A stretch of DNA of 63,028 nt, filler included, from Ministeria vibrans ATCC 50519 (taxonomy: Eukaryota; Protista; Filasterea), in NCBI GenBank assembly GCA_943704425.1. It is 10 parts of 10 records of this genome, joined end to end, with 100 filler letters (N's around TTAATTAATTAA, not from the genome) between each part and the next. Parts side by side here need not be neighbours in the genome. Positions count along the whole stretch, not along the records: positions 10,949 to 19,725 come from CALSCP010002093.1; 9 more parts are not named here. One strand, written 5' to 3'. Below are positions 1-63,028 of the stretch, piece by piece (within the stretch, counting starts at the first letter, position 1; every line of letters begins with the position of its first letter). A program made the position numbers and the translations under genes. Under the pieces are notes generated by a model, which saw only the letters and a program-made list of their open reading frames with translations, was not told the origin of the DNA and ran no database searches.

Positions 1-372
1 GTTGAAGAGATTACCTTAACGCATTTTGCATCGTAGAGCGCTCCGCTACTGCGTCCAAGGACTCGATCGCCTACTTTGTGGCGCATAACAATAATTGAAA
101 ATTAATATTAATTAATTATTATTAATTTTTAGGTTTTTTTTTGATTTTTGATTTTTGAGTTGCGCCTTTGCTTTATCTAGCTAGGAAAAAACTGAAACTT
201 TGTACATTAGCTCACTCAAGTTGAACTGGCGTCTCAGTTTGTTTGAATTGTTTCGCTTCGAGCTAATCTTGATTCTTGAATGAGCTAATATTGAGCTTAT
301 TGAGCTCGGGTTTTCTCCTTCTGACCCTCTCGAGTCTCGATGCTCGAAGATGATTCTTGTTTGTTTGTTTCA

Positions 373-779
373 TTACGACGGGCATGTGCCCCAGACGGGT
401 CGGGCCTGAACCCATTGATTGGCGCTCGCATCAAAGCTACTTGGTGCCAAAGATATGTTTGTGACGCACCAGGAAGAGAGGTCTTGGTTGAAGGCAGAAG
501 CAACGCTGAACATTTGAAACATATTTTCGACCTAAAATAATAAGGACGAGCAATAATATTTTTTTAGTACTAATAACAATAATAAGAATATAAGAATGAT
601 GTTATTATTATTAAAACAATATTTTTTAGTTTCACTCACTTTGCTAACATCCCAGCTCAAGAGCGGTTGGTTGAACTGAGAGGCGGTATAGAACATTTGA
701 GACATAGTCGTGACCTAAAATTAATGTAAAATTAGTACTGCAACACAAGAAAAATAATATTAATTTTATTATTATTATG

Positions 780-841
<62 letters not shown>

Positions 842-1366
842 CATTATTATTTAAAATAAATAAAAATAATATTTTCTTACGGAGCTTGTGTTCCAGTTGC
901 TGAGTGGTTGGTCAAAAGAGATAGCCGAATAAAACATGGTTTCCATTGTCTCGACCTATCATAGCAATGGGAAGCAAGGGTTAATTCAGCGCAACAGTAC
1001 TTCGGGTGATTTTTCATTACGTTTCCCACATCCCAATTGTTGAGAGGGCGGTCGAAGGACGACGCAGTGTGAAATGTGCCTTTCATGTCTGTTACCTAAA
1101 ATCATGATAATAAGAGTAATACAATTTTTTTGAAAACTGAATCGTATTACTGGGGCTCTTTTACCTGACTGACATCCCAGCTGTTCAACGGTTGATTGAA
1201 ATTTGGAGCAAAGAAAAAAAGTTGTTTTATCGTTGTGACCTGCGCAATTAAAATTAAAAATAAAAGAAAGTTTAAATTAATAGGAAAATAATAATAATTA
1301 TTATTGTTAATTAATAATAATAATAAAAATAAAAATAATAATAATAATAATAACAACAACAACAAC

Positions 1367-1417
<51 letters not shown>

Positions 1418-2483
1418 CTTAATATAATAATAATAATAATAATTATTATTTTTTATTATTATTTCTTATAGTTTTTTTACTAGTCTTACTGATGTTGTTT
1501 TCCAATTGTCAAGTGGATGATTAAAACTGGAGGCAAACGCAAACATATCCTCCATAGTATTCACCTTAACGAGAAAAATAAAGTATTCGTGATTGTACTT
1601 CGCACACTCACTGTACGTACCTTGCTCACATTCCAACGATTGAGGGACTGGTCAAACGAAGATGCAAAGTAAAACATTCGAAACATTGTCGTGACCTAAA
1701 GATCAACACGCAATTACAATTAATATGAATAACAAAAGAAAGACGGTAAGGTGAGTAAACAAACTTCAAACAAACGCATACCTGACTCACATCCCAGCTG
1801 TCGAGATTGCCAGTGCTTGCAATGCCCGACGAGTGAAAAGCACTCTCCATGTTGGTGGTGCCCGTCAAGTCAAGCAAGTCAGTCGCCAGAATGGCCATGT
1901 TTCCCGTGCCTCGGAAGTAGGCGCCATTGTTTCCAAGGCGGAGAGAGCCCCATTGCCAAACGACCGAGAGCTTTTCCTTGTCGCCGTCGTTGTCGAAGCG
2001 CCACCCGTGGATGGTGCCGTCAATCAGGACGGTGTAGGATCCCGCCTGGCCATACGTGTGCGTCACGGCTGGGTCGTCGTGCGCAGTAATAAAGTCCTGC
2101 GAGTCGTCTCCCCAGCGCACCAAAAAGGCGTACGTGCCCGACGCCTCAAGTGGCAGTCGTATCTGAGTGCTGCTACTCGAGCCGGCAGACGTCCGGGTCG
2201 TGTCCCAGGTGCTGTTGAAGGATGACAAAGTAGAACAAGCACACGACGCCAACTGCGCCTCGAGCACACTGACTTTGGCCGCCAGCTCACTCAGTCGCAG
2301 TGCAACACTCGCCTGACTCGCACTCTTTGAACCGTCTATAAAAAGCTCCCCCTCAACGCGCACAGAACCGCCAGCAGCCGGAATCAGCAGTAGGTTTCCG
2401 TCGTCGTTGGACACTTCGGCATGTTGTCCCAACACACACCCCAAGAACACGGGGATCAATGTTGCGAGGAATATTCGCTTCAT
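373..2483 (-). CDS. Secreted BspA/DUF285-family repeat protein (signal peptide, coiled coil, PKD-like domain, 25-aa repeats), 8 exons
   Basis: Exons 1782-2483, 1621-1695, 1490-1564, 1165-1239, 1021-1095, 881-955, 640-714, 373-531, all GT-AG. Repeats V-T-x-M-x-x-MF-x-x-A-x-x-FNQPL-x-x-WDVS. C-terminal cap WCVTNI...RPVWGTCPS*. Confidence 0.9.
768..850. repeat. (ATT/AAT)n intronic microsatellite; similar tracts at ~1290-1445, 41823-41900, 54360-54510, 61685-61780
   Basis: Seen directly. Confidence 0.95.
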
Positions 2484-2603
2484 TTCTTTTTCTACAAAAA
2501 GATCAGAATACCAGTTAATCGATAAAACTTCCCCAGAGAATGAGAGAAACAACACCCAAACGCTGTTCGATAGCGTAATTTGAGATACTCTGTGGAGTAT
2601 ACA

Positions 2604-2635
<32 letters not shown>

Positions 2636-3423
2636 GGGAAATATCCCTAGTAGAGGGCAGAATGTATACAGTTTCCGGCTGTTGCAGCAAAAGGGCAGCA
2701 AAAGATTCCAAAGAATATTATAAGAAGATGATAATGTGAACGCAATGTTGAGTGTTCGTTGCGAGCGGCTGAACCAACACAAGCAACACTTAGATTGGGT
2801 CAGACAGAGTCAAGCACTCTTATTTGTCTCTGTACGTCGGTGGAATCTTGGCCACAAGGTGCCAAAGGAGAAGTATGTTGTTTGTTTAACACATTTTCCT
2901 TCCCACAAAAACCTTTCCCATTCGCAAAGCAGACATAATTCTAGCGCTTGGCAATAAGGCGACACAGCTTACCCGGTTCGTCAGTTTCCCTGACAAAGTA
3001 AACGCTATGAAGATACTAGAAATAAATGAAGTGAATTATTTTTGGTTTGTGATTGATAATAATTAGAAAATAATGTCTTCTTCTTCATATTAAATTGCAA
3101 ATGTCTTCTTCTGAATTCTTCTTCATATTTTTAGAAAGTGGTTCTGAGCTGTTTGTGTTGTCGCTTTTCGTTTGTGATTGATAATAAATTGGAAATTTCT
3201 TCTTCTTCTTCATATTTTTATGTTTGTCTGGCAAACGATTGCTCATGACGCACACTGCTATATCAACTCTCATGGGTTCTCACGAGCCTCCAAGGTGAGG
3301 TGCAATTGAATATCTTCACATGAAGCTATTCGACGTTACAATAAAAAATGCATTTGTGACATGACGCTCCGCACTTTGGTCTTTCGAGTTGAAATAAAAA
3401 CATCAAAGAATGTAGATGAAGAA

Positions 3424-4239
3424 TTACAAGGCAAAGTGGGAAGCGAGCCAGTTGTCAACAAGGGCCACGAGACGCGCCTCGCTGCCCGCCCAGAAATGGT
3501 CCATGCCAGGCACAATCTCTAGCTGAGATGGGTCGGGGAACTTGGCTGTTTCGCTGCGATAGCGCGACACACTTGTAAAGTTGTCGGCGTCCCCCGCAAT
3601 AAACAGCTTGGGGAGCAGTTTTGCGCGCGCGGGAGTCAGCAGAGCACTGGAGGAGAAGAGTGAGAGGAACCAGAGCACTCCAAACGGATACGAGATGGCA
3701 ATGGTCCCGCAGATGAGGGACGGAAACTCACTGGCAAGCGCACAGCCAATGGCAGCGCCATATGAATACCCCTATATGGAACACAGTCAGCCACCGTGTG
3801 GAACTCGAGCCATCGTATATGATTGTGCGATGAGTACGAGCATAATGATGCGCTTGACGCGCGGTCTCTCGTCGTCTTCACTGAGGTGTCTGTTCTCTGA
3901 GATATACCGGATGACTGCACGACAGTCCTCCTTTTCACCGCTGCCGCGCCACGAGCCACTGCCAGTGGAGCGACCCACTCCGCGGAAGTTGAAACGGACT
4001 ACTGTGTGTCCCTTCTCGGCCAGATGGTAAAACAGCGATTCAACCTGGCGCGCGTTTCAAGTAAGCACAGGGGAGGGGGAGGGGGCTTGTAATGAATAAT
4101 GGCAGGAGGGTCGTACCACGTTGTTGCGGAAATCGCCGCCCAGCGGGCCGTACGGGTGTGTGAGGATGAAGGCGAAGTCGCTGTGCGTCTCGTCGCCCCT
4201 CTCCTTCAGTGGCACCGCCAGGATGGTCTCGACACTCAC
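3424..4239 (-). CDS. Alpha/beta hydrolase, spliced
   Basis: THPYGPLGGD, RFNFRGVGRSTG, nucleophile elbow GYSYG (start of exon 3), GDADNF, GMDHFW. Confidence 0.85.
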
Positions 4240-4714
4240 CTTTTTGTTGACCTACACTCACACGCGCATTGCAGTCGGGTCAGCCAGCGGAGAAAGGGAG
4301 AGCGAGCGTTGAGGTTTGAGTTGAACTTTTGTCGAACCTCAATGAAAACTCGATGGTCCAAGAAGGAGTGGGAGCGTTCCACGGGCGCCTTTGCCGGCGA
4401 AGACGGGTTTACCAAAGTGACCGAGTCGCTGACCGTTCTGTTGACGTCGACGTTGTCGCTGTCGTTACTACTCATTGGAAAATTTGTGAATAATAAAGAA
4501 AATAATCGTTCATGAACTTCAAAGTTCAAGTTAGCTTAACCCGGAATGCGCATTAGCGCATACTACGGAGAATAACTTACAACTACGCTAACTACTTTCT
4601 ACGGTTCAGGACTCAGGAGGGGGATTTGTTTTGTATATTTGCGAGATGGAGATCGTACGTGACTAGTTCCAATTGCAGTTCGCACTTGTCCGTCGAGTTT
4701 ACACTTTTTAAACC

Positions 4715-7700
4715 ATGATTCGAGTTGTCGCACTCCTCGCGCTAGCAACGACTTGTCTATGCGCAATGCCCGTCTCGTTTGAAGAGTACACGGAAATGTG
4801 TACGGGGGCGCAGATGGGAACGGATGCGGAGTTGCGGTAAGCGAGAGTGCGGCCAAAGGGAAATTGGTGATCTTGTTTTTTTTTTGTTTCGTCGCGCAGG
4901 AAGCGATTCGATGCGCTTGACGGCAATGCAGATGGCGCTGTCGACATGGACGACGTAGAGAGGGAGCGTGGGGCGTTTGTACAGCGCGGGATTGCGGATG
5001 CGGGCAGTGCGGGCAACTTCATCGACTTGCACACCAAAAAGGCGTCGCAGGCACGTCAGGCGGAACACTATCAGGAAATGGTCAACTCGCTGCAGCTCAT
5101 CGCTGATGCCGACGCAGATCGCATTGGCGCCTTCTACAATCTAGGCCTGGGCCAAATGAAGCTGGCCGTGTTCCTGAAGAAGCAGCAGCCGTCAATGGTA
5201 GATTGGAAGTGTGAGTGCATTGTATTTATCATTGTTTTCTTTTCTGGTACGTTGCAGCGTCAGCGTGTGCGTCGGCTGCTACTTCAAGCATCGGACAACC
5301 TTGGAGTCGCAGTTCGGAAGGGCGGGATGAAGAAGTTCAAGACCGCACTGGACAAGGTGTTGGGCTTGATTGACGAGCTGGAGGGAAACGCACAGGACAA
5401 GACGGATGTGTACAAGAACGAAGAGCCTTCTTTCGTATGTCAAGAGAGAAAAAGCACTCTAAATAATAAGTCCCTTGTTTATCACTTGTTTTTATCCATC
5501 CTCACGCTATTTTTTGCCCCCACTTGCTTTGTGTAGGAGAAGAAGGCGAAGAAGCGGGGTAAGGTGGAGCCACTGTCGCGTGCCAATGTGAAGCTTCGCA
5601 CGAGCCGTAAGGCGACGAGAGAGTGCCCGGACCCCGTCGACATGGGCTATGAGGATCTGTTTCACTTTATTGATGACTTTGGCAAGAATTTTGTGCGACC
5701 GGGCTTCCTGGATGTGATTGTGCCGGCGACGGGACCGCCGTACACGGGGCTTGGCACACAGCACGCGCAAATGGGCGAGTTCTCCCAGGCGCTGCTTTAC
5801 TTTACTGCTGAGCTGTATCATAGCTTTAGTGGGCCCTACTGGAAGAACATGGCGGCGATTTTGGGGGATCTAGCGGCTCGGCGGATGGAGAGAGCGCGTA
5901 AACCGGAGCGCAGCGGGTTCTTGCTCCTGCGAATGCAGTTGCAGGTATGGAAGGAAGAGAGGAGAGAGGAGAGTTTGAGAGACTTTGAGAGAAAGAGAAA
6001 GAGAAAGAGGAAGCGATTAAGCTTACTGTGAGTGAGTGTTGAAGTTATTGAGTTGACTGAGTTGTACTGTGCGTACTGTGCTTGAGTGTGAAAATGATTG
6101 AGTTCGGCACAACACCTCGACCAGAAAGAATAGAACACCCAAACACGGTACATTTGAGAAAACTCAATCATTTTCACACTCAAGCACAGTACGCACAGTA
6201 CAACTCAGTCAACTCAATGTTTGGGTGTTCTATTCTTTCTGGTCGAGGTGTTGTGCCGCGCGTGTTTTGGCGGTGCTCTGTTGATTATTGTATTGTATCT
6301 TAGGCGTACAATATGATGCTTGTGTTGGACCCGTGGAACCGCAATGAGATTCTGCCCTTGGCCAATGCAGCAGAAGAGTCTCTGCGGCGGACGTTCCCCG
6401 ACGAATGTCCTTCGTCCGTGCCCACTGGACAGTGCTCTGCGGGTGGTCAACACGACGACGAGATAATGCGCATTTTGCGCACCATTCGCTCCAGCGAGAG
6501 CGCTCGTGAGGAAATTGTTGCCCGCTGGTGCGGCAAAAACGCCTTTGTACGAGCACACACGGACAAAGTGATGGAGACGAAAGAGTCACTCCACTGAATG
6601 CGTTCTCTTTGTAGATTGATTTGAACGAGAACGAACAAAAGACACGACGGTTTGAAATGCACACGTTCCGACGGGCTGTTGCGGCATTCCACGTGTGCGG
6701 GGCCATCGCGATAACACGTTGCTACCCTGACTCATTGATGGAAGACATTTTGACGGATCACAATGTGCGCTTCGAGGACAAGCTCGAGCAGATGCGTCTC
6801 GACCCCTCCATTGTCAATTCAACCGAGGCTGCTCAGCGGTCTGTCAAGCGCTACGAGTTCCGCAATCCCATGAAGTACCCTCCCCCCCTTTTTTGTGTGT
6901 GTGTGTGTCCATGTCCTTCTCCTTTTTTCACTTGTTTTTACTGTTTTCACACTTTGTTTTCGCTTTGTTTTTTACTAGTTTTCACACTTTGTTTTACTTT
7001 GTTTTCTCTCTCGCTTTATTCTCACTTTCTATCTGTTTGTCACTTCTTGTAGAGATCCGTTTACGCGTCCTGAACTGCCCACAAACTCGTTCATTGTGCA
7101 CATTCTGAACCAGCAAATGGGCGAACGTGTTGAGCTGGACACCTTCTCGTCTGTTACCAGTATGCCCAACTGCCCAGTTCAGGTAAATAACACTATAATT
7201 ATAACAGTCCCAATCTGTTTTGATGGCTCACCCCCTTTACTTAGCACTGGCACCGAGACGTCCCCAACTTGTTTTCGGGTAAAGGGGGATACCACAAGAC
7301 AGACCCACCCTTTGGCATTGTCAACTTTGTGGCGCTGACCGATGTCACTGAGGACATGGGGCCAACCGACATGTACTTTGGTTCGCATGTGCAGCAGAGC
7401 GAGTTTAAAAAGGGAGACAACGACGAAATCAACGACGACCGTCGCATTGTGCCCATGGCTGCACCCAAGGGCTCTGCGGTACTTTTTGACTTGCGCATGC
7501 TGCATCGTGGCGGTGAGAACGTCAGCAACAAGCGTCGTCCCATGCTGTACATGGCCTATGTCAAGGTGAGTCCGACCGACCGACAAACGGCGAAACGAGG
7601 ATGACTCACTGGAAGTGTTTCTTATTGAATAGGAATGGTACACGGATGCCATCAACTTTAATCTGAAGCAAACACACACGATGGATAGTCTGGAAAATGA

Positions 7701-7875
7701 TCAGGTGCGTAAGGCACTGTCGCGCGTCGATCACCGAGCCTATGTCGAGCAGCTGGAGAAGAAGCTCCTCGAGCTTGGGGTGGAAGTCAAGTCGACCATT
7801 GAATCGTCGTATAACTACCATGCTGAAAAGCTCGCCATTGTCCCGTCGAGACTGAAGCGCGCGGGAGAGATTTGA
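4715..7875 (+). CDS. Signal peptide + EF-hand-like + helical region + PhyH-family Fe(II)/2OG dioxygenase, multi-exon
   Basis: MIRVVALLALATTCLCA; DGNADGAVDMDD; QHWHRDV (HxD); VALTDVTEDMGPT; GSAVLFDLRMLHRGGEN..RPMLY. Confidence 0.75.
6047..6258. repeat. Interleaved perfect inverted repeats A-B-A'-B' inside an intron
   Basis: A 6047-6104 is the reverse complement of 6161-6218; B 6105-6145 is the reverse complement of 6218-6258. Confidence 0.9.
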
Positions 7876-8500
7876 TAGAAAGCGATGTTCTTCTACTTAT
7901 TTTATTATTAAAAGGCGATCTAGGATTGATTATTAAAAACACAATCTAGGGTATTGATACACCGTCGTAGCCTCGTAGGTTTGTTATTGTGACTTGTGAG
8001 TGTATGATGCAATTCTATCGTGATCGGCCACCATAGCCGCCGAATGTTACGAAACTGCGTTCACATAAGACATTCGACCCTTCCACACGACACACCCACA
8101 AGACTCTTTGAAAGCGATCGCCCGCCGAAAAATTCCCGAATAGTGAATACGGTTATCGCGATCATAAAATTCAATAACTTAAGCCAATTCAATCGCACAT
8201 TATTACTCACAAATAATTCTCAAAAAGACCAAAAAATGAAATAAATGCAAATAAAATGTCACCTCACGCCACATGTCAAAATTTACAGTATATTCCAAAC
8301 CACTAGTAACAAACCCGACGTCACTCTACATTAAACACACTCACGGGCACCATCACTCAAACGCCACTCTTTACCACTTCACACTCAATCCAAACCCATT
8401 CCCATATCAAAATATGACTTGCACATTATTTCCCAAATCCTCTCCTCTCTTTCAAANNNNNNNNNNNNNNNNNNNNNNNNNNNNNNNNNNNNNNNNNNNN

Positions 8501-8512
8501 TTAATTAATTAA
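8501..8512. other. Artificial contig linker N-TTAATTAATTAA-N (also at 10893, 19770, 27338, 30445, 31604, 34578, 54555, 61629)
   Basis: Identical 12-mer with stops in all six frames, centred in ~100-nt N runs; genes are cut at these points. Confidence 0.95.
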
Positions 8513-8556
8513 NNNNNNNNNNNNNNNNNNNNNNNNNNNNNNNNNNNNNNNNNNNN

Positions 8557-8870
<314 letters not shown>

Positions 8871-8874
8871 CAAG

Positions 8875-9955
8875 ACGAACCGTCGGCATTGCCACTGGAG
8901 CTGAGGCGCGCAGTCACGCTGATGGTTGAGGCAGGGGCGGTCACATTGAGTTCGTGATGGTGCATGACGCTCGAGTCCTCGGCGTACGCGTCAAGCGGCA
9001 CCGTGATCGTAATGTTGTCGCGACCAAGGTCAAAGGCAAGCGCCAGTACAGGCACATCGGAGAACCTGGCATCAAAGGACACAAGTAGGGTCTCGTCGGC
9101 GGTCGTGGAGAAAGGCGGGAAGAGCGCCTTGACGAGGAGACGGCCGTAGACGGTCGACATGGTTGCGTTCTTGGTTGTCTTCTCCGTCAAAAGCGAGTCC
9201 TGTTGCGCACGCGGATTCGCGCCATCGTCGGCGTCGTCGAAGCCAAGTTCGTCAAGGAATTCCTGCTGCGACCCCTCTTCAAGAGACTCGCGACGATGGC
9301 GAATCTAATGACGGTTGAGGAAAAGAGAATGCAAATAATAGGGAAGTCAACAAAATACAAAATACAAAGGTGAAACAAACGCCGCTGGGAGCGATCAACA
9401 CGCAGAGACAGATGAGCGAGTAGCGAGAAACGACAACTAAACACAACACCAGCAGAATGGGACGGTGAGGGCGAGAGGAAGCTGAAGCAGAAAAAAAAAA
9501 ACTCCTTCGAGTGAATATTAATAGCCAAAGCGATTGTCGAAATCTTCTTGAAATCAAGGTGGTGACAGCGACATAGCTCAGAACCAGCACAATTAGGGTG
9601 AAAAGGCACCAATGAGCGTGTGCACGTGGACGAACGGTGCCGAAAGCGGACAGGGCGGCGACGCGAGTGGGATGGGCAAGCCCTCTTGGAACCCTCTTGT
9701 TTGCCTTCGAAATGGACAAGATGCAAGCAGAAGATGCCCATGGCGATGATGGCGTACCGTCGCAACGTTGTTTGACACGGTCATGGCACCGTGGAAGGAT
9801 GTCAGCGCAGGAAGGGTCAAGGTCATCTCCTTCTCGGGAACATTGGCAAACGTTTCGTTGTGCAAAACGTGTTGGCACTGCTGCGACGGCAACAGTGACC
9901 GGGACTGGGCCATCGCGACAAGAATAGCCACCACGATGACCAAGATTGGTTTCAT
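8875..9955 (-). CDS. Hypothetical secreted/membrane protein, spliced, 3' end lost at contig edge
   Basis: Signal-like MKPILVIVVAILVAMA, hydrophobic segment, GC-rich open exon ~8875-9304; no family recognised; exon structure uncertain. Confidence 0.4.
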
Positions 9956-10582
9956 TGTGAAGAACGGCGGAAAAGGCGGTCAATGTTTGAGTCAAAACAA
10001 ACAAACTAAAACGGGAGAATGGTGACGAGACTCAATAATTCTGCTTCGCTATAATATAGAGATAAAAATATTATACAAAGTCACGACACGTCGACAACGA
10101 GCGCAATCAGCGCACGCGCCCGCTTAGCTAAGTAGCGAAGTTGACGGAAATTCCTTTGATGCGCATTTTCATGCCAAAGCCGATATGTGACAGGACGGCG
10201 ACGGGGACCGCTTCACCTTAACCAACTTTAACAACATGGACGGCTTGATTGCTGGGTTCGAGAGCTGGCTCACGACTGGCGGTGTTGCTGCAGTGGTGGG
10301 CATCGGAAGTGTTGAGCTGATGCTCTGCAATGGTCCAACAAGGCTTTTTGGTCCTTCTTTGGTCCTTCTTTGGTCCCTGGGCTGTACTGTTGATGTTCAA
10401 TACGACGTGTGTAATAGCAATAATTTAATATTATTGATTTATTAGTATTAATAATAGCTGTTATTATTATTATTATTATATTTCTGTATCAATACTAAAT
10501 GGGTTGTATTCTTCTTCGCAAACCAATTATTCTCTTCGCAATTATTATTATTGATAATTTATTTTTCTTTTCATCGTTCCCT

Positions 10583-10848
10583 TTAAGTCGAGAAATTCAC
10601 TTCCTTGATGGAGAGCGCCGTGCAGGTGATACTGTCATAGGACTCGAATCCCCCGACAGTACTGGGTGTAAATTGGCAACCACCGACGGAGGGAGAATTT
10701 GTGGCAATATGTCCGAGGAGGTTCTGGTTAGCGTCGACAATTGAATTGGTATTGACTATCTCATCGCCGGCGTAGCTGTCCATGGCCACAAAGAAAAAGC
10801 CTGAGCTTAGTTCGCTCACATGAGCTCGTTTATAACTCGAGGGCAACC
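10583..10848 (-). CDS. 3' fragment of a hypothetical protein
   Basis: Open frame running from the gap to a stop, coding-like composition. Confidence 0.35.
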
Positions 10849-10952
10849 NNNNNNNNNNNNNNNNNNNNNNNNNNNNNNNNNNNNNNNNNNNNTTAATTAA
10901 TTAANNNNNNNNNNNNNNNNNNNNNNNNNNNNNNNNNNNNNNNNNNNNTGGC

Positions 10953-11059
<107 letters not shown>

Positions 11060-11068
11060 TTTGCACAG

Positions 11069-11489
11069 CCGTCCAAAGGCAAGTCAGATTGGCTCGACGG
11101 CAAGCTTGCAATCGGCCGAAATTGAAAGTCGAGCCGTACGGGAAGCCCTCAAGCAGTGCATGTCTGACCTCCTCATGCGTCGTTTTTCTTTGTCTCACTA
11201 CAGTGGCTTGAAGAGCGCTATGACAAACTGGACGCGCAGTACAGTGACGCAGAAGTCTTACCAAAGCCCGAGTTCTGGGGCGGCTACCTTGTGATGCCAT
11301 CGGTACCGTACCGGAACACAATGAGGAAGCGATGAATGACTTTGTGTTGTTTTGCAGACAATTGAGTTTTGGCAAGGCGGATCGGGACGACTGCACGACC
11401 GGATTGTGTACCGTCGCAGTGGCAGCAGTGCCGATGCTAAGCAAGAGAAGCAGAGCTCTGAGTGGTCGCTTGTGCGTCTGTCCCCTTGA
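11069..11489 (+). CDS. PNPO: Pyridoxine/pyridoxamine 5'-phosphate oxidase, 3' exons
   Basis: [40 protein letters not shown]. Confidence 0.92.
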
Positions 11490-11889
11490 TACTTGAGAAC
11501 GGGGGTTCGATTTTCTGTATTTTATGTGCGTGGATGGTATAATGAATCTGGTGTGAAGTCACAGAATAAAAAACGGTGGAGTGAAAAATTAAATAGTGTG
11601 TAAGCGATGATCAATTGCTTCCATAGTTCCATTGCACTTACGTTCCAGACTCCAAAGTGAGCGATGATTAGAACATGATCAGCCGGTTTGTTGGGTCACT
11701 GTCTGCACTCTGGCCTGAGTGGTCTCTGCAGTGAGTCTAACTCAGTCTCACTGACAGTCTGCACGACTGTACTAATTGAGCGAGTGAGCGAATCTGATAT
11801 TTATTCTTCTTCTTGAGAGTAAACTATTATTATTTTTCCAATTTCTCTTTGAATCTTTCATTTTTATTTCAACCTTTCACCTTTCCGCA

Positions 11890-14135
11890 ATGCGTCTTTC
11901 GTTAACTCTGTGCTGCATCGTGGCGGCGGCCGTCATGGCCTCCAGCACGGCCCCGGCGTGTCCCGGCAACCAGCAGTGGCAGGAGTGTCCTACTCCGCCT
12001 GCGTGCGCCCCCACCTGCCAGAACGCTAAGCTAGGGTACACCTTGCTGCCATTAATATGACATTGTATTACTATTTCTTTCAGAACTTGAGGACTCAATC
12101 TTTGGATCGCCTGGTTTTTTTTTTTTCTTTCTTATTTTTTTTTTTTGAACTTCTCGAAACAACTCACTACTTATCCCCTTCGCGAATGCGTCGTCTCTTC
12201 ATCGTCCCGCATGCCCGTGCACCTTCTTCATCCTTTCCATGCGGTTTCCTCGTCTGGCAATGTGCTCACGACTCACTTTGACGGGAAAGTTTTTTTTTTT
12301 CTCTCTCTCTCGTCCCTCTTCCGCTTCAAACTCCCTTTTCGCCATACCCAGTGTCCCCGGGTGTACCCCACCCACATGGGTGCACCGCGTGTGTGAATAC
12401 TCCCATGAGTTCGTATTAGCCGTGTTTGCGTGCACGTGAAGGAAGTGCGAGAATTATAATTACCCTATGCATTCTCACCGTTCGTTTCCCTTCCGATTGT
12501 GCTTTGCAGAATGGCCTGTCCTATGTACTGTCTCGCTGGGTGTGCGTGCCCCACTGGCCTGATGCTGGATGAGACCACCAACGGCATGTGTGTGGAGACG
12601 TGCCCGCCTGCGCCCGCCGGTCAGTGTACGCTTGCCGACGGCGCAGTCAAGTCGTCCGGCGATGCGTGGAACGACGAGTGCAATTCATGCAGCTGCGCCG
12701 ATGGCAAGTCCAAGTGCGTGCGCGACATGGCCATTAACAACTGCCCTACGGGCAAGGTGTGCAAGTCGATGGTCGGCTCGAGCGAACCGGGCATCTGCGT
12801 TGAGCAGGAGGCTACCTGTACCGTCGGTGCGCTCTCTTACTCTCCAGGCAGCACTTGGACCCAGGGTTGCAACACGTGCACCTGCTCCAACGAGGGCAAG
12901 AGCACTTGCTCGCCGACACCTTGCACCACCCCCACTTGTGCTGATGACGAGACGCTCACTCTGATGAACGCCGGCACCGGTGTTGCTCCGTCGTGCTGCG
13001 ACGTCTACACTTGCCCCAAGACAGTTCAACAGCCCATCCTTGGCGCTGACTGTGGTTCGCGCGGCCCGTGCCCTGCTCCCATCACCTGTGCTGATGACGA
13101 GACGCTCACCTTGACCACTCCCGCCACCGGTGTTGCTCCGTCGTGCTGCGATGTNNNGGTTCGCGCGGCCCGTGCCCTGCTCCCATCACCTGTGCTGATG
13201 ACGAGACGCTCACCTTGACCACTCCCGCCACCGGTGTTGCTCCGTCGTGCTGCGACGTCTACACTTGCCCCAAGACATCCACCGTCTCAAACCCTATCGT
13301 GGGCAACACATGTGGTGCGCTTGCCCCGTGTTCGCCAGCCCTTCCTTGCCCGGCTGGTCAGATTGCATCCGTCAAGACTAAGGCGACAGGTGTGCCTCCG
13401 CTGTGCTGCAACGAGTACGAATGCGTCACTGCAGACAGCTCGCATGTCCAGTGCAGCGCTGTGGCATGTGCCACCACCATGCCTCTTTGTACGGGCTCCG
13501 AATTCCTTGAAAAATTCCCGGCCACCGGAGTGTTTCCGGACTGCTGCGACCGCTACATGTGCGCGGGTGCCACTGTGCGCAACATGTGTGCCAACAACGC
13601 CGAGTACTGCGTCACTGTCGCCGTTGACTTTGCTCAGGCGCTCGCCGTCTCCGCTGAGTCCGCCTGTGCCTCTCTCACCCTGTCCGCGTCCGTCTCGCGC
13701 CTCTGCACCTATGCTAATGATGGTCGTCGTCTTCTCGTTGCCATTGGCTCAGCCATCTCTAATGGTGAAGTCGCGGATGCGGCTGAGCGTCTCCGCCAGC
13801 TCATCGTCTCGCACACGCTTCAGGAACAGACAGCCATCTTTGCGTCGGCAACGAATGCTCAAGTGGTCGCAACGTCACAGCGTAACAACAACAACAACAA
13901 GAGTGACGGCAACACTGGCGTTATTGTGGGCGCAGTCGTCGCAGGCGCTGTCGCCGTCATTCTCATCGCCCTCGCCATCGTCAAAGTGGTCCGCACCAAG
14001 CGAACCTCGAGCCACTCCTTCGAGCGCCTCTCCGACGAGGTCAGCCCAGGTTCTCCTTCCTCCTTCTACGTCGCGATGCAGGACACGGACGACTCGGTTG
14101 TCAACGCAGAGACCGCCATCATTCAACTCGAGTAA
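11890..14135 (+). CDS. Cys-rich type I membrane protein (TIL domain, VWC/pacifastin-like modules, Cys-rich repeats, TM)
   Basis: Signal peptide; CPGNQQWQECP..CAPTC TIL motif spliced across ~12035-12509; WNDECNSCSC and WTQGCNTCTC; TM VIVGAVVAGAVAVILIALAIV. The frame break at NNN 13155-13157 is an assembly gap. Confidence 0.8.
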
Positions 14136-14413
14136 CTTCTCCTTTTCCATCTCTTTTTCTCTTTTGAGTACACAGTAATTATGTTTTATTCTTTTTGGAA
14201 TCATGATTGAAAATCATCCAATTTATTCGCACTCTCTCTCTCCATATCGGAGGCGTACGCGAGACTGCGAGTGAGTGCGAGAGCGGCCGCCACAGATCCC
14301 AATGCGACGAGGTCTCTTCTCTCATGAAGAAATACTGCCGAAACCGATTTGATTTACTCATTAGTTCATCAGTTTAAATTTTACATTCACACCTACCTTA
14401 ACAACCTTGGACG

Positions 14414-16159
14414 ATGCCCTCTCTTCAGGGTGTTCTTGGCTTCGTTCTGATCTTGTCTGTCTCGGCGCAGGCGGCGTGCCCGTGCAGCGAGGAAGCGCTG
14501 TGTCGTACAATCGACTCTGGACCGCGCAAAGAGGTGTTTGCCTTCCATGTCACGTCCAAGGGCGATGTGTACCAGCAGTTTGACATGAGCCAGGTGACGA
14601 CCATCTCGATTGCGGGCGATCTGAGCAACGCAACGCTCCTTTCAAATGTTGTTTGCTTTGCACACCGTTACGGCGCACGCGCAACCCTCCTTGTGGATTA
14701 CCCTAAGAACCAGCTCAGCAATGCCACTGCGCGTTCAGAGTGGGTCCAGGCGCAGCTGGCTAAGGTTGCCTCAGTGTTTGCAGACGGTATCAACACGAAC
14801 TGGACTCACGCACTCTCATCTCACCATGCCACCCTCAATTCCCTCATCACTTGCCATCACCATCCCAGACTCAAGTGAACGCACACACTCATCACTTCCC
14901 ATTACCATCTCACACCCAAGTGAACGCACACACTCATCACTTCCCATTACCATCTCACACTCAAGTGAACGCACACACTCATCACTTCCCATTACCATCT
15001 CACACCCAAGTGAACGCACACACTCATCACTTCCCATTACCATCTCATACCCAAGTGAACGCACACACTCATCACTTCCCATTACCATCTCATACCCAAG
15101 TGAACGCACACACTCATCACTTCCCATTACCATCTCACACCCAAGTGAACGCACACACTCATCACTTCCCATTACCATCTCACACTCAAGTGAACGCACA
15201 CACTCATCACTTCCCATTACCATCTCACACCCAAGTGAACGCACACACTCATCACTTCCCATTACCATCTCACACCCAAGTGAACGCACACACTCATCAC
15301 TTCCCATTACCATCTCATACCCAAGTGAACGCACACACTCATCACTTCCCATTACCATCTCACACTCAAGTGAACGCACACACTCATCACTTCCCATTAC
15401 CATCTCACACTCAAGTGAACGCACACTCTCATCACTCACCATCACTCTTTTTGTTTTCTTAGGCATCAACTTTGATATTGAGGGAAGCTCAAGCGATCGG
15501 AATTCACTGACTCAGCTTACCACAGAACTTGTCAATGCCTTCAAATCGGCCAATCCCCATTCGCAAATCTCCATGGACACCTCAATATATCCTTCCGCTG
15601 ACAACCCAGGTTACGACTTTGTCGCACTCGCTAAAGTTCTGGATTTCTTGTGTACGAAACACACAAGAAATCGCTTAACTCATCCTCGTTTGTCAGTTCC
15701 TATGGCATACGATATGTGTTGGGGCGCCAAAGTTGCAAAGGCCAACTCCCCATTGCCCGGAGTGAAAAGCGGTCTTGAAATGTATCAAAATCTCGGAATC
15801 TCAATGGACAAAGTCAGAAAGGCAACTCCCACTCCCCTCGGCTTTAAAGTATCTTTTGGTTTGTGTGTTGGAATATTAGATTGTGATCGGGCTTCCGTGG
15901 TACGGATATGAGTTTCCGTGCGACTCGCGAGCTCTTAATGCGACGTGTGACGTGTCAGTGCCCTTTGGCGGTGGTTCCTGGTCACTTGCTTTCTCCGATG
16001 TCCGTTTGACTCTTTTTTTATCACTTTGTTTCTCTCTCTATCCATTTTTTTCTTTCTCTCTATCACTTTCTTCTTCCCTCCTTTCTTTCAAACTCTCTTA
16101 AACTCTCTCTCTCTCCCTCTCTCTTTCTCTCCTTCAAACTCTCTCTCTCTCTCTCTCTG

Positions 16160-16239
<80 letters not shown>

Positions 16240-16521
16240 CAAACTGTTGATATTTAGGTGTTAGCGCGAATGGACGACACTACGATTGTTCAAATGGACT
16301 CGGTGTCGCAAAGTCCTTATTTTGATGTAATTTCGCCCGTGACGCACAATCGTTCGCGCATTTTTTACGACGACGAGACCTCTCTTCCGCTGCGCTATGC
16401 GCTGGCCAATCAGATGCATTTGCGTGGTGTAGGCTTTTGGACAGCAGATTTCTTGAGCTATGCCAATGGAAAGAGAGTCCAGTCCATGTGGAATGCTGTC
16501 AAAACTTTCAATTCTCATTAA
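14414..16521 (+). CDS. CTBS: Di-N-acetylchitobiase-like GH18 glycosidase
   Basis: CPCSEEALC, spliced DGINFDIE catalytic motif, DFLFPMAYD, ANSPL, GLPWYGYEFPC, LRGVGFWTAD. Confidence 0.88.
14872..15440. repeat. 45-bp minisatellite, ~12.5 copies, in chitobiase intron 1
   Basis: Unit CAAGTGAACGCACACACTCATCACTTCCCATTACCATCTCAYACY, head-to-tail with no spacers. Confidence 0.95.
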
Positions 16522-17137
16522 ATCAAAGTTCACTATATTTTCTGAAGTGGCTCCATGACTANNNNNNNNNNNNNNNNNNNNNNNNNNNNNNNNNNNNNNN
16601 NNNNNNNNNNNNNNNNNNNNNNNNNNNNNNNNNNNNNNNNNNNNNNNNNNNNNNNNNNNNNNNNNNNNNNNNNNNNNNNNNNNNNNNNNNNNNNNNNNNN
16701 NNNNNNNNNNNNNNNNNNNNNNNNNNNNNNNNNNNNNNNNNNNNNNNNNNNNNNNNNNNNNNNNNNNNNNNNNNNNNNNNNNNNNNNNNNNNNNNNNNNN
16801 NNNNNNNNNNNNNNNNNNNNNNNNNNNNNNNNNNNNNNNNNNNNNNNNNNNNNNNNNNNNNNNNNNNNNNNNNNNNNNNNNNNNNNNNNNNNNNNNNNNN
16901 NNNNNNNNNNNNNNNNNNNNNNNNNNNNNNNNNNNNNNNNNNNNNNNNNNNNNNNNNNNNNNNNNNNNNNNNNNNNNNNNNNNNNNNNNNNNNNNNNNNN
17001 NNNNNNNNNNNNNNNNNNNNNNNNNNNNNNNNNNNNNNNNNNNNNNNNNNNNNNNNNNNNNNNNNNNNNNNNNNNNNNNNNNNNNNNNNNNNNNNNNNNN
17101 NNNNNNNNNNNNNNNNCAAAAAAACACACACAAAAAG

Positions 17138-17211
17138 TGCGCCCGGCAGGATTTGAACCTGCAACCTCCGGGTTAAGAGTCCGGTGCTCTGACCAGTTGA
17201 GCCACGGGCGC
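17138..17211 (-). tRNA. tRNA-Lys(CTT)
   Basis: GCGCCCGTGGCTCAACTGGTCAGAGCACCGGACTCTTAACCCGGAGGTTGCAGGTTCAAATCCTGCCGGGCGCA; full cloverleaf, A31:C39 mismatch, T-run downstream. Confidence 0.9.
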
Positions 17212-17243
17212 ATGCAATGCAATACAAACAAACACAACAAATG

Positions 17244-17316
17244 TGATGGCTGTGAGAATCGAACTCACCAAACTCGCATCCTAAGTGCGATCCCTTCACC
17301 AGTTGGGCAAGCCACC
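17244..17316 (-). tRNA. tRNA with TAG anticodon (Leu), short variable loop
   Basis: GGTGGCTTGCCCAACTGGTGAAGGGATCGCACTTAGGATGCGAGTTTGGTGAGTTCGATTCTCACAGCCATCA; perfect anticodon and T stems, 5-nt variable region. Confidence 0.82.
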
Positions 17317-17344
17317 ATACATAATAATACACAAGAAAGATGGG

Positions 17345-17415
17345 GGGGACTTGGCGGGGACGATCCGCCTCCTCGACGTTCCGAACGACGAATGCTACCG
17401 TTACAACAAAGTCCC
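17345..17415 (-). tRNA. Atypical tRNA-Pro(CGG)
   Basis: GGGACTTTGTTGTAACGGTAGCATTCGTCGTTCGGAACGTCGAGGAGGCGGATCGTCCCCGCCAAGTCCCC; 7-bp acceptor, 5-bp T stem, T loop ATCGTCC. Confidence 0.75.
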
Positions 17416-17454
17416 AAAGAACACAAAAACAACAAAAGAAACAAGCGGGAGGGG

Positions 17455-17525
17455 GGGGACTGGGTGGGGACGATCCACCTCCTCGACGTTCCTAACGTCG
17501 AATGCTACCGTTACAATACAGTCCC
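17455..17525 (-). tRNA. Atypical tRNA-Pro(AGG)
   Basis: GGGACTGTATTGTAACGGTAGCATTCGACGTTAGGAACGTCGAGGAGGTGGATCGTCCCCACCCAGTCCCC; perfect acceptor, anticodon and T stems. Confidence 0.78.
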
Positions 17526-17539
17526 AAAGAGAGGAGAAG

Positions 17540-17611
17540 AGCCCAAGACGAGTATTGATCTCGTTTCTTCGCCTTGAGGGGGCGATATCCGTTCCATCGG
17601 ACCGCAAGGGC
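17540..17611 (-). tRNA. Atypical tRNA-Glu(CTC)
   Basis: GCCCTTGCGGTCCGATGGAACGGATATCGCCCCCTCAAGGCGAAGAAACGAGATCAATACTCGTCTTGGGCT; D, anticodon and T stems pair; two U.U in the acceptor stem; C8, G14, C33, A54. Confidence 0.65.
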
Positions 17612-18170
17612 AATAGTAGGTGATGTGGGTGGGTGGGTTGAGTGAAATTGCAAGAGAGTGAGAGAGAGAAAAGAAGAAACTTTTCTGACTGGGGAAATGG
17701 TTAAATTCGCGCAATTTATACTCGAGGGTCGATGATGAAAGAATTGCTCATCGCTGATTTCTCATTCCCCTCTGCGCCACACACTATCTCTCCGTAGCAA
17801 ACAACTGTACAAGCTCATTTCAAGAATCATACACGCAACGAACCCTATTGGAAAGTAAGCTTGGTCGACCAATCTCTCCCAAAAACAAACACAGTGCGCC
17901 AAAAAAAAATCGTTCGACCATACAAAGATAGCACGAAAACAAGTGAGTGTTGTTATATGTTTAATTCCACCCCTGTTTCCACACCACAGCGCAAAAAAGA
18001 ACCCCGGTTTACATATAGGATCGCGTGCGGGTCGAGAGCAACGCGAATGTGCTCTTCCGCAAATTGAAAGTCTCCTTGTACTGTGGTTCTCATTGTTCAC
18101 AAAGTCGTCAGCAATAATATAATAATATAATAATTGGGTTGTATTGATAAATTAATCGTCCTGAGACACC

Positions 18171-19500
<1,330 letters not shown>

Positions 19501-19640
19501 CTACCCAACAATCAATCGCAGTCAGACTCTCTATCACTTTGTTTTCTCTCTCTCTATCACTTTGTTTCTCTCTGTCTGTCTCTCTGTCTCTCTGTCTCTC
19601 TGTCTCTCTGTCTCTCTGTCTCTCTGTCTCTCTGTCTCTC

Positions 19641-19725
<85 letters not shown>

Positions 19726-19865
19726 NNNNNNNNNNNNNNNNNNNNNNNNNNNNNNNNNNNNNNNNNNNNTTAATTAATTAANNNNNNNNNNNNNNNNNNN
19801 NNNNNNNNNNNNNNNNNNNNNNNNNCCCCCCCCCCCCTCCCCCTCCCCCCTCTCTCTCCAGTCAC

Positions 19866-20003
19866 CGCTGCTTCACCTGCCCATTCGGAAACGCCGCAAC
19901 GTACACATTGTCCGCAAAGGTGTCGGCAACCCGCGCCGCCTGAAGGTCCTTGACAATGTTTTTGTTCTTCTGCTTCATGATTTTGACAAGGTTTGTGCAA
20001 ATC
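19866..20003 (-). CDS. Unidentified coding exon at contig edge
   Basis: AG/GT-bounded open exon ICTNLVKIMKQKNKNIVKDLQAARVADTFADNVYVAAFPNGQVKQR. Confidence 0.4.
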
Positions 20004-20899
20004 TACAAATCATCAGCATTCGCACGGTGAGTGTTCTTCCAGACAGCAGCAGAGGACGAAGAAGAAGTTGGATAATAGAATTATTAGTTTTCGAAGTGGG
20101 TCTGTTTAAGTCGCTACAATTTCGCCCTCAATGGTTTGCTGCTTCACGAGGGTTCTTCTTTGAAAACATATTGGTGATGATAAACCACAGTGTAGGTGAC
20201 GGGAACGTCGATAGAGAGCAGTGAAAACACAAAAACGCAAAAAATGGCGCTCAAAGGAAAAAGACGAGTCAACGACGATTAGCACCGTTTGTTCGTACGC
20301 GTCGTCGACAAAATGCAAAAGAAAAGGATGTCACGGCACAACGACGTCATGCAATGGTATGGATGTTGAGCAGACAAAAAGTTTTTTTTCTCCAAAGTTT
20401 GTCAACCCATCAAACAACAAAATGGTCGCATCTGCGCACAACACAAGCACTGCATCACACATAAAAACACAGCACTATGATGGCGGAAGAGTCGACAGCG
20501 CAAGTAATGGCGACTCAAACACATTTTCCAGAAGAGCGAACTTTGCTGGTTTGTACCTGGGGCAGCGAACGGCCGCTCGTGAGCTCCGAATGCAGCTGTT
20601 CGATTCTCTTTGGGTTACAAAACTGCATCGATGTAAGATATGGAGTTGTTCTCGCGCGTGTGTAAATAGATGAGAAGAAAATGTGAATTTGTTAAAATTC
20701 ATCATCCTTCATTCCTGTCGTGTTCCTGTCAAGTCCTTTAACACTAATTTGTCACTGAACAGTAAACAGCTTTACCATTTACCAATGGTGCTCACTTAAT
20801 AATCTGACTAAGACGTATGTGACTAATAATTAATATTATTCTATTCTTCTTCTAATTGAACTAAGAGTCTCAAATATGAAACAAATACATTACGGTTTT

Positions 20900-21012
20900 T
20901 TATTGGTAGTACAGCTCAAGAGACTGTCCACCCGACAGCTCGAGGTCGTCAAGAGTCAGATGATCTTTCAGTGTGATGTACTACAAAAATCAAAGAGAAT
21001 GAGTGTTTCTTT

Positions 21013-21108
<96 letters not shown>

Positions 21109-21477
21109 GCAGTCACAAACGAATAAGCACACACACACGCACGCGGCACGCAGATGTGCTCGTGCGCCACAAGCAAAGCAACAGCGGAACACGCAGCGCG
21201 TTGCGTCGTTACGTCGTGCGGCCGAAAAGCAAAACTGTTCAAACTGTCGCTCTCGCTTGTCTACGCCCCTCTCACCTGGCCTCTCTTGAGAATGATACGG
21301 CTCCAATGGTTGCCTGTCTGCACAGAAATCAGCTTCTTCAAGTCGCCAATGGTGTCGTCGGGGCTGCGCAAGACAAGCAGCGAATGTCAGCCCCCGCCGC
21401 CGCCAGACGCCCCCCGCTTACTTGCATTTTACCCGGACTTTCTTGCCCAGTCGGTCGTTGCACACAATCTCAATCAT
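20900..21477 (-). CDS. UBL5: Ubiquitin-like protein 5 / Hub1, 3 exons (absent from the ORF track)
   Basis: [19 protein letters not shown]|[17 protein letters not shown]...|[26 protein letters not shown]. Confidence 0.95.
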
Positions 21478-21636
21478 TCGAAGAGTAGAACACAATTTGA
21501 ATGAGTTTACTGACAAGTGACAGATCATTTTAGATCATTTTCCTACAACGTATAAGAAAATATCTAATCGCCCGTCACACTTCTGTCGACTAACTCCCCA
21601 CCCCCCCTGCTTTGTGCTTGCTTGCTATCACACACC

Positions 21637-22622
21637 ATGGCTGATCCGGTAGGCGGTTGCGCAACCGTCTCTCGCGACGATGTTTCTGACTCCTCTCTCC
21701 CTCCTCTGTGCCTCGCCCCTGCCTAGCTACTGTCAGACGAAGAGTACGACGAGCAGATTGCCCAGCAAGAGCGGGTTGAGGCTATTGTCGAGACTGCGAC
21801 TGAGCCTGCCAGCTTAGAGTACGCCAGGAGAAAAAAAAGGGCTTTGCTGCTCACCACACGACCCTATAGAGTTGCTGGAGCCGCTGGAGCCGTCCTTGTC
21901 GAAGAGACCATCGAGGCACACGAGCCTCAGGCCGAAGAAGAGGCCGAAGTGTACGCTACTTGTGCTGCTGTCGAGTTTCTCTCACTTATTCCTGTTCTTC
22001 TCTCGTCTCTCTCTCCCTCTCCCTCTCCTCTAGTCACCGTCGCCGTCGCGTCAACAGAGTACGTCTACCTCTCCGCCTTCTCTGCGCTTGCTGTCTCCTT
22101 GTTTGATCATCTCCTTCCTCTCCACTTTCTCCTCTTCCTTCCTTCCCTCACAACAGATGGCCAACTCATCGTTTAGCGACTCGCAAGAGGTTGGCTCGCT
22201 GAGCATCAACATCACCGAGTGCCAAAAGCGACGACTGGACGAGCTTCTTGCAGACCCGTATATTGCGTACAAGATTACGACGTCGGCGTCGCAGTCAGTG
22301 GCGGCTCTGGCGAGCGGCGAGTACGTCGTGTGGCGTCGCTTTAGTGAGTTTGAGAAGCTCTTCAACTACCTGCAGCAGCAGTACGTCACGGTGATTATGC
22401 CACCTATGCCGCCCAAGCGAGGTCATCAGTCGTGGACCAAAGTCGTCGACAAGTAAGAAGTGTATCTCTTTTCTCTGCTCATGTGTGTGTGTAGTTTTGA
22501 CGCGGACTTTATCGAGCGACGACGCGTGGCTCTTCAGGCGTTTCTGCGTCGCGTCGCTCGTCACCCGCAGCTCAACACGGACGGCGTCTACTTGAGCTTT
22601 TTGGAAGCAGAGAATTGGGTAT

Positions 22623-22700
<78 letters not shown>

Positions 22701-24370
22701 NNNNNNNNNNAGCGCGCCAAACTAAGAGGGAGGGAGAAAGAAAGTGAGTGAGTGAGAGTGAGTGAGTCAGTGAGTCAGTGAGACATACATACAGACAGAG
22801 AGAGAGAGAGAGAGAGAGAGAAACAAAGTGATAGAGAGAGAGAGAAACAAAGTGATAGAGAGAGAGAGAAACAAAGTGATAGAGAGAGAGATAGAGAGAG
22901 AGAGAAAGGAGGGAGAAAAAACAAAGTGATAGAGAGAGAGATAGAGAGAGAGGGAAGGGGAAGACAGAACGCCATGTAGTAATGTGGTTTGTATGTTTGC
23001 GCACAGACAACGCAAACGCACTCGCTGATGCGCAATCTGGATGAGAAGATGAAGCAAATGGCGGCGAAGCTACAGCTGTCGCAGCCAGACGAGCGGGTGG
23101 TTGACATGAGCCACTACGCGGAGTCGCTGGGCAGCTCCCTGGCGGGGCTGCTCAAAGTGCACGACCGCATGGCGACCCGTCTGCGTACCATCTACAGCGA
23201 CTACGGCAACTTTGGAGGGGCGCTTGCCGACTGGAGCGCTATTGAGAAGTCCATTGGCAACGTCGTTCAGTCCTTTGGCCACTTTATGGACAATCTGTCC
23301 CTCACCTCAGGCGATTCGGTACACAGCACAAGGCAGAGAGAGAGTGAGAAAGAAGGGAGAAACAAAGTGATAGAGAGAGAGAGGAGAAAGAAACAAGTGA
23401 TAGAGAGAGAAACAAAGTGAGAGAAACAAAGTGATAGAGAGAGAGAGAGGAAGAAACAAAGTGATAGGGAGAGAGAAGAGAGAAATAGATTCAAAGAGGA
23501 GAAAGAAACAAAGTTTTAGAGGGAAACAAAATGATAGAAAGATTTTGAGTGAGAGAAACAAAGGGATAGAAAGGAGGAGAGAGGAGAGCGTGTGTATATG
23601 AGTGTGTGCGGTACTGATTGAGTGTGGCACATTTTAGCTTGACGACGACGACGAGTTCTTTGCCACGCCCCTGCGCGAGTATATGATGTATGCAGAGACA
23701 CTGCAGACGCAAGTGCGGCGCCAAGAGACTAAGTTGTATCTGGTGGAGAAGCTCAAGCACGATCTGGTCAAGACGGAGAAAGAGGCGTCTTTCGAGCAGA
23801 CGGGCGAGGGTGCGTACTCAACTAAGTAACATCCAGAAGAGTTCTCATTCTCTTTTTTTTTCTTCTTTTTTCTTCGTTTGTTTTTTTTTTGCAGGTGGAA
23901 CCTTTTTCAAGTCATTTTCACGTAAACTGTTTGGACCGGACTCACCGGAAGCACAGCAACAGAAAATGCAACGACTGGAGACACAGAAGCAGGAAGTAAG
24001 TCAAAGTGAGAGATCGATCGACGAGGGAGAATCAGAGGAATGAGAAAGAGAGAAAGGGTTAGAGGGCTTCTTTGCTGACTCGCGATTGGCTGTAGCTTGA
24101 AATGAACATCCGACTGGCAGAGCGGGAGGAGGAGGCCTTCTCGACAGCACTGCTGCAGGAACTGGATCTGTTTAATCGCATGAAGATGAACGACCTCAAG
24201 ACGCTCCTCCTGCGCTACGCCAAGAACCGCGTTATCCGCCACAAAAAGGTAACTTCCTTCTCCTCTCTCCCACACCGTTGATTTTTTCACTGACTCACAC
24301 CGGCACTCTTTTTCAGCAACTGTCGTCGTGGCAGAACCTCCGGTCCAAGATTGACACGTCTGGAAATTGA
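21637..24370 (+). CDS. SNX4: Sorting nexin 4-like PX-BAR protein
   Basis: VWRRFSEFEKL, PPMPPK, DFIERRRVALQAFLRRVARHPQL, BAR-like helical exons. Confidence 0.85.
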
Positions 24371-24413
24371 ATACACACCATTCCACGTTTCCTTTTTTTT
24401 CCGCTTCATTTTC

Positions 24414-25429
24414 TCATTTCTCCATCGATTGCACTCGGTAAAGATCGTCTCTGCGCTGAACCCACACGGGAATGGCCGTGCGCACCTCATGGATGGGTCC
24501 CTCTTCAGTGAGGTTGATGTCAGCCGTGATGGTCGTAGGTGCTGCGTCAGCCGCACTGAGCACTGCGCCCCACGGCGACACCACCGTGCTGTGGCCCCAC
24601 GCCACGTAGTCTGCCTGCTCGTCCCTTGCTGGCGACGTCCCGGCCACGTACACTTGGTTGTCAACTGCACGCGCGCGTAGAAGTAGCTCCCAGTGCAGCG
24701 GACCCGTCGTCATGTTGAACGCCCCCGGAAAGAACAGCTATAAAACACACGGAGGATCACAGCGCGTACAGTTCTCCTCCATCCTTACCATTTTGGCACC
24801 CGCTTTGGTGCACAACTGTGACAATTCGGGAAAGCGTACGTCGTAGCAGATGGCCACAGCCATTTTGCCAAACTCTGTGTCAAACGTAGTCAGTTGGGAG
24901 CCGGCCGTGAGCGTCTCAGACTCTTGGAATCGGATCTTGCCGGGCACGTCAATGTCAAACAAGTGCACTTTGCGGTGCTTAGCAATCATATCGCCCGTCG
25001 GCGCAAACACCGTCGCCGTATTGAACAAACGGTCGCCGTCGCGTTCAGGAATGGACCCTGAAGATGCAAGGCAGTCGTGAGCACGTCGGGAGAACAGCAA
25101 ACCAAAACATCAAGTCATTGCTCTACCGCCAACAATGTACAGCTTCAATTCACGCGCCAGGTCGCCCAGCGCCTGGGTCGACGGACCCGGGATGTTCTCG
25201 GCATAATCAGCAAAGTATTTCGTGCCATACGGTGAATTGAAGCACTCGGGAAGCGCAACAACGCGCGCACCGTCGGACGCAGCACTCTGCAACACACAAC
25301 AACACACGGCGTTGACACATCCACGACAAACACAGCAAGACGACTTACGCGGATCGCCGCAACTGCACTGGCCAGGTTGGCCGCCTTATCTGCAGTGACG
25401 GCAAGTTGACAACAAGCCAGACGGAACAT
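24414..25429 (-). CDS. NIT2: Omega-amidase (nitrilase family)
   Basis: [68 protein letters not shown]. Confidence 0.95.
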
Positions 25430-25615
25430 TGAAGGTGAGCGAATAATAATGGGATGTATTGGGACATGATGAATACGATATTTTTGACAGAATGACTCAA
25501 TCTTTTACTTTGATGTCGGCTGCTGAGGTGTGTGATACAGCGTGGCGCTCGTAAAGAGTTGAGCACTTTCCCAAACCCTAAATGCTTTGTTTTTTGTTGC
25601 GTTTGTGGCTGTGCA

Positions 25616-26209
25616 GAAGAAGAAGGCGGCTGCCAAGGAGAAGCGACAGCGACAGAAAGAGGTAAATGCGCGCGCAACAAAACACGCTGCTGAACGATCT
25701 CTGCTAGCTTGCTGCACAGCTGCAGGAACGCCGCCAGCGGGTCACGAATGCGAATGCCGTAAGGAACAGAGCACACTGTGGGATGCAGCGCCGCCTCCCG
25801 TGCGGCTGTGACCCTTCTTCTGTCGTTGTGTGTAGCGGGTCGACGACATGGCACTGCTTGCGTCTGGGTTTCGCACGTACGACGCGAAGGGCCTCAGCCT
25901 TGTTGTCAGCGGCTGCCGAGCTGGAGACATTGCCAAGGCCGAGATGGACGTCATCGTGGAGCTGACGCGGCACAACATGCAGGAGCTGTACGAGGCGTCG
26001 ACGTGGGGCTGGGACGCACGCAAGAAGCGCGACGAGCTGTGCGACGACGATGCGCGCTACGTGCTGGCACGCGACGCCTCGACAAACGCACTGGTTGCCT
26101 TTGTCCACTACCGCTTCATGATGGACTCGGATGACGACCAAGCAGTGGTCTACTGGTATGAAAAGCAACTTCAAAGTAGATGCAATACGCACTATAGCCC
26201 CGCTCCCTG

Positions 26210-26240
<31 letters not shown>

Positions 26241-26561
26241 AGTTATGAGGTTCAGGTGGATTCGGCAGTGCAGAAGAAGGGAGTGGGGCGCTACCTTATG
26301 AAGCTGACCGAGATGATTGGTTTCTTCGCGCACATGGCGCTCATTCGTCTGACTGTCTTCATTGCCAATTCAGCCGCTCGTCAGTTTTACCGGTCACTCA
26401 AGTACACAGAAATGGCGCTCAATCACATTCTGTGTGGGTTGTGAACTGTACTTTTGTTTTGTAGGTATTCTGTCGACGATATCTCTCCAGAATCAGTCGA
26501 GTGTGACTTTGAGATTCTCAGCAAAAGTTACAAAAGAAGACAAAAAGACGATAATGAATGA
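25616..26561 (+). CDS. NAA40: N-alpha-acetyltransferase 40 (NatD); start codon lies slightly upstream and is uncertain
   Basis: NMQELYEASTWGWD..KK.EL...ARY, AFVHYRF, YEVQV...KGVGRYLM, LTVF, FEILSK. Confidence 0.9.
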
Positions 26562-26640
26562 AATTTGTAGTAGAATTGACTACGAATATTGAATAATGAT
26601 AATGATAGTAAATAATCATATGTAATAGAAAGTTTGCTTG

Positions 26641-27293
26641 TCATGAGATGACACCATTGCCGTACTTGTACAAGACAATGTCACCGTTGTTCGCTGTCCA
26701 TTCGTTCCAGATGCGCCCCACCAACGCAGACTGGAACGTGTTACTGCGGTCCAGCGTCTGCAGACGACGACGCAACTCAACCGCACTCAGCACTTCATCG
26801 CCGTCTCGAAACGCAGCAGGGTTCGTCTTGTCAAGGGCGCGGAGCAGTAACTTCGTCATCTGTGTCGTGCGCCCGTCAAATGTCATGAATGCACTCGCGC
26901 CACTGATGGAGCTCGTGATCATTTGGCGCGAATAGCCCTGGACTAGCGTTGTGCTCTCGTTCATCGTCAGCTCCTCGTCGGGTCGGATCAGCGCACCGCT
27001 GTTGCAGAAGTCGCAAACAAGAAGGATGTTGCAGCCGGTCCAGGATGCTTCCTCTTGCAGGATGCCGCCGAGGGTAAGGAGACCGAGGCGGCTCACAGGA
27101 CCGAGAGACGACTTCCTCGCATCGCTCAGCAGCAACCCGCCCTTGCCGTCCTCCACACCATGGCCAATCAGATGCACGATCAAAAGCGAGTCCTTCCCCG
27201 CACGTTCAGTCGCCTTTTGAGCCAGGTCAAACGCGGCAGCGGCGATCTCGACCTTGGTCACACGCTGTCCTTTCTGCTCGTCCACCACCGTCT
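26641..27293 (-). CDS. Caspase-like (peptidase C14) domain, intronless, 5' truncated by linker
   Basis: His-Cys dyad contexts LIVHLIGHG and LLVCDFCNSG; TQMTKLLLRAL helix. Confidence 0.75.
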
Positions 27294-27393
27294 NNNNNNN
27301 NNNNNNNNNNNNNNNNNNNNNNNNNNNNNNNNNNNNNTTAATTAATTAANNNNNNNNNNNNNNNNNNNNNNNNNNNNNNNNNNNNNNNNNNNN

Positions 27394-28690
27394 TGACCAG
27401 ACTCCCGAACGACCTTGCCCTGGTGCACATGGCCCGACATCGCACGCCACAGTCGATCACGTTGCACGTCCTTCAACAGTCGTTTTGCATTATGATCCTG
27501 CAAATCTAGACCGGCAGTAGCACCAGCCCTATCAACAGGCACCTGATTGGCCGCTCCGGCATCCGCGCGCTCCACTCGACGGTCCCGGCCATCGCAACCC
27601 AAGCGAATGCACACGCCACTGATTGGCGTCGACCCCAGTAACGCACACCAGTCCCAACGCATTGCCAGCTCTGCCAAATACTCATTGTTCCCTTCCATAT
27701 TGCCACGCAAACGCTCAAGACCACCGCGAGCAATCCCATCAGCACGCTCGTTCCACTCCTCCTCACGCGTCCGAACACGATCCGTCACATGTGCCTTGAC
27801 GTGCAAAACCTCCGTCTTGGCGTGAAACTCTTCGCGCACCAACAAAACGTCACAGAGCAGACCCAGAGCCATCGGAGAGCACGACCGTGACAACAGCCGC
27901 CGCACACGGCGCGACGACCAAAGAGCCACACGCTCATCCATTGGCTGCAGCAGCCGTACCACTCCATCACGACGCATCTGCCCCATCTCATCAACCGCCT
28001 TGCATAATTCGTTCACCGTGTCCCGAGCAGCGACATTGTCGGTCCAGATGCGCACGCTACAGTCTCTCGCCACAGCCCACAGCGCCATTACAATAGCCAC
28101 CACTTCACCCACATATGAGCTAGAGACCTCAAAGGGAATCTCCATTACCCCCTCCACTGCACCATCACGCACGCTCCACCGACTGGCACCCCACGCACGA
28201 TTGTGAAACACCTCGGGCACCAACATCCGTTGCTGGCGAGGCACCAGCACCCCCGCTGTGGCCATACGCCCGCTCAAATCAAACGACGCGTCCGTCGCCA
28301 TCAGGAGCACACCGGCACCATTGTCAGCCTCAAGCCCATGCGCGTCATTGTTTCTTCCACGTTCAAGCCGGATCACAGCACATTCTGACGGAAGTCCTGC
28401 CCATTCTGGTGCCATCCGGTGCGCTAGTAGCCGCTCCCCACGCGGTCTGGACTGTAGACGCCCGCTCTCGTCGTCAACATGCCAACCGATGTGGTGTATG
28501 TCCACCAACCGGCTCGGCTTGGACGAGCGTACCACGTCATCCTCACCAATCACCACCACAGGACTGAGATCCACTTGAAGGACCTTGGCAATTGCCCTGT
28601 GAGCCACCTTACTGTACCATTTTCCCGGTAGCTTGGCCCACGCCTGCAATCCCCGACGCGCATTAGACCTGACTACCGCCGAGTTCACCT
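27394..28690 (-). mobile_element. Retrotransposon fragment (probably non-LTR) with RNase H domain
   Basis: RNase HI catalytic set ATDAS / SSYVGE / IWTDN / HVKAH / WNERAD in a 1.3-kb intronless ORF. Confidence 0.8.
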
Positions 28691-28820
28691 TGACCGCTGC
28701 TTCCTAACTGAGCATTCTTCACGCCGTGACTCTCACAGCATTTCCTGCAGCCTCGTCAGTAGATGCCGCCTCCAGCTGCAAAGCCGGTTCACATGCTCCT
28801 CTCGCGCGCAACATTGGTTG

Positions 28821-28853
28821 AACCCTAACCCTAACCCTAACTCTTACCCTAAG
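28821..28853. repeat. Interstitial telomere-like (CCCTAA)n; also at 39429-39446, 35433-35513, degenerate at 30778-30830
   Basis: Seen directly. Confidence 0.8.
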
Positions 28854-29599
28854 AACTGCAATCCACGAGACAACGTCGCCACCGACCTGTTAACGAAAGG
28901 TAGACAAAACATATAAGTGTTGATCGTATGGTGGAAAGTGAGTGTGGCGGGTGGAGTGCGTTTCTCGTTTGGTGAGCGTTCGGTTAGAGTTATTTGATCG
29001 TCGGCAGTGCCAACTGCAGGTGACGGCTCTCGAGGACGAGCGCTGCTGCTACGTCCAGTTGACAACCAGACTCTGACTGTTCCGGTGAGCATCCATCTTT
29101 GCATCTGAGACGCCCTTTTCTGCTTTCACTGACAGTATCAGCTTCCGCTCTTGAAAATACACAATGAACAAATTATTATAATTAATAATAATAATAATAA
29201 TACAAGACGTCATTATTATTATTAAGAATGATAATTATTTTTATTTATAATAGTGTGCAGTATAATGTTCGCAGTCATATTGTATGGTGTGCCTTCCAGC
29301 ATGTTTTTTTACACAATGAAAAAGACAAAATAATATGATTATTAAATTTTACACGATCGAGCTAGTCCAAGGTTAGACAGGTCCTTTATTTTATTGGATG
29401 CCAATCTGCGACACTATCTAGCACGAACCAGTGTCGACGACGGCATCGTACATTACTGCCGTTGTCTTTATTTACATTTCATAAGTTATATTATATCAAG
29501 AACAAATGAGCCGGCTGATATGGTTGAGGATAGAAGGCGTGATGTAGGCGTCGAAAATAACAGTCATTATTAATTTTCACGAAACCCGCAAATGTTTTG

Positions 29600-30025
29600 A
29601 TTCACTCCTGCATCACCACCATACACTTTTACTTGCTTTAATAATTTCTGGCAAGCCTTGAAAGCACAATAATATAGTTCCCGTCAAACCACAGAGCTTA
29701 TGGGCAAAAAGTGTATGGGTATTTTGTAAGATGCCGACTATTCTAACGTTGTGTGTACAAAAGGGATTTGGATATATGTACCCGACCTCTCGGGGTCGCA
29801 AAAAATCCGGGGCTGAAAGTCTTAGTCAATAGGGCCAAGTATATTGTTGAGAGTTGTGCACAAGCCTAAGATGGTCAAAACGCTTCTCCTACCACTACTA
29901 ATTGATGTTTGGCTCTTCTAGAGTCAAATTTACCCACTTGAACTCCATTTGAACCCACTTCATTTCTCTAGTCGAGAAACGACGCGATCCCAAGAAATAA
30001 TCTTCACTCTCGAGTCTATACCTCA
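29600..30025 (-). pseudogene. Degenerate spliced gene with multiple in-frame stops
   Basis: Exon-like blocks W*EKRFDHL...WPY*LRL and SRHLTKYPYTFCP*ALWFDGNY; family not established. Confidence 0.3.
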
Positions 30026-30291
30026 CTAAACTCTTTCTAACGCAGAAGTCGAAAGTAGATAAGGGAAATAAAAAATTATTCAGTGACTGTTCAACCAACA
30101 TCCATATCCATCCATCCCCCTTGAGCCCTTTTCCCATTATTATGATCGTCTTTTTTCTCATCTCTTCCTTCCAATCCCTCTGAACTGTCTGACAGATGAC
30201 AGATCAGTGTCCACTGTCCAGTGAGATCACAGATCAGTGGAGATTACTTCTGACAGAGTAGACAGAGTCTGAGATTTCAGAGGTCAGTCAT

Positions 30292-30330
<39 letters not shown>

Positions 30331-30667
30331 ACCCTTCTTACTTGAATGAGACACTGTCTCCACGAATCGTCACGTAAGATATTGCTAAAAAAAAAGCAAA
30401 NNNNNNNNNNNNNNNNNNNNNNNNNNNNNNNNNNNNNNNNNNNNTTAATTAATTAANNNNNNNNNNNNNNNNNNNNNNNNNNNNNNNNNNNNNNNNNNNN
30501 CCTCCTCTCTCTCTCTCTCTCTGTCTCTGTCGTGCTGTAATTATTATTATTGTCATATATATATATCATATGCCGCAAGAATCACTTGTGTATCATTGTG
30601 TTTCTCTCTCGTATGGTTTTTGCTTGTGAGTATTGTAAAATTTGTTTGTGTCTCTTTTTTTTTTAGC

Positions 30668-31070
30668 CCTAATGAAGCAAAATCTTGGCAAAATCCAAGA
30701 GAGCATTCAAGCGGGGATTGCGTGGAGGGGATACGTCATTGGCCGACGAAAGGATGGCCGTCCCATCGCCGCAGAGGTAACCCTAGCCCTACTGGCTCTA
30801 TTGACACGTGTAACCCTTACCCTAATGACATTTTGAAACCCTATTTGAAATCATGTTGAAACCCTATTTCCATAAGTCCCCTTCTTTTATATACCCATTT
30901 ACCCGACACTAAAACTCCCTCTCTATCACGTTGTTTTTTTTCGCTTTCATTTTTAGGTCCATATCAATCCAGTTTTTGGTCCCGATGGCACTCTCATTCA
31001 GTATATCACTACTCGTCGCAATTTTCATCTTCTCTCTCTCTCTCAAAAAGACGAAATTTGCCAAACTTGA
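30668..31070 (+). CDS. PAS/PAC-domain protein, last two exons
   Basis: WRGYVIGRRKDGRPIAAE|VHINPVFGPDGTLIQYI. Confidence 0.75.
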
Positions 31071-31176
31071 CGACCCCCCCCCCCACACACACACACTTCT
31101 ATTTTATATACGATTTCACAATCGCACAAATAAACTTATATCAATATATCAATGTTTTTTATTACTAACGTTTCGT

Positions 31177-31483
31177 TCATTTCCCAATGAATTCTAAATG
31201 TAACGTATTAATCTTACTCACAATTTTCTCCTCAATTTCAAATCCGTTTGCGATTTCTTCCGTGCTCATTCTCAATTCCTATTGGAAACACACACACACA
31301 CAAGTGAATCTCATAGCAGGTAAATAACATATCTTGTGTGTTGTTACTTCTAAAGTGGACCGAGTGACAAAGGAAACGGTTTCCTTTCGCGTTTGGAGCA
31401 AATTCGAAATGACCAACTGATGGCCATACTTCTCCAGAGCAGAACGAGCTTTGGGTAGCAGCACATTCAGATCAGTCTCTAAC
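31177..31483 (-). CDS. PPCS: Phosphopantothenate--cysteine ligase, last two exons
   Basis: LETD...KARSALEKYGHQLVISNLLQTRK; EIEEKIV..I...H..FI*. Confidence 0.88.
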
Positions 31484-32085
31484 TGCACAGAGAGACAGGG
31501 ACGAAAGACAAGAGAGAGCAAGTGAGAGAGACGAGAGACGAGAGAGAGCAAGTGAGAGANNNNNNNNNNNNNNNNNNNNNNNNNNNNNNNNNNNNNNNNN
31601 NNNTTAATTAATTAANNNNNNNNNNNNNNNNNNNNNNNNNNNNNNNNNNNNNNNNNNNNCCTCTCCTTTCCAATAAGAGACCACCTGTTTTGTTTTGAGT
31701 GACTTCCTGTGTGAGTGCGAGTGTGTGTGTGTGTGTGTTCAACCCGTCGTGTTTCAGCCTTTCTCTCGTTGTGACTCAGTCTCTCTCTCCCTCTCATTGC
31801 GGCTCATTGCCTCAGCTTTTTTCTCTATCTCTCTCGCGTTGTCGCTCAGTGTCACTCAATGTCTGTCTGTCTCTCTTTCTCATTGTTGTCTTTAACTTTT
31901 CGTATCTGTTGTCTCTCCTTGTACTCACTGCGGTCTCATCTGTAGCGCGCGATGACTATATGTCTCAGGCCCGATTGCACAAACTTGTCATGTGAGATCG
32001 ATCCGTACGAAATCAGAACCAATAATATTTCAAAAGAAAAGAACAAATCACGTACAATAACAGAAAAAAAAGGGTAAAATCCAAT

Positions 32086-34457
32086 TCACTTGCTCAGTCG
32101 TCGACGTTTGAGAGAAAAGGTCCAAGTGTCGTAGTGGAGCTCAAGAAAGCGCAACTCTATGTAACGCCCTACGGAAAACAAACGCGAAAGGTCAACGCAC
32201 GAGAAAATGAAACGAGAGAAGAGAAACATAATCAAAGTGATAGAAACCACAAAGAAGAAGAGCGCATACCTCTCGTGGCGTCTTCCATTGCCTGTTGATG
32301 GACTCGAATCACACGCATGCGACCACCCTCGGGATTGAGTGCTACACAGATCCATCGTGGGGAGATTGGTGGTGAAAAAAAAGAAAAGTCAAAAAATGGC
32401 TTACGTTGTCCGCCAAGCACAAAGGATGCAATATGGGCACGATCTTCGGGATTGAGCACGTTTGAGTTGGCCAACAACGACCGCAGCTTTTGGACGAGTG
32501 TTGGAGCTGCGTTGGGAAAGGGAGCAAGCAGCTCGCGAGGGACGGGTGTGGAGGTCGGAAGAGGGGCGGTGGTGACGGCAGCAACAGGCGTGGGGGGTGT
32601 AACGGGAGGGATAGCGGAAGACCTCACCACATCACTGGCACTGACGCCAGCGGGACGAGAAGGGGGCGCAGGGGCCGGTGGGCGTACAGCATTGCTGGAG
32701 GAGAACGTGGTAAATGGATGAGGACGCGCACCAGATGCACCGCCACCGCCACCACCACCAGCAGCTGCAGCAGCAGCAACAGCGACTGCAGAAGCCGCGC
32801 TCCTGCCAGTCAAACTGGGCTGCTTGGCCAATGGAGAGTAGGAGCGAGCAGCGGCGACAGCTTCAGCTGTGGCAGCGGATGAGGGAGAGCTAGGCAGTGG
32901 GTGATGTGATGATGGAAGATGAGATCTCGTGGCACGACGGTACAGTCGCCATTTGCGTGTCTTGTAGTCGAGCTCAACAAAGAGCTTGTGAGTCACTACA
33001 AAAAGACACACACATAATCAAAACAAAAGAATGTAATAATGAATAAGGAGTACCTCCGGTGGCAACATTGCACTCAACGTCCAGGAAGATTTCAATCAGT
33101 GATGCGCCCTTGTGAGCTGCACACAAAATGATAAGGAAACAAAATCAAAACAAATTAAAAAAATTAATAATAATAATAATAATAATAATAATTATAAAAA
33201 TATCATAATAATAATAATAATAATAATACTATTATAATAATAATACTTATTATTATTGTTATTTGTAAAGCGTCAATCAAAAACAATAAATATTATTACT
33301 GCTTGGGGCGGTGAAGAAGTTGTGGATGGTGGCGCGGTCGGCGGGTGTGACAGAGTTGCTCTTCTCAAGAACACGACGCTCTTGCACGGACTGAACGGGC
33401 ACAGGCGGTTGGTAGGCGGCGCCGGGCTGACGACTGTACGAGGATGCCGAAGCGCCACTGTACATGTTGCCAGGCGCGTACGTGTTGTTCACACGGCGGC
33501 CCTTGACACCGCCTCGCTGGCGCTGTTTTTGTTGTGTATAGCGATTCGCGTAAGACGCTCCGGTATTCCCGTACGCATTGGCCACATACTCAGTCTCACG
33601 ACGCTTCATTCCGCCTTCGCCAACAGCCTAGACAAGCGCACAAAAAATTACAATAATATCAGAGAGTACTACTTTTTTCCATTTACCAGATTGTCCTTGG
33701 TCGCCTTCACAATGGCAGGGGGCACATGAATGCCCAACACACGCACAGGTTCTACAAAAACGCAGAAAAAAACACACACACAACGGGATGAAACAAAAGC
33801 TCTCACAACATGAAATTTATATTCTCATAAATATGAGAGAGATAAAAGAAGAATAATAACAATTGTTTCGTGTACCATCAACACCATGCTTGCGAACAAG
33901 TGCCAACTGAGTGTACAGCTCCGCCTTTGCCTTTTTCTGATCCTGAAAAGAAAAAGAAAAAAAAAGATTGGAACATCGAACAAAATCCAATATCCAAATC
34001 CAATAGTACCTCCTCGTCGTTTCCCGCAACAACGCTCTTGGCACGAGCAAGCTGTAGAGCACCCTTGATTGCCGCCCAGTAGAAGAGTAGATCGCCCGTG
34101 ATCATATGGTCAACAACAACGCGCAAGCCTTGCCCGCACTTGGCGCCAAACTTGCACAGCATGCCACGCTGCACATGGTAGCATGCGACGCGCGACATTT
34201 CATACTGTTTGTCCCACTCCTTCTGAATGCTCTCTAGTGCCTTGATAGTGTCTGGCTCGACGTCGGTCGGATGATAGCGGCGAATAGAGGGTGCTGACAG
34301 CGTGTTCATCATCGCCGAATACAGCTCGGCAGGGTTAGTGCTAATGTTGGGCGACACCTTGAAGGCGCGTTCGACAGTAACGGGAATGACTGCAAACACA
34401 TAGCGTCGACCGCGCAAGTAGTCCATGTAAAAACCAGCATGTTTGTGGGGATCGGAC
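32086..34457 (-). CDS. SBNO: Strawberry notch-like protein, C-terminal part, with a duplicated tail domain
   Basis: WDKQYEMS...CYH....CKFGAKCGQGLR....MITGDLLFYW, LALVR, VLGIHVP match the SBNO C-terminal pattern. Confidence 0.7.
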
Positions 34458-34690
34458 CTGAACACAATGACACCAGTCGGAGTCACTGTCCTCCTTCTTC
34501 CCCTTCTTGTTTTTGCCCACACTCCCCTTGCTCNNNNNNNNNNNNNNNNNNNNNNNNNNNNNNNNNNNNNNNNNNNNTTAATTAATTAANNNNNNNNNNN
34601 NNNNNNNNNNNNNNNNNNNNNNNNNNNNNNNNNAAGAATAATTATATTTTTTAGTATTCATCCCCCCCTCCCCTTCGTTCCATCGCGCAG

Positions 34691-34847
34691 GTGCTGCCCC
34701 GACTGCAAGATCCCGGGCGACGACTGTCCGCTCGCCATCGGCAAGTGTACGCACTGCTTCCACATCCACTGCATTCTCAAGTGGATCACCCAACCCAATG
34801 TGCGCCCCGCCTGCCCTATGTGTCGCGCAGACTGGGAATTTGCGTAA
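34691..34847 (+). CDS. ANAPC11: APC/C subunit 11 RING-H2, last exon
   Basis: [29 protein letters not shown].....[10 protein letters not shown]. Confidence 0.95.
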
Positions 34848-34983
34848 CAGAGACATCCACTAATGTTCAGCGTTTACTGTACAATAAATAGACAATGTAA
34901 GAATTGACATAATTATAATTGTTTGGTTTGTCATGGTTGTATATAATGATGTGAGAAAATGTAAGTGTTTTTCATTGTTTGTT

Positions 34984-36377
34984 TCATTTTGCGGGATGTG
35001 AGTCGACATTTCGCATTCGCGAGTACGGAAGGGCTGACACGTGCGCATTGAGTCGCACAAGCTGACGCTGCACATACGACTCGGCCAAATCGATCTGCGA
35101 CAGAGCGCTTTCGGGATCTGCTTTGCGTTGGGATCGCACAAACCGACGTCTACACAATAAATGAACATGAGTCATTGTTTTGACCGTGTTTAGGGGAATA
35201 GCGTCTGTATGTACCTCTCACGGAGATTCAGAGCGGTTTTGTAGAGCAGATTGCGCTCAACAATGACACACTAAAGAAAAAAGAGTGTATTTTAATCATA
35301 AAACACAATTTGTATCGTTCCTCTTACGCGCTCAAGATCAGAGTACCACAAATGAACGGTATTCGAAGGCAAATGCTCAGTGGACTTGGGGATCTCCTAA
35401 ATACAATAAAACAAGGAGAAAGAGAGTCAGAATTAACCCTAATGCAAACCCACACAATGTAGCCCTAACGAAAACTCAACCCCCTCACGCAAAAAGCCCA
35501 ACCCTAACCCTAAAGGTATTTCGTACCTGGATATGCACATATCCAGCCTGGAGAAGAGTGTAGAGACACCCCTTGGTGTCACTAAAGGCCATAAGAGCCC
35601 TGTCACCCATGGCACGGTGCTCCATGTACGGATGGATGCTCACCATCATCAGACACCGCGCCACTTCACTCCCAAGCCGGATTCTACACACACACACACG
35701 CACACACACACGCGCGCGCGCGCATGCATACATACACACACAATAAGACTCGCATTGTGTATTTTATGTGTGTTTCGTTACCGGACACTGTTGAACACGT
35801 ACTCTCTCTGGACATACTTCATTGCTTCCCCAATCAACATGAACACCTAATAATCCATGAAATTAAATACACACACACACCGTCTCGTATTCGAATCGTA
35901 AAAAACATACTCGGTTTGAGTCGTCTGAATCTTTCTTCAAAATGCGCTCGTCAGACACATCTTCCGTCATCAGCCGCACTCCACGAGTGATCTCCTCGCG
36001 ACTTAGCCCAGAGTAACTCTGTCAACACACACACACACAAACACACACAAAGAAAAAAAAAAAAAAAGCGAGAGGATTAAATAATTAGTATAGTATACAT
36101 ATGATTATAGTTGACTTGAGAGAACGCGTATTGGTGTTCCCCTTTCTTTCCTTGTCTCTCTCCTCTCTCTCTCTTTCTATCACTTTGTTTCTCTCTCTCT
36201 ATCACTTTGTTTCTTTCTCTCCTCTCTCTCTCTCTCTATCACTTTGTTTCTTTCTCTCCTCTCTCTATCACTTTGTTTCTTTCTCTCCTCTTTCTATCAC
36301 TTTGTTTCTTTCTCTCCTCTCTCTCTCTATATATAATATATATATATAATATATATATATCACTTTGTTTCTTTCTC

Positions 36378-36419
<42 letters not shown>

Positions 36420-36810
36420 CACTTTTGTTTCTTTCTCCTCTCTCTCTCTCTCATTCTTTGTAAGTCTTCTTTCCTATTCACTGTCTAAGTGCCTCTCATT
36501 TTTTCTCTTCTCATTCTCTTTTCTCTTTTTTTCTCTTACTTTGATCATTGCAAAATCCACATTGACTCCAACAGGCATATCGACAGTTTCGCGTGTCTCA
36601 TTGGCAGTGAGCAGTGCAGCAACAATCTTCCCGCAGACGGGATTGTAACGGAGAGCACAGTAGTCACTGAGTGTCTGGTTGCGCAGCAGTTGGTTCAGAC
36701 GGTCCGCACAGAATGTGTAGGTCTCCCCACAGTCCGACACATTCAGTGCTGTAGACCAAAGAGAGTGTATGCGTATGTGCGTGTCAAAGGATTCTCCATC
36801 TTTCGCTCTC

Positions 36811-36847
<37 letters not shown>

Positions 36848-38083
36848 CGCTCATTCTCTTGTTTCTACAGTTCATTTACCTTTGAGCTGTCCTTCTGTGT
36901 CAATTGGCACGCTCACACTCGGCAAAGGACGCATAATGGTCACTTCCTCCCCATCCTCATCATCATCATCATCATCCACCACTCGACGCCGCTTCTTGCG
37001 CGCCGGCCCTTCCTCTTCTTCTTCTTCCCCCTCCTCCTCCGCCGCCCCTCGACCGCTCTTCTGTGCCCGTTTCGCTTTGTGCATTTTGACGCGCTCTGCT
37101 CCTTCAATCTCCTGCGCACACTCTGTGTCTGCCCTGGGGATATTCACTCCCTTCAGTGACTCCTGCATTGCTCCCCCAACATCAAACAGACCTAAGACCC
37201 AGAGAGAGAGAGAGGGAGAAAGAAAAAAAGTGATAGAGAGAGAAAAAAACAAAGTGATAGAGAGAGAGAGAAACAAAGTAATAGAAAGAGAGAGAAAGAT
37301 TAGCGTGACACACACACGTTTACGTGCAAACTGACTTTTCGGCATGGGAGATTTGCCACCCGTGGGTGTTCTCTTGGGCCGCTTTCGCTTCTTCTCCAAA
37401 TCGATTTCACGCTCAACATCGCGCACAGACAACCGATCGCCCAAATCATATCGACTGAGAGTGCGAATGAACCCTCTGCGCGCCAGAAAGCGAAACCCAG
37501 ATACAGCCCGTCCGCGCGCCTCACGCAGACTCATCTCGTCTGTCGTCGCATCGGCTCCTGCGCCTGACTCCATCTCCTGTTGCTGTGGCGATGTCGCATC
37601 TGTTGTGCTGCTCGTGCAAGGTAATTGACTGCCGAGGTGTCGTTCGCGCAGCACTGTGCTCGCTCGATACACCGCCTTTGGCAAAAATGAAAGAGGGGCA
37701 CAGATTGGACAACAGTCAATGTATGTGATTTTTTATCTTATTTTTTTGTTACCTCTTCGTAGGTAAGCATAGAATGAAGAAGAAACTCTTCAAGGACCAC
37801 AGCCTGAAGAGAAACAAAATAATATAATAAAATAAAAATATTATATTAAAATTATATTATATCAAACACGAAAGTGTTAGTGCGTTGTTTCCTTACCGCA
37901 TCTTTGCAAACGACGCCCTCCTCAGTGGTGCCACTGGACTCGATGGCATGGATGAAGAGTGGAAATCGTCCACGTAGACATGCCGCGTAGGGTCGTGCAA
38001 TGAAGCGCGTTGTATTGGTGGGATCGTCGGACTCTGTGATAAAGAGACGTGAGTCAAGCACAAGAACGACACAACAGAAGAAC

Positions 38084-38158
<75 letters not shown>

Positions 38159-38635
38159 GCGCGCGCGCGCAAACGTATATAGTCAAACCTGTACGAGAGT
38201 CGTACGAAACCACTCGATGGCGCAAAAGGACAATCAAAGCAGCGCGCACCTGCACAGGAAGAAAGACGAGTGCAGACTCTGTCACGATAGTATGCACAAC
38301 ACAATGTTTATGTACAACTTCTCCTGGTTACCTCTTGGCACTCAATTCCAAGGTGACGCTGAAGCTCTACCTCGTTGACGGCGCCGAGGCGACAAAGGCC
38401 CTCAAAGACGCGCTGTGACGACGGCAAAAGGAGGAAGGAAACACCCAATTTCATCAGAGACAGTTTTTGTTTTTTGGGGGGCGATAGCGCCAACACAACA
38501 CAAAGAGCGGGCGAGCAGAGTGACCCCAAGCAACGATCACAACATGCGATCCCCCCATTGAGCGGGTACCTGTGGCAGGATGCCAAAATCGTCGCCAACG
38601 ATGCACGCCGCCAGTTTCTCCTCCAACGACGACAT
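34984..38635 (-). CDS. POLR3C: RNA polymerase III subunit RPC3/RPC82, multi-exon
   Basis: MSSLEEKLAACIVGDDFG, VRAALIVLLRHRVV, LRGRFP, KGCLYTLLQAGYVHIQEIPKSTEHLPSNTVHLW. Confidence 0.85.
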
Positions 38636-38864
38636 TCCAGTCTCCAAAGAACGTCGTGTGTGGCACGCCTGTAGGGATGGTGCTGCTGCGTAGCAGGCGA
38701 GTGTGAACTAACTGAATAAACTGAGTCGCACTGCAGTGACTGCACTGAGGTCTGAGGTGACTGAGTGACTGAAAAATCGATCAATCAGCTAAAATGATAA
38801 TGATAAAAAATAAAATAAAATAATAAATATTATTAATTATCATAACTATTATACACTTGCAAAC

Positions 38865-40778
38865 ATGGTAGGTTCACATACATATAACTGTGGGGGGAGG
38901 GGAGGGGCTTTGGCAGTCTATGTGAACATTCCGAGTTGATGTCTGATGTGTGTTTTAGGATGACGGCGAATCACTGAACGATGATTACGGCGAGCAGTTC
39001 CCCCACGACCTTGGGTAAGCGAGGAGGGGGCGGCGGGCGAGGGGAGGGGTATCGTCAAGCGATTCGTTGTCAATGTTCTTCTTTTCTCGTTTTTCACTTT
39101 CCGTTTTTGTCTCTTGGGCTTTGCGCCATTGCCCTCTGCGTCCCTTCCTTCCACCATGGACTGTTGCGTGGGGCACCCGCTGGGAGGTGTTGGTGGAACA
39201 GGCGAGGCGAGCGCTGCTTTTGAGGCTGTGACCATATTTTGTCGTTGAAGCGCTCAGAAACGCAGAAACACACTCAAACTGTGCTTACTGTCCGTTGTTT
39301 TGTTCTCCAGGTACGGCGAGGAAGGAACTGTAGTGCCAACGTCGGCGAATGGCACGGAAAACCGGCCGCGTATTCTCTTAATGGGTTTGCGAAGGTACAC
39401 CACACACTCTGCGAGACGAAGCGCCTTTCCTAACCCTAACCCTAACGACCCTTTTTTTTCTTTTTTTTTCTGCATCTGCAGAAGCGGAAAGTCTTCCATT
39501 CAAAAGGTTGTCTTCCATAAGATGTCACCAAATGAGACACTCTTCCTGGAGAGCACAAGCAAAGTTGTCAAGAACGGTCAGAAGGGACACCCGATAAAAT
39601 GACATTTCTGATACCCCTCTGTTTTTGTGCTTCAGATGTCTCGAACAGTTCCTTTGTGCAGTTTCAAATATGGGATTTTCCGGGACAAGTGGACTTTTTC
39701 GATCCGGCGTTTGACTCAAACATGATCTTTGGCGGATGTGGTGCGCTCGTCTTTGTCATTGACGCGCAGGTCAGAGAGCCGCACTGTGTGTGTGTGTGTA
39801 TGTGAGAGAGAGTGTGTGAGTGAGTGTGTACGTGTGCGCGCGTGTGTGTGTATTTATGTGACTTAGTACGCTTTCTGTGTGCTTGTGTGTGTTGACTTGA
39901 CTTGTTTAGGATGATATTGTTGAAGCACTGAACAAACTGCACATCACAGTCTGCAAAGCATACAAAGTACAGACCAAAATCATGAAAAGGAGAGAGTCAT
40001 TGAGTCATTGTGTGTTTTACTAACAATCCCTTGTTTAGGTGAATCCCAAAATCACATTTGAAGTGCTGATTCACAAAGTGGATGGACTTTCAGACGACAG
40101 TAAAATCGGTAATAGAACACGGAATGGATAACAACAGAAGAGTGATTGAGTTAATATTTATATACTGTTGAGTAGAGATTCAACAGGAGATTTACCAACG
40201 CGCAACGGATGAGCTCAATGAAGTGGGTTTAACACAGGTCCGTATTGTGTCATAAGAGAGAGTGTGTATCATCACGCTCACTTGACTTTCACTTTTTTTT
40301 GTCTCCGAGTCCTCTCTGTTTCTCTCTACTACGTTGTCTTTATCATTTATGTGTCTTTCTTCCTCCTCTCTCTCTCTCTATCACTTTGTTTTTTTTCTCC
40401 CTCCTCTTTCTCTATCATATATCTCTTTCTCTCACTCTGCTTCTCTTCTCTCTGTGCCTGTGCGTCTTACTCTAACTCCTACCCTTACCCTCTCTCTCTC
40501 TCCAATTAGGTTCATCTGTCGTTCTACCTGACATCCATCTACGATCACTCGATCTTTGAAGCATTCAGCAAGGTCGTTCAGAAGCTCATCCACCAACTGC
40601 CAACTCTCGAGAATCTCCTCAACGTCCTCATTTCCACCAGTGCCATTGACAAGGCCTTTCTCTTTGACGTCGTTTCCAAGATCTACATTGCCACAGACTC
40701 GTCCCCAGTCGATATGCAGAGCTATGAGCTCTGTTCTGACATGATTGATGTTGTCATTGACATTTCCTGCATTTACGG
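38865..40778 (+). CDS. RRAGC: Rag C/D GTPase (Gtr2); C-terminal exons missing
   Basis: [80 protein letters not shown]. Confidence 0.93.
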
Positions 40779-41147
40779 GTAACTTTTTTTCGTTCTTTCT
40801 TCTCCGTCTTTTTTTCCTCTCTTTTCTCTCTCTTTTTCTTTGCGTTTTCTCTCTTTCTTTTTCTCCTTCTTTTTCTCCAGCTTTTTCTCTGTTTTTCTTT
40901 CTCTTTCTTTGTCTCTATTTTATCATTGACAATGTGTGTGTCTCGCAATCAAGTCTGTCGAATTGTCTGTCGTTCCCTCTTAACTACTGCTGATTGCGTG
41001 CAGTTTCTCCTCATTCATTCACACACACACACACATGCACACGCTCACCTTCTCTCTCTCTTTCTATTACTTTGTTTCTCTCTCTCTTTCTCTCTCTTTC
41101 TGTCTCTTTCTGTCACTTTCTCTCTCTCTCTCTCTCTATCACTTTGT

Positions 41148-41246
<99 letters not shown>

Positions 41247-41304
41247 ACTTTGTTTCTCTCTCCTTTCTCTCTCTCTGTATTTCTCACCGTTTTATGCGTC
41301 TCAG

Positions 41305-41821
41305 ACTGCGCGTTCGCTGGCCAAGCATGTTCCCACCTACCTCTACAAGTACCGTCATGCCTTCTCTTTTGCCGCCGGTTGGAGTCCCAAGTTTCTCGAG
41401 TGCTACTACCGCGTGTGCCACGGAAGTAATCCTCTTCCCCTCTTTCTCATCTTTACTCACTTAACATTGGCTTTCCCTCTCTCTTTGTACGTTCTAGGCG
41501 AACTTCCCATTCTGTACAAGACTGCGCATCGCAAAAACTTTGAGCCGACTGCGGACGAGAACCGACTCTCAGACCAACTGGAGCAGTTTTGGGCTCACTT
41601 CGCCAAGGGAGCGACGGGCGATATGCCGCCACTGGCACCATCCACTGTGCACTGGCCACGATACGCAGAGGCCCATGATCAGCTGGTATGCAAACACAAA
41701 CACGCATGTATACATACGTCATACATATATACATACAATACATATATGCATTCAATACAAATATGCATTTAATACATATATGCATTACACTAACACGATC
41801 ATACTACTAATAATTACAATT

Positions 41822-41875
<54 letters not shown>

Positions 41876-42071
41876 TAAGTAATAATAATAATAATGATAA
41901 TTATACATTCAAGCACCGACTTGGCAGAGTGAAATCGAACAAGCGAACAATGATCTCACTGTTTTTCCTCTCCTTTAGATCGAATTGGGGACGCCAGACA
42001 ACCGCATTGCAGCACATTACAACCAAGAGAAATGCGATATGTGGGACAAGATTGGCTACCTGAAGTTCTGA
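41305..42071 (+). CDS. Type-B carboxylesterase, last three exons only
   Basis: PTYLYKY, VCHGSELP (catalytic His), FWAHFAKG, WPRY, CDMWD. Confidence 0.85.
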
Positions 42072-42135
42072 CTCGAAATTAGAAATAATACAAGCTGCTA
42101 CACATGCATGACGCACAAGTACAAATAAAATTGTC

Positions 42136-42785
42136 TCAACGACCCAAGGTTTGCACAACGGCTCCCTCAAAGACAGTGGCGAGCCAGCTTTGTGTGACAT
42201 TATTCGCCGAGGTGCCAGAGACGAGCGCAGTGAACGGGAAAAGACTAATGAGCGCAACGCCCGACGCGAAGTCAGCATGTGCTGTGCCCGTCTGGTGGAA
42301 TGTAATTGGAGTGTTGCTTGAGCCTAGTAGAACGGCAGTGAAAACATCCTGCGCACCAAAGCTGTTGGCGTCCGTGAAAGTCCCGTTGGTCGTCCCAGCG
42401 CCAACGAGAAGTGTGGATATGGCCGTGAGGCTCGTCAGGTCGTCATCGCCACTCGTTGCAACCCGAAAGATGCTATCCTGTACTCCTACAAACAAAAAGG
42501 CATCACATAGTGTTAAAGAGTGGAGCGTCCGTCAGTTGAGGTATCTACCTTCCAAGTTGGTCGTAAAAATATAACTGTCGAGTCCCCCGAGATGCGTAAA
42601 GGGAAAGACAGAGCCAAAAGTTGTCAAGGCCAATGCAAAACCAGTCTTGTACTTAACGATGCTTTTCAGACGCGCTACACAAGTAGGAAAGAGAAATGAA
42701 AATGAAAAAAATGTGTGAGAGACGGAGGGTGAGAATGAGAGAGAATAAAAATGCGTAAGAGAGCACAGCTCAAACACGCATTTTG

Positions 42786-42837
<52 letters not shown>

Positions 42838-45800
42838 CACTCAATCACATTTCATACACACAATCACGCTCATGCCAAACTCACTCTCACTCCCACTCAA
42901 TCAAACACTCTCATGTCGTACAATCAGCACCGGATGTGGAGAAATCGGAAGTGGCATGCGTATTGGTGGTAAAGAACGTATCGAGGTCAAACAGGACGAG
43001 CACTCCTGAAAGGTTCGTCGGTTCGAAAGATCTCCCCAAAAACTGCTCACAACGCACCTCACCCGCTACTCCCAACACGGAGCCGCCAGCTGCCGCACCA
43101 ACCGCCACAGAATTGACTGCTCGGCAGCACAATAGTTTTAGTGGGAAGAAACGTACACACTCACTCACTAACACAATCATAGTGTCACTTACACTGTGCA
43201 GTAGCATCGAGTCCAGTCGGCGCATACACCTTAATATCCAGCTGTGTGCCGGCGCTTGCGTCCACCACCCACACCATCGCCTCATCGTGCACCTCCCCCG
43301 TCTCATTCACCCGAGTTCTCCCCTATGAACACGATTCTTTCACACACACTTACACACACAACACACCCTTGACAAGACGTACGACTGCGTAAAGATAGTT
43401 GGTGCTTGAATGCAACGCGATTCCAGTCAAAAAGTCGTCCCTCGCACTTCCCCCCTGCGCAACCCACGCAATTACGCCCGTCGCAATCCTCACAGATAAT
43501 ACCACCTTACAAACATCATAAATTATTATTCTCTTCCACATCCCCAATAACACAGTGTCTCATTTCGCCGTAGCTTCTTACCATGTCCCAACCGTTGACG
43601 TGACCCACAGGGCTCATGTCGCCTTGTGTCGACCCCGCAACGTACGCAACAGCGCCTGAAATGACCACAGCAGTGGCAATATCGTTCTCGGCTGTGCCCG
43701 TCTGTACAGTCCACGCAACGGTTCCCCCTAACGACAGACGCACCATGATTATGTCCGTGCCTCCAAGAGCCGTCTGACCATTCACACTGCCATCTGCCGT
43801 GCCAACTGCCACCGCAAATTGTGAACCCGCGGCAATCGCAGTAAATGTTGCACCGCCTGGCACAGAGGCAAACTGGCGTGGGAATGACACATCGAGCGCA
43901 CAATCGTCGCCAGAAAACCCTTCCGTGCACACGCAGCCCAGCCCAGCAACGCACGAGCCGCCATTGAGACAAGGACTACTTGTACACTTGTCCACGGCGT
44001 CGCAAGTGGTGCCGGTAAAGCCCGACGCACACACACACACCACCGAATTGATGCCGTCGAGACACGTCGCGCCGTTCTGGCACACCGCCACACAATCGTT
44101 GACGTTGGCCGTGCACATCGTTCCAGTATAGCCCGTGCTGCCACAGTCACAGGAAAACCCGCCAATGGCATCCTGACAGGTGCCTCCGTGTTGACATGGC
44201 GACGAGAGACACTCGTCTATGTCGGTGGTGCACAGGGTCCCACTGTAGCCATCGACACAGGTGCAGGAAAAGCCATCTACTTCGTCGACGCACGTCGCAC
44301 CATTGTGACAGGGAATCGACACGCACTCATTGACATTGGCCGTGCATAGTGTTCCTGTGTAGCCTGTGCTGCCACAGTCACAGGAAAACCCGCCAATGGC
44401 ATCCTGACAGGTGCCTCCGTGTTGACATGGCGACGAGAGACACTCATCTATGTCGGTGGTGCACAGGGTCCCACTGTAGCCATCGACACAGGTGCAGGAA
44501 AAGCCATCTACTTCGTCGACGCACGTCGCACCATTGTGGCAGGGACTTGACACGCACTCGTTGATCTCTATCGCACACCCTTGTCCTGTGAATCCCGCCA
44601 CACACGCGCACTGATAGCCATTAAGCCCCTCATCGCAAGAGCCACCGTTTTGACAGGGACTCGAAGCGCATTCTATCACAGCACTCTCGCACACATTGCC
44701 TGTGTAGCCAATTGCACACGCACACGAGAAGCTATCGAGGCCCTCGACACACGTTGCACTGTTGTGGCACGGACTCGAAGCGCACTCGAGCACTTCACTC
44801 TCGCACGCAAAGCCGGTAAAGCCACTGGAACACAGGCAGTCGTAGTTGGCAACACTATCGACACACGTTGCTCCATTAGGACACGGGCTCGACGCACACT
44901 CGTTCACTTGCAATACACACACTCGTCCTGTGAATCCCACCGCACACGTACACGCATAGCCATCGGTGTCGTCAATGCACGTCCCGCTGTTCTGGCACGG
45001 AGACGACGCACACTCATCGAGGTTGACGGAACACAGAGTACCTGAGAAACCCAGCGAACACGAGCATGTAAAGGAACCAAAACCATCAATACATGCCCCA
45101 CCGTTCTGACACGGAGACGAAGCACACTCGTCAATATTCTCTGCACAGTGGTCACCCTCAAACCCGCCGGCACAGATGCAATCGTAGCCACCAATGAGAT
45201 CGTTACATCCTCCGCTGTTCTGGCACGGAGACGAAGCACACTCGTCAATATTCTCTGCACAGTGGTCACCCTCAAACCCGCCGGCACAGATGCAATCGTA
45301 GCCACCAATGAGATCGTTACATCCTCCGCTGTTCTGGCACGGAGACGACGCACACTCGTCAATATTCTCTGCACAGTGGTCACCCTCAAACCCGCCGGCA
45401 CAGATGCAATCGTAGCCACCAATGAGATCGTTACATCCTCCGCTGTTCTGGCACGGAGACGAAGCACACTCGTCAATATTCTCTGCACAGTGGTCACCCT
45501 CAAACCCGCCGGCACAGATGCAATCGTAGCCACCAATGAGATCGTTACATCCTCCGCTGTTCTGGCACGGAGACGACGCACACTCGTTAACGTCAATCTC
45601 GCACATGTGTCCCGTATATCCTAAAGAGCAGGCGCATGTGAAGGTGCCACTGCTTTCGGAACAGGTCCCGTCGTTGAGACACGGCGTCGACGCGCAACGG
45701 AGCAGCAGCACATCGCATTCGCGTCCAACCCAGTCAGGCGTGCACGTGCAGTCGGGCCCGCCATTGAGCGAGCCGGGGTTGCATGTGGCGCCATTTTGAC

Positions 45801-46146
45801 AGGGCGACGAGGGGTAACAGAGGTCTTGGACGGCGCACAGCTCGCCCATAAATCCCGGAGGGCATTGGCAAGAAAAACTTCCCTTCGCCACACCACGTTG
45901 GCAAGTTCCTCCGTTGCGGCAAGGCAATGAAACACATGGAAAATTGGTGTGTATCACGTGGGCGACAATCGTGTCCATCGAGAGGCCGCCAATGGTCAGG
46001 TTGGGCGTGCTGAAAATGACATCTTCGCCGCGCAACATCAAACTGCCTTGTTCGACGCCACCCCCAATCGATGCCTGTGAGGGCGCTGAAACAATCGGTG
46101 CGATCAGACACCACACACCCAACAAGAGTCCAATCAGGGTTGACAT
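42136..46146 (-). CDS. Secreted protein with ~18 Notch/fibropellin-type EGF repeats and a C-terminal beta-propeller-like region
   Basis: Signal peptide; DECASSPCQNGG.C repeats; GGTDIIMVRLS..G...WTVQTGTAENDIA, YVAGST, GDDDL motifs; no obvious TM. Confidence 0.88.
45135..45590. repeat. 4 x 114-bp near-identical EGF tandem repeats (plus a 2 x ~231-bp duplication at ~44100-44560)
   Basis: Seen directly. Confidence 0.9.
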
Positions 46147-46270
46147 GAGGTCAAGATACAAGAAAAATTGAAATTCGATTTCAGATTGAATTTTGGCATT
46201 TTGCACTAATTCTGAAGGAATGGGATTTATGGGAAATGGAATTTCATTTGTTCTTGTTTTGTTTCGTTCT

Positions 46271-48378
46271 TCACATGGGAGGCTGGGGGCGCATCATTTG
46301 CTGTGGATAAGGGTTGGGATGTGCTTGGGCTTGAGGTTGAGTCTGAGGCTGAGGTTGCGGTCGCGGCTGGGGTGGCTGAGGCTGAGCCGGCTGCGGCGGC
46401 TGAGGAGGCATCGTGGAGGGAAAACCAAAGGCCTGTGGGGGCATCTGCTGGAACTGAGGGTTGACGGGAGATGCAAACATGGGTGGCTGCTGTTGATGTT
46501 GTTGTTGTTGTTGTTGCTGCTGCTGCTGTTGCTGCTGTAGCTGCTGGTGTTGTTGTTGCTGTTGAGCAAAGAAATGTTGTTGTTGTTGCTGCTGGAACAT
46601 GTCGAAGGAGAGGTGAGGCGGCGGCTGAAAGACAGGCGGAGCAAATTGCTGAAAAGACGGGTGTGATTGGTGTTGCTGCTGCTGCTGAAAGTGTGGTTGT
46701 GAGAGCTGCTGCTGTTGCTGCTGGTGGTGGGGATGTTGCGGATGGTGAGAGTGGTGGTGGTGATGGTGCTGCTGCTGCTGCTGCTGTTGCTGCTGATACG
46801 GAGGAAGCACAGCCGCCGCAACAGCCGCTGCAATAGCCGGGTTTGGAACTGGCAGGCCGGCCGGAGGCGTTGCAAGGAAGGTCGGACGGAACTCGGCCGC
46901 AGCAGGATTCAGCTTGAGCTTGGTCTTCTCTTTCTCCGTCTCAATCGCCTTACTCGCTCCCTCCTGTACCACATCCTTCTTTACCTCCATATCCGTCTCC
47001 TCCTTTTCCTTCTCCTTTTCCGTTTCAAGCTCTTTCTCCTTCTCTACCTTTGGTTCTTCCGTCTTCTCCGTCTTCTCTTCCTTCTCCGTCTTCTCTGTCT
47101 TCTCTTCCTTCTCCATCTTCTCCGTCTTCTCCGTCTTCTCCTCCTTCTCCTCCTTCTCCTCTAACTCGACCTTCTTGGCTGCCCCTTTGCCCTGTGCCTT
47201 GCCGCGCAACGCCGGTGGTACATACTTCGACCCGGCAGCCGCAACAGGGACCCGCTGTGCCGACGAGTACATGTCCTCCTCATCGAGTGCAACTGTCACG
47301 CGCTGTCCGCGCTCCTCCGCCAAATGCACATTCCCACCCGCCGATTCCCGCTGAATCTCGTCCGCCAATCGCTGTGCTTCCCGGTCCCGCTCGCGCCCTG
47401 CCTCCGACGACAGGTCGTTCTCCAGTCGTGTGGTGTAGATGTTCTCGTCAAACGTCGACGACACTTTAAACTTCTTCTCGTGCAGCCGAAACATCTCCTC
47501 GGCACTCCAACGAGTCTTGCCCGAGCCACCGTCCAGCGACATATCCATAAGCCCACCACCAACACCGCTGCTACCACCACCACCACCACCATCACTCGCG
47601 CCTGGCGACTTAGCAGTGCCGCTGTCGTCCGCCTGCCACGGTGTGAGCTGCCGCTGGTGCTTGTCGTTGCGCGTACGACTAATGTCAGTGTCAGTGCGAA
47701 ACGCCTCGTTCGTGTGTCCTGCCCCCGTCCCACTGCCGCTGTTGCCTGTCGAAGATCTCGCGTTCACCGCAAAGTTACAATCGACCTTCTCCGCAACAAT
47801 CTTTGGTCGTAAAAGAAACACAGACGGAAAAAAAAGAAGAAAAAAAATATTATTCTTGTTGCGCGTTTCGTTTTCGCACAATTGACGCACCTGCACAAGG
47901 TCTTCGGGGGACACGACCAACTCGGTAATGTACTTGCCCACACACGCGTCCGATGGGACTCCCTAAACCGCATGAAACAGTCGGGTTTTCGAGTGAGGAG
48001 AGAGTTTAAGAAGAAAAAAAAAATCAAAGGGACGAACAAACGGGTGAAGTGAACGAAATACAGAGCTTCAAGCGGCATTCACCGATAAAGATGGTCTACT
48101 GTGCGGATGATCACGCACACGAGACAGCGGTCACTTACGGGGGTGCCTTGGGGAGCCAGTGTGCGCGCCATAAGAAGCGTAACGCCAAGACCCTTTTTGC
48201 CATTCATATTCAGCGACTGGAAGAGACCGGCGTAGCGGACGCCCGACCGGGTGTGCACATGAACGCGCAGGCCAACGAGATTGGCGCCGATAAAGAGGAG
48301 GCGGTCTTGGGAGAGGTCCTTGGACGATCGCTTTGAGATGGGGTTGCCTGACTTCCACGCCCCCGTTGCGTCCTGCAT
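46271..48378 (-). CDS. ATXN2: Ataxin-2/Pbp1-like protein
   Basis: LSm (LVGLRVHVHTRSGVRYAGLF), FRTDTDIS, LsmAD (MFRLHEKKFKVSSTFDENIYTT, HLAEERG, DEEDMYS), PAM2 KLNPAAAEFRP, polyQ. Confidence 0.92.
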
Positions 48379-48417
48379 GGTCCAAGCGATGAGAGAAGAG
48401 GGGAGGGGGGGGGGGGG

Positions 48418-48462
<45 letters not shown>

Positions 48463-48636
48463 TGCTCAGTGTGTGAGTGAGTGAACACTGAACAGCAACT
48501 CCGGAGGCAGATGGACGCCAAAGGCTCAAGATGAGTGAATTGATTCAATTTTCCTATCTTCTCGATCAAACCCCATTTCGGCATTTCCACTGGCCTCTCT
48601 TTTTTTTACATCCTCTTAACGCACACCACATTCATC

Positions 48637-50063
48637 ATGGCCAAGGAAAAGCCCTGCATGCACTTTGTCGAGCACATCACCGACGACATGTACATCACGA
48701 CGGTGCTCAAAAAACTCACGTTCCAGGTACACATGTCGAAAGCGAAAGGAATCCCGTGCACGCTGCGTGTACTGCTTGCTGTGTACTCCTGCGGCGGGTT
48801 CATTTCCAACGAATCCGGCACGTTTCCAGGGCAACACGCGTCGCGACAATAAAAAATATGCATTCGATCATTTTTGACCTCGCTTTTTTTTCTCTCTCTT
48901 TCTTGCTCCCTCGTTACGTTTAGGGCAAGTCGAAGTTTCAGGATGTACAGGTAAGATTGAATAAGTCTTCTGATGAGAGTGTGCGCCTTTCGGCTCTGAC
49001 GGAAATGCTGTTTTGGTGTCTTTTCGGCAGATTGTCGAAACTGCGCCGCACGGAAAGATGCTTGTGCTGGACCACCACACGCAGAGCGCGGCTCTGGACG
49101 AGGCCAACTACCACGAGTCGCTGGTGCACCCCGCGATGATGTCGCACCCGTGCCCGAGAACGGTCTTTATCGGCGGTGGCGGCGAAGGCGCAACGGCACG
49201 CGAAATCCTCAAGCACTCGTCAGTGGAGCGTGTCGTCATGGTCGACATTGACGAGGAGGTGTGCAAGATTTGCCAGGTACAGATGCCTGAGTGGGGCGAT
49301 GGTGCGTGGGAGGACAAGCGCTTTGAGGTGTTCTACGAGGATGCCAAAGCGTGGCTCGAGAACACGACGGAGAAGTTTGACGTGATCATCATGGACATTA
49401 GCGATCCGATCGAGGCCGGCCCCGGATGGCTCCTCTACACGCAAGAGTTCTACACGGTACAATAGAGAGAGAGAGAGAGAGGAGGGAGCGAGAAAGAAAC
49501 AAAGAGTGATGAGAGGAGGGAAAAGAGGTGTGTGTGTGTGTGTGTGTGTCTGAGTAACACTTGTGTCCTTTTGTTTTCAGACGACAGTGAAGAAGTGTCT
49601 GGGTGACAACGGAGTGTTTGTGACGCAGTCGGGTGCTGGCTCGGTTATGCAGCTCGAAGAGACCTTCTCCGTCCTTGCTAAGACCCTTCGCGCCTCTTTT
49701 GATGGTACAGTGCAGGGCAAACAGTCATACACAATACCACACACCGTCTCACACGCTCGTTCCTTTTTTTATTATTATTCCTTAGGTGTGTATGGATATG
49801 TCTCGGAGGTGCCGAGTTTTGGCGACCCGTGGGGCTTCCACATGTGCTGGAACGGCACAGTGCCGACACTGCTCACGCCGTCAACGGACATTGACGAGAT
49901 TGACGCGCGCATCCAACAGCGCCTGGGCGACAAGGCCGCCTCTCTCAAGTACTACGACGGCATCACCCACCGTCACATTTTCCATCTCTCCAAGCCTCTG
50001 CGCGCCTGCATCGAGAAGGAGCAGCGCATCTTCACCGAATCCAACCCCATCTACATGTTCTAA
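48637..50063 (+). CDS. Polyamine aminopropyltransferase, ACL5/thermospermine-synthase-like
   Basis: YHESLVHPAM, FIGGGGEGATAREIL, MDISDPIEAGP..LYTQEFY, VPSFGDPWG, YYDGITH. Confidence 0.88.
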
Positions 50064-50274
50064 AGTGAAACTTCATTCACAACACAAAAGTTCAGATAGA
50101 AAAGATAGATCGCATCTTTATTCTTTACCGAATCCCCAATTTCCCATATACGTGTAACGTGTTCTAAACCAATTGACTCGATCAACCATTAGGAAAGCCG
50201 CAACTCGAAAGATCAAAAATTATTTTTCAGGTTTTTTTTACATTTCCTTCACCACATATCACACAATACACAAA

Positions 50275-51833
<1,559 letters not shown>

Positions 51834-52124
51834 TTTCTTTTTTTTTTCTCCTCTTTTCTTTGCAACAATGAACCACTCTACAACAACAACAAAAATACTA
51901 ATAACAAGAGCAATAATAGTTACTATTATACATAAGCATTAGTTTAGCTCGTGATAAAGTATGATGATCAATTAATAATAATTATTATTGTCCAACGATC
52001 AAGGGATCTTTGTTACTAAAATAATATAATTATAATAATAATTATTAATAATAATTATTATACTAAATTAATTAAAATTAACTTTTTTGCCAATTATTTT
52101 TTTTCCTCACCTTTCTCTGTTGCA

Positions 52125-52911
52125 ATGTCATCAATGCAACAGCAGGAGCCAATGCCACAGGCGCAGCTGACGCCTAAAGCACGAAGCTACCCAAAATGCT
52201 TTGAGAATCTCATGATTGCTCCATCCTCGAAAAGTCCCCTGTCGCGTCCTTCCAACGGCGCCGCGCTTGCATCCCTGACCAATCCATCGCTTAAGACATC
52301 CGTGACGGCGCAGATCCCGTCCGCAGCGGCTATCGATGCAGCTGGCGCAGCGACGTTGGCTCGGCAGCTACGCTCGCAACCCCCACGCACGCAAAACAAG
52401 GAAGGTAAATGCCACTCCGTTCTTTTCAAAGAACTCAGCGCATAATTATTAGTGATAGTAGGCAAAGAGCAATGCTTTATTTCATTGAAACGACGATTAT
52501 TTTCGTTTATGATTTTTTCCTCTACGTTTTCGTCGCAAAAATGCTCATCGCTTTTTTCTTCTACTTTTTCGTCACAAAAATGCTCATCCGCTTTTTATCA
52601 GGTCTTTCTACCGGCATGCGTACACCTCTAACGACCTACACAGCTTCTAAGGCACCCATGGTGCAGACAAAGGAGTTGACTCAGCATCAGCATCAGCAGC
52701 AACTGAGCGTCTCGTCGCGCACCGACCAGTTCAACGCTCTGCAAGATGGCGTCGACCGAGTTCTCGAAACGGGACGTGTTGCTCAAGTACGAACCCGGCA
52801 ACGGTTGATAGCGTACGCATGCAAGCTAAAACACTCTTTTAATGTATATTTCCGTGGTATTGCTTGCTTGGTTTGCTAGGAAAAGCTCGCAGTGGCGGTA
52901 TGAAGAAAAAT

Positions 52912-52951
<40 letters not shown>

Positions 52952-54340
52952 ACGTATTTTTCAATGTTTCAGGAAAAAGAGCTGGTGGTGAAGACAAGTG
53001 CCCTGGAGTCGACGCGTGTTGAATTGGTTCGTCTCAAGGCGGAAAAAACGGGATTGGAAAAGAAGTTTGTGGTGGAAGAGAGCAGTCGAGCGAAAATTGA
53101 CACTGCGTAAGTCAGGAGAAAGAAGAGGAAAAGACACACAATCACAATAAGGCAACAGAAATAATAGCAATAACCTTAATGTTGATGTTACATACATATG
53201 CAGAGTTCGACGCATGTCTGCCTACATTCGAGATCTAAGCACCAAAATTGGACAAGTTGAAGGCGACCTACAAGAGGGTATAGAAAAATAGAGAAAGTTT
53301 TTTACGAAATAATTGATAATTATTATGAAAAATTATTTATCCAGGAGCGAAAGTTCAAGAGGCTCTTCAGCAGAAAGACCAAGAACGCCTTGCTCAGATG
53401 GAATCTCTTGTTAAGCGACTCAAGATGGTCGAGGAGGCCAAAGAGAAGCTGGAGAAGGAGAGTAAGGCCTTTCAGGAGTAGACAAGAATATAGATGTTTT
53501 ATTTTACTGACCTTTTTTTCTTTTTTTCTCATGATCAGAGACGGCGGGTGAAGCGCTGTCGCAAGAGAAGGCGGACGCAATGAGGATTGCCTTTGGAAAA
53601 CTGGAACAAGAGCGTGACTCAGTGGGTCTTGAGCTGGAGAAGGTGCAAGGCGAGTGTGCAAAGGTGCAAAAGGAGCTCGAGGAGAAAGCGAACGCGGAAA
53701 AATTACTCCAGGCCGAAAAGGGTAAAAAAAAAAAACAATACGTCTTATAATTATCGATTCTTATTATTATTAAATTTTAGGTTGGCAGTCAACGCGTCCA
53801 TATCCTCATAATACTATTCTCGTTTATGTTATCGTTTAGAAACGCTTGAAAAGTCACTCGGCTCAATCCAAGAAGAATTGCAGGGGAGCCTTGAGCGCGA
53901 AAAAGCTCAGACTGAAGTGGTGGAGAAAAGTCGAAAGAATCATATGGAGACAGTGTCTGCTCTGCGTTCAAGGTGAAAAATGAAACAGAACTAATAATTA
54001 ATAATAATTATTAATAATAATTATCATTAATAATATTTATTATATTATATAGCTTGGCGAGCAGCGGAGAAACGCTAAAGAAGGGCGACCAAGAAAACAA
54101 GAAACTCAACGACAAGATTGCTGAGATGCAAGCGCGCTTTGATGCTCAGCTTGCGGCGATGCAAGACCAGCTCAAGAGCAAGGTTTCAATCACGCTGGAG
54201 TCCTAATTATATTATACACACAATATCGTATACGAGTCCTACTAAACAATTCTCATAGGACGTTGAGAACGACACCCAGAAAGAAGCTCTGCAACAATTC
54301 AAGAAAGAAAATGAAGAGCTCCTCAAAGGAGCTAAGGAAA
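52125..54340 (+). CDS. Long coiled-coil protein, multi-exon, 3' truncated
   Basis: Successive GT-AG exons rich in E/K/Q/L heptads; no family recognised. Confidence 0.7.
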
Positions 54341-54437
54341 GCTATAATATTTTGATTATAATAATAATAATAATGATAATAATGATAATAATAATAATAA
54401 CAATAATAACAATAATAACAATAATAACAATAATAAC

Positions 54438-54510
<73 letters not shown>

Positions 54511-54610
54511 NNNNNNNNNNNNNNNNNNNNNNNNNNNNNNNNNNNNNNNNNNNNTTAATTAATTAANNNNNNNNNNNNNNNNNNNNNNNNNNNNNNNNNN
54601 NNNNNNNNNN

Positions 54611-54903
54611 GGCAGCAGAGGGGCACCGTGGAGCTTCTCTGCGTCACTCAGAAGACGCGCGCGTTCATTTTTCGGTAGGCGACCTTCGCGAGCCATTGCA
54701 CGAGCGCTCGTCCACGCATCCGTCCCATGTTCAATGTCAGATCCATAGTGGACACTGCATATTTTCATATTCCAGCTCGGCTGGAACACTGGGTCGTCAG
54801 GAGGAGGGCGGAGGCCAATGCTTTCCAGTAAAGGTTTTCGAGATTCAATGGGAACGGCCCACCGTCCATTCTCAGAACATCCTGGGATACAGCACCTGGG
54901 CAT
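54611..54903 (-). mobile_element. THAP zinc-finger ORF, probable DNA-transposase N-terminus, cut by linker
   Basis: MPRCCIPGC...P...KICSVHY C2CH pattern at the extreme N-terminus; intronless. Confidence 0.7.
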
Positions 54904-55228
54904 TGCTTCTTCTCAAGCAACTAACGTTCGTCAATACAAGAAACGAGAAATAAAGGTAAGGGAGTCGGGGTGTCAGGGGTGAAAATTTGATTTTATTCAA
55001 CCGTCGTAGTTTTACACCCCGCCCTCCCCGATAATCCACCATCGATCACCCTAATTTTTACACGAGACTTCACTGAACATAAACATTATCCTGTTACGAG
55101 AAGATTCGGGCAAAAACCGGACACTTGATTTTTCGGGCAGACCCAGGCTCTGAGTTGGGCCTGGAGTCCATTATAATTATTTTTGTATTTTGTTCCACTT
55201 TTTTATAAGCCATTGTTACCTGCAACTC

Positions 55229-55975
55229 ATGGCTTTTAATCGCGATTTCTCACAGCCGCGGTTAGACTCGACCATGGCGCAAAATAGCCCTCAAATAGCC
55301 GGTGTCATGGTCCAGTCGACCAAGTCTGAGTCACTCGAGCAGCGACTTTTTCCTGGCCAACAGGTTTTCATTGAGAAAACTGGCGATATTGTCAAGGTCA
55401 ATGGCCGGTACGAGGTCACACGGCTGCCGGATGGGTCGTATCAGGTATGGTACTACCTGCAAGCTGCCGGCGAGAGCGATTCGAGAGGGGTTTATATGTC
55501 AAAAAATGCACGAGACTTTGCTCCGACTTTGCTAATCGCTAGCCCTACTTAGATTACTGCAATGACTGCAGTTCGCGAGCCCACGCCTGGAAGGCTTGAT
55601 GCTCTCTTTGGTGCTCAAGACGAAGTGCCACAGTTTGAGAAATTGGTGACAAAGAGGGCGCTTCAACGCGAGTACTCTGTTATCTATGGAGCATTTCCGC
55701 CAGCAGCGGCTGATGCCCGGAGCGGTACATATCCTCGCGTTGGCCAGCCCAACCCACGCGGCCTACCCATCCCTCCTACTGGCCAATTCAGCATGCAAGT
55801 TTCACCGTTCCTCGACCTTCTCAACACATACCTCGCAGCCGGGTACACGCTCGTTGGCGGCCTGACCGGCCCTGGACCCGACGGTCGCGTGTACCAGAGC
55901 GTGACCATCGACAAAGAGGTCGACAACCACGAATGGATCATGATCACGAAGCGTTGCTTTGGTGGCATGGCATGA
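55229..55975 (+). CDS. Intronless hypothetical ORF pair, in frame across one TAG (55550-55552)
   Basis: ACT TAG ATT ACT GCA ATG keeps the frame; second half LNTYLAAGYTLVGG...VYQSV resembles DUF1737 (from memory). Confidence 0.45.
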
Positions 55976-56135
55976 GCTAGAAGTGAAAACAAGAAACTTC
56001 AGAAAAAGGCAATCATTTTCTGTTTGTTTGATCAGTTTTCTCACGCTTTTATCGCAGAAGGAGACGAAGCTGCTCTAGGAACCGAGAAGATGATTGAAGG
56101 GGAAGGAGAGAACGCCTGGACGCGAACGAGCAACA

Positions 56136-56320
56136 CTAAGTTGGCGAGACGACTCGCCGTGCTCGGATCACGAGAGAGCAGATGATCCAAGCACGCTCAT
56201 AGTACTCAAGAGCACGAGTGTAGTCTCCTTGTGCCTGTAACACAATGGCTATGCCCATTAATACGTCGCCTGTGAATGGGTGGTCGGGACCAAGAGACTT
56301 CTCACGCATACGGATGAACT
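56136..56320 (-). pseudogene. Kinesin-light-chain-type TPR fragment
   Basis: REKSLGPDHPFTGDVLMGIAIVLQAQGDYTRALEYYERA. Confidence 0.7.
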
Positions 56321-56629
56321 CATTTTTCAGTAGACCCCAATGTTTGTCTTTAAGGTCTTCAAGCTGCGAATCAAATGCCTCTTTTTCCCCTCGTATGTCC
56401 CTCATTTCCTTTGTATACTTCAGCTCGATCGGTTCTAGAGCTTTAAACCAAGAACTGAGATATTTGCTCTGAATATAATACAGTGCCTTCAAATTCAATC
56501 CAAATGCATCGAGACTCTCCGCATCATGGCGTGAATACAGGGTCGTTAGAGTGGATTCCAGAGCTACCGAAGACCAATTATGCGGCTTTATATACACTCC
56601 AAAGGACACAACCCAATACAGCAACTGTC

Positions 56630-56836
56630 ACACCATGCGCCCACAACGGCACTTGTCTCGCCAACAACGAAACGTGCGCCTGCGACTACGGCTATACGGG
56701 CGTACTTTGCGAGAGTGTCGCCAACCAGTGTCTCTCGAATCCGTGTCAGAACGGTGGCGAATGCATCAATCAGTTTCGCGACTACCTGTGTGTTTGCAAG
56801 CGCAGCTACACTGCGGACGAGAACAACGTGAAATGA
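56630..56836 (+). pseudogene. Orphan two-EGF fragment
   Basis: PCAHNGTC...CACDYGYTGVLCE; QCLSNPCQNGGEC; no start or context. Confidence 0.7.
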
Positions 56837-56877
56837 ACGTGAAATCTGACTATTTACTCCCTATTTACCTGCTTTAG

Positions 56878-57330
56878 TATGTGCACTCGCAAGGAATCAT
56901 TCACTGTGACGTGAAACCGGAGAATGTGTTGATGACAAGCGAGTCGGAGCAGGCGCGGGCCGTATTGGCCGACTTTGATGTGAGTCTGGACGTGAGTGGG
57001 CGCACAATGACGATGATGATGACGGTTGTTGCACCGGCGTCTGGACCGCGAGGCACAATGCAGTTTAGGGGAAGTTTAGGGCGTCCGAGCTCCTCAGCGG
57101 CACGCAAGAGCCTACGCCTGCCGTCGATATGTACTCGTTCGGCGTGACGCTTTTGTGGACCATGACGGGAAAGACGCTTTCAGTGCAGCGAACACTTCCT
57201 GTGCTCGCCGACAATGAACCGACAATGTGTCGCTGTTGAGCGTGCTTAAGACGCTGGTGACCGACGACGCTGTCGGGCGTCCGACTGCTGCTCACACTGG
57301 CTGCCGACTTCTTCTCGGCGGACGTTTCGC
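56878..57330 (+). pseudogene. Protein kinase C-lobe fragment with frameshifts, followed by coiled-coil sequence
   Basis: HSQGIIHCDVKPENVL, LADFDVS, RGT; PELL..DMYSFGV in another frame. Confidence 0.75.
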
Positions 57331-57693
57331 AAGAGACAATTGCACTGGAGCAGCAACAGAGTGAAGCGGCAGTGGCGGCAGAACGAAGCAGAACAAGTTG
57401 CTGCGGAGATTTGCAAGCGCCAGCAAGCGCCACGCCAACAGCAGGAGTGTGTGCAGCGCGCGGCAGAAGAGCAGGCAGCGCGTGAGGCTGAGCTCGTGCT
57501 CGAACGCGAATATAGCAAGGCGGAAGACGACGTGGCGCGACGTACATTGCAGGCACACGAGGCGCAGGTCAAGGAATCGGCTGCAAGGCTGCGCAAACAG
57601 ATGTCTTGGTCAGCCTTAATTATTGCTGTTTGTGTTTCAGGCATTCGAAAGAGATATCGCTTGTATTTCTTTGGAGAGAGTGAACTGTCGTCG

Positions 57694-57912
57694 CTACATT
57701 GCGCCAGCACAGAAAACAGCGCAGCCGAGCGCCCAAACTCCACAACCCGTCACGACGCAAGGAATGTAAGCGGGTCCAGTAATAACGCACGAATTCATGG
57801 TTGCACCGCACCAGGATGTCAGGCAGCTGATGCACAGAGCGAAGGCTTCTGTGGGCTGACCAATGAAGATGGCGCAGACGAGGACAAGAAGAAGGCAGGT
57901 GGCGGTGTTCAT
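57694..57912 (-). CDS. 72-aa secreted Cys-rich hydrophobic peptide
   Basis: Signal MNTATCLLLVLVCAIFIGQPTEA plus a 49-aa mature peptide with 8 Cys; intact ATG to TAG. Confidence 0.7.
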   Translation of the reverse strand: MNTATCLLLVLVCAIFIGQPTEAFALCISCLTSWCGATMNSCVITGPAYIPCVVTGCGVWALGCAVFCAGAM

Positions 57913-58859
57913 GGTGTGAGTGGGTCGAAGGTGTACTTTATGGGGGTATCTGCAAGTGAGAGTGCGAGTCAGACAAGCAAGACAGCCAGTTCTCAGGCTG
58001 TAGGGGAAGGGGGGATGGTGAAATTTCCGCCAATTTGTGTTTTTCTTCTTCAAAAAAAATATAATGAACTTTGTCTCAGCAACGCTTCGCCCTTCAGCAC
58101 TTAGCATTTTGCAAAATATTTTTTTTTTCCTTTTTCTTTCGTTTACGTCGAAAAAATAATTCAACTACTTAGCCTTGTCGCCGCTAGTTTGTACGAGTAA
58201 CCCGTACTTCGTTCGTACGGAGTAGGGCGTAAACGAGCAATTGCTTATTGCTGTTAATGCTGTATTGCTTCCTGAACATGAGAGGACGATAAGAGAGAGA
58301 CTAGGGGGGAGGGTCCCCCCCGTAGAGTTCCCGTAGAGATTGGCAAAAAAAAGATGCGCGATATTAAGCATTTTCGGAGCTGGGGGTAGCCGAGTAGGAG
58401 CGTATAACGTATGTGCTTACTGATAAAGTGATGATAGAATGGGTCACAAACACTCGCAGAACTTCTAAAAAAGTGGCCGTATTAAATAGAAGATGAAGAA
58501 TATTCGATGTATTCTTTGTTTGAGGAAATTTCACAAATTTCGTTCCCGCCAAAAACCGGCCGCTAGCCAGGAAAAAAATGCGCCGCCATCCGCCTCGACT
58601 CCGGATTGCAAAAGAACGCACCTGTCAATCGGGGTGGCTCTCGCCTCTCAGGCGTCCTCCATTGGTGGCTGGAGTGAGTTGGTAGAAGTCTCTGACTCAG
58701 TTGAACAAAAAAAAAACTCGTCCCCGCTAATTTCCATTGGATCTTGTCTCACTACGACCTCGATGATTGGCTGTTACAACCAAGGCGAGCCAAACCATAG
58801 GAAGGGAGAAAATCGGAGAGGAGAGAGTGGAGTCGGTCTGTCGGAGTGCACGGGATGAA

Positions 58860-59065
58860 GTGCCTTGGCTGGTTGGAGAAGGAAAAAGGGAGGCACTGGG
58901 CAAACCCTCTTCAACGTGGGTTTGTTGTACGACCTCAAATTGAGTGACAAGTCGAGAGCCAATACTCACTACTCTCGCACTGGCCATCTTCAAGAAGTCC
59001 CTTCCACCCGCACATCCCACATTGCCGATGTTCAGAAGCAATTGGATATCCTCGATGGCTCTTGA
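58860..59065 (+). pseudogene. Frameshifted TPR fragment
   Basis: GQTLFNVGLLY...ANTHYSR / ALAIFKKSLPPAHP. Confidence 0.6.
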
Positions 59066-59280
59066 AGGAATCACTATATATCAGACGTTGCCGCTCACAT
59101 CACCGAATACTTCTGTACAAAATACGATTATTATACCTTTTAATTTTGATTGCAATAATAAGTGTAACGGACACGCGTCGAGTGGAGGCACCGGAGACTG
59201 AGGCGCGGAAGAGACGATTGTCTAGTGTTGGGGGAGGAGGGACTGATCGGAAAGGGAAGAAGCCACGAGCGGAGTACCAA

Positions 59281-59713
59281 ATGTCTACGGTGTCAATGGC
59301 AGGAAGCGACGGAGGAAGAGTGAGTAGCGCGGCAGCATCGCCGAGTGGGACATGGACTGTGGCACTGGGGCTGGGTGAAGGCGGTGGTGGGGAGCTGACG
59401 ACTGCAGTGGGCAGTACAACCAGCCCCAAGTACGACTGGAAGGTGACGCTGGAGAGGCTGAAGGAAGAACTGAGGGAGAAGAAGCGAACCCCGACGCCCG
59501 CTGAATGGAAGGCCGTATGCGATAAGTATGCACAACGGGAGCGGTTGCACCAGTATAGGACGGTGGAGATCCTTATGAAAAAGGGCGAGCCCGTGAGGGA
59601 AACTTAAGGGCCGTTGTATGATGAAGGGAAGGATTTTTGGGACTCGTTGCAAAAGAAGGCAGCGAGAGCCACAGGTGGAGGTGGACGCGGAGAGGGAGGG
59701 CCGAGTTCAAGCA

Positions 59714-59763
<50 letters not shown>

Positions 59764-60330
59764 TTGTCGGACTCGGGTGCAGGTGCACCCATGCGGCATG
59801 ATAGCCTGCTCGACGCTAGTCCGAGTGTCGGTCAGATGGTTGCTGCTGCTATTGCTGCTCCCACCGGCGCCACAAGTACGGACACTGCCTCGCTGCAACA
59901 TCGACCTGACAAGCCATCGCGTGCGAAGAAATGGGAAAAGACCCTGAAACAACTGGTGGCGATGATGAAGGAGCTCGGGCGACGACCAAGCGAAGGAGAG
60001 TGGAACCAAGGCAAATCTGACGATATGTTTATGATTAGGTCGATTGGGACCTGTCTGATTCACAGGCCGACGGACGACATGCGGTCTGCGCCGCAGTTTG
60101 TCGAAGCTGTGCAGTTGTGGAAGGAGTACGAGTTGCCCTTGAAGTGGCGCAAGGCCTCTGAGGACAGAGAGTCGAAGCAGAAGAAGATAAAGGGAATGGA
60201 ACGGATCGAGGGAGGAGGGAGCAGTGGCAGTGTGGAGGAGCTGGAGATTGTGGAATCGGTCTCGGGGGAGGGTTTTGGCATGAATGACAAAGACGATGTC
60301 GAGCTCTTGCTGGTGGATGTGGGCAGCGGC
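59281..60330 (+). pseudogene. Intronless ORF with two copies of a ~65-aa helical module, (GGCTCA)n Ser-Gly linker, one in-frame TAA
   Basis: WKVTLERLKEELREKKRTPTPAEW vs WEKTLKQLVAMMKELGRRPSEGEW; TAA at 59605-59607. Confidence 0.5.
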
Positions 60331-61252
60331 GGCTCTGCCTCAAATCGCGTTTCGCAGCGGCCACCATCAGTTTGTCGATGGCTCCCATGCCCTTGCGTTG
60401 AGCGAAGCGAACGTCGCCCGCAAAGATGTAGCGTTTAAAGACCACGTCGCCACCGGTCGCGGGGAGAGCCACCTTCGCCTTGTGCTTGCTCAAGAGATGG
60501 CTCTTAGCGTTCGAGGCATCACTAATGTTGTACAGCTGCGCACAGATGACGCAGACGTGTGTGCGTATCTTAGGTGCATCTGTTGGTGTATTTGCTAGTG
60601 GCAGGTAATACGACCACTGTGGGGCCTATAACGAGAGAGCAGGAAAGATTTCAGCATCAGACTGTGACAGTTTTTGTGCGTTATGAGTAAGACACCTTGA
60701 GCTTGTCAGCACGTTCCTCAAAATCAGGCTCTCCGACGACGTAGCCCTCGGTCAAGAAAGATTTCGATCCCTTACTCTTCTTAGAGGTGCTGGCAATTCT
60801 CTAGAGGCGTCTGATGACGTCGACGTGCTCTTCGGGTTCGAGTGTAGCAACAGCACCGATTTTTTTCTCTTCGGGCGCCATGTCGGCGTTGACTTCCTCC
60901 TCATCCGATTCCCCTGCCGTTGCGTTGGTCGCCGACTCACCATCGTCGATGGTGATTATTGCGTCGGGTTCGAGTGAGGCGGCGGTGAAACTGGCGTGTT
61001 CTGCGCTCATTTTCTTCTTTCCTAGGAAGGATTCACTTCTTCAGAACGGACGAAGAAGGGAAATTTCTCGACACTACCATTGATCTTTGTTTGCAGTCAG
61101 AGTTTCAGGGAAGTTACACGGAGTATGATTCACGTAAAGAAGGAAAATAATATGACCGAAAATACCGATCGGTATTTTCCGTTCCCCAGCGACAGTCCGG
61201 TAAGTATTTTTTGCCCGTCTCGTCGCGTCCCCCGGTATTCTCGGTAACCCTT
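60330..61252 (-). mobile_element. Degenerate hAT-like transposon left end (BED finger, TIR-like terminus)
   Basis: WSYY...CVICAQLY....SNAKSHLLSKH (60482-60616); terminus AGGGTTACCGAGAATACCG; stops and a frameshift. Confidence 0.6.
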
Positions 61253-61684
61253 GCAACACGGTCTGCGCCAGTCGCGTGTCGTTGGGCGACGTCAGCCGTC
61301 CTCTGTGTCAGTGCTCGCACGCCATGCGCTGTGTGAGTTGCGCGATGAGTGTTTGGTATCCCAGTCACTCTTGGCGAGTGACATTGAAGCTGTCCTCTCG
61401 AACAGTGCGACTGGACTGCACCTGGATGAAGAGATTGAACTCCAAGCGCAGTGTGTAAAAGAGAAAGAGAGGGAGAGAGGTTTATCAAACCAGGGAAGTT
61501 AACACAGAGTTCATTCACGTAGCGGGCACAGGCAGCGCGATAGAGCACTGTGCAAGGGGCGGCGATATGACCCCCCCCCCCCCCNNNNNNNNNNNNNNNN
61601 NNNNNNNNNNNNNNNNNNNNNNNNNNNNTTAATTAATTAANNNNNNNNNNNNNNNNNNNNNNNNNNNNNNNNNNNNNNNNNNNN

Positions 61685-61782
<98 letters not shown>

Positions 61783-61808
61783 TATAATAATAATATAATA
61801 TTCAATAG

Positions 61809-62981
<1,173 letters not shown>

Positions 62982-63028
62982 AGATAGCACCTCCTTCTCT
63001 TGTCCCCTCTCTTTCTTGATCGGAAGAG

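What the first reader, a model, noticed from the sequence alone, without database searches (positions are those of the whole stretch)
17138..17611. Cluster of five co-oriented, rule-breaking tRNAs: a possible second or specialised tRNA set
Seen: five minus-strand cloverleaves in 474 bp, in order Glu(CTC)-Pro(AGG)-Pro(CGG)-Leu(TAG)-Lys(CTT), with spacers of 14-39 nt. Runs of 4 or more T occur only after Pro(AGG) and Lys. The cluster runs into a 555-nt non-linker gap that may hide more. Four of the five break near-universal features: A54 and degraded B-box (Glu, both Pro), no A58, A37 and T10 (Pro), C8/G14/C33 (Glu), no long variable arm (Leu). Known: relaxed T loops and short-arm Leu typify animal mitochondrial tRNAs, whereas AGG/CGG/CTC/CTT anticodons and Pro G1-C72/C73 are cytosolic-type. 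Inference: a polycistronic nuclear tRNA set transcribed without normal internal promoters. It could be dedicated to mitochondrial import, virus-derived, or reflect lineage-wide tRNA remodelling.
Basis: partly seen in the sequence, partly recalled or inferred. Interest (0 to 1): 0.85.

Follow-up and report, generated by a model that had tools for sequence, protein, structure and literature searches.

The report
Nuclear cluster of five odd tRNAs
A marine microbial eukaryote carries five tRNA genes in a row, and several have unusual shapes (a leucine tRNA without its long extra arm, proline tRNAs with an altered elbow loop); they look like working, co-transcribed genes rather than junk, but I could not show that they are the cell's only such tRNAs.

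Summary
Five co-oriented minus-strand tRNA-like genes lie in 17138-17611. All five pass Rfam's tRNA threshold of 29 bits: Lys-CTT 73.1, Leu-TAG 53.2, Pro-AGG 43.2, Pro-CGG 36.6 and Glu-like-CTC 30.3. The last appears only when searched alone or with ARAGORN relaxed by 5%.

The listed oddities are real:
- Leu-TAG has a 5-nt variable region (type I).
- Both Pro genes have T loop AUCGUCC (A54/U58), A37 and U10·U25.
- The Glu-like gene has C8, C33, A54 and two U·U acceptor mismatches.

Evidence for function:
- The Pro paralogues differ at 7 sites, and 4 of these form two compensated pairs (P≈0.001). Their trailers have diverged far more.
- Other runs hold a contig with a third Pro copy whose anticodon first base reads T (TGG).
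- The anticodons fit the window's preferred codons.
- Runs of four or more T occur only after Pro-AGG and Lys.
- A contig from a cDNA-bearing run spans Pro-CGG 3' end, Leu and Lys with spacers intact, while neighbouring silent DNA is uncovered.

Setting: the surrounding DNA is nuclear, with spliced, polyadenylated genes.

Most likely this is an ordinary Pol III cluster of cytosolic tRNAs with lineage-specific structure, made as two polycistronic precursors. Virus, organelle and SINE origins find no support. Whether canonical isoacceptors coexist is untested.

The parts
17540..17611 (-). Glu-like tRNA, anticodon CTC. It is borderline: C8, C33, A54, A60, and U·U mismatches at 5-68 and 6-67 in the acceptor stem.
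   Evidence: RF00005 30.3 bits when searched alone. ARAGORN calls it at -ps95, with 0 calls in 493 kb of shuffles. The MFE fold is a cloverleaf with a 4-bp acceptor stem.
17455..17525 (-). tRNA-Pro(AGG): G1-C72, C73, T loop AUCGUCC (A54/U58), A37, U10·U25, 4-nt variable region.
   Evidence: ARAGORN; RF00005 43.2 bits; cloverleaf drawing.
17416..17454 (-). Trailer of Pro-AGG with T4 and T5 runs. Inferred to be the Pol III stop of a first unit (Glu-like + Pro-AGG).
   Evidence: Sequence read and T-run count.
17345..17415 (-). tRNA-Pro(CGG), a paralogue of Pro-AGG. The two differ at 7 sites, including two compensated stem pairs.
   Evidence: ARAGORN; RF00005 36.6 bits; compensation test.
17244..17316 (-). 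tRNA with Leu anticodon TAG and a type I body: 5-nt variable region, 3-bp D stem with A13·A22, G37, A73, canonical T loop.
   Evidence: ARAGORN; RF00005 53.2 bits with no insertion in the variable region; drawing.
17138..17211 (-). tRNA-Lys(CTT). Structurally canonical, with A73. Its acceptor and T arms are identical to those of phage/bacterial-type tRNAs.
   Evidence: RF00005 73.1 bits; exact 25-mer matches and alignment.
17117..17137 (-). Trailer of Lys with T5 and T7 runs. Inferred to be the Pol III stop of a second unit (Pro-CGG + Leu + Lys).
   Evidence: The cDNA-run contig covers 17141-17356.
17319..17530 (.). Tandem duplication with a 110-nt period (102 nt aligned, 84% identity) that produced the two Pro genes together with their trailers.
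   Evidence: the repeat finder family D3; flank alignment.
16562..17116 (.). Assembly gap (N) immediately downstream of the cluster. Its content is unknown.
   Evidence: A contig in run X16 runs 108 nt into the gap, but its letters were not shown.

Best explanation
This is a nuclear cluster of RNA polymerase III tRNA genes in a poorly sampled marine eukaryote. It encodes cytosolic decoders for CCU/CCC (Pro-AGG, presumably read as IGG), CCG (Pro-CGG), CUA/CUG (Leu-UAG), AAG (Lys-CUU) and perhaps GAG (Glu-like-CUC).

I infer two polycistronic precursors: Glu-like + Pro-AGG, and Pro-CGG + Leu + Lys. Each would end at the only downstream runs of four or more T, and RNase P, RNase Z and the CCA-adding enzyme would then cut them into single tRNAs.

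The unusual features are the type I tRNA-Leu body and the Pro family with A54/U58, A37 and U10·U25. I read them as lineage-specific structural drift that the cell's own synthetases and modification enzymes tolerate, not as signs of a separate organellar or viral set. The Glu-like gene is the most degraded and may be a pseudogene.

Shown here: the five cloverleaves, their order and spacing, the compensated changes, the T-run pattern, the nuclear setting, and an RNA-run contig with intact spacers. Inferred: Pol III transcription, processing, charging with Pro and Leu, and cytosolic use.
For: - All five pass the RF00005 gathering score. ARAGORN made no calls in 493 kb of shuffled sequence.
- The elbow contacts G18, G19, U55 and C56 are kept in all five.
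- Pro-AGG and Pro-CGG differ at 7 of 71 sites. Four of these form two compensated pairs, G7-C66 to U7-A66 and U-A to C-G in the T stem. P≈0.0014 for at least two compensated pairs among 7 random changes. The genes are 90% alike, whereas their co-duplicated 28-nt trailers are 61% alike.
- Runs X12 and X16 hold a contig Pro-CGG, Leu, 28-nt spacer, Pro-like copy. That copy differs at 11 sites, and one of them changes the first anticodon base C to T, giving TGG. This makes the usual eukaryotic trio AGG/CGG/TGG on one unusual body.
- In 885 codons of the window, CCT+CCC = 30, CCG = 18, CCA = 5, AAG 17 against AAA 8, and GAG 23 against GAA 9. The anticodons therefore fit nuclear usage.
- CTG codons sit at Leu positions conserved in 25 to 26 of about 31 GH18 homologues.
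- Run X14 holds the spliced, poly(A)-tailed form of the neighbouring gene, so it contains cDNA. It has no coverage of 17357-18114 or of the intron, yet it has a 217-nt contig over 17141-17356 with both spacers intact.
- Runs of four or more T occur only after Pro-AGG and Lys.
- Depth in X12 and X16 over the Pro and Leu genes (about 3-5) is close to that of the single-copy flank (about 2.4-2.7), so this is not a high-copy repeat.
- The same ATCGTCC T loop occurs in unrelated tRNAs (Asn, Gln) that score 50-54 bits in metagenome contigs, so this loop variant is compatible with otherwise good tRNAs.
Against: - No mature, CCA-tailed or charged RNA was seen. Contigs cannot show ends or strand, and labelling X14 as RNA rests on one spliced transcript.
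- The whole-genome tRNA set is unknown, so canonical Pro, Leu-UAG and Glu-CUC genes may exist and make these copies redundant.
- Pro-CGG has a U·U mismatch in the anticodon stem.
- The Glu-like gene has four serious defects.
- CTA was not used once among 60 Leu codons, so selection on Leu-UAG may be weak.
- Runs X12 and X16 match at 99-100% in non-coding flanks, so they are the same or a nearly identical organism and give no deep comparative test.
- Lys has A73 and a bacterial-type acceptor/T arm, which is unexpected for a eukaryotic cytosolic tRNA-Lys (my recollection of eukaryotic sequences, not tested here).
Confidence: 0.55

Rival explanations
1. The odd members are redundant, decaying duplicates (tRNA pseudogenes). 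The Glu-like, Pro and Leu genes would be relics of local duplication that may still be transcribed but do not take part in translation. Canonical genes elsewhere would do the work.
For: Scores are low (30-43 bits). There are mismatches in stems: U10·U25, U28·U42 in Pro-CGG, and two U·U in the Glu-like gene. C33 and A37 are present. The Pro unit arose by tandem duplication. CTA is unused in the sample.
Against: Two compensated pairs between the Pro paralogues, and gene bodies conserved much better than the co-duplicated trailers. The unusual features are shared exactly by both Pro copies, and the same body carries a third copy with a TGG anticodon, which fits a maintained family and not random decay. 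Leu has no stem defect apart from one G·U pair and has a canonical T loop.
Confidence: 0.2
2. A type I tRNA with anticodon UAG is charged with an amino acid other than leucine. That would recode or ambiguously decode CUA (and perhaps CUG), in the way the yeast mitochondrial tRNA-Thr(UAG) or the CUG-clade tRNAs do.
For: The long variable arm, normally part of eukaryotic cytosolic tRNA-Leu, is missing. CTA is absent from 60 Leu codons in the window, as expected for a codon in flux.
Against: CTG aligns with strongly conserved Leu in GH18 homologues. A73, G37 and a 3-bp D stem with an unpaired 13-22 are what a Leu or class II derived tRNA would keep (read from the sequence, plus general knowledge of identity elements). 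There is no G3:U70 (Ala) and no enlarged anticodon loop. Type I tRNA-Leu can be leucylated by some LeuRS enzymes (PMC6614811).
Confidence: 0.07
3. This is a specialised second set of nuclear tRNAs made for import into an organelle that has lost its own tRNA genes.
For: The features look relaxed or 'organellar'. Lys has a bacterial-type acceptor/T arm and A73.
Against: Anticodons AGG, CGG, CTT and CTC read one or two codons each and fit GC-rich nuclear usage. An organelle set would be expected to use U34 (plus general knowledge). Pro has the eukaryotic G1-C72/C73 end. The genes are 54-64% G+C. No organelle data were available.
Confidence: 0.06
4. The tRNA island was captured from a giant virus or phage-like element.
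For: Tight clustering, short spacers and deviant structures resemble viral tRNA islands. In passing I saw type I 'Leu(TAA)' tRNAs and A54 T loops in IMG/VR contigs. The Lys 3' half is identical to tRNAs in 10 viral contigs.
Against: Exact-pattern scans of IMG/VR found nothing for the Pro or Leu genes. Only Lys resembles a viral tRNA, and that framework is shared by Met, Arg and Lys tRNAs of bacterial type. Both flanks are cellular: an intron-bearing GH18 gene, a spliced poly(A) transcript and host-type microsatellites. CCA is not encoded.
Confidence: 0.04

Closest known systems
Polycistronic nuclear tRNA gene clusters of eukaryotes (yeast dimeric tRNA-Arg/tRNA-Asp, plant tRNA-snoRNA and tandem tRNA units, Chlamydomonas tRNA clusters). 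From my own knowledge; see also PMC1635290 on Pol III gene clustering.
   Same: Co-oriented tRNA genes 14-39 nt apart, T runs only at the end of groups, no encoded CCA, and a precursor-like RNA contig that keeps the spacers.
   Different: In this cluster three or four of the five members have non-canonical bodies. Transcription by Pol III and processing are inferred, not shown.
Type I tRNA-Leu: animal mitochondrial tRNA-Leu(CUN/UUR) and Streptomyces coelicolor tRNA-Leu(CAA) (PMC6614811).
   Same: Leu anticodon on a tRNA with a short (5-nt) variable region. A73 and the U8-A14 pair are present.
   Different: This one is encoded in a eukaryotic nucleus, is 54% G+C and has canonical D/T-loop contacts. 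PMC6614811 states that in eukaryotes type I tRNA-Leu is confined to mitochondria. Leucylation was not tested here.
Eukaryotic initiator tRNA-Met T loop (A54, A60). From my own knowledge; A54 is discussed in PMC10602860.
   Same: A54 replaces T54 in both Pro genes and in the Glu-like gene. The Glu-like gene also has A60 and C33.
   Different: These carry elongator anticodons. The Pro genes pair A54 with U58 instead of A58, and there is no A1:U72.
tRNAs whose anticodon and body disagree: nematode nev-tRNAs (PMC3333845) and anticodon/isotype mismatches flagged by tRNAscan-SE 2.0 (PMC8450103).
   Same: The structural class and the anticodon do not go together.
   Different: nev-tRNAs are the mirror image, a class II body with Gly or Ile anticodons. 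Here a class I body carries a Leu anticodon.
Viral or phage tRNA islands (for example the 15-tRNA island in L013 from IMG/VR).
   Same: Dense one-strand arrays, deviant loops, and occasional type I 'Leu' tRNAs.
   Different: There are no viral genes nearby, no sequence match beyond the generic Lys framework, and the flanks are host-like.

Membership tests
tRNA (Rfam RF00005) | Score at or above the curated gathering score of 29 bits, over the full-length model. | tested here: met
   73.1, 53.2, 43.2 and 36.6 bits and 30.3 bits. All cover model positions 1-71.
tRNA (Rfam RF00005) | Conserved elbow nucleotides G18, G19, U55 and C56. | tested here: met
   Present in all five alignments.
tRNA (functional gene) | A mature, CCA-ended, aminoacylated RNA exists. 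| not testable with these tools
   Only assembled contigs were available. They show presence of RNA with spacers, not mature ends or charging.
Canonical eukaryotic cytosolic tRNA-Leu (type II) | Long variable arm of 10 nt or more. | tested here: not met
   The variable region is 5 nt (GUUUG) in both the Infernal and ARAGORN alignments.
Animal mitochondrial type I tRNA-Leu | Encoded in mitochondrial DNA, or lying in a NUMT. | tested here: not met
   The setting is nuclear, with spliceosomal introns and a spliced poly(A) mRNA. The neighbouring anticodons AGG and CGG do not belong to an organellar set, and G+C is 54-64%.
tRNA-derived SINE or dispersed pseudogene family | High copy number with a shared tRNA-unrelated tail. 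| tested here: not met
   Depth over the Pro and Leu genes is about 3-5, against about 2.4-2.7 for the unique flank, in X12 and X16. No repeat extends beyond the 110-nt local duplication. A whole-genome count was not possible.
Viral tRNA island | Embedded among viral genes, or matching viral contigs. | tested here: not met
   No IMG/VR matches for Pro or Leu. The flanks carry intron-bearing cellular genes. The 555-nt gap remains unseen.
Pol III type 2 (internal promoter) gene | A box and B box near consensus. | tested here: inconclusive
   A box and B box matches: Lys 7/7 and 9/10, Leu 6/7 and 8/10, Pro 5/7 and 7/10. The Glu-like gene is poor, at no more than 4/7 and about 5/10. The tolerance of this organism's TFIIIC is unknown.
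Polycistronic tRNA transcription unit | A single transcript spans at least two tRNAs. | tested here: inconclusive
   A 217-nt contig from cDNA-bearing run X14 covers the Pro-CGG 3' end, Leu and Lys, while adjacent silent DNA is uncovered. Contigs cannot prove one molecule or its strand.

The most novel reading that the evidence does not exclude
In this under-sampled marine eukaryote the cytosol decodes CUA/CUG with a type I (short-arm) tRNA-Leu. It also decodes all proline codons with a tRNA-Pro family that lacks m1G37 (it has A37) and the T54-A58 pair (it has A54/U58). No canonical counterparts would exist. LeuRS, Trm5, the m1A58/m5U54 enzymes and perhaps TFIIIC would then have co-evolved with a remodelled tRNA set.
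Probability: 0.3. Interest if true: 0.75.

Novelty: new variant of a known kind. Interest (0 to 1): 0.5.

Why it matters
Type I tRNA-Leu is known from animal mitochondria and from one Streptomyces species, and is said to be absent from the eukaryotic cytosol (PMC6614811). G37 in tRNA-Pro and the 54-58 pair of the T loop are among the most constant tRNA features.

If this nucleus-encoded set is in use, three consequences follow:
- It would be a natural test case for how LeuRS identity, reading-frame maintenance at CCN codons and T-loop architecture can change in a cytosolic system.
- tRNAs of this kind score 30-43 bits and are dropped by 'high-confidence' filters, so similar sets may go unnoticed in protist genomes.
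- Genome annotators would wrongly report Pro or Leu-UAG genes as missing.

If canonical copies exist elsewhere, the cluster is merely a locally duplicated, slowly decaying tRNA array of modest interest.

Tried and rejected
- Naming the organism failed.
  - The Cys-rich ORF had no homologue.
  - The GH18 exons are only 40-53% identical to proteins from diplonemids, euglenids and unnamed assemblies. The second search was seeded with a diplonemid protein, so that ranking is biased.
  - The published Diplonema papillatum genome description (long introns, a contig assembly) does not obviously fit, and it reports no odd tRNAs.
  - A sample-code search in the literature gave nothing.
- Closing the gap or finding longer contigs through exact ORF products gave only a 514-nt metagenome scaffold.
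- The metagenome scan for the Pro D-loop and T-arm pattern found only unrelated Asn and Gln tRNAs and one chance hit, and no contig of this organism.
- Two scans of prokaryote genomes found nothing for the Pro pattern and only chance hits without tRNAs for the Leu D arm.
- A D-arm comparison with the roughly 36 tRNAs fetched in passing could not tell whether Leu-TAG descends from a class II Leu, because the reference set is too small and is bacterial or phage.
- Literature searches for A54/U58, and for nuclear tRNA-Leu without a long arm, found no description.
- The Rfam 'Plastid-ycf2 5'UTR' hit (47.6 bits, below its threshold) is the antisense of the Lys tRNA and is an artefact.
- NUMT and organelle origin were rejected on anticodons, G+C and setting.

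Full report
**Observation**

ARAGORN at default settings finds four minus-strand tRNAs in the piece: Lys-CTT, Leu-TAG, Pro-CGG and Pro-AGG. Rfam's tRNA model finds the same four at 73.1, 53.2, 36.6 and 43.2 bits, against a gathering score of 29.

It was recovered in two ways:
- When 17520-17640 is searched alone, it scores 30.3 bits over the full model at 17540-17611.
- ARAGORN calls it once its threshold is lowered by 5%. That setting produced no further call in the 8.8-kb piece and none in 493 kb of shuffled sequence.

So five tRNA-like cloverleaves do stand in 474 bp on one strand. The spacers are 14, 39, 28 and 32 nt. Runs of four or more T occur only after Pro-AGG (T4, T5) and after Lys (T5, T7).

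- Both Pro genes have T loop AUCGUCC (A54, U58), A37, a U10·U25 mismatch and a 4-nt variable region.
- Leu-TAG has a 5-nt variable region, a 3-bp D stem with A13·A22, G37 and A73.
- The Glu-like gene has C8, C33, A54, A60 and two U·U mismatches in the acceptor stem.
- G18, G19, U55 and C56, which form the elbow, are kept in all five.

**Setting**

The piece is nuclear DNA of a eukaryote.
- On the + strand lies a five-exon GH18 (di-N-acetylchitobiase-like) gene with short GT-AG introns.
- Upstream of it is a Cys-rich gene with weak VWC/TIL matches that fall below Pfam's cutoffs.
- Long (GA)n, (CT)n and (TG)n microsatellites are present.
- About 0.5 kb upstream of the cluster, on the same strand, two runs hold a transcript with a 54-nt GT..AG intron removed and a poly(A) tail at 18115.

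The stretch occurs in ten studies, among them 'algae', 'seawater' and 'biofilm' metagenomes, so the organism is marine. I could not name it. Its GH18 is only 40-53% identical to the nearest proteins on record, which come from diplonemid and euglenid transcriptomes and from unnamed assemblies.

**Are the genes maintained?**

The two Pro genes arose by a 110-nt tandem duplication that included the trailer. They differ at 7 of 71 positions.
- One difference is the first anticodon base.
- Four differences form two compensated pairs, 7-66 G-C to U-A and a T-stem pair U-A to C-G. Seven random substitutions give at least two compensated pairs with P≈0.0014.
- The gene bodies are 90% alike. The co-duplicated 28-nt trailers are 61% alike.

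All the unusual features are identical in both copies. Runs X12 and X16 also hold a contig in which Pro-CGG and Leu are followed by a 28-nt spacer and a further Pro-like copy. That copy differs at 11 sites, and the first anticodon base reads T (TGG). One unusual body therefore carries AGG, CGG and TGG, the normal eukaryotic proline trio. This is the pattern of a maintained gene family, not of random decay.

Depth over these genes in X12 and X16 (about 3-5) is close to that of the unique flank (about 2.4-2.7), so they are not a dispersed repeat. X12 and X16 match the non-coding flanks at 99-100%. They are therefore the same or a nearly identical organism and give no deeper comparative test.

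**Use**

I counted 885 codons in the window's own genes:

| Amino acid | Codon counts |
|---|---|
| Pro | CCT+CCC 30, CCG 18, CCA 5 |
| Lys | AAG 17, AAA 8 |
| Glu | GAG 23, GAA 9 |
| Leu | CTA 0 of 60 Leu codons |

Anticodons AGG, CGG, CTT and CTC thus match preferred nuclear codons. A set made only for an organelle would be expected to use U34 anticodons. CTG codons align with Leu positions conserved in 25 to 26 of about 31 GH18 homologues, so there is no sign that CUG is recoded. CUA could not be judged.

**Transcription**

Run X14 contains cDNA, because it holds the spliced, tailed form of the neighbouring gene at depth 277. It has no coverage of the intron or of 17357-18114. Yet it holds a 217-nt contig at depth 7.6 over 17141-17356. 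That contig runs from the 3' end of Pro-CGG through the spacer, Leu and the next spacer into Lys.

Together with the T-run pattern, this fits two Pol III units: Glu-like + Pro-AGG, and Pro-CGG + Leu + Lys. This remains an inference, because a contig shows neither strand, nor ends, nor a single molecule.

The internal promoters are not absent:

| Gene | A box (of 7 specified) | B box (of 10 specified) |
|---|---|---|
| Lys | 7 | 9 |
| Leu | 6 | 8 |
| Pro (both) | 5 | 7, including G53, T55, C56 |
| Glu-like | 4 at most | about 5 |

**Other origins**

- Virus. Exact-pattern scans of IMG/VR found nothing for the Pro or Leu genes. The 3' half of Lys is identical to tRNAs in ten viral contigs. There it belongs to Met, Arg and Lys tRNAs alike, so it is a generic bacterial-type acceptor/T-arm framework.
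- Prokaryote. Reference genomes have neither the Pro pattern nor a tRNA with the Leu D arm.
- The T loop elsewhere. The metagenome scan found the same ATCGTCC T loop in two unrelated, well-scoring tRNAs (Asn, Gln). This loop variant therefore recurs in otherwise good tRNAs.
- Organelle or NUMT. This is excluded by the anticodons, by G+C of 54-64% and by the setting.

**Comparison with known systems**

Tight, co-transcribed nuclear tRNA clusters are known. The bodies are what is unusual.
- According to PMC6614811, type I tRNA-Leu is known from mitochondria and from Streptomyces coelicolor. In eukaryotes it is kept apart from the cytosolic type II tRNA-Leu.
- I found no paper describing a nuclear type I tRNA-Leu or an A54/U58 T loop. 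The library is incomplete, so this is not proof of novelty.
- Nematode nev-tRNAs (PMC3333845) are the mirror case.

**Verdict**

The cluster is most likely (0.55) a working nuclear Pol III array of cytosolic tRNAs with lineage-specific structure. The Glu-like member is doubtful. A redundant, decaying array is the main rival (0.2).

The decisive step is a whole-genome tRNA census and tRNA-seq of this organism, neither of which could be done here. Novelty: a new variant of a known kind. Interest is moderate at 0.5, and higher (0.75) if these prove to be the only Pro and Leu-UAG decoders.

Noticed in passing
window 14414-16521 (+): Five-exon GH18 (di-N-acetylchitobiase-like) gene. Exons lie at about 14414-14794, 15462-15653, 15699-15800, 15880-16002 and 16285-16521. 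It is 40-53% identical to proteins of diplonemids and euglenids. The first intron holds 13 copies of a 45-nt tandem repeat (14843-15436) that stays open in several frames.
   Followed up: partly
window 12499-14135 (+): Cys-rich gene with weak VWC/TIL/pacifastin-like matches (below Pfam's cutoffs), a repeated 104-nt unit around a short run of N (13051-13255) and a C-terminal membrane span. No homologue was found in the 5.8-billion-protein search.
   Followed up: partly
window 18115-18400 and beyond (-): Spliced, polyadenylated transcript seen in two RNA runs. It has a 54-nt GT..AG intron at 18255-18308 and a poly(A) site at 18115, about 0.5 kb upstream of the tRNA cluster on the same strand. 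Its coding part was not identified.
   Followed up: no
runs X12 and X16, laid on window 17243-17422: An alternative arrangement: Pro-CGG, Leu-TAG, a 28-nt spacer, then a Pro-like copy reading T (TGG) at the anticodon first base where the window has Lys. It is either an allele or a paralogous array. Its Leu differs from the window's Leu at 2 positions in the last ~30 nt at its 3' end.
   Followed up: partly
L001 1989-2060 (-) and L002 6819-6892 (+): Unrelated metagenome tRNAs (Asn-GTT next to a tmRNA; Gln-TTG with encoded CCA) carry the same D loop AACGGTA and the same T arm GGNGG-ATCGTCC-CCNCC as the Pro genes. The A54/U58 loop is therefore a recurring natural variant.
   Followed up: partly
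L013 61-3733 (-): A 195-kb IMG/VR contig with 15 tRNAs in 3.7 kb. Its His tRNA also has A54 (T loop ATCGGTA). Its Lys-CTT shares the window Lys's T arm and acceptor 3' strand.
   Followed up: no
L008 201-276 (-) and L016 6138-6213 (+): Two viral contigs carry an identical 76-nt tRNA with the Leu anticodon TAA but a short variable region. Type I 'Leu' tRNAs therefore also occur in phage-like DNA.
   Followed up: no
window 17137-17211 (+): The Rfam 'Plastid-ycf2 5'UTR' match (47.6 bits, below its 65.7 threshold) is simply the antisense of the Lys tRNA.
   Followed up: yes
window 17709-17716 (-): A TATAAAT motif lies about 100 nt upstream of the first tRNA-like gene. That is too far upstream for a usual -30 element, and its role is unknown.
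   Followed up: no
window 10954-11056, 16103-16236, 18490-18611, 19545-19725: Long (TC)n, (CT)n and (TG)n microsatellites of 50 to 60 copies each surround the genes.
   Followed up: no
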